From the IMG/VR virus record IMGVR_UViG_3300008267_006330, positions 1 through 53,108 of that record: a stretch of DNA of 53,108 nt, one strand, 5' to 3'. Below are positions 1-53,108 of the stretch, piece by piece. The stretch is from a virus. Its lineage: Duplodnaviria; Caudoviricetes. Numbering within the stretch: the stretch's first letter is position 1; every line of letters starts with the position of its first letter. The position numbers were made by a program, and so were the translations under genes. Under the pieces are notes generated by a model that saw only the letters and a program-made list of their open reading frames with translations, made no database searches and was not told where the DNA came from.

Positions 1-80
1 TACTCCAGGCCAATTTGGATGAAGTAAACAATGTGGGTACGGTCCACTCGTTTTTTGCGTGATTGCTTTTTAAGTTCCAT
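1..80 (-). CDS. 5' end of a probable GIY-YIG-like nuclease, running off the left edge
   Basis: ATG at 80 reads MELKKQSRKKRVDRTHIVYFIQIGLE; IVY resembles the first GIY-YIG strand; lies 6 nt after a consensus -10. Confidence 0.45.
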   Translation of the reverse strand, partial: MELKKQSRKKRVDRTHIVYFIQIGLE

Positions 81-86
81 ACAAGT

Positions 87-115
87 ATTATAGCAAAAAG
101 AGCATTTTTGGTCAA
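87..115 (-). promoter_or_regulatory. sigma70-type early promoter, probably giving a leaderless mRNA
   Basis: TTGACC-17 nt-TATAAT with extended TGn; ATG 6 nt downstream; AGTACT palindromes upstream at 123-146. Confidence 0.75.
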
Positions 116-175
116 CCGAAATGTAGTACTACAAAAGTACTACTTTTTAGGGTTACAAAAGTGTTGTTTTTTTGC

Positions 176-526
176 TCAATACCGTTGTAAACTTGCCACA
201 AAACGGTTGACATCATTATACAGGGCATACATGACTGCTTCCCGGCTGGCAAAAAAGCATAGTTTGGGACGCTTACTGACTTTGATATAGTAAGGGCCAG
301 TGAGTTTACGATCCAGCATCAACAGTATTCTGGGCACAGCATGAACAGCAACTTCTGTTTCAAAATCCCAGTGCTCAATTTTGTATTGTTCAAATGCTTC
401 AAAACCAACAGAGGTAAGTCGCCAACCACCGTCGGGAGTTTGCCACCATTCCGTCATGGCTTCTTCCACGGTCCATAGATCCGACTGAGCGACCAATACT
501 TGAGTCAGTTGTTGTTTACTTGGCAT
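176..526 (-). CDS. hypothetical phage protein
   Basis: 116 aa ORF overlapping the end of its upstream neighbour. Confidence 0.7.
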   Translation of the reverse strand: MPSKQQLTQVLVAQSDLWTVEEAMTEWWQTPDGGWRLTSVGFEAFEQYKIEHWDFETEVAVHAVPRILLMLDRKLTGPYYIKVSKRPKLCFFASREAVMYALYNDVNRFVASLQRY

Positions 527-815
527 CGGGGTATACTTGCGCCCCCTGCGTCAAGAGTACAACTGTGAACTTGTCGGTCTTGAATTGTGTGTTGAGTTTA
601 CGTGCCAGATTCTTGGCATGCCCGGGATTGGAGAATGAAACCTTTTTGTACTTGGGCCCCGGATACTGTGTGAGCATGTTTGACGTTTTTAAGTTGATGG
701 GTTTGTTGTCATAAAAAACCGCCCAAACTCCTTCCGACGCTAATACTTGCTCGGTCTTGTAAGTTGCTTTGTCAGTGTGTTCAATCAACACATTTGGCTT
801 GGGTCTTGACATCAT
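516..815 (-). CDS. hypothetical phage protein (MSRPKP... type)
   Basis: GGAG RBS and TAAATA late-type promoter (829-834) upstream. Confidence 0.75.
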   Translation of the reverse strand: MMSRPKPNVLIEHTDKATYKTEQVLASEGVWAVFYDNKPINLKTSNMLTQYPGPKYKKVSFSNPGHAKNLARKLNTQFKTDKFTVVLLTQGAQVYPDAK

Positions 816-843
816 TATCTCCGTAGTTTATTTATCTCAATAA

Positions 844-1059
844 CTACGTGCTTTTGAAAGTGCCACCACTCAATTCCACTGTAACAGTTTCTTCTTTTGC
901 TGTGGGTTTTAGATTACGCATGCCTTCAAGCGTCAACAACAATTTGGTAATATCTCCGTGCAGGTCTTTGGCATCACGCAATGATATTGTTAGATCTCGC
1001 TGACCGCGACTTTCTGCGGCTTTGATAGAATCAACAAAACGGTTGATATGCAAGCTCAT
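844..1059 (-). CDS. hypothetical protein
   Basis: 71 aa, ATGA overlap with upstream gene. Confidence 0.7.
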   Translation of the reverse strand: MSLHINRFVDSIKAAESRGQRDLTISLRDAKDLHGDITKLLLTLEGMRNLKPTAKEETVTVELSGGTFKST

Positions 1060-1412
1060 TTTACAAACGGCGCCAACTCAGGTGGTGTCCAACCCTGTGG
1101 TTTTAAGACCTTGCCATCTTCACGTTTTCGAACCTTACCTGTGTCTCGATCAATCTTGGCAAAGTTAGTACGCATGACTTCTTTCCATGCACCTTCTGCG
1201 TCAACACCAAGACTGTGAATGGCACCAATGGTCACAACCAAAATATCAATCAAGGCATCAAGGTCGTCTACCTTGGTTTTACTGGCCACCAATTCATTGA
1301 ACTCTTCTGAGATGAGATTGCAATACAATTGATATTGTGCCTCGTTGAACTCGCCTACAGATTGATCGCAGGCTTGCATGAATTTTTCTTGATCTCTAAA
1401 CGGGTTTGACAT
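1056..1412 (-). CDS. MazG-like / all-alpha NTP pyrophosphohydrolase
   Basis: EEFNEL...DALIDILVV acidic helix motif and REDGKVLKP tail; start trimmed to MSNPF. Confidence 0.75.
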   Translation of the reverse strand: MSNPFRDQEKFMQACDQSVGEFNEAQYQLYCNLISEEFNELVASKTKVDDLDALIDILVVTIGAIHSLGVDAEGAWKEVMRTNFAKIDRDTGKVRKREDGKVLKPQGWTPPELAPFVK

Positions 1413-1845
1413 TTGCTTCTTCTTTACTAAAAAACGGACCCTGATACTCATAACGCTCCAAGGAGATTAGTTTAGGGTGCTGAACAATTTTCCACTTGCG
1501 ATGTTGCCGCACTCGATACCAACCAGCCGCAAACCATGACTTGGATTTTGTGTCTCTAGTGAACAAAGGCAACCGGCGTTTGACGTCCCACAAGGGATTG
1601 TATACCGTGCCTTCTACGTCGTGACCATACACTATGTTTTCCGGCGTAGGTGTGGCTTTTTCTGGTGGCTCAAACTCAATGTTCACAGCCTCTCGAGCCA
1701 TTTTGACTGTTTTGTAACTCACAACATTGTCATGAATTTTTATGATACAGTTACCGTTCTCAGCCACTTCAAGTTGACCAATCTTGCGATTGTTCTTCTT
1801 GAGTATCCAATACTGATTCTCTACTACAGGTTTAGCTAATATCAT
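1396..1845 (-). CDS. hypothetical phage protein
   Basis: Start MILAKPVV after GGAG; overlaps both neighbours. Confidence 0.7.
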   Translation of the reverse strand: MILAKPVVENQYWILKKNNRKIGQLEVAENGNCIIKIHDNVVSYKTVKMAREAVNIEFEPPEKATPTPENIVYGHDVEGTVYNPLWDVKRRLPLFTRDTKSKSWFAAGWYRVRQHRKWKIVQHPKLISLERYEYQGPFFSKEEANVKPV

Positions 1846-2839
1846 CCAATACTCCTTTGTATGTTTCGTTAAGCCAACGACTGACTTGATCTGCACTGTC
1901 ACTGAGTTTGGTCAACTCGTACTTGCCACAAAACCGCATGAAGTGAACTCCAACTTGACCAACGTCTTTATGACTAATCTGTTCACGGATGCAACCATCC
2001 ACAGTGGCTTTGACATCTGCAGGTTGCGCTGTGAGGTCAATCAAGGTACAGTTACGTTCGTAGTCATCCAACACACGATGTTCTGCGCCATTGTGGTCGG
2101 TCCAACGTTGCAACATCAGATTGTTCCAATTGTATCCGCGCTTGTCTCTGTCTCCAAAGGCCTCACGGAGACCAACTTTATTCTTTGTGCCTTTCTCACG
2201 TACTCCAGGATACGCACTGAATACGTTGTCTGAGGTGTCGCCACGCATACACTTCTCAAATAGCAACCAGGCTGGATCCGGGATCGTTTTTGGCTGTTTA
2301 GTTTTCTTATCATTGACACGGTTACCTTTAGCATCGAATATGCCCTCCAAGGTTAGTAGTTCATCTGTGATACCATTGTATTGTGTGACGTTGGCGGCCA
2401 GCAACTGCACAAAGTCAGTGTCTGAACTTACAATGGTGTGTTCATCTTGGGGGTGCAGTGCAATCCAACGTGCTATGATATCATCTGCTTCAGCAGTGGC
2501 ACAACGGATCACACTACAATTTGTTTTTGTAGACAAGTATTTAGTCAGCTCGTCGTACGTTTCCCAGAACAGTCGGTCTTCTTCTGCTTCTGTTTCGGTC
2601 ATTGCCCCACGTGCCACAGCACGGTTTTTCTTGTAGGGTTCGTAGAAATCTTTGCGCCACGAGCGCCCTTCTAGTGCAAACACCACATGATCTGCTTGAA
2701 AACGCCGGGCCACTTTGTTAGCGGCCATTATGGTAACATGCAGGGCAAAGCCCAGTTTAGTCCATGTGTCACTGGCACGGTGTGCTGAGTGTCGGGCACG
2801 GAAGAACATGTTGGCTGTATCAATCAGTAGGTATTTCAT
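1832..2839 (-). CDS. rnh: T4 RNase H-like 5'-3' exonuclease / flap endonuclease
   Basis: LIDTAN, WRKDFYEPYKKNR, EADDII, SSDTDFVQL and GDTSDNV motifs. Confidence 0.9.
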   Translation of the reverse strand: MKYLLIDTANMFFRARHSAHRASDTWTKLGFALHVTIMAANKVARRFQADHVVFALEGRSWRKDFYEPYKKNRAVARGAMTETEAEEDRLFWETYDELTKYLSTKTNCSVIRCATAEADDIIARWIALHPQDEHTIVSSDTDFVQLLAANVTQYNGITDELLTLEGIFDAKGNRVNDKKTKQPKTIPDPAWLLFEKCMRGDTSDNVFSAYPGVREKGTKNKVGLREAFGDRDKRGYNWNNLMLQRWTDHNGAEHRVLDDYERNCTLIDLTAQPADVKATVDGCIREQISHKDVGQVGVHFMRFCGKYELTKLSDSADQVSRWLNETYKGVLDDIS

Positions 2840-3557
2840 CTGCACTCACAATTTGGTGGTTGAGCATGTATTGTAACACATGTTTTGCCCAAAAGCAATG
2901 GGCTTCCTTACCAAAATGGTATCCAAACGGTCTAGTATGCTCAAATCCGTTGTTTTCTAACACAGCATTGTAACTAGAACTTCGAAGGTATGGATCAATA
3001 TAGTCCACTTCCCAATCCTTTTGATCCTGAATGTCACTGAATGTACTGTACCCGCTAAAGAACAAATGCTTAATACCTTGCGCTTTTAGTTCACAATGCA
3101 ACTCCCAAATAGCTTGATGAGCCTGTTGTGTTTTTTGATGCCAATCAACTTCAGTCACGTACTGTTTGTAGCGGTCTTGCCATTCTGGTGGAACCATATC
3201 AATACCACTGGCATTGACTTGATACCAGTAGTTGGACTCTGTATGGAACCATTCTTCGCGTTCCCACGTGGTCCATTGTATGACCATGAACGTGTTGGCC
3301 AGTTTATCAGGATTGTTTTTGATCCACTCACGGGTGGTTCGTATGATTCTTGGATTACTACCGCCGCTTTGGGCATCACAATAAAATTCTGTAGCACCCA
3401 ACATTTCTGACAGTTTCTTACCCCAACTGACTTTTAAGTTTTCAGGATGAGGAACTTGCCCCCAACCATAATAGTCTGGATCATCTTCGGCCCAGGCATG
3501 TTCTACATTGGCATCGCAAGCGGCGGTATGGCTACAGCCGTTAACATACAAAATCAT
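2820..3557 (-). CDS. SGNH/GDSL-hydrolase-like protein
   Basis: N-terminal NGCSHT, GGSN block, C-terminal His (YHF); paralogous to 5185-5844 and 29677-30483. Confidence 0.55.
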   Translation of the reverse strand: MILYVNGCSHTAACDANVEHAWAEDDPDYYGWGQVPHPENLKVSWGKKLSEMLGATEFYCDAQSGGSNPRIIRTTREWIKNNPDKLANTFMVIQWTTWEREEWFHTESNYWYQVNASGIDMVPPEWQDRYKQYVTEVDWHQKTQQAHQAIWELHCELKAQGIKHLFFSGYSTFSDIQDQKDWEVDYIDPYLRSSSYNAVLENNGFEHTRPFGYHFGKEAHCFWAKHVLQYMLNHQIVSADEIPTD

Positions 3558-4030
3558 TTTTGTAGTAGTACTTTTTCAGTCTCTGCGGCAACCACACGTT
3601 TGCGCAGACTTGAACTGGAGAACGAGTGATCTCTGCCATTGAACACCAATTCAATACCACGCATGCCGCACTCCTCATAGCCAGAGAAGTTTTTGTGTTG
3701 ATATTCCACACCTAGCACACGAACATCAACTGGCAGGATCAGCAACAAGTCAACAAGATCCTGTTCGGTTTGATACACAACAACTTCATCAACATAACGG
3801 CATGCAGCTAACTGTATTTGTCGCTCCACAATACTTTGTATAGGACGATTTTTAGTGTCAGGTCTATCGATAGTTGGGTCTGTTTGGAGCCCACAGATCA
3901 GGTAGTCACAGTGATTCTTGGCTTCCGATAGCATGGCAATGTGACCTGCGTGGAGCATGTCAAAGGTTGAAAAAGTGATACCAATTTTCTTCCCGTCTTG
4001 TTTGAGTTGTTTGATGTGATTGAATATCAT
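3554..4030 (-). CDS. cytidylyltransferase (TagD/RfaE-like, HxGH family)
   Basis: FDMLHAGH motif and terminal SSSSLR. Confidence 0.85.
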   Translation of the reverse strand: MIFNHIKQLKQDGKKIGITFSTFDMLHAGHIAMLSEAKNHCDYLICGLQTDPTIDRPDTKNRPIQSIVERQIQLAACRYVDEVVVYQTEQDLVDLLLILPVDVRVLGVEYQHKNFSGYEECGMRGIELVFNGRDHSFSSSSLRKRVVAAETEKVLLQK

Positions 4031-4416
4031 GACACTTCGGTTCTTCCGCCGCCTATGTCTCTAGTGCTGACATATTGTCCAACACCTTTGATCATGGCCT
4101 GTTCTTGTTCCCAGGTTTCCATTACCACATGTCTACACACATTTTGGAACCAACGATCCACAATGTCGGCATCAACATCATTGGGTTTCATCATGTAACC
4201 GGCTTTGACCAATCGAGCTACAAAGATCTCATTCCAGTCAAGTTCAAACGCACCTTGGTGCAGGTTGTCAGGATCAATGTCCATACGTACCATTGCCACG
4301 TATGGTTCGTTCTTTTCTGTGGCAAGCTCTTTTTCAGTCTTGACTGGTGCCTTGACCTTTGGCTCTCGGGGCGCAGGTGCTACTGCTGGTGGCTTTTTCT
4401 TGAACCAATCAAACAT
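4027..4416 (-). CDS. hypothetical phage protein
   Basis: 129 aa, coupled to neighbours. Confidence 0.7.
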   Translation of the reverse strand: MFDWFKKKPPAVAPAPREPKVKAPVKTEKELATEKNEPYVAMVRMDIDPDNLHQGAFELDWNEIFVARLVKAGYMMKPNDVDADIVDRWFQNVCRHVVMETWEQEQAMIKGVGQYVSTRDIGGGRTEVS

Positions 4417-5188
4417 TTACTTCCCCCATCCGTTGCCCCAAAGGTCAACGTGTAACCTTGGAGTATACCAATAACCACGCTTGAGTGCTTCGTCTGCTAC
4501 GTGTATACGTGTGCCATCATAAACACTGACAACACCACCCAATGGCATCACAAATACTGGCCCGCTAAAGCCGCGATTGCGATAGTCGTCTACAACTACA
4601 TCAAGTTCTGCAAAGTCATCAATGTGACCCACAACAAATTTTAGATAGGTAATACCATAGGTTTCGTAGTCCCAAATGATGTCGGGTTTGATAGCATCTT
4701 CATACTTCTCTCCACTTAACGTGAGTTTGGGACTTACTGAGAACACAATCTCACCAAGCCAGTTGTTGAGATATGTTTTGAAATCACGATGTAGTTCTTG
4801 GGTACCATTGGTCTCAAATGTAATATGACGCAATCCACGCTCGTGCTGGGTTGCCGTTTGGCTGTTGCCAGTTACCATGTGGCAATAGCGCCGCCATCTT
4901 GTCCACAAGCTCATCTGCTGTGTATGTTGGGCTTAGGTGTTTGAAGTCTGGATGCCAGCTTGCATAAGAATCACATCCAGTGCTAACAAGCGGAAGCTCT
5001 TCAAACGTTTTGTACAAGTGTACACTCTTTGCCACTTCGTCTGCTTCGGGGCTCTTCTCCCCGGGCTTGCATCCAAAACCTGAGCAGGTAAAGTTACAGC
5101 CAAACATACGCAAGAAAATACTTGGTACGCCCACATAACGACCTTCGCCTTGTGCTGAATAAAATAGTTCACTTACTTTGAATTTCAT
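4417..5188 (-). pseudogene. queE: 7-carboxy-7-deazaguanine synthase QueE, split by a frameshifting deletion near 4846
   Basis: N-half has FYSAQGEG and FLRMFGCNFTC...GCDS; C-half in another frame has ITFETNGT, SVSPKL, YLKFVV, PRLHVDLWGN; the TGGEP motif is missing at the junction. Confidence 0.85.
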
Positions 5189-5844
5189 AGTCTTGTTACC
5201 TTTGTCATGCCCGACTTGCGGGGATCTTTATTTAGATTGATACTTTCTTCATGCATTATAACACGAGTAGATTGTTTTGTCACCCAGCCCGGCAATACTG
5301 CATCTAAATAGGCCAAATGCTCTGCTGGACTAGGATGCGGATCACCATCTCTGTTGGGCCAACTGTTGGGAAACAGTACAGCCTTGTAACTGGGCAGGAT
5401 AGAGTCTACAATATCTTGATAGATATTTAGAGAATCAATAGTGTCCATGGACAAAAATCTCCACTGTGTTTTTCGATTTTCTAATAGTGTTTTCACTGCT
5501 TTGATGTAGGCCAACGTTTTTATCAGTAATCCGCGTTCGTCAACGTGAGTTTCAAGATATTCTTTATTGTAGATTGGGCACGTAAACATGTTGCCCAGTG
5601 TGTGCCAGCGACCGTCTACATATCTATCTTCACGAGTGGCACTAGTCCAACATACAATCACTGTATCATCAGAGTCAAATTTATTACGCTGATCCGTTTC
5701 CATTACACTATTGAATATAAACTCATTGCCTGCGCCACTTTGCGCCCAGTTTTCAAAATAATCAAATTCTGGGGCAAGGCAATCGGCCCAGGTACTCCAG
5801 CGGTAGTTTGTAAAACTACAGCCAAATGTAAACAGTCGGCGCAT
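5185..5844 (-). CDS. SGNH-hydrolase-like protein
   Basis: FGCSFT, SGAGN and DPHPS motifs. Confidence 0.6.
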   Translation of the reverse strand: MRRLFTFGCSFTNYRWSTWADCLAPEFDYFENWAQSGAGNEFIFNSVMETDQRNKFDSDDTVIVCWTSATREDRYVDGRWHTLGNMFTCPIYNKEYLETHVDERGLLIKTLAYIKAVKTLLENRKTQWRFLSMDTIDSLNIYQDIVDSILPSYKAVLFPNSWPNRDGDPHPSPAEHLAYLDAVLPGWVTKQSTRVIMHEESINLNKDPRKSGMTKVTRL

Positions 5845-7844
5845 TATGCCGCTAGTTGTTTTACAGAGAACGAGCCTTGTGCCTTGGCAGCGCCCTTACC
5901 ACGCTGAGTTGCCTTGCTGTCAACTGCACCCACCAAATCAACTGTGGCTTTGCCAAAGTTGCGACGTCGAGCAAAATAAAACAACTCTAAAAATCTATTT
6001 AGACTCATGGTTTTGTCTTCGGGGAAATCCAGCCGATACACTGTGGGTTCGTTGACCAAGGGTCGATTGAAACTCAAGTATTCCCAAATGTTATAGTCCA
6101 GAGTCAAATTCATGGGATAGGCATTTCTGTCATCATACTTGATGTAGTAATTTCGTTGAAGACGCATGAGGCTGGCCAGGAGGTCTGCTGGCAACATATA
6201 ACGTTCTAAGAAAGTTTCCAAGAAATCATACAAGTCGTCCACACGGTCTTCTTGGTGCATGTTCATTGAGGTACGATGTATAATGTTCCAACCATGAATC
6301 TCCACACCAATCTTGGGATGATTGATCTTGCCAGTATTCATCCAGTTAGAAAAATATGTTCTGGCTTCGTCTGCTTCTTTCTTCAACCATTCATGAGTCA
6401 TGGCATATTCAAACAGATCTTCGTAGTAATCGTGGTAACTGATGCCTAGATACTTGTTGATAAATCTGGCCACGATGGTAGCAAAGCCATTGATGTGCAT
6501 GGTAGTTTGAAACCATGAAAAAATCTGTGCATCCAACATCACAGGCGTGGGCATGTCTTTTGTGCCTGTTATTACGTCAATACTTTCTTCTATATGCTCT
6601 ACACTGTATGAGCCAGCAAAGTAATCTGTCACAGGCTGACTGGTGATCTTGAACAGTTTTTTCTGTAGCAAGTTCATTTCGGCATTTTCCAACAACTGTG
6701 CCTGGAACACAGTGATACCTGTGTGTTGATTTAGATCATACAAGGCATAGAAGTTTTTCTTCCAGGATTCTAGAGTTTCGCCAGGCAGGCCCAGGATCAG
6801 TTCGGTATAGGCTGGAATGTTGCGTTGATCACACAGTTCAAACACTTCGTTGAGTTTGTTCATCTCCATGTTCTTGCGACGAATGTTTTCCAACACATCC
6901 AAGTCCAAGCTCTGTACACTCAGTGTGAGACCCTGATTGAAGCCTCGAGCATCCAGCAGTTTCTTCACAATGTCAATTACTTCCTTTTTTTGGTTCTTGG
7001 CCCAGGCCACAGAGAAGGTGCGCGGTGATCCATACTTTTCTTGCATCTCAATGATCTTGTCGGCAATCATGCCATCACGTTCGGGGAACATGCCAAAGTT
7101 GGCATCAGTGATTGAGATCCAATCAAAGTTGCGTTCGGCCATCCATTCAAGTTCGTGAAACACTCGGGTGAGTTCAAATTGCTTGACTTTGTTGTAGGTC
7201 AGGCTACCCCAGTCACAAAAAGTACAAGCAAACGGACACCCACGATTGGTTTCCAGGGTGCCTTGCCAGGTTACTTCGGGGTGGTCTGCCATCATTTTAT
7301 CAAATATGCCCGACAGGTAAGGACTGGCCACTTGTTCAAGACTTTCAATACGTTCAGCGTCTTGTGTTTTCACAGCCTCACCGTTGCGATTGATCAACAG
7401 GCCCGGAACTGATTCCCAGTCACCAGTTTCAAAATGTTCCAGCACTCGCTTGAATGTGATTTCACCTTCGTAGCAGATCACCAGATCCATAAAAGGTTCT
7501 TTACGAAACAGATCTGGATCAGTTATTGCAGGTTCTGGCCCACCAAACACAGTCAATACTTTGGGATTGATTTCTTTGATACGACGGGCCAGGGCATAGT
7601 TATAGCGGTGATTCCATACATAGGTACTAAAAGTCACAATGCTATTGATTGCCAGTCGTTGTGCCACAGGTTCCAGCGCATCACGGCGCCAGATCCAGTC
7701 AGTGGCTTCAAAACGTTCACGTATGGCCGGGTCAGCTAGACTATAACTCCATACTACACCTGCAGAGTACGGCAGATAATAGGCGTTGAATTCTTTGGGC
7801 CCTTGCTGAAAATTGGGTTGCACAAAGGCAATGGTATGTTTCAT
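5844..7844 (-). CDS. cobalamin-binding radical SAM enzyme (class B type)
   Basis: B12-binding-like N-terminus (GGPEP, EGE) and RGCPFACTFCDW; start trimmed to MKHTIAF, 4 nt after TAAATA. Confidence 0.85.
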   Translation of the reverse strand: MKHTIAFVQPNFQQGPKEFNAYYLPYSAGVVWSYSLADPAIRERFEATDWIWRRDALEPVAQRLAINSIVTFSTYVWNHRYNYALARRIKEINPKVLTVFGGPEPAITDPDLFRKEPFMDLVICYEGEITFKRVLEHFETGDWESVPGLLINRNGEAVKTQDAERIESLEQVASPYLSGIFDKMMADHPEVTWQGTLETNRGCPFACTFCDWGSLTYNKVKQFELTRVFHELEWMAERNFDWISITDANFGMFPERDGMIADKIIEMQEKYGSPRTFSVAWAKNQKKEVIDIVKKLLDARGFNQGLTLSVQSLDLDVLENIRRKNMEMNKLNEVFELCDQRNIPAYTELILGLPGETLESWKKNFYALYDLNQHTGITVFQAQLLENAEMNLLQKKLFKITSQPVTDYFAGSYSVEHIEESIDVITGTKDMPTPVMLDAQIFSWFQTTMHINGFATIVARFINKYLGISYHDYYEDLFEYAMTHEWLKKEADEARTYFSNWMNTGKINHPKIGVEIHGWNIIHRTSMNMHQEDRVDDLYDFLETFLERYMLPADLLASLMRLQRNYYIKYDDRNAYPMNLTLDYNIWEYLSFNRPLVNEPTVYRLDFPEDKTMSLNRFLELFYFARRRNFGKATVDLVGAVDSKATQRGKGAAKAQGSFSVKQLAA

Positions 7845-7851
7845 ACAGTAT

Positions 7852-8697
7852 TTAAGCCTTGACAGCATGCGGATTCGCAAACTGTACCATCTGACTGTTG
7901 ATGTCATTTTCGGCCAGTTTTTGCCAGGGATCTTGTGTGCCTTTAAAAATATTTTCAAAGAATTCAGTACTGGCACCTTGCTTGCGCATGTGCATGGCTA
8001 ATTTTGCACAGTCTCGATGCCGTAGATCTATCATTTCTCTGCTGTGAAAATCTCTGGGGTCATCGGGTTTACCTTCTAGCATGGGACGATTGGCATAGAT
8101 GTCGTCGTTGTTGTTACCAGTCAAGTCAAATCGATCATGCAACACATCCACATTGATTCGCTGATAGATGTCCAGCATGTATGCCTGCTGACTTACCCAG
8201 CCATCTTGTGTGGGGTGTGGGCTGATATAGCCCAGCAGGTCATACCATGTTCGAGGTACTATGGGAAAGATTGAATAAGGATGCATGCGATGAGTACAGA
8301 AACTCAACAACTTAAATTGCCCTGTATAACTGAGTATAGTAGTATCCCAGCCTTGACTTTGCATCACAGCATCGTCGTTCCAGATCACCAACCAATCACT
8401 GTCGGTTTGTTTGGCCATGGCGTTGTTGTACTTGTGTAAGTTCACATAGCCCATGCGTTCAAACTTCATGGCAGTGTAACTGATGTCACGCTCGTCCATC
8501 CAAGGTTGCAGTTCGTTAACAAAGTACTTGAAACCTATGTCATCATCATTGTCAAAAGCAAACATGATTTGCACACGACTAATGTCGTCGGCCAACTCTA
8601 CCAAACTGCGTATACTGCGACCCAGGCTCTCTGTTCGGCCACGAGTGGCCAATAGCATGGCAATACCATATTCATGTTCTTTCATTGACATCTCCAT
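7852..8697 (-). CDS. GT-A fold (GT2-like) glycosyltransferase
   Basis: LLATRGR first strand, FDNDD, WNDDA DxD-like motif. Confidence 0.7.
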   Translation of the reverse strand: MEMSMKEHEYGIAMLLATRGRTESLGRSIRSLVELADDISRVQIMFAFDNDDDIGFKYFVNELQPWMDERDISYTAMKFERMGYVNLHKYNNAMAKQTDSDWLVIWNDDAVMQSQGWDTTILSYTGQFKLLSFCTHRMHPYSIFPIVPRTWYDLLGYISPHPTQDGWVSQQAYMLDIYQRINVDVLHDRFDLTGNNNDDIYANRPMLEGKPDDPRDFHSREMIDLRHRDCAKLAMHMRKQGASTEFFENIFKGTQDPWQKLAENDINSQMVQFANPHAVKA

Positions 8698-9194
8698 TAT
8701 GCAAACAAATCCTCATTCCATTCACGATGACCTTCACGGAACGCCATGTTAGCCTGTGTTTCACGTACTTCCACTCTATAGCACCACAAACGTGCGGCTT
8801 CACCCGGTCCCCACATCTCAGGAATGTATACGCCATTCACATACTTGTACAGCATATCGCTGAGGCCCTCACAGCCTAGCTTGGGTAACACAACAATCTT
8901 GGCCATGTTCCGCTCTTGTAACAGTTTGAATGTTGCCATCTCAGGATCATCGGCGGCCACAATCAAGGTATGGTCAAACTGGTCTTCTAGGGTTTTCTTT
9001 AGTTCTTTGAGTCCGCCGTAGTCAGCGGCCCAATTGCGCACATCCAAGTCATTGGTTCCAAAGTAGAATTTCATACTGAATGAATATCCATGTATCAAAT
9101 TACAATGACTGTCTGCCCTCCACTGTCTGTACGCACACGGAAATGCGTCGTGGTACTCTTTGGTTGAGGTATATTTGTAAACTACTGGTGTCAT
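8697..9194 (-). CDS. queD: 6-carboxy-5,6,7,8-tetrahydropterin synthase QueD
   Basis: HCNLIHGY (CxxxHGH variant), DYGGLK, FDHT, EVRET; AGGAG RBS. Confidence 0.85.
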   Translation of the reverse strand: MTPVVYKYTSTKEYHDAFPCAYRQWRADSHCNLIHGYSFSMKFYFGTNDLDVRNWAADYGGLKELKKTLEDQFDHTLIVAADDPEMATFKLLQERNMAKIVVLPKLGCEGLSDMLYKYVNGVYIPEMWGPGEAARLWCYRVEVRETQANMAFREGHREWNEDLFA

Positions 9195-9200
9195 GCTGTT

Positions 9201-9270
9201 TCTCCTATGTTAATGTTAGCATAGGCTGGCAGAGTTTGTATAGCGGGATGAACGCCAAAGGCCGCTGTAA
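9201..9270 (-). ncRNA. candidate preQ1-I-like riboswitch with an RBS-sequestering hairpin
   Basis: AGCGG/CCGCU stem with 15-nt loop, A-rich tail AUACAAA, loop UGGC complementary to tail GCCA; CCUAUG/CAUAGG hairpin covers AGGAG; sits directly 5' of queD. Confidence 0.55.
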
Positions 9271-9275
9271 AAGAA

Positions 9276-9281
9276 TATTTA
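9276..9281 (-). promoter_or_regulatory. T4-type late promoter core (TAAATA)
   Basis: Same motif in intergenic position at 829, 7849, 26739, 26759(+), 39129, 40080, 41480, 42474, 47005 and 47060(+). Confidence 0.65.
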
Positions 9282-9285
9282 TTAA

Positions 9286-9690
9286 CTATTTGGGTTGTTG
9301 ATAAGTTTCAGTTTTGTAATTGGCCTGGCCGGCAATTACCCCTCTTACTCCACCAACAGGATCCAAGCAATCACCTTGCTTGCGTGGAATCAAATGTACA
9401 TGTGGATACATCACTGTCTGACCAGCAGCAGGACCCATGTTTAGCCCAATGTTAAATGCATCGCACTCACCACGAGCAACCATTTGTTGACCGGTAATCA
9501 GTGCTGTGCCTAGGCAAACAACAATGCCTTCGTCTGTGTTGTTGCGTGGAACAAACAACAAATGACCTTTGGTTACTGGAAAACGATCTTGGAACACCGT
9601 CACATGTTGAGTACTGAGTGCAGGAACTTCTAGATCCCAGGGTGCCACCTTGCCTTCTTGTGCGGCCTGTAGAGTTGCGTATTTGATCAT
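9286..9690 (-). CDS. HIT-family nucleotide hydrolase
   Basis: FPVTKGHLLFVP and AGQTVMYPHVHLIPR histidine triad. Confidence 0.9.
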   Translation of the reverse strand: MIKYATLQAAQEGKVAPWDLEVPALSTQHVTVFQDRFPVTKGHLLFVPRNNTDEGIVVCLGTALITGQQMVARGECDAFNIGLNMGPAAGQTVMYPHVHLIPRKQGDCLDPVGGVRGVIAGQANYKTETYQQPK

Positions 9691-10433
9691 CTTGGTGCAA
9701 AGTCCTGTTGTAGTTTGATGTTGTCGAAGAATTCTTTCTTCACGCTTTGGTCTGTTTTAAAAGCCCCGCGTAATACCGTTGTCTGGGTAAGACTACTATG
9801 AGCCATAATACCCCGATTCTCACAACATCCATGGGTAGCCTGTATATAAACTGCGACATCCTTGGTCCCGGTTGCCAGTTCAATTTCCCTAGCAATATCC
9901 ATACATAGTTCTTCTTGGAGAGTCCCACGTCGGGCACACCACTGGGCAATGCGAGTGTATTTGGATAGACCAATGAGTTTGGGGCCAGCAATGATTCCAA
10001 TATAAGCCACACCCGCAACAGGTTGGTGATGGTGGCTACACATGCTCTTAAGCTCTGAACGCACCACAAGCATACCGTCGTATGCTCCGTCCGTATCGTT
10101 CGGGAAAGCCGTAGCATTAGGGCTCGTCTCATAACGGCCAGACATGATTTCGTTGAAGTACATTTTAGCAAGACGCCTTGCTGTGCCTTTGGAGTTTGGA
10201 TCATTTTCTCTGTCAATCAATAATGCATCTAGTACACCTTCAAACGCTGTAGTGGCTTCGTCGATCAGTTGCTCTTTCATTGCGTCGTCAATATACTCGC
10301 TAACATTATCGCCAGCCCAGAATCTTTTTCCGTCACGTTTGAATTTAAAGCGAAGGTGATCGCAAACTTTGCCTAGTCCGTAACCGCCATCGCCGGCCAT
10401 TGCGTCTAGTGCTGTTTCTTTGTTATCTGTCAT
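9687..10433 (-). CDS. folE: GTP cyclohydrolase I (fused in frame to the upstream gene in this sequence)
   Basis: SMCSHHH, GLSKYTRI, LQEEL, HGCCENRG; likely native start MTDNK at 10433. Confidence 0.9.
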   Translation of the reverse strand: MTDNKETALDAMAGDGGYGLGKVCDHLRFKFKRDGKRFWAGDNVSEYIDDAMKEQLIDEATTAFEGVLDALLIDRENDPNSKGTARRLAKMYFNEIMSGRYETSPNATAFPNDTDGAYDGMLVVRSELKSMCSHHHQPVAGVAYIGIIAGPKLIGLSKYTRIAQWCARRGTLQEELCMDIAREIELATGTKDVAVYIQATHGCCENRGIMAHSSLTQTTVLRGAFKTDQSVKKEFFDNIKLQQDFAPR

Positions 10434-10946
10434 TTGAACTGCTTCTTCTGGAGTGGGCTTGTAGTGATAGCCAACTCTGAATTCTCGTTGTCCTACCCAG
10501 GGTTTGATATTTAGATCACGACCGTCATACCGCATACAAATAATTGCATCATATGCCGCTCGGTCATCTAGTATTATAGCACCACCACGGCCTATATGTA
10601 AAGGCTTGTCATGCCCAAAACTCAAACATTGCATGGTTCCGGGACGATACATATTGGGCTGAAGTTTACGAGCACTATCCCAAATACGAGTGCCTTCGAA
10701 CTTGTATTCACCGATCCATTGTTGTCTGTGTGGCAAAGAGTCAGGAAAGTAATCATACTTGATTCCTAATTTGTGCATGGTCATTGGAATGCTCAAATAA
10801 GTGTATGGGGTAAAACTACACTCCTTGATCCTATCATACCGTAAACACAGCTCGATAGCATGTGTGCAACAATCGGTCATGACAGCATACGGGGCTCCAG
10901 TAAACTTTGCTAGAGCGTCTTCAAACTGTTTGATTTTTTCGAACAT
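10434..10946 (-). pseudogene. DegT/DnrJ-like PLP-dependent aminotransferase-like gene lacking its stop, fused to folE
   Basis: FEDALAKFTGAPYAV, DCCTHA, WDSA, SFGHDKPL, GRGGAI; reads straight into FolE Met. Confidence 0.65.
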
Positions 10947-11886
10947 ACCAATTCCATGCGTGTTGTATCATTGCATCTAGATCATGATGTCTCCATGCAC
11001 CTGCCAACATATCAAACTTGGCAGGGTTTGCGGTAAGCATGGGTGGATCTCCTGGTCTTACCTCACCATACTGAATGTCAGGTGTTTTGCCAGTAACGGC
11101 TATTGCACGTTCTATTACCTGTTTAACACTGGTTCCTGAATTTGATCCAAGGTTATAGATACCCGCAGGAATCTTATAATACAGAGCCAAGGCGTGAGCC
11201 CTTGCAATATCATCCACATGCACATAATCGCGAACACAAGTTCCGTCCAGTGTGGGGTAATTGACCCCGTATATGTTGAAGGTTCCGTCATCTCTTGTGG
11301 CTTCCAAAAAACGTGCAATCAAGTGTGTGGCATCGGGCTCTTGTCCATGGCGGCCCTTAGGATCAGCACCGCAGGCGTTGAAGTAACGAAAACTAACATA
11401 GTCAAGATTATATGCCTTGCGATAGCTTTCTAAGATCATGTCGATCATGAGTTTGCTTTCGCCGTATGGACTTACAGGCAAGCAAGGATCAACTTCGTTG
11501 CAAGACCCTAAGATAGGCTCACCGTATGTGGCTGCACTGGAACTAAAAATAACTCTACAACGTGGCAAACTACGTCGAACCACATCCAACAACTTTAGAG
11601 TTTTAACCACATTGTTATTGTAGTATTCGCTAGGATCCTGCATACTTGGCCCAACAAGGCTAGTGCCAGCGCAGTGAATGATAGCATTGGGTTGTTTGCT
11701 GATAATCCAGCTCAGTGCCACATCGCTGGCAAAGTCTTGGAACAAAAACTTATCACAAACGCCTTGTAAATGACTTGGTGGTTGTCTGCGGTCGATACCG
11801 TAGACTTCGTGCCCTGTGTCTTTCAACAACAGGGCAGTTTGTCCTCCAATGTATCCGGCTGAGCCGGTGACAATTACCACACTCAT
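10921..11886 (-). CDS. galE: UDP-glucose 4-epimerase
   Basis: TGSAGYIG, SSSAATYG, YGESK, RYFNACGA, DGTCVRDYVHV. Confidence 0.9.
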   Translation of the reverse strand: MSVVIVTGSAGYIGGQTALLLKDTGHEVYGIDRRQPPSHLQGVCDKFLFQDFASDVALSWIISKQPNAIIHCAGTSLVGPSMQDPSEYYNNNVVKTLKLLDVVRRSLPRCRVIFSSSAATYGEPILGSCNEVDPCLPVSPYGESKLMIDMILESYRKAYNLDYVSFRYFNACGADPKGRHGQEPDATHLIARFLEATRDDGTFNIYGVNYPTLDGTCVRDYVHVDDIARAHALALYYKIPAGIYNLGSNSGTSVKQVIERAIAVTGKTPDIQYGEVRPGDPPMLTANPAKFDMLAGAWRHHDLDAMIQHAWNWYVRKNQTV

Positions 11887-13060
11887 TTTTCTATTTTGAC
11901 CACTTGATATTTTTCATGCGGCACATGATCTCGGTAGCGAGGGCCCGAACGATCCCACTGAGTACCTTGACCGGTAATAATATCAATAATCCGATCAACA
12001 GTCCCATTGTTCCAATCACTAATAAGCCCCATGTTGTGATGAGGAGTCTGCAAAAGATTACACATTTTGTGATAGGCATCGTCTATGCTCCATGGTACGT
12101 AAAGACGGTTGGGGTCATTAGCAAAGGTTTCAGGGAACGAACGGTACGCTGGATACAATACATTACATCCAAGAGTATCGGCCTCTGATACGGTGTTTGA
12201 AACCCAATCTTGTAAAGCACAATTAAACAACACACGAGTGTTGTTGAGATGAGCATAGTATTCATTCTTGCTTATGTTGTCGTAGATTTTGAGTTTGCCT
12301 TGTGCCTCCATACGGCGGGCACGTTCAATATACTCTGGATTGTTGGATCGCAAAGGTCCGCCACTGTATATTGCAAACTCACACGGTTCGCTGGTGAGTT
12401 CGCCATACATTTCAATGAGGTCCATAAAGAAGCCCGGTTGTTTCTCTTGATCGAATCGAGCTGCAAAACCCACCCTCCGGGGACGGCTATTAAACGGTTG
12501 GATTTTTTCTTGGCCGCCAATGCGTTCAAGAACTTCTTCTTTTCCAAATGCAAGGCCGGAAATGTTGTAGATCGGAGCAGTCCAACCAGCGATTCGCATA
12601 TGGGCAACCATCTCCTCGTTAGTAGCAAGGACTCCTGTAACAAAGTGATTGACCATTTTTTCATAAGTGCTCATCCATCCTGCCATGCCCCAGACATGTA
12701 CAAAGTCATCAGGATCGATGGCCTGTGCCAAGCAACGTACCCATACCTGTGGGCGTTGTTCTGCAGGAATCTGATCCATGATATAAGGTAATGACTCAAT
12801 GCCAGGTTGGAACATGTCTTCAAAGTAAACAACATCCTCGCCTGTGACTTCACCGTTTTTCATGAGCTGAACCAAGTTCATCATCTGGCTCATGCCAAAG
12901 TAACTGCGACCATGTGCGTCTAGTACTTGTCCTACTGAGATGGCTTGTGTGTTGTCAATAGTGGTACCTGGGACATAAACAACGTCAAGACCTCTGCGGT
13001 CAAACACACGTCGGTTCCACTCTGTTAGTTGTAGTGTGTAACGGGCTTCGTAGCTCTCCC
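11883..13060 (-). CDS. GT-B fold glycosyltransferase; native start apparently deleted
   Basis: FAARFDQEKQP and ALQDWVSNTVSEA GT-B-like motifs; frame entered from the cytochrome gene with no ATG or RBS. Confidence 0.7.
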
Positions 13061-13290
13061 GGCATGGGTACCTGACCCCATACTCCTGCACCACCGGCTC
13101 GAATCTTCTTGGCAATTTTATCTACAGCATCTGCTTGTCCACGGTATTTGGCAGCAACATCTTTGTATGCTGGCCCAACTATTTTTTTGTCCACAGCATG
13201 GCAGGCCATACAGTTGTTTTTCTTCAGCAACGCATCATCGGCAAATGCTGTGTTGGCAACTAAGGCCAGAACGACAATTAATGTTTTCAT
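13061..13290 (-). pseudogene. cytochrome c551/c552-type class I cytochrome c, C-terminal helix missing
   Basis: Signal peptide, CMACH heme motif, VGPAY, GVWGQVPMP axial Met, then an out-of-frame tail. Confidence 0.85.
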
Positions 13291-13302
13291 TGTATTTTCC
13301 TT

Positions 13303-13524
13303 TTAAAATCTAGTGGATAGGCGACGAGCGTCTTCACTCCACATGTTCTTGGCATTCTTACCTTGATGCCATTTGTTAAACTGTTGCCATGCATAACTCT
13401 TGAAGTTATACAGGTCCGACTCGTTGTAACGATACCCGTAGTCTTGACAAAACTCCAAGAACACTTCAAGATCGTTGAAGATCTCAGCAACACGGGGATT
13501 GGGTTTGAACGATGGCTTGGCCAT
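13303..13524 (-). CDS. hypothetical phage protein
   Basis: AAGGA RBS; 73 aa. Confidence 0.7.
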   Translation of the reverse strand: MAKPSFKPNPRVAEIFNDLEVFLEFCQDYGYRYNESDLYNFKSYAWQQFNKWHQGKNAKNMWSEDARRLSTRF

Positions 13525-13533
13525 TTTATTTCC

Positions 13534-13986
13534 TTAAATTTTAATTGACAGACTAGGGCGAGAAAGTTCATACTTGATTAAGGCACCGTTCTCACCATCT
13601 TCGGAGACCTCAATCCACACTGCACGGTCAGGATACCGACCAGCAATTTCTGTGTACAAGTCATCAGCCATCATTTCACAACTTTTGTGATCAAGTTGCA
13701 GGATGCCGTCCTTGTACAAATTTTCTAACCAACGTTTGAATTGAATAAACTCAATGTCACGATCGTTATGAATTACATCAATCCACACTCTAAAGTGAAA
13801 TATATGACGATGTGGGGTGCCAAGAAAACTCACATCATATTCGTCTCCGGTGGCCAGGGCAGTATCAGTGGCCGCCGCAGGATAACAATGGATGCCTTCT
13901 TTACGGAACGTGACCCAAATTTTACGTTCCGCCTGGCTCATGATTCGCTCACGCTGTTCTGTTAGTGCTTGATCTCGTTGGTTCAT
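13534..13986 (-). CDS. dpdL: QueD-paralog T-fold protein, DpdL-like (putative CDG decarboxylase)
   Basis: FLGTPHRHIF fits LxxxHRHxF; also RDIEFI, SCEMMA, VSEDGENG; deazaguanine gene context. Confidence 0.7.
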   Translation of the reverse strand: MNQRDQALTEQRERIMSQAERKIWVTFRKEGIHCYPAAATDTALATGDEYDVSFLGTPHRHIFHFRVWIDVIHNDRDIEFIQFKRWLENLYKDGILQLDHKSCEMMADDLYTEIAGRYPDRAVWIEVSEDGENGALIKYELSRPSLSIKI

Positions 13987-14381
13987 GATTTTAGTGCCTC
14001 CAAGGTTATAATTTTTCCAATCTCTGCACCAATGTCTTGGTCTCCAGCAATCACATGCAATTCATACACACTGTCACCTGTGCGGCGATCATTGCGACGA
14101 GTTTCAATCACTGTGCCGCCATTGGCACGATACACTTCAAATCTAATACCGTTGGCACTGATTCTAACTTCGTCTTTTTCTTGAATACAGATATCTTCTT
14201 CATGACGATCAGTCATGCCCCAGGTGATCAAACCTCTGATCATTCTTTTAAACATATTGGGTCCTTTTGTTTGTTGTTTTCTTACTGGCGTTACTGAGGT
14301 AGTAGAGTTGCCATAGATTTGATTCATCTTATGCCGTTTGGAACTGGACTTGGCGCCCAGGATTGCTGGATATGTTGCCAT
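13983..14381 (-). CDS. hypothetical protein
   Basis: 132 aa, coupled to both neighbours. Confidence 0.65.
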   Translation of the reverse strand: MATYPAILGAKSSSKRHKMNQIYGNSTTSVTPVRKQQTKGPNMFKRMIRGLITWGMTDRHEEDICIQEKDEVRISANGIRFEVYRANGGTVIETRRNDRRTGDSVYELHVIAGDQDIGAEIGKIITLEALKS

Positions 14382-14908
14382 TAGACGGTGGAATCCTCAC
14401 GGTAATCATCCCACGATGTAAATGTTCTTCGACTCATTAGGCTGTGTAGACTGTGACACCAAACGCCGGGATTTGTAGCGTCAAAGTCTTTGTCATCTAT
14501 TTTTAACATTGTATTATAATTCCACAGCTTTGTATACGGTATGCTTACTCGAATCTGTGGAATAAAGTTTCTGTAATCACACAGTGGGCCGTCGTTAAAC
14601 TCTTCCACATGAGTGACAGGAATGTCCAGACTACACAGGTGACCATCACCTAGGAATGGTTCAATCATGCTTTCCCAACGTTGCCACTCTAGTCTGTTGG
14701 CAGGATGAAAACTGTGATTGGCACCAAAGAAGATGTGCTCGATGTGCTTGGATTTGTCTGTGTACGAATTGTTTTCGGCTAGTAGTCTAACAATTTCTGT
14801 CAAGGGCTGGATACCCACAACAAACAAAGTTCTCTTGCCAAATGCTGGTGTACGTTCTACTTCGGTGCCTACAAAAAAGTCGACATTTTCGTGTTTAGGT
14901 CTGTTCAT
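14381..14908 (-). CDS. hypothetical protein linked to the DpdA-like gene
   Basis: 175 aa overlapping the dpdA stop; HIFFGANHSF and NPGVWCHSLH motifs. Confidence 0.7.
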   Translation of the reverse strand: MNRPKHENVDFFVGTEVERTPAFGKRTLFVVGIQPLTEIVRLLAENNSYTDKSKHIEHIFFGANHSFHPANRLEWQRWESMIEPFLGDGHLCSLDIPVTHVEEFNDGPLCDYRNFIPQIRVSIPYTKLWNYNTMLKIDDKDFDATNPGVWCHSLHSLMSRRTFTSWDDYREDSTV

Positions 14909-16457
14909 GCTCTAATTGATCTAATGCTGATGTGTCTAATTGTACACTATCATCATTTGGTTGTACAGTCTCAGTTTCTTCGAATTCAAACAATGCATTG
15001 AATTGTGTGCGAGCGTTTTTGGTTTTCTTGCCTTTGAACCCTCGTGTGCCCACAATCTCCATCCAATATGTGTCATATGCTTCGATAATAGCGTCAGCAG
15101 TCTCTCGATCTGGTGCCGCAAAGATTGCTTCCACAATGTCTTCAAACTTGGCATAGTCACCAGTACTTCGGCGCATCATAGCAGGATGTTCTCCAGCATC
15201 AAAACGTCGATTGGCTTCTTGTACCGCAGTCAAGTGCATCCAAACATTATGCCCCATCAGCAATGCATATGAGAATGAATCCCAGGATGTCTTGCCTTCT
15301 TTGCCAATCTTATTTAGATCGCCGGGCTTGTAGATGCAAATATCTTTCATCTTGAGCAGATCACTGATTGGTGAATCTTCCCAGCGTGGATAGATGCCGT
15401 CTGCTACTACGCCTGTTCCCCACTTGCGTGTGTCTGTGGAATATTTTTTGTCGTCGGCCGAAGGAGCCATGCGATACGACCACTTGGAGTCGTGTTCAAA
15501 GACATTTTCAAAGTAGACCTGTCCGTTTGCTGTTGCAAGGAATGGACTGGCACAGTCAAACGAGATTGTGAATTGCGGATTGACATATTTTCTTACGGCC
15601 CTTTGAATTACAGTTAATAAAACAGCCCACTCCAGCTTGGATGTACCCAAGAAGTGCATCCAATCATGCCGGCCTTCTTGAAGTAAATTATCATAGCGTA
15701 AGGCTACCAGTCTGCGAAGCACCAAGTGTACATCACACATGTTCTGTCCGCCCATTGACCAACCATTGAAGTGCGTATCTGGATATTTGACAGGATCGCA
15801 GTATTCCTTCATGGTTTCATACCATTGGTCTGCTGACGTATGGTTGTCGCCTTGCAACACGTTCAAGAACTTGGCACCACCATTCTCTACACCTTTGCGG
15901 TGTTTCATGAAGTACTCGTTGTTGAACTTGGTAGCGTCTACTGCTTCTTGTAGTGTGGTGATCTGACATGCGGCGCTGGCTTTCTTGTCGTGAATAACCC
16001 AAGTTGGAATATCCAAGATCATACCGTAGTCTGCCACATTGTCCAACCAGTTTAGAATGAGTTCTCGCTTTTTTTGGGCCTTAGGACAACCAGAGTTGGC
16101 CTTCCAATCTCCTTCCCAAAGTCCCTTAGCAATCTGAAAGCCGCCCGAGTCTCCCAATATAAAAGTCCCAGGCTCCCGGTTTCGTACCATATCCTCTGAC
16201 CAATCCTGCTTTGAGAGATCGAGGTTAGCATGGCCTCCTGAGTAGAGTGACCACTTGTACGGGAAAAGAGCTTTGTTGGAGTTGAGCCAATTAAGTTGCT
16301 CCATATCAGTAAGACCCTGAGGAAGTCGAGCCGGATCCACATATGGTTCATTTCTTTGCTTGCCTATAAAAGTAGCATAGAATCCGCTGATGGCCGGAAG
16401 GAATACAGCGTAGTCGTTTTGCTTGGCAGTTAGATTGTCTTGAACTGGCTCAGTCAT
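14895..16457 (-). CDS. dpdA: TGT-fold DNA-guanine transglycosylase (DpdA-like)
   Basis: GDSGGFQI, LDIP, NVLQG, HFLG, SFDCASP TGT motifs; co-located with folE/queD/queE. Confidence 0.75.
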   Translation of the reverse strand: MTEPVQDNLTAKQNDYAVFLPAISGFYATFIGKQRNEPYVDPARLPQGLTDMEQLNWLNSNKALFPYKWSLYSGGHANLDLSKQDWSEDMVRNREPGTFILGDSGGFQIAKGLWEGDWKANSGCPKAQKKRELILNWLDNVADYGMILDIPTWVIHDKKASAACQITTLQEAVDATKFNNEYFMKHRKGVENGGAKFLNVLQGDNHTSADQWYETMKEYCDPVKYPDTHFNGWSMGGQNMCDVHLVLRRLVALRYDNLLQEGRHDWMHFLGTSKLEWAVLLTVIQRAVRKYVNPQFTISFDCASPFLATANGQVYFENVFEHDSKWSYRMAPSADDKKYSTDTRKWGTGVVADGIYPRWEDSPISDLLKMKDICIYKPGDLNKIGKEGKTSWDSFSYALLMGHNVWMHLTAVQEANRRFDAGEHPAMMRRSTGDYAKFEDIVEAIFAAPDRETADAIIEAYDTYWMEIVGTRGFKGKKTKNARTQFNALFEFEETETVQPNDDSVQLDTSALDQLEHEQT

Positions 16458-17179
16458 TACTTGCTTTGTGCTGGCAATAGATATTGATATACTGCTAATC
16501 CAGAATCCACAGTGATCTCTGCGGCACCATCGTCCGAGATGCGCACTTTCTTGTCACCAGTCAAGTCCATGATGCTCACAAACTGTTTGGCAGGCCAAGA
16601 CCATGCACGTTTCAATTGACCACTCACACCTGGATGGAACACAAAGTTACCTGAGTGGGTTGAGTGATCACCAAAGAAGAACTTGAGATCACCGCCATCA
16701 GTTTTGGCCTGGAAGTTGGCTTCTTCTGCGTTGGCACTCATTTGCCACTTCAGTCGCTGAATTGCGGCATTGGTTGGTTCAAATTCAATGTGCCAGGTCA
16801 CAGGACGAATCTTGGCTGTCTTCAACTTTTCGTTCACAATGCCTGAAGCCATGAAACGATAGTTGTTCTTGAAGTCGCCAATTTTGTTTTCAAATGTAAT
16901 GCCATCTGGCTCACCGTCAGCACGTTTTGTAATAGTGAGCTTGGCATCTTCTTTGTACTCTTGCAAATTCAGCAAGGTCTTTAGTTTGCCCAAATTAGGC
17001 ATACCAAATGTGCCCACAAAGTCTGCCACAGGATTGTGGAAGTTGCCGCGAATGACCACGCTCAAATCTTCTGCCAAGCCAACGATTTCGCTCTTGCTGG
17101 TGTCACCAACAATTTTAACTAAATCAATACAACCAAGGTCGTAAGTGTGTTCTACCAAGTCTAACAAGTAATCTCTCAT
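16457..17179 (-). CDS. DNA polymerase sliding clamp (gp45-like)
   Basis: 240 aa, FGMPNL segment, C-terminal YxYLLPA, near polB; strong AGGAG RBS. Confidence 0.6.
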   Translation of the reverse strand: MRDYLLDLVEHTYDLGCIDLVKIVGDTSKSEIVGLAEDLSVVIRGNFHNPVADFVGTFGMPNLGKLKTLLNLQEYKEDAKLTITKRADGEPDGITFENKIGDFKNNYRFMASGIVNEKLKTAKIRPVTWHIEFEPTNAAIQRLKWQMSANAEEANFQAKTDGGDLKFFFGDHSTHSGNFVFHPGVSGQLKRAWSWPAKQFVSIMDLTGDKKVRISDDGAAEITVDSGLAVYQYLLPAQSK

Positions 17180-17198
17180 AAGTTTCTCCTAAGTTTAA

Positions 17199-17227
17199 AG
17201 TATACAGGGTTTATTGTGAATTTGCAA
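17199..17227 (-). promoter_or_regulatory. sigma70-type promoter for the clamp-dpdA operon
   Basis: TTGCAA-17 nt-TATACT. Confidence 0.6.
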
Positions 17228-18155
17228 CAATTTTGGCTAGAGTCTGCCCGCCTCGCAAGGATGTGATCTCTCCAGGCTTGCGGAACTCCAGCCAACTGAC
17301 ATCGCCGGCACCGTCGTGTTCAAAATCGCACTCAAAGCCTACAGACTCTGCATGTGCCACAATGAGTTTTTTGGGAGTGTAGCACATGAACCCACGTTCT
17401 ACTAGGCCAACTCCTTGTGCTCGATCACAGTTGTTGTAGGTCATGATCAAAGTACCACCCGGGCGCATGACGCCAAACAATTCAGTTATGTACTGACGTA
17501 TGATTTCAATTGGTTTGAAGTTGAAAAAATTGTAAGCAAATATCAACCCAAACTGACCTTGTGGTAACTTGGTAAAGTATGCCTGATTGGCTCGATCGCT
17601 GATTACATACTGTCTCAATCTTCGTTGATACTCGGGAGTAAAATTTGCAATACTAGGTTCAAACAATTCTTCATGATGATCCACTAGGTACAAAGGATCA
17701 AGTGGCACCATGTCTTCAATAAAATTTTCACGACCTGGCCTTAAAATCATGCCAGGTACCCGCCAATCGCTAAGATTTCTTAAATGACTGCGCAATAATA
17801 TATTGCTTTCTCCATCAATTGCTAGTCTACGATTGAGAATATACAAGTTGGTTTCATGCGGCATGTCATGATTGAACAACCTTAGGCTTTCCCTAAAATA
17901 TTCTGGTTCCTGACTGGCAACTTCATCCAGCAATCGCTGTCGCAGTTGATCTAGAGTTGAAGCAAATGCCTCGACTCCGTTTTTGATATTGACAAAATCT
18001 TGGTCAAGTGTTTGACTCAGTTTCTTAAACTGTAATTCATGATGTGTAACCACATGTAGAATACTGTCCAATACTCGCACAGCTTCGCGACACTCAGAAT
18101 CCATACTCAATGAGTCTAGTAAATTTATGTAAGCAACAATTTGTTGTAGTTTCAT
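17211..18155 (-). CDS. coiled-coil plus class I SAM methyltransferase-like protein
   Basis: FGLIFAYNFF...MRPGGTLIMTY in the C-terminal half. Confidence 0.55.
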   Translation of the reverse strand: MKLQQIVAYINLLDSLSMDSECREAVRVLDSILHVVTHHELQFKKLSQTLDQDFVNIKNGVEAFASTLDQLRQRLLDEVASQEPEYFRESLRLFNHDMPHETNLYILNRRLAIDGESNILLRSHLRNLSDWRVPGMILRPGRENFIEDMVPLDPLYLVDHHEELFEPSIANFTPEYQRRLRQYVISDRANQAYFTKLPQGQFGLIFAYNFFNFKPIEIIRQYITELFGVMRPGGTLIMTYNNCDRAQGVGLVERGFMCYTPKKLIVAHAESVGFECDFEHDGAGDVSWLEFRKPGEITSLRGGQTLAKIVANSQ

Positions 18156-20812
18156 TCGAAGTCAAATAAGTTAGTAAATGTATTTTCTGTGTTGGTTGCC
18201 GATGCAAGATCCCAGTCCAGCACCCCTAGCAAGTTATCAACCTTGCCATCCACCACAGTAGCCTCCATCTCTCCGTCATCAAATGGCAACTCAGTAAACC
18301 ATGTGGGCAAGCGTTGTTCATCTGTGGGATAGCCAATGCTGGTCCACCCCAGTGCATTTGACTTGAGTTTACACACAATAGTTTTCATACCATCAACAAT
18401 AGCCATTGAGTAGTTGTCGCCATTCATCTTTCGCATGTTGTTCCAGTTGATTGCAGCTCGCACATGCCCTGGCATGTTTGCTTTGCCCAATCGAGTTTCC
18501 TCTGCCAGGTACTTGGTCAAGTTGTTCACACGTTTGGGCGAACCTTTCTCCCAACCTGGACGCTCTTTGAACTCGTATTTGAATTCACGGATACGTTCCA
18601 CAATCTCATCTCGACCTGCACCAGCAAGTAGTTTATTTAGAATTTCTAACAAGAAGTCTTGAATTACTTTGGGGGTATCTGAACGTTTTAAGTCAAGTCC
18701 TGTGGCCTTTGTTTTGCCAATCTTACCTTCTACATCTAGTCTCTTGCCTTCGATGTCAATGGCATTCACAGCGTAACGCTTCTTGGTAATAAACAAGCCA
18801 CGATCCGCCACAGTCTCACGTCCGCACTTGATCAATGATCCCATGTCTCGGGGGCAATGGAAAGCCTGTTCCATGAAGCCAGGGAAACTTTCGTTGACTT
18901 GTTCAGCAAGGCTGTCATACAACTGAATACAAGTTTCTTTTGACCACGCCATCCTGCCTTCCTCAACTTCCTTCTTAAGTACAGGCCATGCGGAGAAGTA
19001 ACAAGAGTCTGTATCTCCATAGATGACAGCTTTCCCAACGTGGTCATACTCACCCGTGATGAGCTCATTGAGATAACCATCCATGTGTCGAGCAATACTT
19101 CGACCAGTAAGGGTTGTTGACTGTCCAATACGCTTGTCAAAGAATCTACAGCCCGGGTTAAGAATAGCCCCGTAGAGACTGTTGAGATTAATCTTTTTAA
19201 CCAGTTGTCGTTTGTCCCAGAATGCAATTTCTTTAGCATCTTTGGCTTCCTTCTTCTTGGCTTGCAAGTCCTTACGCTCCGAATACCAACGCTCTAGCAA
19301 GCCAGGAATGATACCTTTTTTCTCAAATGTAAGGATAGTACCATTGGCAGTAAGGATCCAAGGTTGGTTAGAGTCAAAGATAATGTTCCAAATTTCTGCA
19401 GCTGAGTGTACTGACTCTTTGCCGTTCTCCCAGTCAATGGTGATCTCAGTGCCACGCTCTTGATTCATCACGGCTGTGTATTCCAAGCTGGCAAAGATAC
19501 CTTCCCAGGCCGCCGCAAAACTTTGTCCCTTGGCCATGTTGGCTTTGATCAGTCTATCAGTCATGGTCTGACGCAGTTGACCAACCACAGTTTCTGGACC
19601 CATGTTCATGGCTCGAATCGCACTTGGATATAGGCTGTTGATGTCTACTGATCCAATCCACTCATGAACACCCTTCTTGGGATAGGCCACATAAGCACCT
19701 GCTGCCTGTGTGTCTTCGTCTGTAAGACGTTGCTTGCGATTGGGCACAACCATGCCACGTTCATGTGCTTCGTTGATGATGGCCTGTTCAGTCACGGCCA
19801 CAGCACCCATGGTGGTCTGAAGCAACACAGTATTGGCGTGTGCCAGTTCGTTAGCAAGATCCAAGAAGCGCAGTTTCTTATCCAGTTTGCCGATCAGCAT
19901 GGTGTCTTGGCGGTTGTACTCGATAAATGTTTTAAAGTGTTGGTTGTACAATGAATCCAAGGTGCCTTCAAACTGCGTCTTGCGTTCGCCCAGTTCGTAT
20001 TCACAAATGGCATCTAGGCTATATGAGTGACGTTCTTCATAGGTGTACTTGCGATACAGTTGCATATAGTCCATATGTACACGACCAATCAAGTCATAGG
20101 TTTCGTTCTCAGCACCAAAGCGTTCAAACACTCGCTTCTTGGGCAGTTGCCCCCACAAACAGAATTTGCGTGTGTCGTCTTTGCTTAATACTCGCACACA
20201 TCTGTTCACGGTATACGGAATGTCATAGCCTTCTGAGTTCCAGCCACTCAACACATCTGCATCATCAATTAGATCCAAGAATGTCTTGATCATTTCTGCT
20301 TCGTCGGTAAACAAGATGGTGTTTTCAAAGTCCTTGACCAAGTCTTGTGCAGTTTCCCAACTTAGATGCTTGGGCGGCACAGCCAATGTGACCAGTTGAT
20401 CCAGCCAGTCTAGGTAGACTGAAATTGCAGTAATGGGGTTAAAAGGGTCTGATACAGGTGAGAAGCCGCGATCTTTATCAAATGCCACCTCAATGTCAAA
20501 AAACGCTGTGTGAAGTTCAGGCGCATCTTGATCCTTGTAGTTTTCCTCGAGGCATCTAAAGATTGGATTGATGTCGCTTTCATAAAGCGGCTTATGGCTG
20601 TGAACACGTACTTCCTTGCGGAACTCCTTGTTATTTCTCGTAGAAAATCTTGATACGGATGTGCCATAGATACTTTGGAATTTACCTCTGGGATCATCAT
20701 AGTAGAAAATATAATTTGCTGGATATTCTCTGTACACACGTTCGCCGTTGCGGCGTTCTACTGTGTGAATGCGATCGTGTTCACGATCAAATAGTGCGTC
20801 AATATAACTCAA
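18152..20812 (-). CDS. polB: family B DNA polymerase (gp43-like)
   Basis: Exo FFDIEV, GWNSEGYD; Pol SVDINSLYPS, KKINLNSLYG, YGDTDS, KKRY; TTG start at 20812 after GGAG. Confidence 0.97.
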   Translation of the reverse strand: MSYIDALFDREHDRIHTVERRNGERVYREYPANYIFYYDDPRGKFQSIYGTSVSRFSTRNNKEFRKEVRVHSHKPLYESDINPIFRCLEENYKDQDAPELHTAFFDIEVAFDKDRGFSPVSDPFNPITAISVYLDWLDQLVTLAVPPKHLSWETAQDLVKDFENTILFTDEAEMIKTFLDLIDDADVLSGWNSEGYDIPYTVNRCVRVLSKDDTRKFCLWGQLPKKRVFERFGAENETYDLIGRVHMDYMQLYRKYTYEERHSYSLDAICEYELGERKTQFEGTLDSLYNQHFKTFIEYNRQDTMLIGKLDKKLRFLDLANELAHANTVLLQTTMGAVAVTEQAIINEAHERGMVVPNRKQRLTDEDTQAAGAYVAYPKKGVHEWIGSVDINSLYPSAIRAMNMGPETVVGQLRQTMTDRLIKANMAKGQSFAAAWEGIFASLEYTAVMNQERGTEITIDWENGKESVHSAAEIWNIIFDSNQPWILTANGTILTFEKKGIIPGLLERWYSERKDLQAKKKEAKDAKEIAFWDKRQLVKKINLNSLYGAILNPGCRFFDKRIGQSTTLTGRSIARHMDGYLNELITGEYDHVGKAVIYGDTDSCYFSAWPVLKKEVEEGRMAWSKETCIQLYDSLAEQVNESFPGFMEQAFHCPRDMGSLIKCGRETVADRGLFITKKRYAVNAIDIEGKRLDVEGKIGKTKATGLDLKRSDTPKVIQDFLLEILNKLLAGAGRDEIVERIREFKYEFKERPGWEKGSPKRVNNLTKYLAEETRLGKANMPGHVRAAINWNNMRKMNGDNYSMAIVDGMKTIVCKLKSNALGWTSIGYPTDEQRLPTWFTELPFDDGEMEATVVDGKVDNLLGVLDWDLASATNTENTFTNLFDFE

Positions 20813-20872
20813 TTTTTCTCCACTTGTGGCTGGTAGGCCATGATACATGCTCGTAGCGTGAGCGACTCGTTG

Positions 20873-21970
20873 TTACTTATCAGTGTTGGCAAAGTAATCG
20901 TTAATTTTACCATTGCGATTCAAATCGTTTGTGATACAGTGAATTCCTGCGTCCCAAAAGTATCTATGCCTAAACGGACTAACGTGTACTTCAATGCCGT
21001 GCCGTGCGCAGGCTTGTTCGACTTGGTCATTGTGCGAACTGACAACAATGTTCTTTTGGTCAATCACAAGGATGTTGACATCAAACACAGTTTCACTAAC
21101 ATCACCAACCCAGTCTTCAAAATAGTATTCTACTGTGTTGATGAGATTTTGATCTTGTTCAAAGCCAGGAATGTGCCAACGCCCACGATTGATTCTCATG
21201 CTGGCTTGAAACTCTCGCATGTGTTCGTATTTGCTTGGGGGCAAATACACCACTTCCCAGTCAGGGAATGTATCTGCGTATGTGGGAATGTCACGTAGAC
21301 TGATAATCAAGCCAGGAGTAACTGGACAATATGTAGCATCTCCATGGCCACCTGCATTCACAATCTTGTTGCGTGTGGAGGGAAAATGTGTGTTCACAGT
21401 TTGCAACAAGCGATCTTGATCTTCGCTGTATTCCTGTGTGGCAAAATACAAATTTTTACCAATGCGACTTACAAAGCAACCGTTTACAAAATCCAAATCT
21501 GTTTCTTGTACTATGTTACCTTGATCACGAACATGCTGAAAAATGTCAGTATAACAATTCAACCTGGCATCAAGTTGTGCCTGATCCTGCCGATCAAATT
21601 CTTCACGGGTCAACGCACTTTGTCTTGCAAATGCACGATCAGCATGAATTTTGTTGGGTACCGTGGGCACCCATAACTTGTCCTGGATCATGATAAAATA
21701 ATCTCTGGGACAAACTGGAGGTTGCATCCAACGTCCATGTACTTTCAACGAGCTGAGATCCACAGGTAGTTGAGGCCGCAACACCTGGATACCGAACTTG
21801 CCTTGTAATAAACTAATAAGGGCTTGATAATCTTGTTCAGTTTCTTCGGCCAATTGCTCAAAGCGTTGGCGTGTGTTGCGATCTTGGATCCAATAATAAA
21901 ATTCCGGCGGGTAGCTCGTACCTATGACGCATACCTTTAACGGATCCCAGTGTTGAAAAACAGAATACAT
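20873..21970 (-). CDS. amidinotransferase (pentein superfamily)
   Basis: WDPLK start, PRD, GHGD and terminal GIHCIT catalytic Cys motif. Confidence 0.75.
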   Translation of the reverse strand: MYSVFQHWDPLKVCVIGTSYPPEFYYWIQDRNTRQRFEQLAEETEQDYQALISLLQGKFGIQVLRPQLPVDLSSLKVHGRWMQPPVCPRDYFIMIQDKLWVPTVPNKIHADRAFARQSALTREEFDRQDQAQLDARLNCYTDIFQHVRDQGNIVQETDLDFVNGCFVSRIGKNLYFATQEYSEDQDRLLQTVNTHFPSTRNKIVNAGGHGDATYCPVTPGLIISLRDIPTYADTFPDWEVVYLPPSKYEHMREFQASMRINRGRWHIPGFEQDQNLINTVEYYFEDWVGDVSETVFDVNILVIDQKNIVVSSHNDQVEQACARHGIEVHVSPFRHRYFWDAGIHCITNDLNRNGKINDYFANTDK

Positions 21971-22230
21971 TACAGTGTTTTGCCTACAGTTTCCAAAATA
22001 GTTTCAAGTGTTTCGTGGTCTTGTTTTTCTTTACCAAACTCAGCCTTGTGTGCCAACTTGATGGCCTTCTTCAAAATAGCAGGTTTAACTTCAAGTTCTT
22101 CGGCCACTGCTTTGATGGTGTCATTGAGTCCACCTTGTAGCGTATCAATTTCGTGCATGACCTGCATGCCTTCGTTGATGATTTGGGTAAGTTTGATCTT
22201 TTGATCGCCGTTGAATGTTTTTGCCGACAT
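21970..22230 (-). CDS. small helical dsDNA-binding protein (T4 DsbA/GapR-like)
   Basis: 86 aa coiled-coil/helical pattern; strong promoter and AGGAG RBS. Confidence 0.55.
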   Translation of the reverse strand: MSAKTFNGDQKIKLTQIINEGMQVMHEIDTLQGGLNDTIKAVAEELEVKPAILKKAIKLAHKAEFGKEKQDHETLETILETVGKTL

Positions 22231-22234
22231 AGAA

Positions 22235-22277
22235 ATCTCCTAAAGTGTTATTATAACAGATATTTAGGAGATGTCAA
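22235..22277 (-). promoter_or_regulatory. sigma70 promoter overlapped by a 10-bp inverted repeat that covers the RBS
   Basis: TTGACA-16-TATAAT (TGn extended); ATCTCCTAAA 22235-22244 / TTTAGGAGAT 22263-22272. Confidence 0.75.
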
Positions 22278-22285
22278 GGTGTATA

Positions 22286-22360
22286 TGCTCGTTTTGGGTC
22301 GCCAGGTAGCGAATCTATTGACCCAGGCAGAAGCCGCCCACTCGGTCCTAAGGCTGAGTT
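22286..22360 (-). ncRNA. candidate structured intergenic RNA (three hairpins)
   Basis: ACUC/GAGU, GGCGG/CUGCC and GGGUC/GACCC stems in a GC-rich spacer. Confidence 0.4.
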
Positions 22361-25253
22361 AGTGGGCCGCTTTCCGGCTGTGTTCTCTACGACGTTGTGC
22401 GCCAACTTGTGTCACATGTTCAAGTATCTGGTTGCGAATAGCAAATGCTGATTCGTTTACAGCACCGTACTTGGTAAATGTTTGATCAACAAATTGTTTG
22501 ATGCGAGCAACGTCTTCTTTGGTCTCAACCATTTGCAACATTTCTGCTACTGGTTTTGCTGTGGCCTGTGCAATACGTTGGGCTAGTTTTGCCTGTTCGT
22601 CTGGTGTTGGGCCACCTGTGGTTACTTTGGTACCAGCAGGAGCTGCTGTGGGCGCGGGTGCAGGAGTAGTTTTCATACCTGGGACACCAGTCATAGGCTT
22701 GACGCTCATAGTAGTTTTGCCATACCCTGTGGGACCACCTGCAAAGTTAGCTGTCTTTGCAGGAGTAGATTTAGCATACTTTTCCATGCCAGGCATCTTG
22801 AAGACATTACCAGCGTTGAATCCTGCAGGACTACCAGCAGGAGTGTTAGTAGCTGTTGGTGCAGGTGCTGTGTTTGTTGCTGTGGTATCAGTTGCCGCGG
22901 TGGCTTGGGCATTGCGTTCAGCTCGTCTAGCTTCAAGATCGTCCACGGTCCAGCGTTGACCTGTCTTGGGATTGATATTGTTAAATGGCATCAATCGTTG
23001 TGCGCCACCAGTACGGGCCTGCGGCTCAGCTTTGGTAGGATCAGTTGGTGTGGTTGGTTCAGCAGAGACTGGCAGTCCCATCTTTTCGTACACGCCGTTT
23101 ACAACGCCGATTGGCACCCCTTGCTTGACCAACCAAGCAGACAGTTGGTCTGAATCACTGGGCTTGCCGGCCTGGTGCCAGTTCATCTTGAGCTTTTCTT
23201 TGGTCACATTGGTAGTAAGCTGATGCCCAAGGTTGCCTATGACACTGCCAACTTTTTTAACTCCCTTGTCCAAGTAGTCAAGTCCTTTGCCAAACCAGCT
23301 CTTTTTAGCAGGATCTGCGGGGGTGTATGGTGCGTCAGGTGCATCAGGGCGATAAAGATCGGGCAGTTCTTCACGACCAGGTCCTGTTGGTGTAGTGTTA
23401 ACAGGTGCAGTAGGTGCAGTTGGCTTTATGCGTGGCACAGTAATAGTTCCTGGATCACCAGGTTTGAGGTTTCGAGGATCGTCTGGTTTAGTTGACAAGT
23501 CCCAAGGAGCATCAGCTTCTACTGCCGCTTCTCCAACTCTGCGAATGTTTTCAAAAACTGTGTAAACACCCAATGGTGTCAATGTTGTGAGCTTTTGATC
23601 GATCAGTTTGTCCACAGGCAGTTGACGCATTTTAACTGTGCGTGTAAATTCTGTTGCTTCTCGCACTGCACCCACCATGGCGGCCTTGGCTTTCATGGTA
23701 GCAATCTGTTGTGCCGCCTGAATTGCTCTGGCACTGGGCTCAGCACCGTACCTGGCAATTTCTTGTGCATAGATCTGTTGATACACAGGGCTGTTGTAAA
23801 TTTGTTGTGCAGTCACACCGCCGAGTGTGCCAGCGCCGCTGGTTGTGCCAGCGACCGCGTCGGCTGGGAATTTTGGAAAGTAAGCCACACCGTTGTGAAC
23901 GTAGCCTGTGACTTCTTGTCCACCGTAAGGAATCTTGATCATTTCTCCACCAACTGGAAGTCTTGGTTGAAATTGACCACCCTGCGGGAACACTGATGCT
24001 TTGATAGTTTCGCCAGATGGTAATGTTACTGTACCTGAATTTGTGGCTGGATCAAATGACAGTGGACTACTTGTTGATGCACCTGCCGCACCACCAACGC
24101 CGCCCATGTCAGCATCCATGGCCGCAAATTCTTTGTCAAACGCCGCCTGACTAAACACATTGTCCGCCGGCGCAGGTCCAGGTGCACCAGGACCGCCTAG
24201 CAATTCTGGACCTTGTGGAGTAGGCGTACTACCTTGCCACACTGATCCAGTGTTGGGACCACTTGGTGGCAATTGTAGTTCTGTACCAGGGGGTAGTTTG
24301 TTCCAGTTTGTAATTTGTGGGTTCATTGCTTCAAGGTCTTTGAACGGAACTCCTTGCGCTTGAGCAATAAACCCGCCTTGATCGCCAGGCATTACAGTGT
24401 ATGTACCACCATCTACAGGAACGCTGGCACCAGAAGTACCTCCGCCTGCACCTTGATAAACTTGATCTGCTGCGTCAAGACTGCCGGCACTGGCATCACT
24501 TGGTGCTGGTTGGCTACCAAATGCGCTGGCAATTTTTGATGCAGCCCAGGCAGTGGCAGCCGCTCCACCGGCCTTGAGTGCAATATCTGAAAACTTCTCG
24601 CCCTTGACGGCCGCATCCAACCCATAGATCAAAGCAGCCACGGCTGGCAAACCAGCGCCGCCAGTGGCTAAACCAGTGATAGCTACCAATGCACCCTTAG
24701 CTAGACCAGCTGTTTTAGGATATTCTTTGGCCAGCATGCGATATTTGTTAATGGCCTGCATGACAATGCCTTTTTGGCCACCAGTAAGATCAGCCAGCGC
24801 ATCTGTGGCTTTGTCATAGGCCACATCAACTAAAGAAACAGGAGTAGAACTTTGGATGCCGCTCCAGACACCTTTTAGTGCATCAGCCACACCGCCTGCA
24901 AAATCCATGGTGGTATCTTTGCCACGACCCAGGAATGTACGATTGGCACCTATAACTTTAAAGTTGCGATACACTGGATCTTCCAGAAGCATGGCTTCGT
25001 CCAACTTGCTTTGTTTACCCTTTTTGGCACGGTATTCGTCTTGTGCCTTCTTAACACGTGCCTGGTCGGCACGTAGTCTACGTTGATCTGGATCCATGGA
25101 GTCAGGATCATCTGGATGGCGTCTTGGAATAGGACCACCCGATGGCTTTGGCCGGCGTGGTATGTCACCTGGACGGTCATAATCAATACCTGGCAGGTCG
25201 TATGGGCCACCTTCTTGGAGGGGCTTGGACATGAATAATTGATCTACTATCAT
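22359..25253 (-). CDS. large modular protein with hydrophobic hairpin and LysM domain; probable virion internal/ejection polyprotein
   Basis: LysM YTVMPGD...NPQI...PGTELQLP at about 24265-24405; Ala/Gly hydrophobic segment; Pro/Thr/Ala linkers; many phi-x-E sites. Confidence 0.65.
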   Translation of the reverse strand: MIVDQLFMSKPLQEGGPYDLPGIDYDRPGDIPRRPKPSGGPIPRRHPDDPDSMDPDQRRLRADQARVKKAQDEYRAKKGKQSKLDEAMLLEDPVYRNFKVIGANRTFLGRGKDTTMDFAGGVADALKGVWSGIQSSTPVSLVDVAYDKATDALADLTGGQKGIVMQAINKYRMLAKEYPKTAGLAKGALVAITGLATGGAGLPAVAALIYGLDAAVKGEKFSDIALKAGGAAATAWAASKIASAFGSQPAPSDASAGSLDAADQVYQGAGGGTSGASVPVDGGTYTVMPGDQGGFIAQAQGVPFKDLEAMNPQITNWNKLPPGTELQLPPSGPNTGSVWQGSTPTPQGPELLGGPGAPGPAPADNVFSQAAFDKEFAAMDADMGGVGGAAGASTSSPLSFDPATNSGTVTLPSGETIKASVFPQGGQFQPRLPVGGEMIKIPYGGQEVTGYVHNGVAYFPKFPADAVAGTTSGAGTLGGVTAQQIYNSPVYQQIYAQEIARYGAEPSARAIQAAQQIATMKAKAAMVGAVREATEFTRTVKMRQLPVDKLIDQKLTTLTPLGVYTVFENIRRVGEAAVEADAPWDLSTKPDDPRNLKPGDPGTITVPRIKPTAPTAPVNTTPTGPGREELPDLYRPDAPDAPYTPADPAKKSWFGKGLDYLDKGVKKVGSVIGNLGHQLTTNVTKEKLKMNWHQAGKPSDSDQLSAWLVKQGVPIGVVNGVYEKMGLPVSAEPTTPTDPTKAEPQARTGGAQRLMPFNNINPKTGQRWTVDDLEARRAERNAQATAATDTTATNTAPAPTATNTPAGSPAGFNAGNVFKMPGMEKYAKSTPAKTANFAGGPTGYGKTTMSVKPMTGVPGMKTTPAPAPTAAPAGTKVTTGGPTPDEQAKLAQRIAQATAKPVAEMLQMVETKEDVARIKQFVDQTFTKYGAVNESAFAIRNQILEHVTQVGAQRRREHSRKAAH

Positions 25254-25254
25254 A

Positions 25255-25828
25255 TTACTTCTCTTCTATATAATCTTGGGACTGGTCCTGTCGCTGTCTA
25301 CGCTTTTGAAACAGTTTCACTGCCATGTCAGCATGGTCAATGCGGGGAAAACGTGTGGGTAATCGACGCTCGCCATGACGAACTTCGTAACCAGATTCAT
25401 CATCACCCCAGCACTCCAGGCATGTGCCATCTTCTAGGGTATATGTTCTTGCAGGTGATTCACTCACAGCCGACGTCGATGTTTAGTTCTGCTTTGGCTT
25501 TGCGTACCAAACGACTGTCAAGGTGATTTTCTTTTTCTAACTTTTCCAAGTAGTCAGCAAATTGACCCTTCACACGACTGATCATGTCTTCTTCAACTTC
25601 TTGCATGGCTTCAGCAAGAGCATTTTCTCCTACCATGTAACCATCTAAGGGGTGTGCCTGATAGGGTTTCTTTGTTAGTGTAGGGGAGATGTTGCGCGGT
25701 TTCAACAAAGCAGGCAACTGAGGCACACCCTGTTGCTGTTTGTTCAAGCCGTGTTTGACATTGACAGGAGTGGTCTTACCCTCAATCAATGCCAGTCGTT
25801 CAATAATGCCATAGATTGGATCACTCAT
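25255..25828 (-). pseudogene. probable single hypothetical gene split by a frameshift near 25474
   Basis: ORF 25460-25828 ends abruptly (NIDVGCE); ORF 25255-25467 has no RBS and is open across the junction. Confidence 0.5.
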
Positions 25829-26268
25829 GCTCTAGCGTCTTTCAAGAAACTTCTCAACATCCAGCCATGCTTGCCGTGTGCATCAATGCGTTCAGCAACA
25901 AAGTTAGCAATGCCTTCTTGTTTTTCACTTTGTGCAATTTCAAAGGTTTTGTTGAGTAAGTCTATCATCTGATCATTGTTGGCCAATAATTCTTCTATCA
26001 TGAGTCGGGCACGTGGAATTTTAGTTTGTCCCGAGATAATTGACAGTTCTTGAAAACGTTCAAAACTGCCAGGTGTGTAATCTTCTAATGTGCGGATATA
26101 CTCTGCTGTGCGGTCAATGGAATTAGCGTAGACTTCTTCGTAGATGTTGCCAAAAAATTCATGTAGTTGAGCAAAGTCAGGACCCTCCACGTTCCAGTGA
26201 AATAGCTGGGCTTTGATTACGAATGCGTATTCAGTTGCCAGGAGAGTTTTTAAAGCGTCCGCGAGCAT
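25825..26268 (-). CDS. dps: Dps / ferritin-like DNA-protection protein
   Basis: FHWNVEGPDFAQLHEFF, DRTAEYIR, HGWML; AAGGA RBS. Confidence 0.9.
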   Translation of the reverse strand: MLADALKTLLATEYAFVIKAQLFHWNVEGPDFAQLHEFFGNIYEEVYANSIDRTAEYIRTLEDYTPGSFERFQELSIISGQTKIPRARLMIEELLANNDQMIDLLNKTFEIAQSEKQEGIANFVAERIDAHGKHGWMLRSFLKDARA

Positions 26269-26431
26269 GTTTATTCCTTTTGTATTCCTTGGGCGTGTTA
26301 GGCGTAGGATCAGTTGTATATTTACCACTTAACAGTGATCCGCCTGATCTTGACACGGTGCCCATGGCCATGCTTACCGGGGCTATACCGCCGGCTGTGG
26401 TGGTTTCTGTGATGAATTCTTGAGCTCTCAT
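26231..26431 (-). CDS. small protein with capsid-targeting-like N-terminus
   Basis: MRAQEFITE start; coupled to upstream stop. Confidence 0.6.
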   Translation of the reverse strand: MRAQEFITETTTAGGIAPVSMAMGTVSRSGGSLLSGKYTTDPTPNTPKEYKRNKHARGRFKNSPGN

Positions 26432-26733
26432 TAGGCTTTTTCCGGAGTATATATTTGCACACGACCTTCGCGATCAATAATAGCCGGTCCGGTGTCCACA
26501 CGCAGATTATGAACTTTGATTCTAGCATGTTCAGGCTCGACCAGTTCGTATCTTATGGTATAGTGCCCTGGGCCAGCCTGAATTGGAATATACTCTTCAA
26601 GATATTGTTCGCGCCAGATCCATGAGCGTTCTGTGAACAATTCGTCATTCACATAGCATCTATAACGTGGAGGATCGCCTTGTTTCCACTTGACATATAC
26701 ATCACACACCGCCATAACAAATTCAGTTTGCAT
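26431..26733 (-). CDS. hypothetical late protein
   Basis: ATG 5 nt after TAAATA (26739-26744). Confidence 0.65.
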   Translation of the reverse strand: MQTEFVMAVCDVYVKWKQGDPPRYRCYVNDELFTERSWIWREQYLEEYIPIQAGPGHYTIRYELVEPEHARIKVHNLRVDTGPAIIDREGRVQIYTPEKA

Positions 26734-26738
26734 AAAGA

Positions 26739-26766
26739 TATTTATCAAAAACTACGCCTATAAATA
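26739..26766. promoter_or_regulatory. back-to-back late promoters
   Basis: TAAATA on minus (26739-26744) and TATAAATA on plus (26759-26766), each 5 nt before an ATG. Confidence 0.7.
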
Positions 26767-26771
26767 TCAGC

Positions 26772-27758
26772 ATGCTGAAACTTCAACACATACAATCGGT
26801 GCATGTGGAACTTACCACACGATGCAATGCCCGATGTCCCATGTGCATGCGCAACTATCGCGGCAGTGATTTTAATTCTGGCTACCCAGATGCAGAACTG
26901 TTGTTGGAACACATAAAACATATATTGACTCCAGAAGTATTAGAGCAGGTTGAACATGTGAATTTCAATGGTAATCTTGGGGATTTTGGTCTAGCGCGAG
27001 ACGCAGCAGAAATTGTTGAATATCTAGTGGTCAACCGCACAGGAGTTTCAATCAACACCAATGGCAGCATGCGATCCAAGTCCTGGTGGAGGCGCCTGGC
27101 TTTACCAAATGTCACTATTGGATTTGCTCTAGACGGCCTGTCGGATACTCACAATTTATATAGACAAGACACTGATTGGAATCGTGTGATTGAAAATGCC
27201 ACTGCATTTATAGCCGCAGGTGGCCGGGCGATTTGGCGCTTTGTACCTTTTGATCACAATCGGCATCAAGAAGCAGAATGTCGAAGGCTGGCTAAAGAAA
27301 TGGGATTTATTGATTTTGAAAACATCTATGATGGCAGAGATTCAGGCCCAGTATACACACGTACTGGAGAGTTTAGTCACTGGCTTGGTCCTGTGGGCGA
27401 TCCTCCGCCCATCAAAGATATGTTGCAAAGCCATATCACTTGGTATGACAGCAAGACTGTAAAGATATCTAAAGATACTGCCACTCTCAACTTGCGTTGC
27501 CGTCACAAAATGGCCAAAGAAATATATCTTGCCGCAGATGGAACTGTGTATCCATGTTGTTACTTGGGGTTCTACCCGCACAGCATGAATCATCCTGGCA
27601 ACCAAGAACTTGCTCAGTTGGTTGCTGAAAACAACGCACTTGAATATCCACTTGAACATTGTTTAGACTGGTTTGACCGTGTAGAACAATCCTGGAGCCA
27701 GGCCAGTATACGTGATGGTAGAACATTTCAATGCGTGAATACATGCAATCAAACATAA
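26772..27758 (+). CDS. radical SAM protein with SPASM/twitch domain
   Basis: CNARCPMC, NTNGS, DGTVYPCCY, terminal CVNTC. Confidence 0.9.
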   Translation: MLKLQHIQSVHVELTTRCNARCPMCMRNYRGSDFNSGYPDAELLLEHIKHILTPEVLEQVEHVNFNGNLGDFGLARDAAEIVEYLVVNRTGVSINTNGSMRSKSWWRRLALPNVTIGFALDGLSDTHNLYRQDTDWNRVIENATAFIAAGGRAIWRFVPFDHNRHQEAECRRLAKEMGFIDFENIYDGRDSGPVYTRTGEFSHWLGPVGDPPPIKDMLQSHITWYDSKTVKISKDTATLNLRCRHKMAKEIYLAADGTVYPCCYLGFYPHSMNHPGNQELAQLVAENNALEYPLEHCLDWFDRVEQSWSQASIRDGRTFQCVNTCNQT

Positions 27759-27765
27759 GGACTTT

Positions 27766-28650
27766 ATGACTTCAGCAAAAATTTTATACCTGGCACGATA
27801 TCGTGTTCCTCATGCTATCATGAGCCTGCAACCAGAGTTTACCCGGCACCTTATTGGTGTGGATAGAACTTGTATTGCCAGCCCTGTACCCCGGGATGAA
27901 CTGTGGGCAGTGTTTGAACAGTACGGTGTGGACACATCAAACTTTGACTATGCACCAGATTCAGAAATTTATAGACTATACCCCGAAGTCAACAACTGGG
28001 TGTTTGACGGGGACTACAGAACATACTGGCTGCGCCAACAGGCCATCAAGTTTGCTTTCTTAGACATGCTGGATTACGATCTCATGATCATGCATGACTG
28101 CGATTGCTTGTTGATCCGAGACTATGAACCTTTCAAAAACGGCCGACTCAACTTCATGGTGTTGGAAAACGAACGTCACAGTTGGGGTTACTATGAAAGT
28201 ATCAAGAATGCCCTGGGCTTTGAACGACTGACACCACATTGCTTTATCAGTGAGTTTGTGCCTGTGCTGAAAAAAGACTTCAACGACCTTGTGAAATTTC
28301 TAGAAGACAAACACAAAAAGAAATGGCTAGATGCCATGATTGACTCATGCCCACCTGAGCCCACAGTTCCACCCTGGGGCAACGGCGAACTCATACGCTG
28401 GTTCTCAGAGTACGAGTTTATTGGCAACTGGGCCATGAGTCGCAATGACATCACCATGGAATTTCAACGACGTTATCACTACGATAGCATGGAAAAGATT
28501 GGTGACTTTGATCCCAACTACCATACCGCTGTGTGCGATGCTGTGCCTGACCTAAGATTCAGTTTGCAATACGACTGGGATAAAAAAGTAATCCCCCAGT
28601 TTGATTACTACATGGACAAGATACGTGAACGACTGGCTACAAAACGCTAA
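27766..28650 (+). CDS. DUF6492-like putative glycosyltransferase
   Basis: WLRQQAIK, HDCD and FSEYE motifs; paralog at 30989-31831. Confidence 0.55.
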   Translation: MTSAKILYLARYRVPHAIMSLQPEFTRHLIGVDRTCIASPVPRDELWAVFEQYGVDTSNFDYAPDSEIYRLYPEVNNWVFDGDYRTYWLRQQAIKFAFLDMLDYDLMIMHDCDCLLIRDYEPFKNGRLNFMVLENERHSWGYYESIKNALGFERLTPHCFISEFVPVLKKDFNDLVKFLEDKHKKKWLDAMIDSCPPEPTVPPWGNGELIRWFSEYEFIGNWAMSRNDITMEFQRRYHYDSMEKIGDFDPNYHTAVCDAVPDLRFSLQYDWDKKVIPQFDYYMDKIRERLATKR

Positions 28651-29689
28651 GGTATACAGCCCAGGGTACGATGCCACGCACTGGGGCTTTGCTCATTCAC
28701 AGGTGGTGGACATGGCCACGGCTTTGCAACAACCTGTCAAGATTGCGTCACTGCCGGTGTATTTCAACAGACCTGGAGAGTTCAGTTATCGTGCTGAATA
28801 TGCCAATATTGATCTTGATCAGTGGGATTTGATACTATTTGTCGATATTGAATTTCGCAGTCAAACTGAATTAGTTGCGTGGATTGATACTACTGGTGCT
28901 CAGCGTTGGCTGTTGAGCGTGGCAGGACTACATGCTGGCGAAACACTGCTGCCAAACGTGATCTACAAACCCGTGTGGAGTTTTAATTTTCTACACTGGT
29001 CCAAGCCGCGACAGGATTTTCCTTTGGACCGTGAATTCTTGTTTGAGTGCTTGTGCGGCGCAAGACGCAAACATAGAGATTATGTCATGCTGGGCATGGT
29101 ACAGTCTGGCCTGATTGATCGTTCAATTGTGACCTATAGAGATGTATTTGTAGGCGGCGACTGCACATCCACTCCACCTGATGTACAAGAACAATTTCCA
29201 GACCTTGCTGTGCCCTGGCCTTATGTGAGTCCAAATCTTGATCCTGCTTGGGAAGTGCGAGACACTCTTGATAATTCTGTCAGCGGGCTTGTGCCCTGGG
29301 AAATTTACAACCGCACCTGGTATTCTGTGCTGGTAGAAACGCTGGGGTACGGTACCACATTCTTGATGGAAGAAAAGATTGGCAAATGTCTTTTTGGACG
29401 AAGATTGTTTGTGCATTTTGGCCAGGCACACTGGATGAAAAAACTCAGAACATTTGGCTTCGAAACTTTTGATTCAGTGTTGGACGAAACCTACGACTCC
29501 TTGGACATCATTGATGTAGAACGTTACGCTGCTGCTTTTGATCAGGTCAAATGGTTATCTCAACAAAATCATGCCGCGCTACTGCAAAAAGTCCGACCCA
29601 TACTGGATCACAATCACGACCGATTGTATAGATTCAAGGCTGACATAGAAGCCAACATGAATCAACTGATACTGGGTTATTTAAAATAA
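28601..29689 (+). CDS. putative glycan-modifying protein (GT-B-like C-terminus); start uncertain
   Basis: VET...EEKIGKCL...GFETF...YD pattern; glyco-cluster context. Confidence 0.45.
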   Translation: MITTWTRYVNDWLQNAKVYSPGYDATHWGFAHSQVVDMATALQQPVKIASLPVYFNRPGEFSYRAEYANIDLDQWDLILFVDIEFRSQTELVAWIDTTGAQRWLLSVAGLHAGETLLPNVIYKPVWSFNFLHWSKPRQDFPLDREFLFECLCGARRKHRDYVMLGMVQSGLIDRSIVTYRDVFVGGDCTSTPPDVQEQFPDLAVPWPYVSPNLDPAWEVRDTLDNSVSGLVPWEIYNRTWYSVLVETLGYGTTFLMEEKIGKCLFGRRLFVHFGQAHWMKKLRTFGFETFDSVLDETYDSLDIIDVERYAAAFDQVKWLSQQNHAALLQKVRPILDHNHDRLYRFKADIEANMNQLILGYLK

Positions 29690-30483
29690 CGGCTCCAGAT
29701 TTGGTACAAGTGTTCTGCTATGAGTACTTGACCTCGGGGGCTTGAATGATATCCAGGATCTTCGCCCACAAACGGATTATTGCCACATATGGCCTGAGGT
29801 GACTTTGCAGGGTCCAGGTTGATATAGTGATCAGGAATCAGCGCAGGAAATGCCGCTCTCCATTGTGATTGATTGTCAGGATCAAACGGCCACAGCAGAT
29901 TTGGGCATACAATGAATTTTATTCCATCCAGATACATCATAATCGTGCCTTCTCGCATGATCCATTCATCACATTGTTTCTTCCAGGCATTGTCGTAGAT
30001 TGAATCAATCCAGTGTCGCACACCTGTTTGTGCTTGCTTGGTAATACGTGCCATTCTATAAGGATGATCAAAGTTTTCAGCCAGTGTAAAAATAGTTTCA
30101 CAAATCATGTTGGATGGTTCCCGACCGTAGTTTACATTACGGATGCCATCTTTTCTATCATAGCCAATGCCTAGATTGCGATTTTGTAGGTGCCGCTCCA
30201 AGGGAGGGTTCTCTCCTGAGCTGGGTGCTTGTGACCAATCATAGGGTGCCGAGTTGGCGGGAATTTCCATGCGATCCCAAAATGTCGGAGTGATAACAGC
30301 AAAGTCTGGACGCTGTCTACGTATCTCGTCAATTTGAATACGAATGCCGCCATTTGAACAACCTTGACGTGCTAGATTGGTCAGTTGCCATCCTAGTTTT
30401 TTGGCCAATACTTCTGACCAAGCAGTGCCTGGGTGTTTTTGTGACACTGCTGAAAATGAACATCCTGCTACCATTAAGTGCAT
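29677..30483 (-). CDS. SGNH-hydrolase-like protein
   Basis: AGCSFS, QGCSNG, DPGYHS. Confidence 0.6.
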   Translation of the reverse strand: MHLMVAGCSFSAVSQKHPGTAWSEVLAKKLGWQLTNLARQGCSNGGIRIQIDEIRRQRPDFAVITPTFWDRMEIPANSAPYDWSQAPSSGENPPLERHLQNRNLGIGYDRKDGIRNVNYGREPSNMICETIFTLAENFDHPYRMARITKQAQTGVRHWIDSIYDNAWKKQCDEWIMREGTIMMYLDGIKFIVCPNLLWPFDPDNQSQWRAAFPALIPDHYINLDPAKSPQAICGNNPFVGEDPGYHSSPRGQVLIAEHLYQIWSRYFK

Positions 30484-30992
30484 TGTGGTTCCTTGTAACT
30501 GTTACTGTGTATGATGCTGTGAAAGCCAGCTACTATTGCACCATGTTGTGGCAATTCGTCTAGTGTATACGTACCTGAGGGAATTGAATATTCTGTTGTG
30601 CCTTCCCCGGGTCTTGCAAACGTGACCAACCTGGCATGGTCACGAGCACAATCATGCACAAACACATGATGAATGTGTCCGTAATCTCCGTGTGCATCGT
30701 GTGTTAGCACTAGATCATATGACTGGATGATGTTGCCAATTTCTCTACGTGCCTGTTCCTCGTCAAAACTTATTTGTTTGTTTTCATTGTCTAGATAGTC
30801 GTCTTGATAGCCCAGGAATACGCATGGAATACCACGCCGAGCCCAAAACTCTTTGACTTCACGGCCACGAGGTTGCCATTCAGTATAGGTCAAGTAACAT
30901 ATATGCCATTGCATTTCTGGATGATGATGAATGTAGCTGTAACCAAAGATCACACAATCATCCGGATGGGCTACTAAACATAATGCTTTCAT
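30474..30992 (-). CDS. PIG-L/LmbE-family de-N-acetylase
   Basis: VAHPDD and GDYGHIHH motifs. Confidence 0.8.
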   Translation of the reverse strand: MKALCLVAHPDDCVIFGYSYIHHHPEMQWHICYLTYTEWQPRGREVKEFWARRGIPCVFLGYQDDYLDNENKQISFDEEQARREIGNIIQSYDLVLTHDAHGDYGHIHHVFVHDCARDHARLVTFARPGEGTTEYSIPSGTYTLDELPQHGAIVAGFHSIIHSNSYKEPQCT

Positions 30993-31831
30993 GGCAATTC
31001 CCATGCGTTGATAATCTGCCGATCAATTAGAAAATATTGATACGCTTGTTTTTGATCTTCATTGAGTTGGGCCCAGGCCTTGCGATGAACACTTACTGTG
31101 AGCGGATTGTTGTTTTTCATTTCTTCAAGTTTACGCTCGTACTGCTCAACTTGGGTGTGGCAAACATTCACAACGCCAAAACTACACTCGGGATTGTAGA
31201 AAGTTTCAAAGCCGCCAAATCTATACTGTAAGTATCCTGAGTACAGCATGAACTCTGTGATACGCCCTTTGCCCTGAAACCAAAGTGGAAACTTCTGCTT
31301 GACCCGGAATGTAGTGTCGGCTATCATGAGTCGCACCACATCATTTTGAAAAAAGAATGGCACACCACCTGGACCCAGTTGTTTTTTTAGGTCAATGTCG
31401 TAGGTTTGATTCACCATGAGTCTAGTAGGTTCGAACACAGGATAGATATCTAGTGTGCCAACTCGCACACGACCTTGTTCGTCAATGAGATCTTTCAGTT
31501 CCAGTTCTTTAACAAAAATGGTTTTGGCATCCAGCACCATGGTCCACGTATTATAGCTCATGCTGGCAGCCAGAAGTTTTAGTGCCTGCTGACTGACCCA
31601 ACCATCTTCAACAAACAATGTGCTAAATGCCGAGCGTGGCACAACCAACACATGATTGGCTGCGGCACCCCACCACCCGGCGTCAATTTGGTGTATAGTA
31701 TCATCGTCATCGTTGACAATTACATAGATGTTGCGTATGCCAATATTTCGGCAGTAGCGTTCTATGCTTTGGGCCTGTAATTTGAGTGTTGGTAGTTCGT
31801 CTCGGAACACCACTGTTGCAATGTCTATCAT
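30989..31831 (-). CDS. DUF6492-like putative glycosyltransferase
   Basis: GWVSQQALKL, LDAK, TEFMLY. Confidence 0.55.
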   Translation of the reverse strand: MIDIATVVFRDELPTLKLQAQSIERYCRNIGIRNIYVIVNDDDDTIHQIDAGWWGAAANHVLVVPRSAFSTLFVEDGWVSQQALKLLAASMSYNTWTMVLDAKTIFVKELELKDLIDEQGRVRVGTLDIYPVFEPTRLMVNQTYDIDLKKQLGPGGVPFFFQNDVVRLMIADTTFRVKQKFPLWFQGKGRITEFMLYSGYLQYRFGGFETFYNPECSFGVVNVCHTQVEQYERKLEEMKNNNPLTVSVHRKAWAQLNEDQKQAYQYFLIDRQIINAWELP

Positions 31832-31859
31832 GCAGTTATGTATCAGTGATTACTGACAG

Positions 31860-32084
31860 TTATGCAATTTGTACCACGTTAGTAATTACCGAATCTCGGC
31901 CGTACTGTGCCATTAGCAATTGGCGTGCCATAAGTGAGTTTTTGGCAAATATAGCCACGTCCATGCTGTTTGAGTACAGCTCGTTTTTGACTTTAACTCT
32001 GGCCTGGTACACATGGAATCCAGGTGCTACTGATTCCTTTAGGTTGTACTGTGAGCCTTGTGTTTTGTTTCCGTATGGTATCAT
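31860..32084 (-). CDS. hypothetical protein
   Basis: Start MIPYGNK just after the upstream stop; contains NLKE site. Confidence 0.6.
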   Translation of the reverse strand: MIPYGNKTQGSQYNLKESVAPGFHVYQARVKVKNELYSNSMDVAIFAKNSLMARQLLMAQYGRDSVITNVVQIA

Positions 32085-32088
32085 AAAT

Positions 32089-32517
32089 TTAGTCAGCCTT
32101 TTTGCCTTTGTCTTTTTCAGTGACAGGACCGCCTGTGATCCAGGCCTTGCATGACCGTGAGCCAGCGCATTTAAAGTGTAGGAAATTACAATAGCCAAGG
32201 TCCGCCAAGTTGATACTGGCGTTGGCGTCTACACTAGGTTCATCTCCCTTGATACCGTTCGCTATACATTCTCTCATGCTGTCACTCACGTCAAATGCTC
32301 CGCAGTTGCCACACAGCATGGTTCGAGCAGTGGCCACTGAGACTTTGAATATTTTAGAACTCTTGCTCCAATAATCTTCAGCACGTTCAGGATTGGCAGG
32401 ACCATAGTGATAGTCATCAATGGCCTTTTGACGATTTTTCAAATTAACATCTATATCGTGGGTTGCTGTGGGACAACCTTTTTCGATTGCTTCCAGTAGA
32501 TTGATATAGTTTCTCAT
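32089..32517 (-). CDS. Cys-rich metal-binding protein (HiPIP-like Cys spacing)
   Basis: CGNC...GYC...KC...SCKAW; N-terminus MRNYINLLE. Confidence 0.5.
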   Translation of the reverse strand: MRNYINLLEAIEKGCPTATHDIDVNLKNRQKAIDDYHYGPANPERAEDYWSKSSKIFKVSVATARTMLCGNCGAFDVSDSMRECIANGIKGDEPSVDANASINLADLGYCNFLHFKCAGSRSCKAWITGGPVTEKDKGKKAD

Positions 32518-34181
32518 TTTTTGTTTGCCTTTGCTCTACCGGCCTTCATGTTGGCCATCCAGTGTGCCAATTGACCTTTACGGCCGCCTTGCTTGGCCAC
32601 CTTGCGTAGTGTACTTACCGATGCTTTTGTGGGTACGCCATATCTTTTGCTGTCGCCTTTGTCTTGTGGGTTACGTCCATCAGCAAAGTTTTCCCAAACG
32701 TTTTCTTCTCCACGGTTCTTACGCCAAAATCCAGCACCAGCATCTGTTTGCTGACCACTACGGCGTATCTTGTAGCCCTTGCTTTTTACATAGTCATACA
32801 TGGCAGCCGCAATACCTTGCCCTTGAAAGCGTTCTTCCACTTCCAGGTCTTGTGGCATTAGATATTCGCCATCTTCCACAAACAACACATGTCCCAGTTC
32901 TCTCCCACCCGCAGTGGCTCGTACCATGATTTCGTCACCTTCTACTTCCATGGAGATGCTTGTTAGAGTATAAGTTGCACCACCTAGCACATCTTTTCTT
33001 GTCAAATCGTAACCAGTACCGCTGATATAGCGTTGAATCATTCTATCATACAGTCGAGCTCTACTGCCTGTGGGGTCGTCTTCTTTTTCTGCGCTGAAAT
33101 TCAACATTGCTGGCTTACGCTTGGCAATGAATTGTTGCATGGCAGTCAACACTGTGGCAAACACTCGAGGAGCATCACCCTCTCCGGTGATCTCCATGTT
33201 TTCATCACGCTCGAATTCTACCATCCACTGGTTGTCGCCTTGAGACATAAACAACACGATCAGTTCACTGCCGTCATCCAAGTCGGCTGTGGCGTGCCAG
33301 TCACCATTTTGTTTGGTCCACTGAATGGCGTAGGGTTGGTCAAATGCTTCTGTCACACCTGATTTCTTAACTGGTTTCCAGTGGAACACAGTCATGCCCA
33401 TACTAGGGTATTCTTCGTGCTGCCACTTTGCACCCAGGATGTTCTGTATCACAGGAACAAAATACTTGCGATACAAACTAGTGCGATTGTCCTGCTTACT
33501 GGTAAACGATATAGCCGGAGGACGAGCCTTGGCCATGTACTCTGGCAGTTGTTTTTTAACAATGTTAAGAACTGTGCTCAATATCTTTACTGTGCTTTTA
33601 CTAGCTGATGTAGGTTGTTCAGGTGCATCATAGTCACCATTCACTGCAAATGTAATGTGCAAGGTGCCATTGAATTCACTGCGGTCAAAGAACACATCTA
33701 CCCATTGCCCATCTACTGTGGCATGAAACAGACTGCGAGATCTTTTGCGATTGGGTTTGTAGTCGGCAGGTGCATTGCCTAGTTCATTGAGTTGACTAGC
33801 AGGAACCCAGGCCCGGATAGTTGATCGGTTCAACAATTCTGATGCGGCCCAAGCTCTGTGGTTGCCATCTATAATCCAACCTTCACTATCTACCACAATG
33901 GGTCGACGATCCACAAAGTTTGCGCTGTATTCGCCAGCGTGATCAGGATCTATAGCCTGTACTCGATTGTACGGATCCGCTTCGGGTTCTTGTTCTTCAT
34001 CGTCATACTCTTGATCAGGAATGTGTAAACTGCTGACAGGCACAGATCGCAATTCCCAACGTGGATAGCTCAATACTGCCTGTTGTAATTGCTTGGTCAG
34101 AGGTTCATGATGGGTGCCATGAATATAATCTAGCACCTGTTGGCCATCAGCATCTTCTCTAACAAACTCTCTTGCTCTCAT
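32514..34181 (-). CDS. modular polyprotein: ParB/Srx-like, two unknown modules, GNAT acetyltransferase, basic tail
   Basis: MRAREFVRE start; IIDGNHR; FQGQGIAAAMY; modules separated by QLNE, GVTE and VWE. Confidence 0.75.
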   Translation of the reverse strand: MRAREFVREDADGQQVLDYIHGTHHEPLTKQLQQAVLSYPRWELRSVPVSSLHIPDQEYDDEEQEPEADPYNRVQAIDPDHAGEYSANFVDRRPIVVDSEGWIIDGNHRAWAASELLNRSTIRAWVPASQLNELGNAPADYKPNRKRSRSLFHATVDGQWVDVFFDRSEFNGTLHITFAVNGDYDAPEQPTSASKSTVKILSTVLNIVKKQLPEYMAKARPPAISFTSKQDNRTSLYRKYFVPVIQNILGAKWQHEEYPSMGMTVFHWKPVKKSGVTEAFDQPYAIQWTKQNGDWHATADLDDGSELIVLFMSQGDNQWMVEFERDENMEITGEGDAPRVFATVLTAMQQFIAKRKPAMLNFSAEKEDDPTGSRARLYDRMIQRYISGTGYDLTRKDVLGGATYTLTSISMEVEGDEIMVRATAGGRELGHVLFVEDGEYLMPQDLEVEERFQGQGIAAAMYDYVKSKGYKIRRSGQQTDAGAGFWRKNRGEENVWENFADGRNPQDKGDSKRYGVPTKASVSTLRKVAKQGGRKGQLAHWMANMKAGRAKANKK

Positions 34182-34344
34182 TGTTGCTTTTCCAAATGCT
34201 GTTTAACTTGTTGCAAACCCTCTTGATCCAAATCATCTAAATGCTCTTTGCCAGTCAAGCGTTTGGTAAGTTGAAGTATCCCCCAAGGCCGCGAGATTTT
34301 TTACTGCGTTTTTTGCGTTCGATGGTAAATTCTTGTGCTCTCAT
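34178..34344 (-). pseudogene. remnant of a MRAQEF-type gene with an internal frameshifting deletion
   Basis: MRAQEFTIERKKR...GGYF in one frame and QLTKRLTGKEHLDD...KQQ* in another; ATGA overlaps at both ends. Confidence 0.6.
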
Positions 34345-36716
34345 ATCATCACCGGCAACACTTCAACATTGGCACCGTCTACAGGTGATAACGATCCTTG
34401 ACGAATTTGATCCAGGATCCAGGTTTGGGCAATGCGGTTTGCATCTGCTTGATTGTTGCCCACACCACGGAAACGCCACACTTCTTCACCGTCGATCATG
34501 ACTTTCCACTGTCCACTAAAACTATTGCCTGCAGGAGCCGAACTGGCCTGTGGGAAGTTCTGTTCTATGTCCAGGGGTATTTCAGGAATGTCATCTTGCT
34601 GTGCTGCTTGAGCACGTTGACGTTGTAGGTCTAGAGTGGATCCAGGCCTTGCAATTTCTCTAAAGCCGTAGTCTTCAGTGTTGGCAGGTAAACCTTGCGC
34701 AGCCAACCAGCGATCGAATTTTCGTGCGGCTTCAGCTGGTGTGTTGGCTATGAATACAAATCTTCTTTGCGGTGGGTTGGATCCACGATACACAATTTCA
34801 TAGTTAGCATCGGCTGTTTGACTGCCCCACCCTAAACGATTTTCTATGTCTGTTTGACTAGTATCTGTGCCGCTTTGTGAAGCAGGTTGTCCAAGAGTTT
34901 GGTTAGGATCAAACTTGTAATTCCATAACATTTGTCCTGGATTGGCCTGAATCCATTGGCGTAGTACTAGCAAAGCGTCTTCGGCGCCAACAGCCATATA
35001 ACGATACACTGGCTTTGTTTCGTCAGTCATATCTACAATCACATAGTTGCCATCGGGGTTGCTTGGGCGGCCGTTGAGTGTTGGACCTGATGCCGCTTGA
35101 GTTGTTTCAGGTTCTTGATATGGACGCAGAGGTTTAGCAGTCATGTCCTGAGCACTGGCCCAGTCTGGATACTCTTGTTTGCCTTTGGCAATGGCTTCTT
35201 CTTTGTTAGAAGCTACAACTTCCGCACTAGCACCGTAGCCAGGTCTGCCCACGCTCCACCAATATTTCTTGCCTTCAGTATCGCCCTTTTTCAATTTACG
35301 TTCCAGTCTTGCTTGTTTGACAAAACTACGCAATGCGGCAGCAGGAATCTTGCCTGCCACATAGTCACTAAAATATTTAATAGTGTCATCGCCTTCGTTG
35401 TTTTCACTCAACAACTTGTACAGCTTGGTCAAGTATTCTTGACGATATGCATCAGGATTCAGTGCCGCACTCATGGCCACGGTGAAACGTAGTAGAGTGT
35501 TTTCAATCTTGTCAAAGTTGTCATCGAGCCAGTCGCCTCCAGGCGAGCGGAATTCAATGTGTCCATCCTTGGTGTTGATACTTGTATACTTGCTGGTCGA
35601 GCCTGAGTGTATGGCCTTGGTAGCCAGTTGATCTAGGTTGCCTTTCATTTTGTCCAGCAGTCTGGCGGCATCTTCAGGTTTGTTACGCACAGCATCTTTG
35701 ATAATGCCCAAGGCTGACTTGGCATAGGTGTTACCTGTACGACCAAATGCTTCCAGCACATACTGATCGCCCATGAGCAAGGCCAACTTAACAAAGTCTA
35801 AGTTTTCTCTGCTGTAGTCGGGCACAGAGATGTTGATATGCAGGCCTGTTGAATCATTGGTATAGCAACCATATTCTCGGGCCCAGGCCTTGACTTTGTT
35901 TAAATCACTGAGTATTTCATCTATAGGCAAGGGTGGGCTCACAAATTCTAGGCCACGGTCGCCGGGATTGTCGCCGTCTAAACTGCCATCGGGTTCTACA
36001 ATGTAGCGTTGGTTGGCAACACTGGGTCTCAGTGTACCACTTGAATGATAGTCGTTACTGGCCCAGGTGTCACGACCTATGGCATTTTCAAATTCTTGTG
36101 CCACATCAGAAATTTCAGCTTCGCCACCGCCGCCGCTGGTCCAGTGTGGCCAACTCATGCTGTATGCGTTTTCAACACCACTCATGAGATCTAGGTCTTG
36201 GTCGTCTAACCAGTCACTTTCGTCATAACTGCCTTCATTTTCTTCGCGGAACTCATCAAAAGCATCACTGCTGCCAGGATCAGCATGCATACTGGCGATG
36301 AAGACCTCTAGAGCTTCAGTGCGAGCCTCACCCTCCAAGTCGTCGGGATTCCATTCAGATTCGTCTACGTTATTAGGTACCCATTCTTCTAGGTATTCTT
36401 CGCCACCGCGTTCCCAGTCTCGATATATTTTGTCATCCAGCCATTCCTGGAAATCATTCTGCATTTTTTCACGTAGACGCTCGACTTCTCTACGGCCATT
36501 GTAGTCGCCGTCATGGAAGAAATTCACAGCATCTTCAATACTACGGCAACGCTCGTCGTATTCATAGTCAGGTTCCAAGTCACCGTCATCACCGCCTTCC
36601 ACATTGGGCACGATCATTTCAAATTCCATACCGGCTATGGCACCGGTCTTAGCCGCTTCTCGACGCAGGCTACTGGGGCTCATGTTGATTTCAAACAGGT
36701 CTTGTTCTTCAAACAA
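34341..36716 (-). CDS. putative amidoligase (COOH-NH2 ligase) with acidic insert and C-terminal repeats; likely the 3' part of the upstream gene
   Basis: GMEFE, DGSL, GLEFVSP, STGLHINIS, KYTSIN, IEFRSPGG; no RBS, frame open back to about 36745. Confidence 0.75.
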   Translation of the reverse strand: MFEEQDLFEINMSPSSLRREAAKTGAIAGMEFEMIVPNVEGGDDGDLEPDYEYDERCRSIEDAVNFFHDGDYNGRREVERLREKMQNDFQEWLDDKIYRDWERGGEEYLEEWVPNNVDESEWNPDDLEGEARTEALEVFIASMHADPGSSDAFDEFREENEGSYDESDWLDDQDLDLMSGVENAYSMSWPHWTSGGGGEAEISDVAQEFENAIGRDTWASNDYHSSGTLRPSVANQRYIVEPDGSLDGDNPGDRGLEFVSPPLPIDEILSDLNKVKAWAREYGCYTNDSTGLHINISVPDYSRENLDFVKLALLMGDQYVLEAFGRTGNTYAKSALGIIKDAVRNKPEDAARLLDKMKGNLDQLATKAIHSGSTSKYTSINTKDGHIEFRSPGGDWLDDNFDKIENTLLRFTVAMSAALNPDAYRQEYLTKLYKLLSENNEGDDTIKYFSDYVAGKIPAAALRSFVKQARLERKLKKGDTEGKKYWWSVGRPGYGASAEVVASNKEEAIAKGKQEYPDWASAQDMTAKPLRPYQEPETTQAASGPTLNGRPSNPDGNYVIVDMTDETKPVYRYMAVGAEDALLVLRQWIQANPGQMLWNYKFDPNQTLGQPASQSGTDTSQTDIENRLGWGSQTADANYEIVYRGSNPPQRRFVFIANTPAEAARKFDRWLAAQGLPANTEDYGFREIARPGSTLDLQRQRAQAAQQDDIPEIPLDIEQNFPQASSAPAGNSFSGQWKVMIDGEEVWRFRGVGNNQADANRIAQTWILDQIRQGSLSPVDGANVEVLPVMI

Positions 36717-36742
36717 TGACAGTTCTTGTCGCAGGCTTTCTG

Positions 36743-39118
36743 CTAAAATTTAACAGGAGTCGTGACCCCTTGCCCATTGATTATTGTTTTATTTGTTGCG
36801 GCGTTGTTTGGAATCAGCGTCCATGTGTTATCTTTGTTATCTTTTTGTAATTGGAATTGATCATCGTGCCAAAATTTATAATCATCGCCTAGTTGTCTAA
36901 CAGAATTCCTACCAAGATTAGTAGAAATTGATAATGTTGTAAATTCTTTTCCGTTATGCTGCAATGTCAACGGTCCTGCAATTTCTTTTCCTACAGTTGG
37001 AGCAGGTGTTGGTTTAGAAGGCGGGGGTGCAGCATCAGTCTTGGTTTTAGTATCAGTGGAAGAATCTGATGTTCCATATTGCATGCCTCCTAGGCTTTTA
37101 AGATAAGGATTAACATTTCTAGCAAATCCGTCGATAGTAAATCCTTCACGTCTACTGCTGCTATCTTGTGTTTCGGGGAAATTACGATTTACAACTTTTT
37201 TAAATTCATCTTCTAGACCACGATTCATACCCCAGCCCCAAACATTCTTTGGATCTCTACGAGGTATAAAAGTGCTGTCTAAAAATTTACTAATATTTTT
37301 TAATATGCCACTACCATAATAATTATTAATCTGTTCCTCTGATCCTTTATTGATCCAACCCTTTGGCCCAGTTCCTACTCCAAAAAATGGGTACCATTGA
37401 TCGGCAGCAACGGTTTCTTTCCCGCCCATTCCGGTACTATAATAGAATGGTAAATTCATGTTTCCATACTGTACAACTACAGTGTATCTTCCACTGTTGT
37501 CATAGACCCAAACTGGAGTGTTGGTTTTGGGATTGGTAAAAAAAGGAACCAATGTTAGTTTACTTCTAATGTCGGCTATAGACTTATCGTTTGCCGCCAT
37601 ATTATCTTCTAACACACCTTCCGATACATTGTAGGTGGGATCTGTTTTGATCTTACGCATGCCCTGAGGTTGCTGGGGATCCTTGGGATCAATGTCTGTG
37701 ACATCTAGTCCTGTGGCTTCTAGATCTTTGATAAACTTGTGTTCTGTTTCTTCGTCGCCAAAGCTGATGATTGAACTAGGAGGGCCTGAACCAAAGTCAT
37801 GCTTGCCCATGCCCTTCATGTTGGAAATATGCTGACCCAGTTTGTACCAATCGTAGACGTCACTCACATCTACTCGTACTGTGCCTTTGGGCATGGTGGG
37901 TGGTGATTCAGGGCCCAAAGGTGTGTTAAGGTCTCGGTATTTTCCCGGACCCTGCGACGGTTGCGGCATACGGCTTTCACGTAGATTTGCTGACTTCATC
38001 AACAACCCTGGCTCGCCATTGCGGCCAGTGTTCAAGGCCAGTTTGCCGCTTGCACTTTCTTCTAGTGACACATCCTTGAACATCTCAGGATGTTCTTCGG
38101 CCCAGTGGCGCATGATTCGACCAGCCATGGCATTGGCTTGATCTTCCCAACGACTGCCAGTCTCTCCTGCATTGTCAGGCAGGGGATGTTTTTCATTCTG
38201 TCGGCAATGAGTGAGCTCATGGGCCATGGTTCTCAGAATGTCTAACACATGACGTCCACTTGTGGCCAGATGTAGTACGTTGGCATCTGGATCAAATTGA
38301 CCAAAGCTGCCGGTGCTTTCGCTCCAGTCGGTGTTGTTATGCAACACCATTTCAGGAGCATTTTGAATACCTAAAAAATCTATGCAATTGTCGAAAAATT
38401 TTGGTAGAACACTGTCAACATCACTTTCATCCAAGAACATTTTGGTACTAGGATTCACACCATCTGGACTTTCGCTCATGAAACCGTACTGTACTCGCGG
38501 TCGAGGTTGAGCCAGTTCTGCCAGGCTCAGCTCTAGATCTCTTGCGGCATTACGTGCATTCACAAGACGTTTGATATATCCGTTGTTGCGCAACATTTTG
38601 AATGCAAGATTATCAGCACCAAACTCGCCTTGTTGCTCCAGTCCTGACTGACGCATGGCGCGAATCTTTTTCATCAATTCACTCAGGCGTTCATAATTGC
38701 CTGTGGCAATGGTGGCATCAATACGTGCCACCAAGTCTTCGTACTTGCTACGAGTACTGATATCGTCTATGTTGGCTTTCTTGCGCCGGGGCACACTGAC
38801 CCAGGCATTGCGTAACAAACTGTAAATGCCTTGTGAGTGATGTTCTTGATTGGGATTTTGTACATACAACTCAACGTGCAGGTCAATGTCTGAATTTGGG
38901 GTGTAGTTGTATGCGGCGTTGCTACCAGAGATTGTGATGTCTTTTATATCAAGATCTGGGACGCCTAAAAACTCCTGAAAATCTCGAGCAATTTCCATGA
39001 GTTTGGCATGCACTTGGGGGTGCAGGTGTTCGCTACGATCCCATAACCGGTGGTTCAACCGGTCATGGAATTTCACAGCGTCAGCAAGATTGTAAGAGTC
39101 CAGTTCAAGAATATTCAT
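36743..39118 (-). CDS. modular polyprotein: Pol-beta nucleotidyltransferase, zincin metallopeptidase-like module, unknown modules, truncated FHA-like domain
   Basis: SGSNAAYNYTPNSDIDLH; AHELTH; LGR...NKTIING; TAAATA upstream. Confidence 0.7.
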   Translation of the reverse strand: MNILELDSYNLADAVKFHDRLNHRLWDRSEHLHPQVHAKLMEIARDFQEFLGVPDLDIKDITISGSNAAYNYTPNSDIDLHVELYVQNPNQEHHSQGIYSLLRNAWVSVPRRKKANIDDISTRSKYEDLVARIDATIATGNYERLSELMKKIRAMRQSGLEQQGEFGADNLAFKMLRNNGYIKRLVNARNAARDLELSLAELAQPRPRVQYGFMSESPDGVNPSTKMFLDESDVDSVLPKFFDNCIDFLGIQNAPEMVLHNNTDWSESTGSFGQFDPDANVLHLATSGRHVLDILRTMAHELTHCRQNEKHPLPDNAGETGSRWEDQANAMAGRIMRHWAEEHPEMFKDVSLEESASGKLALNTGRNGEPGLLMKSANLRESRMPQPSQGPGKYRDLNTPLGPESPPTMPKGTVRVDVSDVYDWYKLGQHISNMKGMGKHDFGSGPPSSIISFGDEETEHKFIKDLEATGLDVTDIDPKDPQQPQGMRKIKTDPTYNVSEGVLEDNMAANDKSIADIRSKLTLVPFFTNPKTNTPVWVYDNSGRYTVVVQYGNMNLPFYYSTGMGGKETVAADQWYPFFGVGTGPKGWINKGSEEQINNYYGSGILKNISKFLDSTFIPRRDPKNVWGWGMNRGLEDEFKKVVNRNFPETQDSSSRREGFTIDGFARNVNPYLKSLGGMQYGTSDSSTDTKTKTDAAPPPSKPTPAPTVGKEIAGPLTLQHNGKEFTTLSISTNLGRNSVRQLGDDYKFWHDDQFQLQKDNKDNTWTLIPNNAATNKTIINGQGVTTPVKF

Positions 39119-39137
39119 AATGAACTGTTATTTACCG

Positions 39138-40055
39138 TTATTTGCTGTTGGCCACTTTCTTAGATTTTTTACTACTGGCCACCACTTCGGCCACGGGTTC
39201 TGCTTGTAACACTTCTGCAGGCACATCGTGTCCGCCTTGTGGTGCCATTGGAACTGCGGTGTTGGTAGGAGGATTGATCAGGGTTGCAAAGTCTTGCATG
39301 AGTTTTTCTTGTGCATCGTGTGCAAATGTATATGTGCCTGTGTGGCGTAGCAACACACGTTTGTCCACCCATACTTGACCGCCAATATCGCGCCAGTTTT
39401 CACAGAATGTCCAGTCTTCTGAGTAGTAGCGACCTTCTCGAACAGCAGTGTCAAAGTAGGTTTTCATGTAGGGATCCAGCGCAGGGTCTAGACCAATGTC
39501 GTTCTTGAAGGGCTTGGTAGCAGGGTGTGCATCAAGTTTTTCAAACACGTCACGTTTGATCAACATAAAGCCTGTGCCTGTTTTTGATACTTCAATCAAG
39601 TTGTCTTCGGGACCTGGCTCAGGTTGTCCGGGAATGCCGTTCACACACCACTTGATGGGCAGGCTTTTCATGGGATACAAACCACCGATAACGTCTTTTT
39701 GTGCATCCAACATTACCAACAGGTGCCAGGGTTCCCAGCCAATGTCAGCGTCGATAAACATCAAGTGGGTTGATTCTTTTGTGTGCAAAAACTTAGCAGT
39801 TAATGTATTTCTAGCACGGCTAATCAAACTTTCGTTGGTCATGGTTTCCACAGTCCAGTCCAAGCCCAATTGGCGAGCTGTGTTGGCCCACTTGATATAG
39901 CTCATGAAAGTGGATTCTGTAAGCTGACCACCATAGCAGGGCATGCACATGTGGACTCGAGTGGTTTTCAAATAGTCAAGGTTCACTTGAATATTCATTT
40001 GACCTGTTTGTGCAGGATTGCTTGGGGCGGTTGTTGAGGGTTGGGCGTCAGCCAT
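39138..40055 (-). CDS. GT-A fold glycosyltransferase-like protein
   Basis: MPCYGG, SLISRARN, HLMFIDADIGW, GTGFML, SEDWTFC. Confidence 0.75.
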   Translation of the reverse strand: MADAQPSTTAPSNPAQTGQMNIQVNLDYLKTTRVHMCMPCYGGQLTESTFMSYIKWANTARQLGLDWTVETMTNESLISRARNTLTAKFLHTKESTHLMFIDADIGWEPWHLLVMLDAQKDVIGGLYPMKSLPIKWCVNGIPGQPEPGPEDNLIEVSKTGTGFMLIKRDVFEKLDAHPATKPFKNDIGLDPALDPYMKTYFDTAVREGRYYSEDWTFCENWRDIGGQVWVDKRVLLRHTGTYTFAHDAQEKLMQDFATLINPPTNTAVPMAPQGGHDVPAEVLQAEPVAEVVASSKKSKKVANSK

Positions 40056-40118
40056 GTTTACTCCATAAAAGTTGTGTATTATTTACAGAGTATAACATGC
40101 CCGGAAATTTTTTCCTAG

Positions 40119-40697
40119 CTATTTGATGCCAATAATCATGAATCTTGTGTACTCGGTTTCGGGATCTTCCAGTGCCAACTCGCCTGAATAAAGCACTTGA
40201 TCAAATGGAAATTTTTGTTCAATATCCTCGGGGCCTGTGAATTGTTCGCCGGGATCATGGTCTCGTGCTTGTAGCACCACCAAGGTGCCTGTGGGTATGT
40301 TCTTGAACCAGTCTCGACCCGGCATGTCAGTAAGGCTGGTGTTGACCACCACACCATTTGAGCCCAGCTGTCTGTAGTCTATGTCGTTGGCATCTGCCTG
40401 CATGTACTCAACATTGCGGGCACCTGCTTGATCCAGCAAACTTTTGCCTGTGTTTAAAAATTCACGGTCTGTTTCTACGTTGATAATTTTGTCAACTTTG
40501 ACCTGTTGGTAACGATCAACAAACAGTGCAAGATTGCAATACCATGCACCCAAGATATACATGGTGCTGATCTGCGATTGTATTTTTGCTAGTTCTTGCA
40601 GGAGCCAAAGTTTGCTGAACACAAGATCTTTAGTGAAACTGCCTTCAAGACTGTATCCAGAGCTTTCTTCAAGACTGTACAGTTCGTCAACAATCAT
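40119..40697 (-). CDS. class I SAM methyltransferase-like protein
   Basis: YILGAWY glycine loop, NVETD, QADAN, VVNTS; N-terminal MIVDELYSLEE leader. Confidence 0.6.
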   Translation of the reverse strand: MIVDELYSLEESSGYSLEGSFTKDLVFSKLWLLQELAKIQSQISTMYILGAWYCNLALFVDRYQQVKVDKIINVETDREFLNTGKSLLDQAGARNVEYMQADANDIDYRQLGSNGVVVNTSLTDMPGRDWFKNIPTGTLVVLQARDHDPGEQFTGPEDIEQKFPFDQVLYSGELALEDPETEYTRFMIIGIK

Positions 40698-41473
40698 TTT
40701 TTGCGCCCGGCGCAGTGAGCACGTTGACTAAACCCTCGGGGGTTGGCACAGTTGATTGAGCTTTTGTACTTCTGGCTCCACTTTTCGTCTATGTAGTCTT
40801 CGTCAATGGGTTGATTTTCACGCTGTTGATAGCTGGCTGTCATGCCGCCCACAAAGTTTTGAGCATCCATTTCCGCTACACCTTGCTCACTGCCTATGGC
40901 TGTGTCCAACATTGCAACAACATTAGCAGCCAGTTTGGGATTGCGTTGCGTATCTGGGTACAAACTCATGACCAGGGCTGTTTTGCGCTTGTCATTTAGT
41001 GTGGGCCAGGCTGTGCGAATCTCTGTGGCACTTGTCATACCAGGGCCAAACTCCACAGTGGGCAAATAGGCCATGTAGGCATGTTTGCTAAATGGTGCAA
41101 TATTTGTTTGACCTGCCAGGGGTTGCAGGTATGCTGGTGATCCGTCTTTTTTGTTGCCACCGGCTTGTGGTGGTTTGTTGGCGTCTTTTTCTGACCGCAC
41201 AAAGATCAATCTGTCTCGAGCAGGGTCAAACTGTGCGGTAATTTCTTCTGCACGAAATGGTGATTTAACTTGTACAAAATGTCCGGGTGCTACACCGGCT
41301 AGTTTGGCCAGCTTTTCTTTGATTGCAAAGGGAAAAGGTCTGTTTGAAGTATCGTTGGTTGCGGCCACAAACACTTCAGCACCAGGAAATGCTTTTACTG
41401 CTGATTGATAAAGGGCTGCGTGGCCTGCATGGAATGGGTGGAATCCACCAGGCATGATAACGATTGTACTCAT
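40694..41473 (-). CDS. HxGH-family nucleotidyltransferase-like protein with a Cys-containing C-terminal peptide
   Basis: PGGFHPFHAGH, SATEIR; tail after GVAE/IDE sites; ATG 6 nt after TAAATA. Confidence 0.7.
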   Translation of the reverse strand: MSTIVIMPGGFHPFHAGHAALYQSAVKAFPGAEVFVAATNDTSNRPFPFAIKEKLAKLAGVAPGHFVQVKSPFRAEEITAQFDPARDRLIFVRSEKDANKPPQAGGNKKDGSPAYLQPLAGQTNIAPFSKHAYMAYLPTVEFGPGMTSATEIRTAWPTLNDKRKTALVMSLYPDTQRNPKLAANVVAMLDTAIGSEQGVAEMDAQNFVGGMTASYQQRENQPIDEDYIDEKWSQKYKSSINCANPRGFSQRAHCAGRKK

Positions 41474-41488
41474 AATGAGTATTTAGCG

Positions 41489-41929
41489 TTACATGTTCTC
41501 TAGGAGCCAGAGGTAAACAGGGGTGGTAAATTTCAAAGTCACAGTGCCATTACAGCCCATATGGCCATAAAACTTGTCATTTATTGGCGCCTGGGAACCA
41601 TTAAAGTCGTGATTATACATCGCTACAGATTGCACAATTTGATCTAGATCAATGCCATCCAACGTGATATTGCTAATTTCAAACAATGCATCAGATACAA
41701 TTTCTCCAGTTTCAGTAATCTTGGTATGCTCGGGAAGTTTACCAAACAATTCAAAAGTCAGCTCATGTTCGCCGTCGGCATCGGATATTTCGTGGTTGAG
41801 TTGCACAGTTTCAGTCACATGTGCATTTTCAAATATAGTTACCTGGTCAAACACAACACGTAGTCCCAGTGCTATGGTGTTGTTTGTGGGTTGTATCTGG
41901 CAGGCAAATGAGATATTTTCTGTAGTCAT
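41489..41929 (-). CDS. hypothetical protein
   Basis: 146 aa beta-rich ORF. Confidence 0.65.
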   Translation of the reverse strand: MTTENISFACQIQPTNNTIALGLRVVFDQVTIFENAHVTETVQLNHEISDADGEHELTFELFGKLPEHTKITETGEIVSDALFEISNITLDGIDLDQIVQSVAMYNHDFNGSQAPINDKFYGHMGCNGTVTLKFTTPVYLWLLENM

Positions 41930-41939
41930 TTTCTACTTG

Positions 41940-42302
41940 TCAATAGGTAATGGTTATGGTATTGATTGTGCCGCCTGAAAATCCTTCCACCCGCACACGC
42001 ATCCAGGTGAAGTTTCCGGTAATACTAGCTGGATGATAATCTGTCAGCGGAGTAGTAGAGCCGTCGCCGTATACAAAAGTGTCAAACCAACCTGCGGTTT
42101 CGGGATCCAGATCTAGTGTGGCTTCCAGAGTCAACACACCTTCAAAGCCCGACACTGAAAACAACACTGTTTGAACCGATCCTTGCCCACGATAGTAGGC
42201 AGCGGCCTGTACAGCATCACTCAGCCAGTCTTGACTTGACCCGTCATAGTTGCCAGAAGGCACACCATATTCAGTTGTGCCAAGAATGGTTTCTGTTGTC
42301 AT
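41940..42302 (-). CDS. hypothetical beta-rich protein, possibly structural
   Basis: 120 aa Gly/Thr/Ser-rich; late-promoter operon. Confidence 0.6.
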   Translation of the reverse strand: MTTETILGTTEYGVPSGNYDGSSQDWLSDAVQAAAYYRGQGSVQTVLFSVSGFEGVLTLEATLDLDPETAGWFDTFVYGDGSTTPLTDYHPASITGNFTWMRVRVEGFSGGTINTITITY

Positions 42303-42466
42303 TACGCTCGTTCCGCTTCTACCACAACACCAGTGCCGGCCAGCTCTTCAGCAACTGATTGCAGGGCTGCAACAATGTCGTCCGTGGCAATTTCGGTGCC
42401 AGCGTCAGAATCTTTGACCAATTTTGATAGTTTGATCACAACTATTTCTTCGTGTATTTTTGCCAT
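42302..42466 (-). CDS. small hypothetical protein (54 aa, absent from the ORF track)
   Basis: MAKIHEEIVVIKLSKLVKD...VEAERA*; ATG 7 nt after TAAATA; TAATG coupling to next gene. Confidence 0.7.
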   Translation of the reverse strand: MAKIHEEIVVIKLSKLVKDSDAGTEIATDDIVAALQSVAEELAGTGVVVEAERA

Positions 42467-42472
42467 GGTCAA

Positions 42473-43123
42473 TTATTTAGCACGAGCTATAATGGGCAGG
42501 GTCTTTCTGACTACACCGGGCACAGCCATGCTGATCAAGAAATCGGCATTGGGTTCGTTGTGGTCCACAAAATAGTTGCTCATCAACCACATTCTACTGC
42601 CTTTTACTAATTTGGCAAAACCCGGGCCTTGTCTAAACATATCAGGCCTGGCGGCAAAATAGCGCCGTAGGGTCGACATGTCGTCGTTTGAAAGCCAGCG
42701 TTCCTTAAAGTATGTTCTAAATGCATGCCGTGGATTTTTCAATGTTACAGCGTCTGGATTCATGTTTACCAGGGCTTGATTTACGTACATAATCTCGCCT
42801 GTAGGTATGGTGTTTATGTCTTGAAAATCTTCAGGACTGTTGGTGTACAGCCATATGCCGTTGCCACACACTACTTTCTTGTAAGGATGTGCTCGGGCCA
42901 ACAAATAATCGCAGGCATGATGCAATGTTTTTTCAACTTCGGGGGTGATGTGTCTTGCACCACCACGGCGAGCAATCCATTCGTTTCTGTAGCGAATACC
43001 TTGATTGATACGCTCATGTTTGAGCTCGCGCAGGAAACTAGCCTCAGGCAGAAGAAACAAGATCACATACTGCCACTTGTGAAAGTACAAAGTACTACGT
43101 GGCACTAAAACAGATTTATACAT
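42473..43123 (-). CDS. hypothetical protein
   Basis: Likely start MYKSV overlapping the clpA stop. Confidence 0.6.
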   Translation of the reverse strand: MYKSVLVPRSTLYFHKWQYVILFLLPEASFLRELKHERINQGIRYRNEWIARRGGARHITPEVEKTLHHACDYLLARAHPYKKVVCGNGIWLYTNSPEDFQDINTIPTGEIMYVNQALVNMNPDAVTLKNPRHAFRTYFKERWLSNDDMSTLRRYFAARPDMFRQGPGFAKLVKGSRMWLMSNYFVDHNEPNADFLISMAVPGVVRKTLPIIARAK

Positions 43124-45351
43124 CTGGGAATCTGATAATGCCATCATCTGCTACTACAGGTACCACTCGTTTTACAACATCAAACACAACTTTATCGTCT
43201 GCCAAGTCTGCTGTGATGTCACATTCGGCCAGTCGATCAAACAAGATCTTCTTACTCAGTGGTACACGAATCAGTTCATCAATCTTACGTGCAAGTGGCC
43301 GCGCACCCATCTTGCTATCATAGCCCCGGTCAGCCAGCATGTCAACAACCGATTCGGATAAATTGAGGTGTATACCTTTGGTTAGTAGACTTGTCTTGAG
43401 TTCATCAACAAACTTAACAACGACTTTCTTGATCGCCAAAGTATCCAACTTGGTGAATTTAACAATTTGATCGATACGGTTGCGTAGTTCGGGCTTGAAA
43501 AATTCCTTGACAGCTTTGTCGTCCTCACCAGTCTTTTCAAAGTTGCCAAAGCCAATGTTATTTGCTTCACTGTCACGTGCTCCTAGGTTGGATGTCATGA
43601 TGATGATACAGTTTTTGCAGTTGGCTTTTTTACCATTGCTACTGGTAATGACACCTTCGTCCAGCATTTGAAGCAGGATGTTGGTGACGTCGGGGTGAGC
43701 CTTCTCTATCTCATCAAACAAGATCACACTGAACGGATTCTTGCTGAGATCGGAGATTAGTTTGCCACCGCCCACGTTGCCATCTTCAAAGCCCACATAG
43801 CCCGGGGGAGCGCCAATCAAACTGCTGACACTGTGACGCTCTTGATATTCACTCATGTCATACTTGAGCAGTTTCATATCCAAGTTGTCACTCAGCAGTC
43901 TAGCCAGTTCTGTTTTACCTGTGCCAGTGGGCCCCAGGAACAAGAAGCTGGCCATGGGACGTTTGTCATTGGCAATGCCGGCAAAGTTGATGTACACACG
44001 TTCCAATACTGAGTCCACTGCTGAATCTTGGCCATACAACTTCTGCTTGATGTTGCCTTCCAGTTCCACAATCTTTGTGCTACGCTCGTTTTGCAGTTTG
44101 TCTGCAGGTACACCTGTTACTCGTGCCAGTTGTTCTTCGATCATGGCCTTGGTAATGGTCACGTTACCTAGATCCTTCACACGCTCTCTAGCACAGGCCG
44201 CATCAATCAAGTCAATGCTCTTGTCGGGATTCTTGCGATCGTGTATGTAACGATTGGCCAGTTCCACTGCGGCAGTCATGGCTTCAGTATCAATCATCAC
44301 ATTGTGAAACTGTTCCAGGCGTGGTGAGAGTCCGATTAGAATCTGTTCAGTGGTGTTCGCATCCGGTTCGTCTATCGACAACCTGTAGAAGCGGCGCATT
44401 AACGCACGATCCTTTTCGAAACTCTCGTAATATTCTTCCCATGGTAATAGCGGGTTTCAGCATGTTAGCAAAGTCCAAACTGCTTTGCGAACCTGCGCCA
44501 GCACCCTTCATGGTGTGTGCTTCGTCCACAAACAAGATACAGTTCTTCTTGGCTTCCAGGGCTGCAATCACTGCCTTGAACTTTTCTTCAAACTCGCCAC
44601 GGTACTTGCTTCCTGCCAGCAAGTCGCCCACTTCTAGACTCCATACTTCTGAGCCCTTGATAAATTCGGGCACACGGCCTGCATGAATCTCTTGTGCTAA
44701 GCCTTCAATGATGGCAGTTTTGCCCACACCAGGGTCGCCCACCATGAGCACGTTGGCTTTGAAACGGCGTGCCAACACAGTGATCATTTCATGCAGTTCT
44801 TCTGAACGACCAATTAGTGGCTCAAGGCGATTGTTTTGAGCCATCAGCGTGAGATTGGTACAGTACTCTGTAAGGATCTCATTGGCTTGATCTTGACTCA
44901 TTGAGCTTTCACTTGCTGACGCTGACTTGTAGTGCTTTTGCCAGTGTTCCACAAACTCTTGTTTTTTTACACCGTACTTGAGCAAGAAGTAGTGTGCATG
45001 ACTGTTGCCTTCGCTCATGATACTCAAGTAGATATCAATGGTGCTCATGGCACGACGTCCCGTGAACATGACTTGTACGTTGGCACGATTGAACAAGCGT
45101 TCCAGTGCTGTGGTTTTACGAGGTGGTGTGTCTGGAATTTTACCAACCAGTCCAGTTTGACTCACTAGATAGTGTTCTACTTCTTGTTCCATCTTGTCAA
45201 CATCTGCCCCAAAACTTGTGAGAGTTTTTCTAAATGGGGGGTGTCGTACCATGGCCAACAACAAGTGTTCTGTGACCACGTACTCGTGCGTGAGATTGGA
45301 GGCAATCTTAACTGCTTGCTCCACAATGCCGGCGATTTCAGGATTGTTCAT
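43116..45351 (-). pseudogene. clpA: ClpA-like AAA+ chaperone, frameshifted near 44443
   Basis: Clp-N EHLLLA; Walker A GDPGVGKT, FVDEAH; second NBD GPTGTGKTE, GAPPGYVG, FDEIEKAHP, GARPL; segment between MLKPAIT and WEEYYESFEKD missing. Confidence 0.9.
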
Positions 45352-45378
45352 GTGAGTTGATTATAGTAAGGATAGTGT

Positions 45379-45407
45379 ATTATAGTACTTAATCCGGATT
45401 TGATCAA
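45379..45407 (-). promoter_or_regulatory. sigma70-type promoter for clpA
   Basis: TTGATC-17-TATAAT; palindrome AATCCGGATT in spacer; second TACTATAAT copy at 45360-45368. Confidence 0.5.
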
Positions 45408-45421
45408 GCATTCTGATAATA

Positions 45422-46201
45422 TTATGAATGAGTTTGGATGGCTGTGATGATTTCGGGTGCAATTGTCTTGGGAATTTCAGTTTGTATCTGCACCATAAGA
45501 TCGCCCTTTTGCCCCGACTGATCTCCCAGGCCTTGTGATCTCAGTCGCAATGTGGTTCCAGGTTGAGTATGTGGTGCAACCTTTACTACCAAGCGATTGC
45601 CCTCTACAGTTTGCACTTCAGTCTCACCGCCTAGGATCAAAGTCCATATAGATACTTTGTGTGTGGTTGCAAGATTGAGTCCTTGTCGTTGAAAGTTAGC
45701 ATGTGGTTGTATTCTGAATTGGATCACCAGATCCTGACCTCCGGGTGCAATGCCAGGATACTGCACATTATCACCATCATTGATGCCCTGAGGTATTTCA
45801 ATTTCAACTGTGCTGGTTCCGGCCTGTGTGCCCAGGGCTACAGGACGTCGGCCACCACGAGCCACATCCAACAGTGTGATCCAAAGACTCATGCGCACAT
45901 GATTACGGCGCGGCTGTTGGCCAAATGGCGATTGCCCGCCAAACATCTGACTAAAGATGTCGTGCATGTTGCCAAACTGTGCTCCGGGACCAAATCCTTG
46001 GAACTGCGGAGCAGGATTGTCGTAGGCCTGACGTTTGGCTTCGTCACCTAGTGTGTCATAAGCAGCTTGTATCTCTTGAAATTTCTTTGTATCCCCACCT
46101 TTGTCAGGATGATGCTGGCTGGCCAGCCGGCGGAAAGCACGTTTGATTTCATCCTGTGTAGCTGTTTTTGCAACACCCAAGGTTGCATAGTGATCGGTCA
46201 T
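45422..46201 (-). CDS. DnaJ/CbpA-type J-domain co-chaperone without zinc finger
   Basis: HHPDKGG J-domain, G/F region, DnaJ C-terminal domain. Confidence 0.9.
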   Translation of the reverse strand: MTDHYATLGVAKTATQDEIKRAFRRLASQHHPDKGGDTKKFQEIQAAYDTLGDEAKRQAYDNPAPQFQGFGPGAQFGNMHDIFSQMFGGQSPFGQQPRRNHVRMSLWITLLDVARGGRRPVALGTQAGTSTVEIEIPQGINDGDNVQYPGIAPGGQDLVIQFRIQPHANFQRQGLNLATTHKVSIWTLILGGETEVQTVEGNRLVVKVAPHTQPGTTLRLRSQGLGDQSGQKGDLMVQIQTEIPKTIAPEIITAIQTHS

Positions 46202-46238
46202 AAAAAAGGCCCTGTATGTTTAATTATACAAGGCCTTT
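46202..46238 (-). terminator. intrinsic terminator overlapping the dnaJ promoter
   Basis: GGCCUUGUAU-8 nt loop-AUACAGGGCC followed by U6. Confidence 0.65.
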
Positions 46239-46251
46239 GTGGTTGTGTCAA
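46223..46251 (-). promoter_or_regulatory. perfect consensus sigma70 promoter
   Basis: TTGACA-17 nt-TATAAT. Confidence 0.85.
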
Positions 46252-46254
46252 AAC

Positions 46255-46479
46255 TTATTTCTTTTTGGGCTCAGGAACTTTTTCAGCTCCTTCCAGTTTC
46301 TTGTGTTGCTTGACTTCTTTACAGTTCTGTTTGACTTTTTTAGTTTTGGGATCAATTACGCCCTTGCCTTCTTTGTCTTTAACATCGACACAGACTCGTT
46401 TGGTTTCTTTCTTGGGCTCTTCAGCAATGACAAATTGACTACCTAGGGCCAAGGTTAATGCAATTAATAAGTGTTTCAT
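46255..46479 (-). CDS. small secreted Lys-rich protein with two Cys
   Basis: Signal peptide MKHLLIALTLALGSQFVIA; downstream of holin. Confidence 0.65.
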   Translation of the reverse strand: MKHLLIALTLALGSQFVIAEEPKKETKRVCVDVKDKEGKGVIDPKTKKVKQNCKEVKQHKKLEGAEKVPEPKKK

Positions 46480-46483
46480 GATT

Positions 46484-46981
46484 TTATCTTTCTGGGAATG
46501 GTGGAATCACAGGGGCGGGTTTGCCCCCGAATCCTGTGACAACTTCTGCAGACGCTGGCGCTCCAAATCCTGAACTGCTACCAAAGCTGCTTGGTGCTGT
46601 TGGAGTAGTACCCCAGCTTGGTACTGGCGTAAAACTTGTGCTTGGTGCTGGGGTACCAAATCCTGTTGAGGGTGTGCCTGGTGTTTGTGCTCCGCCATTG
46701 TTTGCTCCATTTAGTTTTTCTTGTGTGCGACCAAATGCCGCAATACCTAAAACTGCACCCATTGCAATGTGGAATAGTCCAGCACCTTGTAAGGTCAGTG
46801 GGTTCCATTGACTTGTAACTTGTCCGTGATTCAACGACTGTAGTAGACTCCATAACACTGGAAATACCACCATGTCCATGGTACATACTAACATATACAT
46901 CCAGCCCATCATTGGACGCCATTTTGAGTTCATCCAGTCTTCTTTTTTCTTTTCTGATTCGCTTTTGACTTCTTCTGCCAT
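46484..46981 (-). CDS. putative holin (GTA 3TM-holin-like)
   Basis: WRPMMGWMY, two hydrophobic helices, GRTQEK; TATAAATA and AGGAG upstream. Confidence 0.6.
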   Translation of the reverse strand: MAEEVKSESEKKKEDWMNSKWRPMMGWMYMLVCTMDMVVFPVLWSLLQSLNHGQVTSQWNPLTLQGAGLFHIAMGAVLGIAAFGRTQEKLNGANNGGAQTPGTPSTGFGTPAPSTSFTPVPSWGTTPTAPSSFGSSSGFGAPASAEVVTGFGGKPAPVIPPFPER

Positions 46982-47082
46982 GTTGGCTCCTTGTTGTTAT
47001 AAAATATTTATATCAAAATTAAACAACAATAGTGTCGGTTATTGATGAACCAATCATAGTAAATACCATATGAGGCTTTTCT

Positions 47083-47523
47083 ATGAAAACAACAATAACA
47101 ACATTAGCCTTGATGCTGGTTGCAGCTGGAGTTTCTGCCACTGAACTAGTACATCAATTCAATTCGCCAGCTTTTTCAGGAGTCGGTTACAGTAGTCACG
47201 TGCTAACAATCGAGCAACTGGAAGCCACACGCCGGCAAAAACTACGAGAAGAAGAAGCAAGCAGATTAGCCAAAGCTGAGCTTGCAGCCAAACAAACCAA
47301 CATAGCTAAATTCCTAGTCAACGTAGAAAGTCGTATCTATGCTCAGTTGAGCAAACAGTTGGCAGACTCGTTGTTCAGCGGCGGCGGCACCACGGGTAGC
47401 ATGGATTTTCAAGGCACCAACATCAGCTGGGTCAAAACCTCTACTGATGTAACATTGACCATTCTGGAAAGCAATGGCAATCGCACAGAGATCACCGTGC
47501 CACTAGCGAGTTTTGCATTTTGA
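47083..47523 (+). CDS. csgF: curli assembly component CsgF-like
   Basis: Signal peptide then TELVHQFNSPAFSG; ESRIYAQLS; upstream of csgG. Confidence 0.75.
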   Translation: MKTTITTLALMLVAAGVSATELVHQFNSPAFSGVGYSSHVLTIEQLEATRRQKLREEEASRLAKAELAAKQTNIAKFLVNVESRIYAQLSKQLADSLFSGGGTTGSMDFQGTNISWVKTSTDVTLTILESNGNRTEITVPLASFAF

Positions 47524-48347
47524 TGAAAGTACTGTTTTTGTCATTGTTGCTGATGATAAGTGGATGTGCCACTTTGGATCAAACACAGTTTGATGTGCAA
47601 CCTCCCAAACTGGTACCACGACAGAACTTGCTGACTACATTACCTGAGTTGGATGGGCCAAGAATACCCATTGCTGTGTACGGATTCACAGACAAAACTG
47701 GTCAGAAAAAAACCAATGACAAACTGGCGCTGTTTAGCACAGCAGTCACACAAGGTGCCGAGGTATTCCTGATCAAGGCCTTGCAGGACACTCCCAACTG
47801 GTTCACTGTGGTTGAACGTGTGGGCTTGGACAATCTTATCAAGGAGCGACAGCTTATACGCAATCAACGTGAAGTTTACGAAGGTAAAGATGCCAAGCCG
47901 CTCAAACCCTTGTTGGTGGCTGGACTCATGATTGAAGGTGGCATCATTGGCTACGACACCAACATAACGTCAGGTGGCACTGGTGCCAGAATACTGGGCA
48001 TTGGTGCCAGTACACAATATCGAGTGGATGAGATTGTTATTTCCATGCGAGTTATTTCAGTCAACACCGGGGAAGTGTTGCTGAATACGGCTGTGAGCAA
48101 AACTGTGTTTAGCACAGCTCACAATCAGGGAGTTCTCAAATTTGTTGATGTTGGCACAACCAGCATTGAACTTGAGAACGGGGCTGCTGTGAATGAGCCC
48201 ACAACATACGCTGTTCGAATAGCCATCGAACAAGCGGTGTACGAAATGATCCAAGAAGGAGTCAAACGCAAACTTTGGTCATACAAAAAGGGTACCAGCC
48301 CAAGGAGTGAGGATGAGGATAGTAACTCGCCCACAAAACAAAAATGA
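47520..48347 (+). CDS. csgG: curli secretion channel lipoprotein CsgG
   Basis: Lipobox ISGC, VYGFTDKTGQ, STAVTQGA, WFTVVER, LIKERQLIR, EGGIIGYD, NEP. Confidence 0.92.
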   Translation: MMKVLFLSLLLMISGCATLDQTQFDVQPPKLVPRQNLLTTLPELDGPRIPIAVYGFTDKTGQKKTNDKLALFSTAVTQGAEVFLIKALQDTPNWFTVVERVGLDNLIKERQLIRNQREVYEGKDAKPLKPLLVAGLMIEGGIIGYDTNITSGGTGARILGIGASTQYRVDEIVISMRVISVNTGEVLLNTAVSKTVFSTAHNQGVLKFVDVGTTSIELENGAAVNEPTTYAVRIAIEQAVYEMIQEGVKRKLWSYKKGTSPRSEDEDSNSPTKQK

Positions 48348-48970
48348 AAATTACAAGATCTCTCAAAGGGACAATATTTGCACTGGGCATGATGGCGTTA
48401 TTCCATGTTCAAGCTTCAAATGAAATTTATATAGAGCAAGTGGGCGATGATGCCACTGTGACTTTAAAACAAGCAGGCAGCAACAACACCATTGGCAGTG
48501 CTCTAGCGCCGGCCTTTATTGGCGGCGGTCAAAATGTTGTATACATTGAACAGTCAGGCAGTAGCAATCAACTGGCCATGTTGGTCAACGGTGCTGGCAC
48601 CACTGTAACGTCTACAATCATTGGTGATAGCAACCAACAGACCATAACTTGCGGAACCAGTGTCAGTGCCAGCTGTAGTGGATCTGCAATCACGCATACC
48701 ATAACAGGGGACAACAACGATGTGCAAAGTATCCTGGGTACCAATGGTGGAGCACACACCAGTAACATCACAGTGTTGGGTGACTACAACCATGTGACGC
48801 ATAGTAGTTCAGGATCTGGAGCCAACTCAGCCACAATCAATGTCACTGGGTCAGGTTCTGGCGCTACTCCAAATGCAATCACTGTGACACAAAGTGGTAT
48901 GAATACTCAAAGTGCAACCGTCAATGCTTCGGGCAATAACATTAATATCAGTATTATTCAGTCTGACTAA
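48344..48970 (+). CDS. curlin-like repeat protein
   Basis: Signal peptide; repeated [I/L]xQxGxxN / GxxN beta-solenoid pattern. Confidence 0.75.
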   Translation: MKITRSLKGTIFALGMMALFHVQASNEIYIEQVGDDATVTLKQAGSNNTIGSALAPAFIGGGQNVVYIEQSGSSNQLAMLVNGAGTTVTSTIIGDSNQQTITCGTSVSASCSGSAITHTITGDNNDVQSILGTNGGAHTSNITVLGDYNHVTHSSSGSGANSATINVTGSGSGATPNAITVTQSGMNTQSATVNASGNNINISIIQSD

Positions 48971-50000
48971 CGCCTGGGCTGGAGTGGGCAAGGTGACTGA
49001 ACAAACTGGTCCTACTGAAATAGTACGGGCTCGAAAAAGCATATCCAGTGCTGTAAATACCACAGTGGAAATGAACGATACAATTGTCACAGCTCGATCC
49101 CGAGCTGAATTGACTTTTGATGATGCTACCAAAGTCAAAATAACCGAACAGTCAAAGCTGATAATTGATGACTTTGTGTATGATCCCAAACAAGGTACAG
49201 GTAAGTTGACCATGAAAGTGGCCCTGGGCACGGCTAGATATGCTTCGGGACAGATTGCTAAAAATTCACCTCAACAGGTTGCGGTCAGCACACCCACAGC
49301 TTCTATTGCTGTACGTGGCACAGACTTTTCAATGACTGTGGATGAGCTGGGTCGCAGTCTCATAATGCTGTTGCCCAGTTGTGATGACAAGACATGTGTG
49401 ACGGGCGCTATTGAAGTCAGCAATGAAGCTGGCAGTATTCTAATGACACAGGCCTATCAAGCCACACTGGTTTCCACAACTGACACTGCACCCACAAGAC
49501 CAGTTGTGTTAAACATTGATCAGGCCAACATCAACAACATGTTGATTATCAGCCGACCCCGAGAAATTACAGACGAACAAAAAGACTCCCGAAGAGACAC
49601 ACGCACTGCCCTGGACGTTAATTTTTTAGATCGAGACTTTTTGAAGCCAGCGGATCTAGGCAATGAGTTGGACGCATCTAATAGACTGGATCGCAACGCC
49701 CTAGATGATGAGTTGTTGCCCAACGTGCTGGATGCTGTGAATGCGGCCTTGGCAGCCACTCAAGAAGCCATGAGCACCACCCTGAGCATGTTGCCTGGCT
49801 ATGATGCCAGTTCAGGCCTGACGTGGCGAGTAAATGATCAAGAACAACTAATATTGACCAAATACAGTAACCATGTGTTTGAGCTAACTGTGCCCCGTGA
49901 GCAAGGCGCAATATTGGATCTACAACAGGATGGCATTCCTGTGTACCAGAAAATTAACTCAGGTGGCACCACCACAATAACTGTTGTCCAAAGTCAATAA
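48912..50000 (+). CDS. secreted FecR-domain protein
   Basis: Signal peptide ending AWA; IDDFVYDP and TPTASIAVRGTDF. Confidence 0.8.
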   Translation: MQPSMLRAITLISVLFSLTNAWAGVGKVTEQTGPTEIVRARKSISSAVNTTVEMNDTIVTARSRAELTFDDATKVKITEQSKLIIDDFVYDPKQGTGKLTMKVALGTARYASGQIAKNSPQQVAVSTPTASIAVRGTDFSMTVDELGRSLIMLLPSCDDKTCVTGAIEVSNEAGSILMTQAYQATLVSTTDTAPTRPVVLNIDQANINNMLIISRPREITDEQKDSRRDTRTALDVNFLDRDFLKPADLGNELDASNRLDRNALDDELLPNVLDAVNAALAATQEAMSTTLSMLPGYDASSGLTWRVNDQEQLILTKYSNHVFELTVPREQGAILDLQQDGIPVYQKINSGGTTTITVVQSQ

Positions 50001-50027
50001 ATACTACTATAAAAACAAGGAGCCAAC

Positions 50028-50309
50028 ATGGGAGATATTTTCAAACTGATTGGTGATCTAGGGTTTCCGATAGCAGTTGCGCTTGCTGGCGGCTACTTTG
50101 TGTATCTCACAATCAAGTTGTTACTGGCAGGTGTGCTAAGTGCAATCAAAGGCATGGCTGGCATTATTACTGCACTAGACAATCGAGTCAGAACCATGAA
50201 TCACGACGTCATACGCATTGATACCATTGTGTCAAATGCACTAGGACTCAAGCCCGACACTGATCGTATTGCACGAGCCGACGGCAAGAACGATGCCCGG
50301 AGAGACTGA
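50028..50309 (+). CDS. small membrane protein (GFPI motif, TM plus coiled coil)
   Basis: DLGFPIAVALAGGYFVY; paralog of 50692-51060. Confidence 0.7.
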   Translation: MGDIFKLIGDLGFPIAVALAGGYFVYLTIKLLLAGVLSAIKGMAGIITALDNRVRTMNHDVIRIDTIVSNALGLKPDTDRIARADGKNDARRD

Positions 50310-50530
50310 TGCTTTACGAAGTTAATTTTGTATTGAATTTAGATTACCTAGCATATCTTTTGATAGGTCTTGGGCTTGGTTATATCATGATCTTGGGTGT
50401 GACCGGTGATTACCGTGCCACAAAACTTGACAGAATGAAAGATGATCTTGCTGCAAAAAAAGAATGGATCCGCATGGTGTCTGAGGCTAAAAGACAAAAA
50501 GGAAAGTACAATGCTACATCTAGATTATAA
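50309..50530 (+). CDS. small membrane protein
   Basis: One hydrophobic helix; coupled start. Confidence 0.55.
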   Translation: MLYEVNFVLNLDYLAYLLIGLGLGYIMILGVTGDYRATKLDRMKDDLAAKKEWIRMVSEAKRQKGKYNATSRL

Positions 50531-50699
50531 TTGGGATCTGGGACCAGGATATATTGTACCAGACGCTGAATTAAACACCGAGAAACTGGGCTGGAAACAT
50601 GGACAGTTCTGGCAGATGATCGAAGTCAATGGAAAGTTAAGATTGCACCAGGTAGATCCTATAGTGCAATTTGTTTTAGAAGGATCTAAAAATGAGTGA
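50511..50699 (+). CDS. hypothetical protein
   Basis: AAGGA RBS before MLHLDYNWDL. Confidence 0.6.
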   Translation: MLHLDYNWDLGPGYIVPDAELNTEKLGWKHGQFWQMIEVNGKLRLHQVDPIVQFVLEGSKNE

Positions 50700-51060
50700 A
50701 GTAGTTGATTTAGTAAACAAGTACGGATTTCCTATTGTGATGGCTGTGGGCATGGGCTACATCATCAAGTATGTGTGGGAATGGGCTACTAAAGAAGTCA
50801 AGCCGGTTATCAATGATGCCAACTCTGTGTTGATTGCTCTGATTGATCGCATTAGAATGTTGGACAACGATTTGATTCGGTTGAATCAAAAAGTAAACAC
50901 AGTGTTGCATCTACGTGGTAAAATGATTGAATCAGATCGTGTTATGGAAACACAAAAAGTTGAGGCAGCGGCCAATGCCAAGTTTCACGAAGCCATGGAC
51001 GAAGTAGACAAGACTGCGGTTGACAACAAAAAATCAGCAGGTGCTGGCGGCAGTAATTGA
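50692..51060 (+). CDS. small membrane protein (GFPI motif, TM plus coiled coil)
   Basis: KYGFPIVMAVGMGY...DRIRMLDNDLIRL. Confidence 0.7.
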   Translation: MSEVVDLVNKYGFPIVMAVGMGYIIKYVWEWATKEVKPVINDANSVLIALIDRIRMLDNDLIRLNQKVNTVLHLRGKMIESDRVMETQKVEAAANAKFHEAMDEVDKTAVDNKKSAGAGGSN

Positions 51061-51061
51061 A

Positions 51062-53108
51062 TTACTTTTCGTGGGCAACAAACTCACCGTTCCAGTTACT
51101 GGGTAAGTGTTGTTGCTTCATGAACTCACAGCGTTCAATCCACATTTTGTAATACTTGTCCATTTGCCCGCCAAATTTGCCGTGCAATTCTTCGCACAAG
51201 ATAACAGCCGCGTCAAACTGTTTCTGACGGTATAACTCATGCATCTTGTTGTGTGTAGAAAGTTCTTTGGTATAATCTGCACCCTTGGTACGTAGTACTG
51301 TGTAGATCAAGTCTGCTACTGTCTTACCTTTTGGTTGTAAGTTGTCTAGCAACAAATAGAAGAAATCATCTCGAGTTCTGTTGTATGTTTCAGCACCAAC
51401 AATGGCCAACACACCATAGGCTTTACAACGTGCTTCAAGTCGAGCGGCAGTTGAAACCATATCGCCTAATATGTCATAGCTGTGTCTGTCAGTACTGCCC
51501 ATCTCCCCGATAAAGCCTATGCCTGTGTTACAGCCCCAGCCCATGGCTGCAGGAGGTAGGCCTTGTGCTTCCATTAGTTTAGTGTATTCATCAACAGCAT
51601 CCAACATCTCTAAACCAACACGAACAATAGTTCTAGCATGGTTAGGATCTTCAATTGGAGCGCCATGTATGTGCATAGAGGCATCGCCCACATACTTGAT
51701 AATCATACCTTGGTTATCCAGCATGGGTTGACTAATTGCATCCATATATCCGTTCATGTATCCGTTCATGTACCGGCCAAGTCCAGCAACATCATCACCG
51801 TAGTGTTCGCCAATTGGTGTAAACCCACGCAGGTCACTGAACATGACACTTACATCTTTTCGTACACCACGCTTGATCAAGTCTGGATCTTTTTGCAGTA
51901 GCTCTACAACTTCCTTGGAACAGTAGCCTGCAAATTGTTTTTTGATTGCTTGTTTTTGGAGGAACTCTGAGACGAATTTAACTCCGTAGGCGTGTAGCCC
52001 AACGAGGACAATGCCCGCGACTGGGACGGTAACGTCAAATAACCAAAGGTAATTGACAAAACTAAAGTAACTGCCATACGCAAGTACAGCGCATATTCCA
52101 ACCAACGATGCAAGACCAACATAAACCCACCTTGTAAGAATCAATAATAACACACCTGCTGCCAAGATAACAAGTATTTCGACTCCGTCGGCGTAGTCAG
52201 GACGCACAATATTTGTGCCGCCAGCCACGGTTCCTAGTACACTGGCTTGCAAATAGTGCGGATAGACTTCTCCTCTTGCAGTTGCGACGGGGTTGTTGAG
52301 CCCGCGAGCTGTGAGTCCGACAATGACAATTCCACCTTGGAAGTCCTTTGGCAAATCAGCCAAGGAATGTTCTTGCGGCTGGGATGACCAATCCACCCAT
52401 ATTCTACTGTAACTGTCTGTTGGAATTTTTCCAAACTGTGGAATTCTAACTGCTTCAACACTTCCGTCATTGACTCGGACCTGGAAGCTGGGATCTCCGG
52501 CAAGGACTCTAAGCGTTTCAAGACTGATGGAGGGATAGACTTGTTCTCCAACTGTGATGACTTGGGGGACTCGGCGTACAACGCCGTCGATTTCAGGCAA
52601 AGTGTTAACAATGCCAATGCCGCTTGCTGTTTCATTTAAGGACCTCACGTTGGGTTGAATACTTTGATATGCTATGCCTGGCAGGCCAGTTCCTATTACA
52701 GAAACTCCGGGTCTGTAGGGTGAGTACTTGGACACAGTGTCTTCGTTGGTGGCCATGTGTGGCAACACTACTAAACTTTCTTTGAGTTGCCGAGCCAGGG
52801 CAGAGTCTTGCCCAAAACGATCCACATCAGGCATGAATATGTTAAACACAATCACACCAGCATTACGATCTTCTAACTGACGAATAATGTCAGCATACTG
52901 ATTTCTAGGAAAGGGAAACTGTCCACGCTGAGCAATGGCGCGATCGTCAATGTTGACCACATGAATTTGCTCGCTTACAGTGGTCGCACGATCAGTGATC
53001 AGCGTGTCAAAATAGCGCAGTCTTATACTTTCCACAAACGCAGGATCAGCAATTCTTATACTTACGATAAGTGCCAATGTTAGCAATGCTGTCCATGGAC
53101 TTGTTATG
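51062..53108 (-). CDS. CHASE2-domain class III adenylate/guanylate cyclase; 5' end outside the window
   Basis: CHASE2 (VNIDD, FPFPR, DGVVRRVP), three TM helices, FSDLRGFT, IKYVGDA, GDMVSTAARLE; frame open to the window edge. Confidence 0.9.
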   Translation of the reverse strand, partial: ITSPWTALLTLALIVSIRIADPAFVESIRLRYFDTLITDRATTVSEQIHVVNIDDRAIAQRGQFPFPRNQYADIIRQLEDRNAGVIVFNIFMPDVDRFGQDSALARQLKESLVVLPHMATNEDTVSKYSPYRPGVSVIGTGLPGIAYQSIQPNVRSLNETASGIGIVNTLPEIDGVVRRVPQVITVGEQVYPSISLETLRVLAGDPSFQVRVNDGSVEAVRIPQFGKIPTDSYSRIWVDWSSQPQEHSLADLPKDFQGGIVIVGLTARGLNNPVATARGEVYPHYLQASVLGTVAGGTNIVRPDYADGVEILVILAAGVLLLILTRWVYVGLASLVGICAVLAYGSYFSFVNYLWLFDVTVPVAGIVLVGLHAYGVKFVSEFLQKQAIKKQFAGYCSKEVVELLQKDPDLIKRGVRKDVSVMFSDLRGFTPIGEHYGDDVAGLGRYMNGYMNGYMDAISQPMLDNQGMIIKYVGDASMHIHGAPIEDPNHARTIVRVGLEMLDAVDEYTKLMEAQGLPPAAMGWGCNTGIGFIGEMGSTDRHSYDILGDMVSTAARLEARCKAYGVLAIVGAETYNRTRDDFFYLLLDNLQPKGKTVADLIYTVLRTKGADYTKELSTHNKMHELYRQKQFDAAVILCEELHGKFGGQMDKYYKMWIERCEFMKQQHLPSNWNGEFVAHEK
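51747..51770. repeat. 12-bp tandem duplication inside the cyclase domain
   Basis: TATCCGTTCATG x2, giving YMNGYMNGYMD. Confidence 0.9.

Follow-up and report, generated by a model that had tools for sequence, protein, structure and literature searches.

Among the riboswitches described to date, the class I preQ1 (preQ1-I) RNAs are the closest in architecture to the element reported here. As set out in a review of this class, their aptamers are small H-type pseudoknots with a canonical P1 stem and an A-rich L3 that lies in the P1 minor groove, wherein the cytosine before the 3′ strand of P1 pairs with preQ1 (PMC11625349). The same review distinguishes these RNAs by the nucleotide that precedes the specificity cytosine, a U in type I as opposed to an A in types II and III, and it places the Shine-Dalgarno (SD) bases within P2, with the ligand-bound state being gene-off (PMC11625349).

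The element that we describe resides in the leader of a queD-like gene carried by an uncultured giant phage. Phages modify their DNA with 7-deazaguanines (dPreQ0/dADG) via the pathway to which this gene is tied. Riboswitches are rare in phage genomes according to a 2017 survey, which also allows that phages may use undiscovered classes (PMC5473149). We lean toward the reading that the element is a cis-acting, riboswitch-type RNA located at the 5′ end of the queD mRNA in a clade of uncultured giant phages, and that formation of its pseudoknot switches translation on.

A candidate pseudoknot aptamer in the queD leader

The window (the whole 53,108-nt stretch of phage DNA that was analysed, IMG/VR record IMGVR_UViG_3300008267_006330) corresponds to about 15% of a giant-phage genome. 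On its minus strand, a 91-nt leader (9195-9285) separates a HIT-domain ORF (9286-9690) from a 165-aa QueD-like ORF (8697-9194), which matches PF01242 (PTPS, E 8e-15) and phrog_2389 (QueD-like, E 1e-34). The minus-strand sequence quoted in a first-pass annotation of this DNA is present as described, including a 5-bp P1, a loop that ends in C, and an A-rich tail. The features of the leader and the gene are as follows.

9276-9283, minus strand: promoter-like element AATAAATA, ending 9 nt before P1
9262-9266, minus strand: 5′ strand of P1, AGCGG, identified by covariation
9257-9261, minus strand: L1, CCUUU, identified by conservation
9253-9256, minus strand: 5′ strand of P2 (pseudoknot), GGCG, identified by covariation and an alignment-free test
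9247-9252, minus strand: L2, UUCAUC, whose last base, the invariant C9247, abuts the 3′ strand of P1 on its 5′ side
9242-9246, minus strand: 3′ strand of P1, CCGCU, identified by covariation
9229-9241, minus strand: L3, AUACAAACUCUGC, in which an A-rich tract leads into the conserved UCUGC
9224-9228, minus strand: 3′ strand of P2, C(A)GCC (CAGCC in the window), whose last two bases are the first two of the sequestering hairpin
9204-9225, minus strand: SD-sequestering hairpin CCUAUG-CUAACAUUAA-CAUAGG, in which 9225-9220 pairs with 9209-9204
9192-9206, minus strand: SD AGGAG (9206-9202) and start codon AUG (9194-9192)
8697-9194, minus strand: queD, encoding a phage-type QueD/PTPS-fold protein of 165 aa with the form CxxxHGY (PF01242, phrog_2389)

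The candidate aptamer comprises approximately 43 nt (9266-9224), and a covariance model (R1, described below) finds exactly one copy of it in the window. Its P1 strands enclose a 15-nt loop (9261-9247) of which C9247 is the final base. The SD begins about 18 nt after P2, that is, outside the knot. The CCUAUG/CAUAGG hairpin that had been proposed to hide the AGGAG ribosome-binding site (RBS) is found where expected, and it covers the AGG of the SD. Considered as a single sequence, the window leader folds no better than its shuffles (z = +0.5). A GCGG:CUGC pairing that appears in the single-sequence fold is not conserved and was dropped because CUGC stays the same in all P1 variants, such that no covariation accompanies it.

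Both helices covary among related phages

Relatives were gathered by an IMG/VR protein-based scan with the QueD-like protein of the window, which yielded at least 595 confirmed relatives. The best 80 of these (90-98% amino-acid identity) were used, with loci chosen by QueD protein similarity alone. When the leaders upstream of queD were read from the start codon, compensatory changes were visible before any model had been built. An alignment of 106 distinct copies (A1) was used to build R1. Of the 80 QueD-anchored loci drawn from the best 80 of at least 595 relatives, 76 gave a match to this model. Loci L039, L047, L074 and L079, which lack an R1 match, start where the gene does or only a few bases from there, and L055 gave no R1 match at the aptamer score level. 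Because the A1 rows had been selected for perfect P1 pairing, and those from a pattern scan also had their tail fixed by the pattern, the conservation and P1 figures given here come only from A2, a model-aligned, protein-anchored set of 60 distinct rows. A separate collection of 134 distinct aptamers consists of the copies among the IMG/VR protein-scan and pattern-scan matches listed.

In A2, 99.3% of P1 cells and 86.0% of P2 cells are paired. Changes on both sides occur in four of the five P1 pairs and in three of the five P2 pairs, and thus in 7 of 10 pairs overall. The two helices together are 93.2% paired, compared with 85.0 +/- 0.6% in shuffled alignments, and the covariation score is 0.165, compared with 0.055 +/- 0.008; neither value is reached in any of 500 shuffles, controls that carry no correction for the shared descent of these mutually related sequences. 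Sliding the partners out of register leaves only 31-49% of cells paired. The larger A1 set, for which P1 pairing was a selection criterion, gives the same picture. The first-pass annotation had placed a structured RNA at the head of the queD transcript and had named covariation among the queD leaders of related phages as a check; these compensatory changes, along with the near-exclusive placement of the motif before queD documented below, bear the proposal out.

Among 53 distinct aptamers, the P1 strands occur as AGCGG/CCGCU (34), AGAGG/CCUCU (7), UGCGG/CCGCA (5), ACCGG/CCGGU (4) and AGUGG/CCACU (1), and two aptamers carry one mismatch. The P2 helices are more diverse in length and include GGCA/UGCC, GGCG/CGCC, GGUG/CACC, GACAU/AUGUC, AUGGCAU/AUGUCAU and ACGAC/GUCGU. 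Since the length of the loop varies from 13 to 19 nt, P2 was also tested without an alignment. For the 134 distinct aptamers among the matches listed, the duplex between each loop and its cognate tail has a mean energy of -5.34 kcal/mol, compared with -4.16 +/- 0.12 kcal/mol when the tails are permuted (0 of 5000 permutations as low) and -2.72 kcal/mol when they are reversed.

The register of P2 that is common to the family joins GGC(R) in the loop to the bases that come right after UCUGC. In the window, this corresponds to the pairing of GGCG (9256-9253) with C(A)GCC (9228-9224), which overlaps the hairpin by two bases. The pseudoknot had originally been drawn as UGGC/GCCA (9257-9254 with 9230-9227). 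A loop-tail P2 does covary, and in the window this alternative register is as good as or better than that of the family, but the covarying register is GGCG/C(A)GCC.

Near-invariant unpaired bases

In 56 distinct protein-anchored aptamers, taken from the best 80 of at least 595 relatives, the junction C before the P1 3′ strand is present in 56 of 56 and the G-C pair that closes P1 is invariant. The same holds for A43, A46, A48, U50 and G53 of L3 (56/56 each), while C51 and C54 are found in 55 of 56, and several neighbouring unpaired bases are kept in 50-55 of the 56 aptamers. All 134 loops of the distinct copies among the matches listed also end in C. Near-invariant unpaired bases are typical of a binding pocket, and the sequence pattern observed here suggests that the aptamer may contain one. 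L1 CUU and L3 AAA are both invariant, and a possible L1-L3 pairing gives no covariation information either way.

Other positions are free to change. The first base of L1 is C in 22, U in 18 and A in 16 of the 56 aptamers, and is followed by a conserved CU. The base before the junction C is U in 112, C in 15 and A in 7 of the 134 copies among the matches listed. Due to this mixture, no single preQ1-I type fits the family.

Expression platforms and the predicted direction of switching

The constant aptamer is followed by at least three platform designs, which comprise one SD hairpin and two helices that sequester the AUG. The SD hairpin, CCUAUG/CAUAGG with variants CCUAUA/UAUAGG and CUCUAUU/AAUAGAG, pairs the AGG of the SD. 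The AUG-masking helices are UGYCRUC/GAUGGCA and UGYCAUUG/CAAUGGCA. When the platforms are folded alone, 122 of the 123 distinct leaders have at least two bases of the SD, or at least two of the AUG, engaged in pairing. In all 123 of these leaders, the helix that hides the SD or AUG shares part of its 5′ arm with the predicted 3′ strand of P2, of which one to six bases lie inside the sequestering fold.

Blocking the bases of the P2 3′ strand weakens the mean stability of the platform from -8.2 to -3.9 kcal/mol over the 123 leaders, and the ensemble cost of opening the region from the SD to the AUG falls from 7.6 to 3.9 kcal/mol when the P2 strand is engaged. The opening cost drops by more than 0.5 kcal/mol in 116 of the 123 leaders, and in the window it changes from 5.3 to 3.3 kcal/mol. 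These small energies derive from a nearest-neighbour model of short helices in which the pseudoknot is represented only as a blocked strand. With the P2 strand blocked, weak minimum-energy folds still pair at least two AUG bases in 93 of the 123 leaders.

We reasoned that if three unrelated platforms share the same overlap with the P2 strand, wherein the knot competes with the sequestering helix, then knot formation should turn translation on, which is the reverse of known preQ1 switches. The feedback repression implied by the first-pass annotation runs counter to this modelled wiring, in which the P2 3′ strand belongs to the anti-SD or anti-AUG strand and a folded knot should expose the start site. 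There is no obvious feedback logic to an ON switch that precedes a biosynthetic gene. Furthermore, the UGGC/GCCA register avoids the hairpin, and in the window the knot and the hairpin could therefore coexist.

Gene association and distribution

A QueD-like ORF directly follows the motif in 130 of the 134 distinct copies among the matches listed. The other four copies precede a cupin, two methyltransferase-like ORFs and one 85-aa ORF. One of these four exceptions is a second, diverged copy in locus L031 (1872-1923; 29.6 bits), which is located about 1 kb upstream of the main copy and directly before a 309-aa SAM-methyltransferase-like ORF, and whose P1 is either shifted or interrupted by one mismatch. 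In locus L040 (2484-2976), the aptamer precedes a canonical 141-aa QueD (CxxxHGH), and a phage-type QueD (CxxxHGY) lies downstream (3001-3489).

Among the matches listed, the carriers are limited to contigs of uncultured phages, mostly from freshwater, and to MAG-binned contigs that look phage-like. When 185,579 species genomes were scanned with a gapped pattern, 15 matches emerged, all on contigs of bacterial genomes, of which five (L216, L219, L220, L225 and L229) score 33-66 bits with R1. The bins that hold these five contigs are assigned to Haliscomenobacter, Chitinophagales, 'Bacteroidetes' and marine 'Rickettsiales'. Behind the motif is a QueD-like ORF in L216, L219, L225 and L229, and L220 ends just after the start codon. 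A full TTGACA-N18-TACATT promoter ends just before the motif in the copy from the marine 'Rickettsiales' MAG. The MAG-binned copies either represent mis-binned phage DNA or provide a hint as to hosts. The remaining 10 matches were taken to be due to chance, as they score no more than 24 bits with R1, and L217, the one that was inspected, has no nearby ORF.

Among 50,697 cultured-phage records, a blastn search with the 78-nt leader (E<=10) returned only chance matches of 18-31 nt, and a 1.2 kb DNA query in distant mode gave no match among cultured phages. R1 likewise had no match at queD in phages Iggy and ACP17. The QueD proteins of these two phages are 44-49% identical to that of the window and both have the HGY form, and their genes sit in FolE/QueE(/QueC/DpdA) clusters.

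Upstream of the element in the window are an epimerase gene and a gene for FolE fused to an aminotransferase-like N-terminus. This fusion (9687-10946, minus strand) contains GTP cyclohydrolase I at residues about 236-410, and the similarity of its extra N-terminal fragment to DegT/LegC-type aminotransferases is limited to their first ~60 residues. Downstream of queD are genes for glycosyltransferase-like, KedN5-like B12 radical-SAM C-methyltransferase and sugar-phosphate nucleotidyltransferase-like proteins. The first of these is a 281-aa protein (7852-8697, minus strand), and the second a 710-aa B12-binding radical-SAM protein (5844-7976, minus strand) that is closest to KedN5-type C-methyltransferases (E 2e-75, below the cut-off). 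Because the glycosyltransferase-like and B12 radical-SAM genes overlap behind queD in one transcription unit, they are probably under the same control.

A QueE-like radical-SAM protein is encoded by a single ORF of 291-314 aa in relatives, and by two overlapping ORFs in the window (4814-5188 and 4417-4914, minus strand). The window version (4417-5188) misses an internal stretch that includes the GGEP-type region, which may reflect a genuine deletion combined with a frameshift, or else a mistake in the assembly. Intact QueE-like relatives match QueE models only partially and below the cut-off.

As the first-pass annotation had noted, queC and queF are absent from the window, and the same is true of a complete relative. 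This 383-kb genome (G001, rated 100% complete, which contains locus L052) encodes FolE and QueD, and about 70 kb from these lies a QueE-like gene. Searches with Pfam models or with Iggy proteins detected no QueC, QueF or TGT/DpdA in this genome, divergent forms of which are possible.

Proposed mechanism and ligand candidates

In the mechanism that we propose, an upstream promoter would start the transcript at approximately the first base of the aptamer. This RNA would then fold as an H-type pseudoknot, with P2 joining the hairpin loop to the bases after UCUGC and the A-rich L3 probably positioned in the minor groove of P1. The invariant C would be located at the P1/P2 junction, the place at which the guanine-like face of the ligand is paired in preQ1-I aptamers. 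The P2 3′ strand also starts the strand predicted to pair with the SD, as in the window, or, in other subgroups, with the AUG, and the knot would pull this masking strand away. The RBS would thereby open, permitting the translation of QueD and of the overlapping downstream genes.

From the invariant junction C, we infer that the ligand carries a guanine-like face. The likeliest trigger would be a guanine-edged small heterocycle, either a 7-deazapurine (such as CDG, preQ0 or 7-deazaguanine) or a pterin (such as the FolE product). Neither preQ0 nor preQ1 is an expected product of the phage, given that the complete relative has no detectable QueC, QueF or TGT/DpdA; its own pathway may stop at CDG or take another route. 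The gene set of G001 is suggestive of a route to a 7-deazapurine or pterin other than the dPreQ0 pathway known from phages. By a rough weighing of what the junction C and the gene content imply, a 7-deazapurine is a plausible ligand that falls a little short of probable. We are doubtful of a pterin, for example the FolE product in a feed-forward activation, consider it unlikely that a small ligand is absent altogether, and rate guanine or another purine as quite unlikely.

An improbable explanation, which nonetheless fares best among the alternatives, is that the RNA is a divergent but true preQ1-I riboswitch that binds preQ1 or preQ0, such as queuosine precursors of the host, and in which only the loops and the platform differ. 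The topology is indeed the same, as are the 5-bp P1 closed by G-C, the invariant C and the A-rich L3. In addition, UC precedes the P1 3′ strand in 112 of the 134 copies among the matches listed, as in type I, and the motif is tied to a queuosine/7-deazaguanine gene. The first-pass annotation had also recognized a class I preQ1 architecture, which stands as far as the topology, the junction C and the A-rich L3 are concerned and does not extend to membership of the Rfam preQ1-I family. Specifically, Rfam gave 0 matches at the gathering score over the whole window, and at E<=10 three diverse copies (window 9100-9400, L020 2895-3010 and L069 2905-3010) matched no riboswitch family, such that the Infernal search against preQ1 models that had been suggested as a check came back empty. 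Matches to SNORA69, MIR394 and emrB-Lactobacillus were set aside as chance-level hits to unrelated families. Other properties also argue against a true preQ1-I riboswitch. The base before the C and the first L1 base are both variable, L3 is 13 nt long with a conserved UCUGC, and the complete relative has no detected QueC, QueF or TGT/DpdA. Moreover, the SD lies outside P2 and the predicted response is ON, as opposed to the gene-off state described for ligand-bound preQ1 switches (PMC11625349).

Rather unlikely, in our estimation, is a leader that operates independently of any ligand, either as a pseudoknot bound by a protein of the phage or of the host (a translational operator or an autoregulatory site) or as a folding device that holds translation at a level that is constant or varies with temperature. 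Translational repression by proteins is known from T4-like phages, and a regA gene is annotated in ACP17. Furthermore, covariation reveals structure rather than ligand binding, and the conserved single-stranded bases would be equally suited to a protein-binding site. However, the combination of a constant, small aptamer with interchangeable platforms is a hallmark of riboswitches, and the junction C, which never varies, and the A-rich L3 correspond to those of a known purine-like pocket. For a motif found almost exclusively before one metabolic gene, a metabolite signal is also a better fit than a general regulator. We continue, on balance, to favor a riboswitch-type RNA whose knot turns on the translation of queD.

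Promoter-like elements and transcripts

A TAnnn[T/A] hexamer precedes P1 by 3-13 nt (mode 7-8 nt) in 116 of the 120 distinct upstream regions. With a hexamer located just before P1, the RNA should begin at about the first base of this stem. At this position, the sequence in relatives is TAAATA, TAAGTA or a full TTGAC-N17-TGTATAAT. A simple sigma-70 scan of the window found no promoter, and the TAAATA promoter of the first-pass annotation is read from AATAAATA and the count of such hexamers among relatives. The AATAAATA, TAAATA and TAAGTA elements resemble the consensus of T4-type late promoters.

A second promoter-like element is nested within one of the platforms. TGnTAnnnT, which is similar to an extended -10 element, occurs in the hairpin loop of 70 of 71 type-A platforms, in 37 cases as TGCTATAAT, and ends 4-8 nt before the SD. 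The hairpin loop of the window holds a degenerate version, TGCTAACAT (9213-9221). Judged by its sequence, the nested TGnTAnnnT looks like an extended -10 promoter, and a transcript started from it would lack both the aptamer and the anti-SD strand. The conservation of the platform may therefore be partly at the level of DNA, and some transcripts may lack the aptamer.

With regard to RNA data, two metatranscriptome runs hold small shares, and RNA-library contigs of relatives (from one library) span the QueD coding region into the aptamer, with one continuing further upstream. This metatranscriptome evidence consists of contigs, and so is silent on transcript start, strand and level. A gap in RNA cover at 9280-9500, which a DNA run covers and which comes from one study only, was rejected as evidence for a transcript start.

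Conservation purely at the DNA level, in the form of promoters and an inverted-repeat operator with no functional RNA fold, would account for promoter-like hexamers that flank and sit inside the element, but is very hard to reconcile with compensatory changes that keep Watson-Crick and G-U pairing in two crossing helices, because G-U pairs make sense only in RNA, and with pairing that follows the strand of the gene.

Comparison with known riboswitches

Several established riboswitches share individual properties with the phage RNA. SAM-II/SAM-V and guanidine-III RNAs are H-type pseudoknot aptamers located in 5′ leaders, and the THF-II or folE motif sits before folE and binds a pterin or guanine-like face. 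The phage RNA shows no Rfam match to these families at E<=10, and differs from them in its conserved bases and its gene association. Rfam 15 contains no family for the phage element, and a search of the main text of freely accessible articles found no description of the motif.

A functional parallel is provided by the adenine (add) riboswitch, which is a translational ON switch that frees the start site. In that RNA, as is predicted for the phage element, aptamer pairing stabilised by the ligand removes part of the strand that masks the SD or AUG, and the ligand is read by a single specificity pyrimidine. The add aptamer, however, is a three-way junction with no pseudoknot, and the two RNAs have no relation in sequence or fold.

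The most extensive likeness is to preQ1-I RNAs (RF00522). Both are H-type pseudoknots of similar small size in which P2 is formed by the loop and the 3′ tail, and in both a 5-bp P1 is topped by a conserved G-C pair, with a cytosine placed directly 5′ of the P1 3′ strand. The phage RNA also has an A-rich L3 directly after P1, and lies upstream of a 7-deazaguanine/queuosine biosynthesis gene. It differs in that L3 is 12-13 nt long, with the conserved UCUGC between the A-rich tract and P2, the loop is 13-19 nt, P2 is 4-7 bp, and the dinucleotide that precedes the 3′ strand of P1 is variable. The platform of preQ1-I switches belongs to the knot, through SD bases in P2, or is a terminator. In the phage RNA, the SD is not contained in P2, whose 3′ strand instead overlaps the anti-SD or anti-AUG strand, and the predicted outcome is ON rather than OFF. 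By analogy in topology and at a few positions, the phage RNA may work like a preQ1-I-type aptamer, but it is not filed here as a member of that family.

The general description of a riboswitch, in which a conserved and covarying aptamer in the 5′ leader is joined to variable platforms that control the start site, applies to this phage family. The RNA is a preQ1-I-like pseudoknot that has its own L3 and wiring and is restricted to phages, and there is a fair chance that it belongs to a separate class with another ligand. We tentatively raise the more specific possibility of a distinct, phage-specific class that has a preQ1-I-type pocket, senses CDG, 7-deazaguanine or a FolE-derived pterin, and activates a pathway that proceeds without QueC, QueF and DpdA. 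If so, it would be the first riboswitch to be both widespread and known from phages alone, and it would act as a natural sensor of an intermediate in phage nucleobase modification. If a metabolite is bound, the RNA would constitute a compact natural ON switch, offer a handle on the deazapurine or pterin made by giant phages that lack QueC or DpdA, and exemplify an aptamer fold that has been re-wired from OFF to ON.
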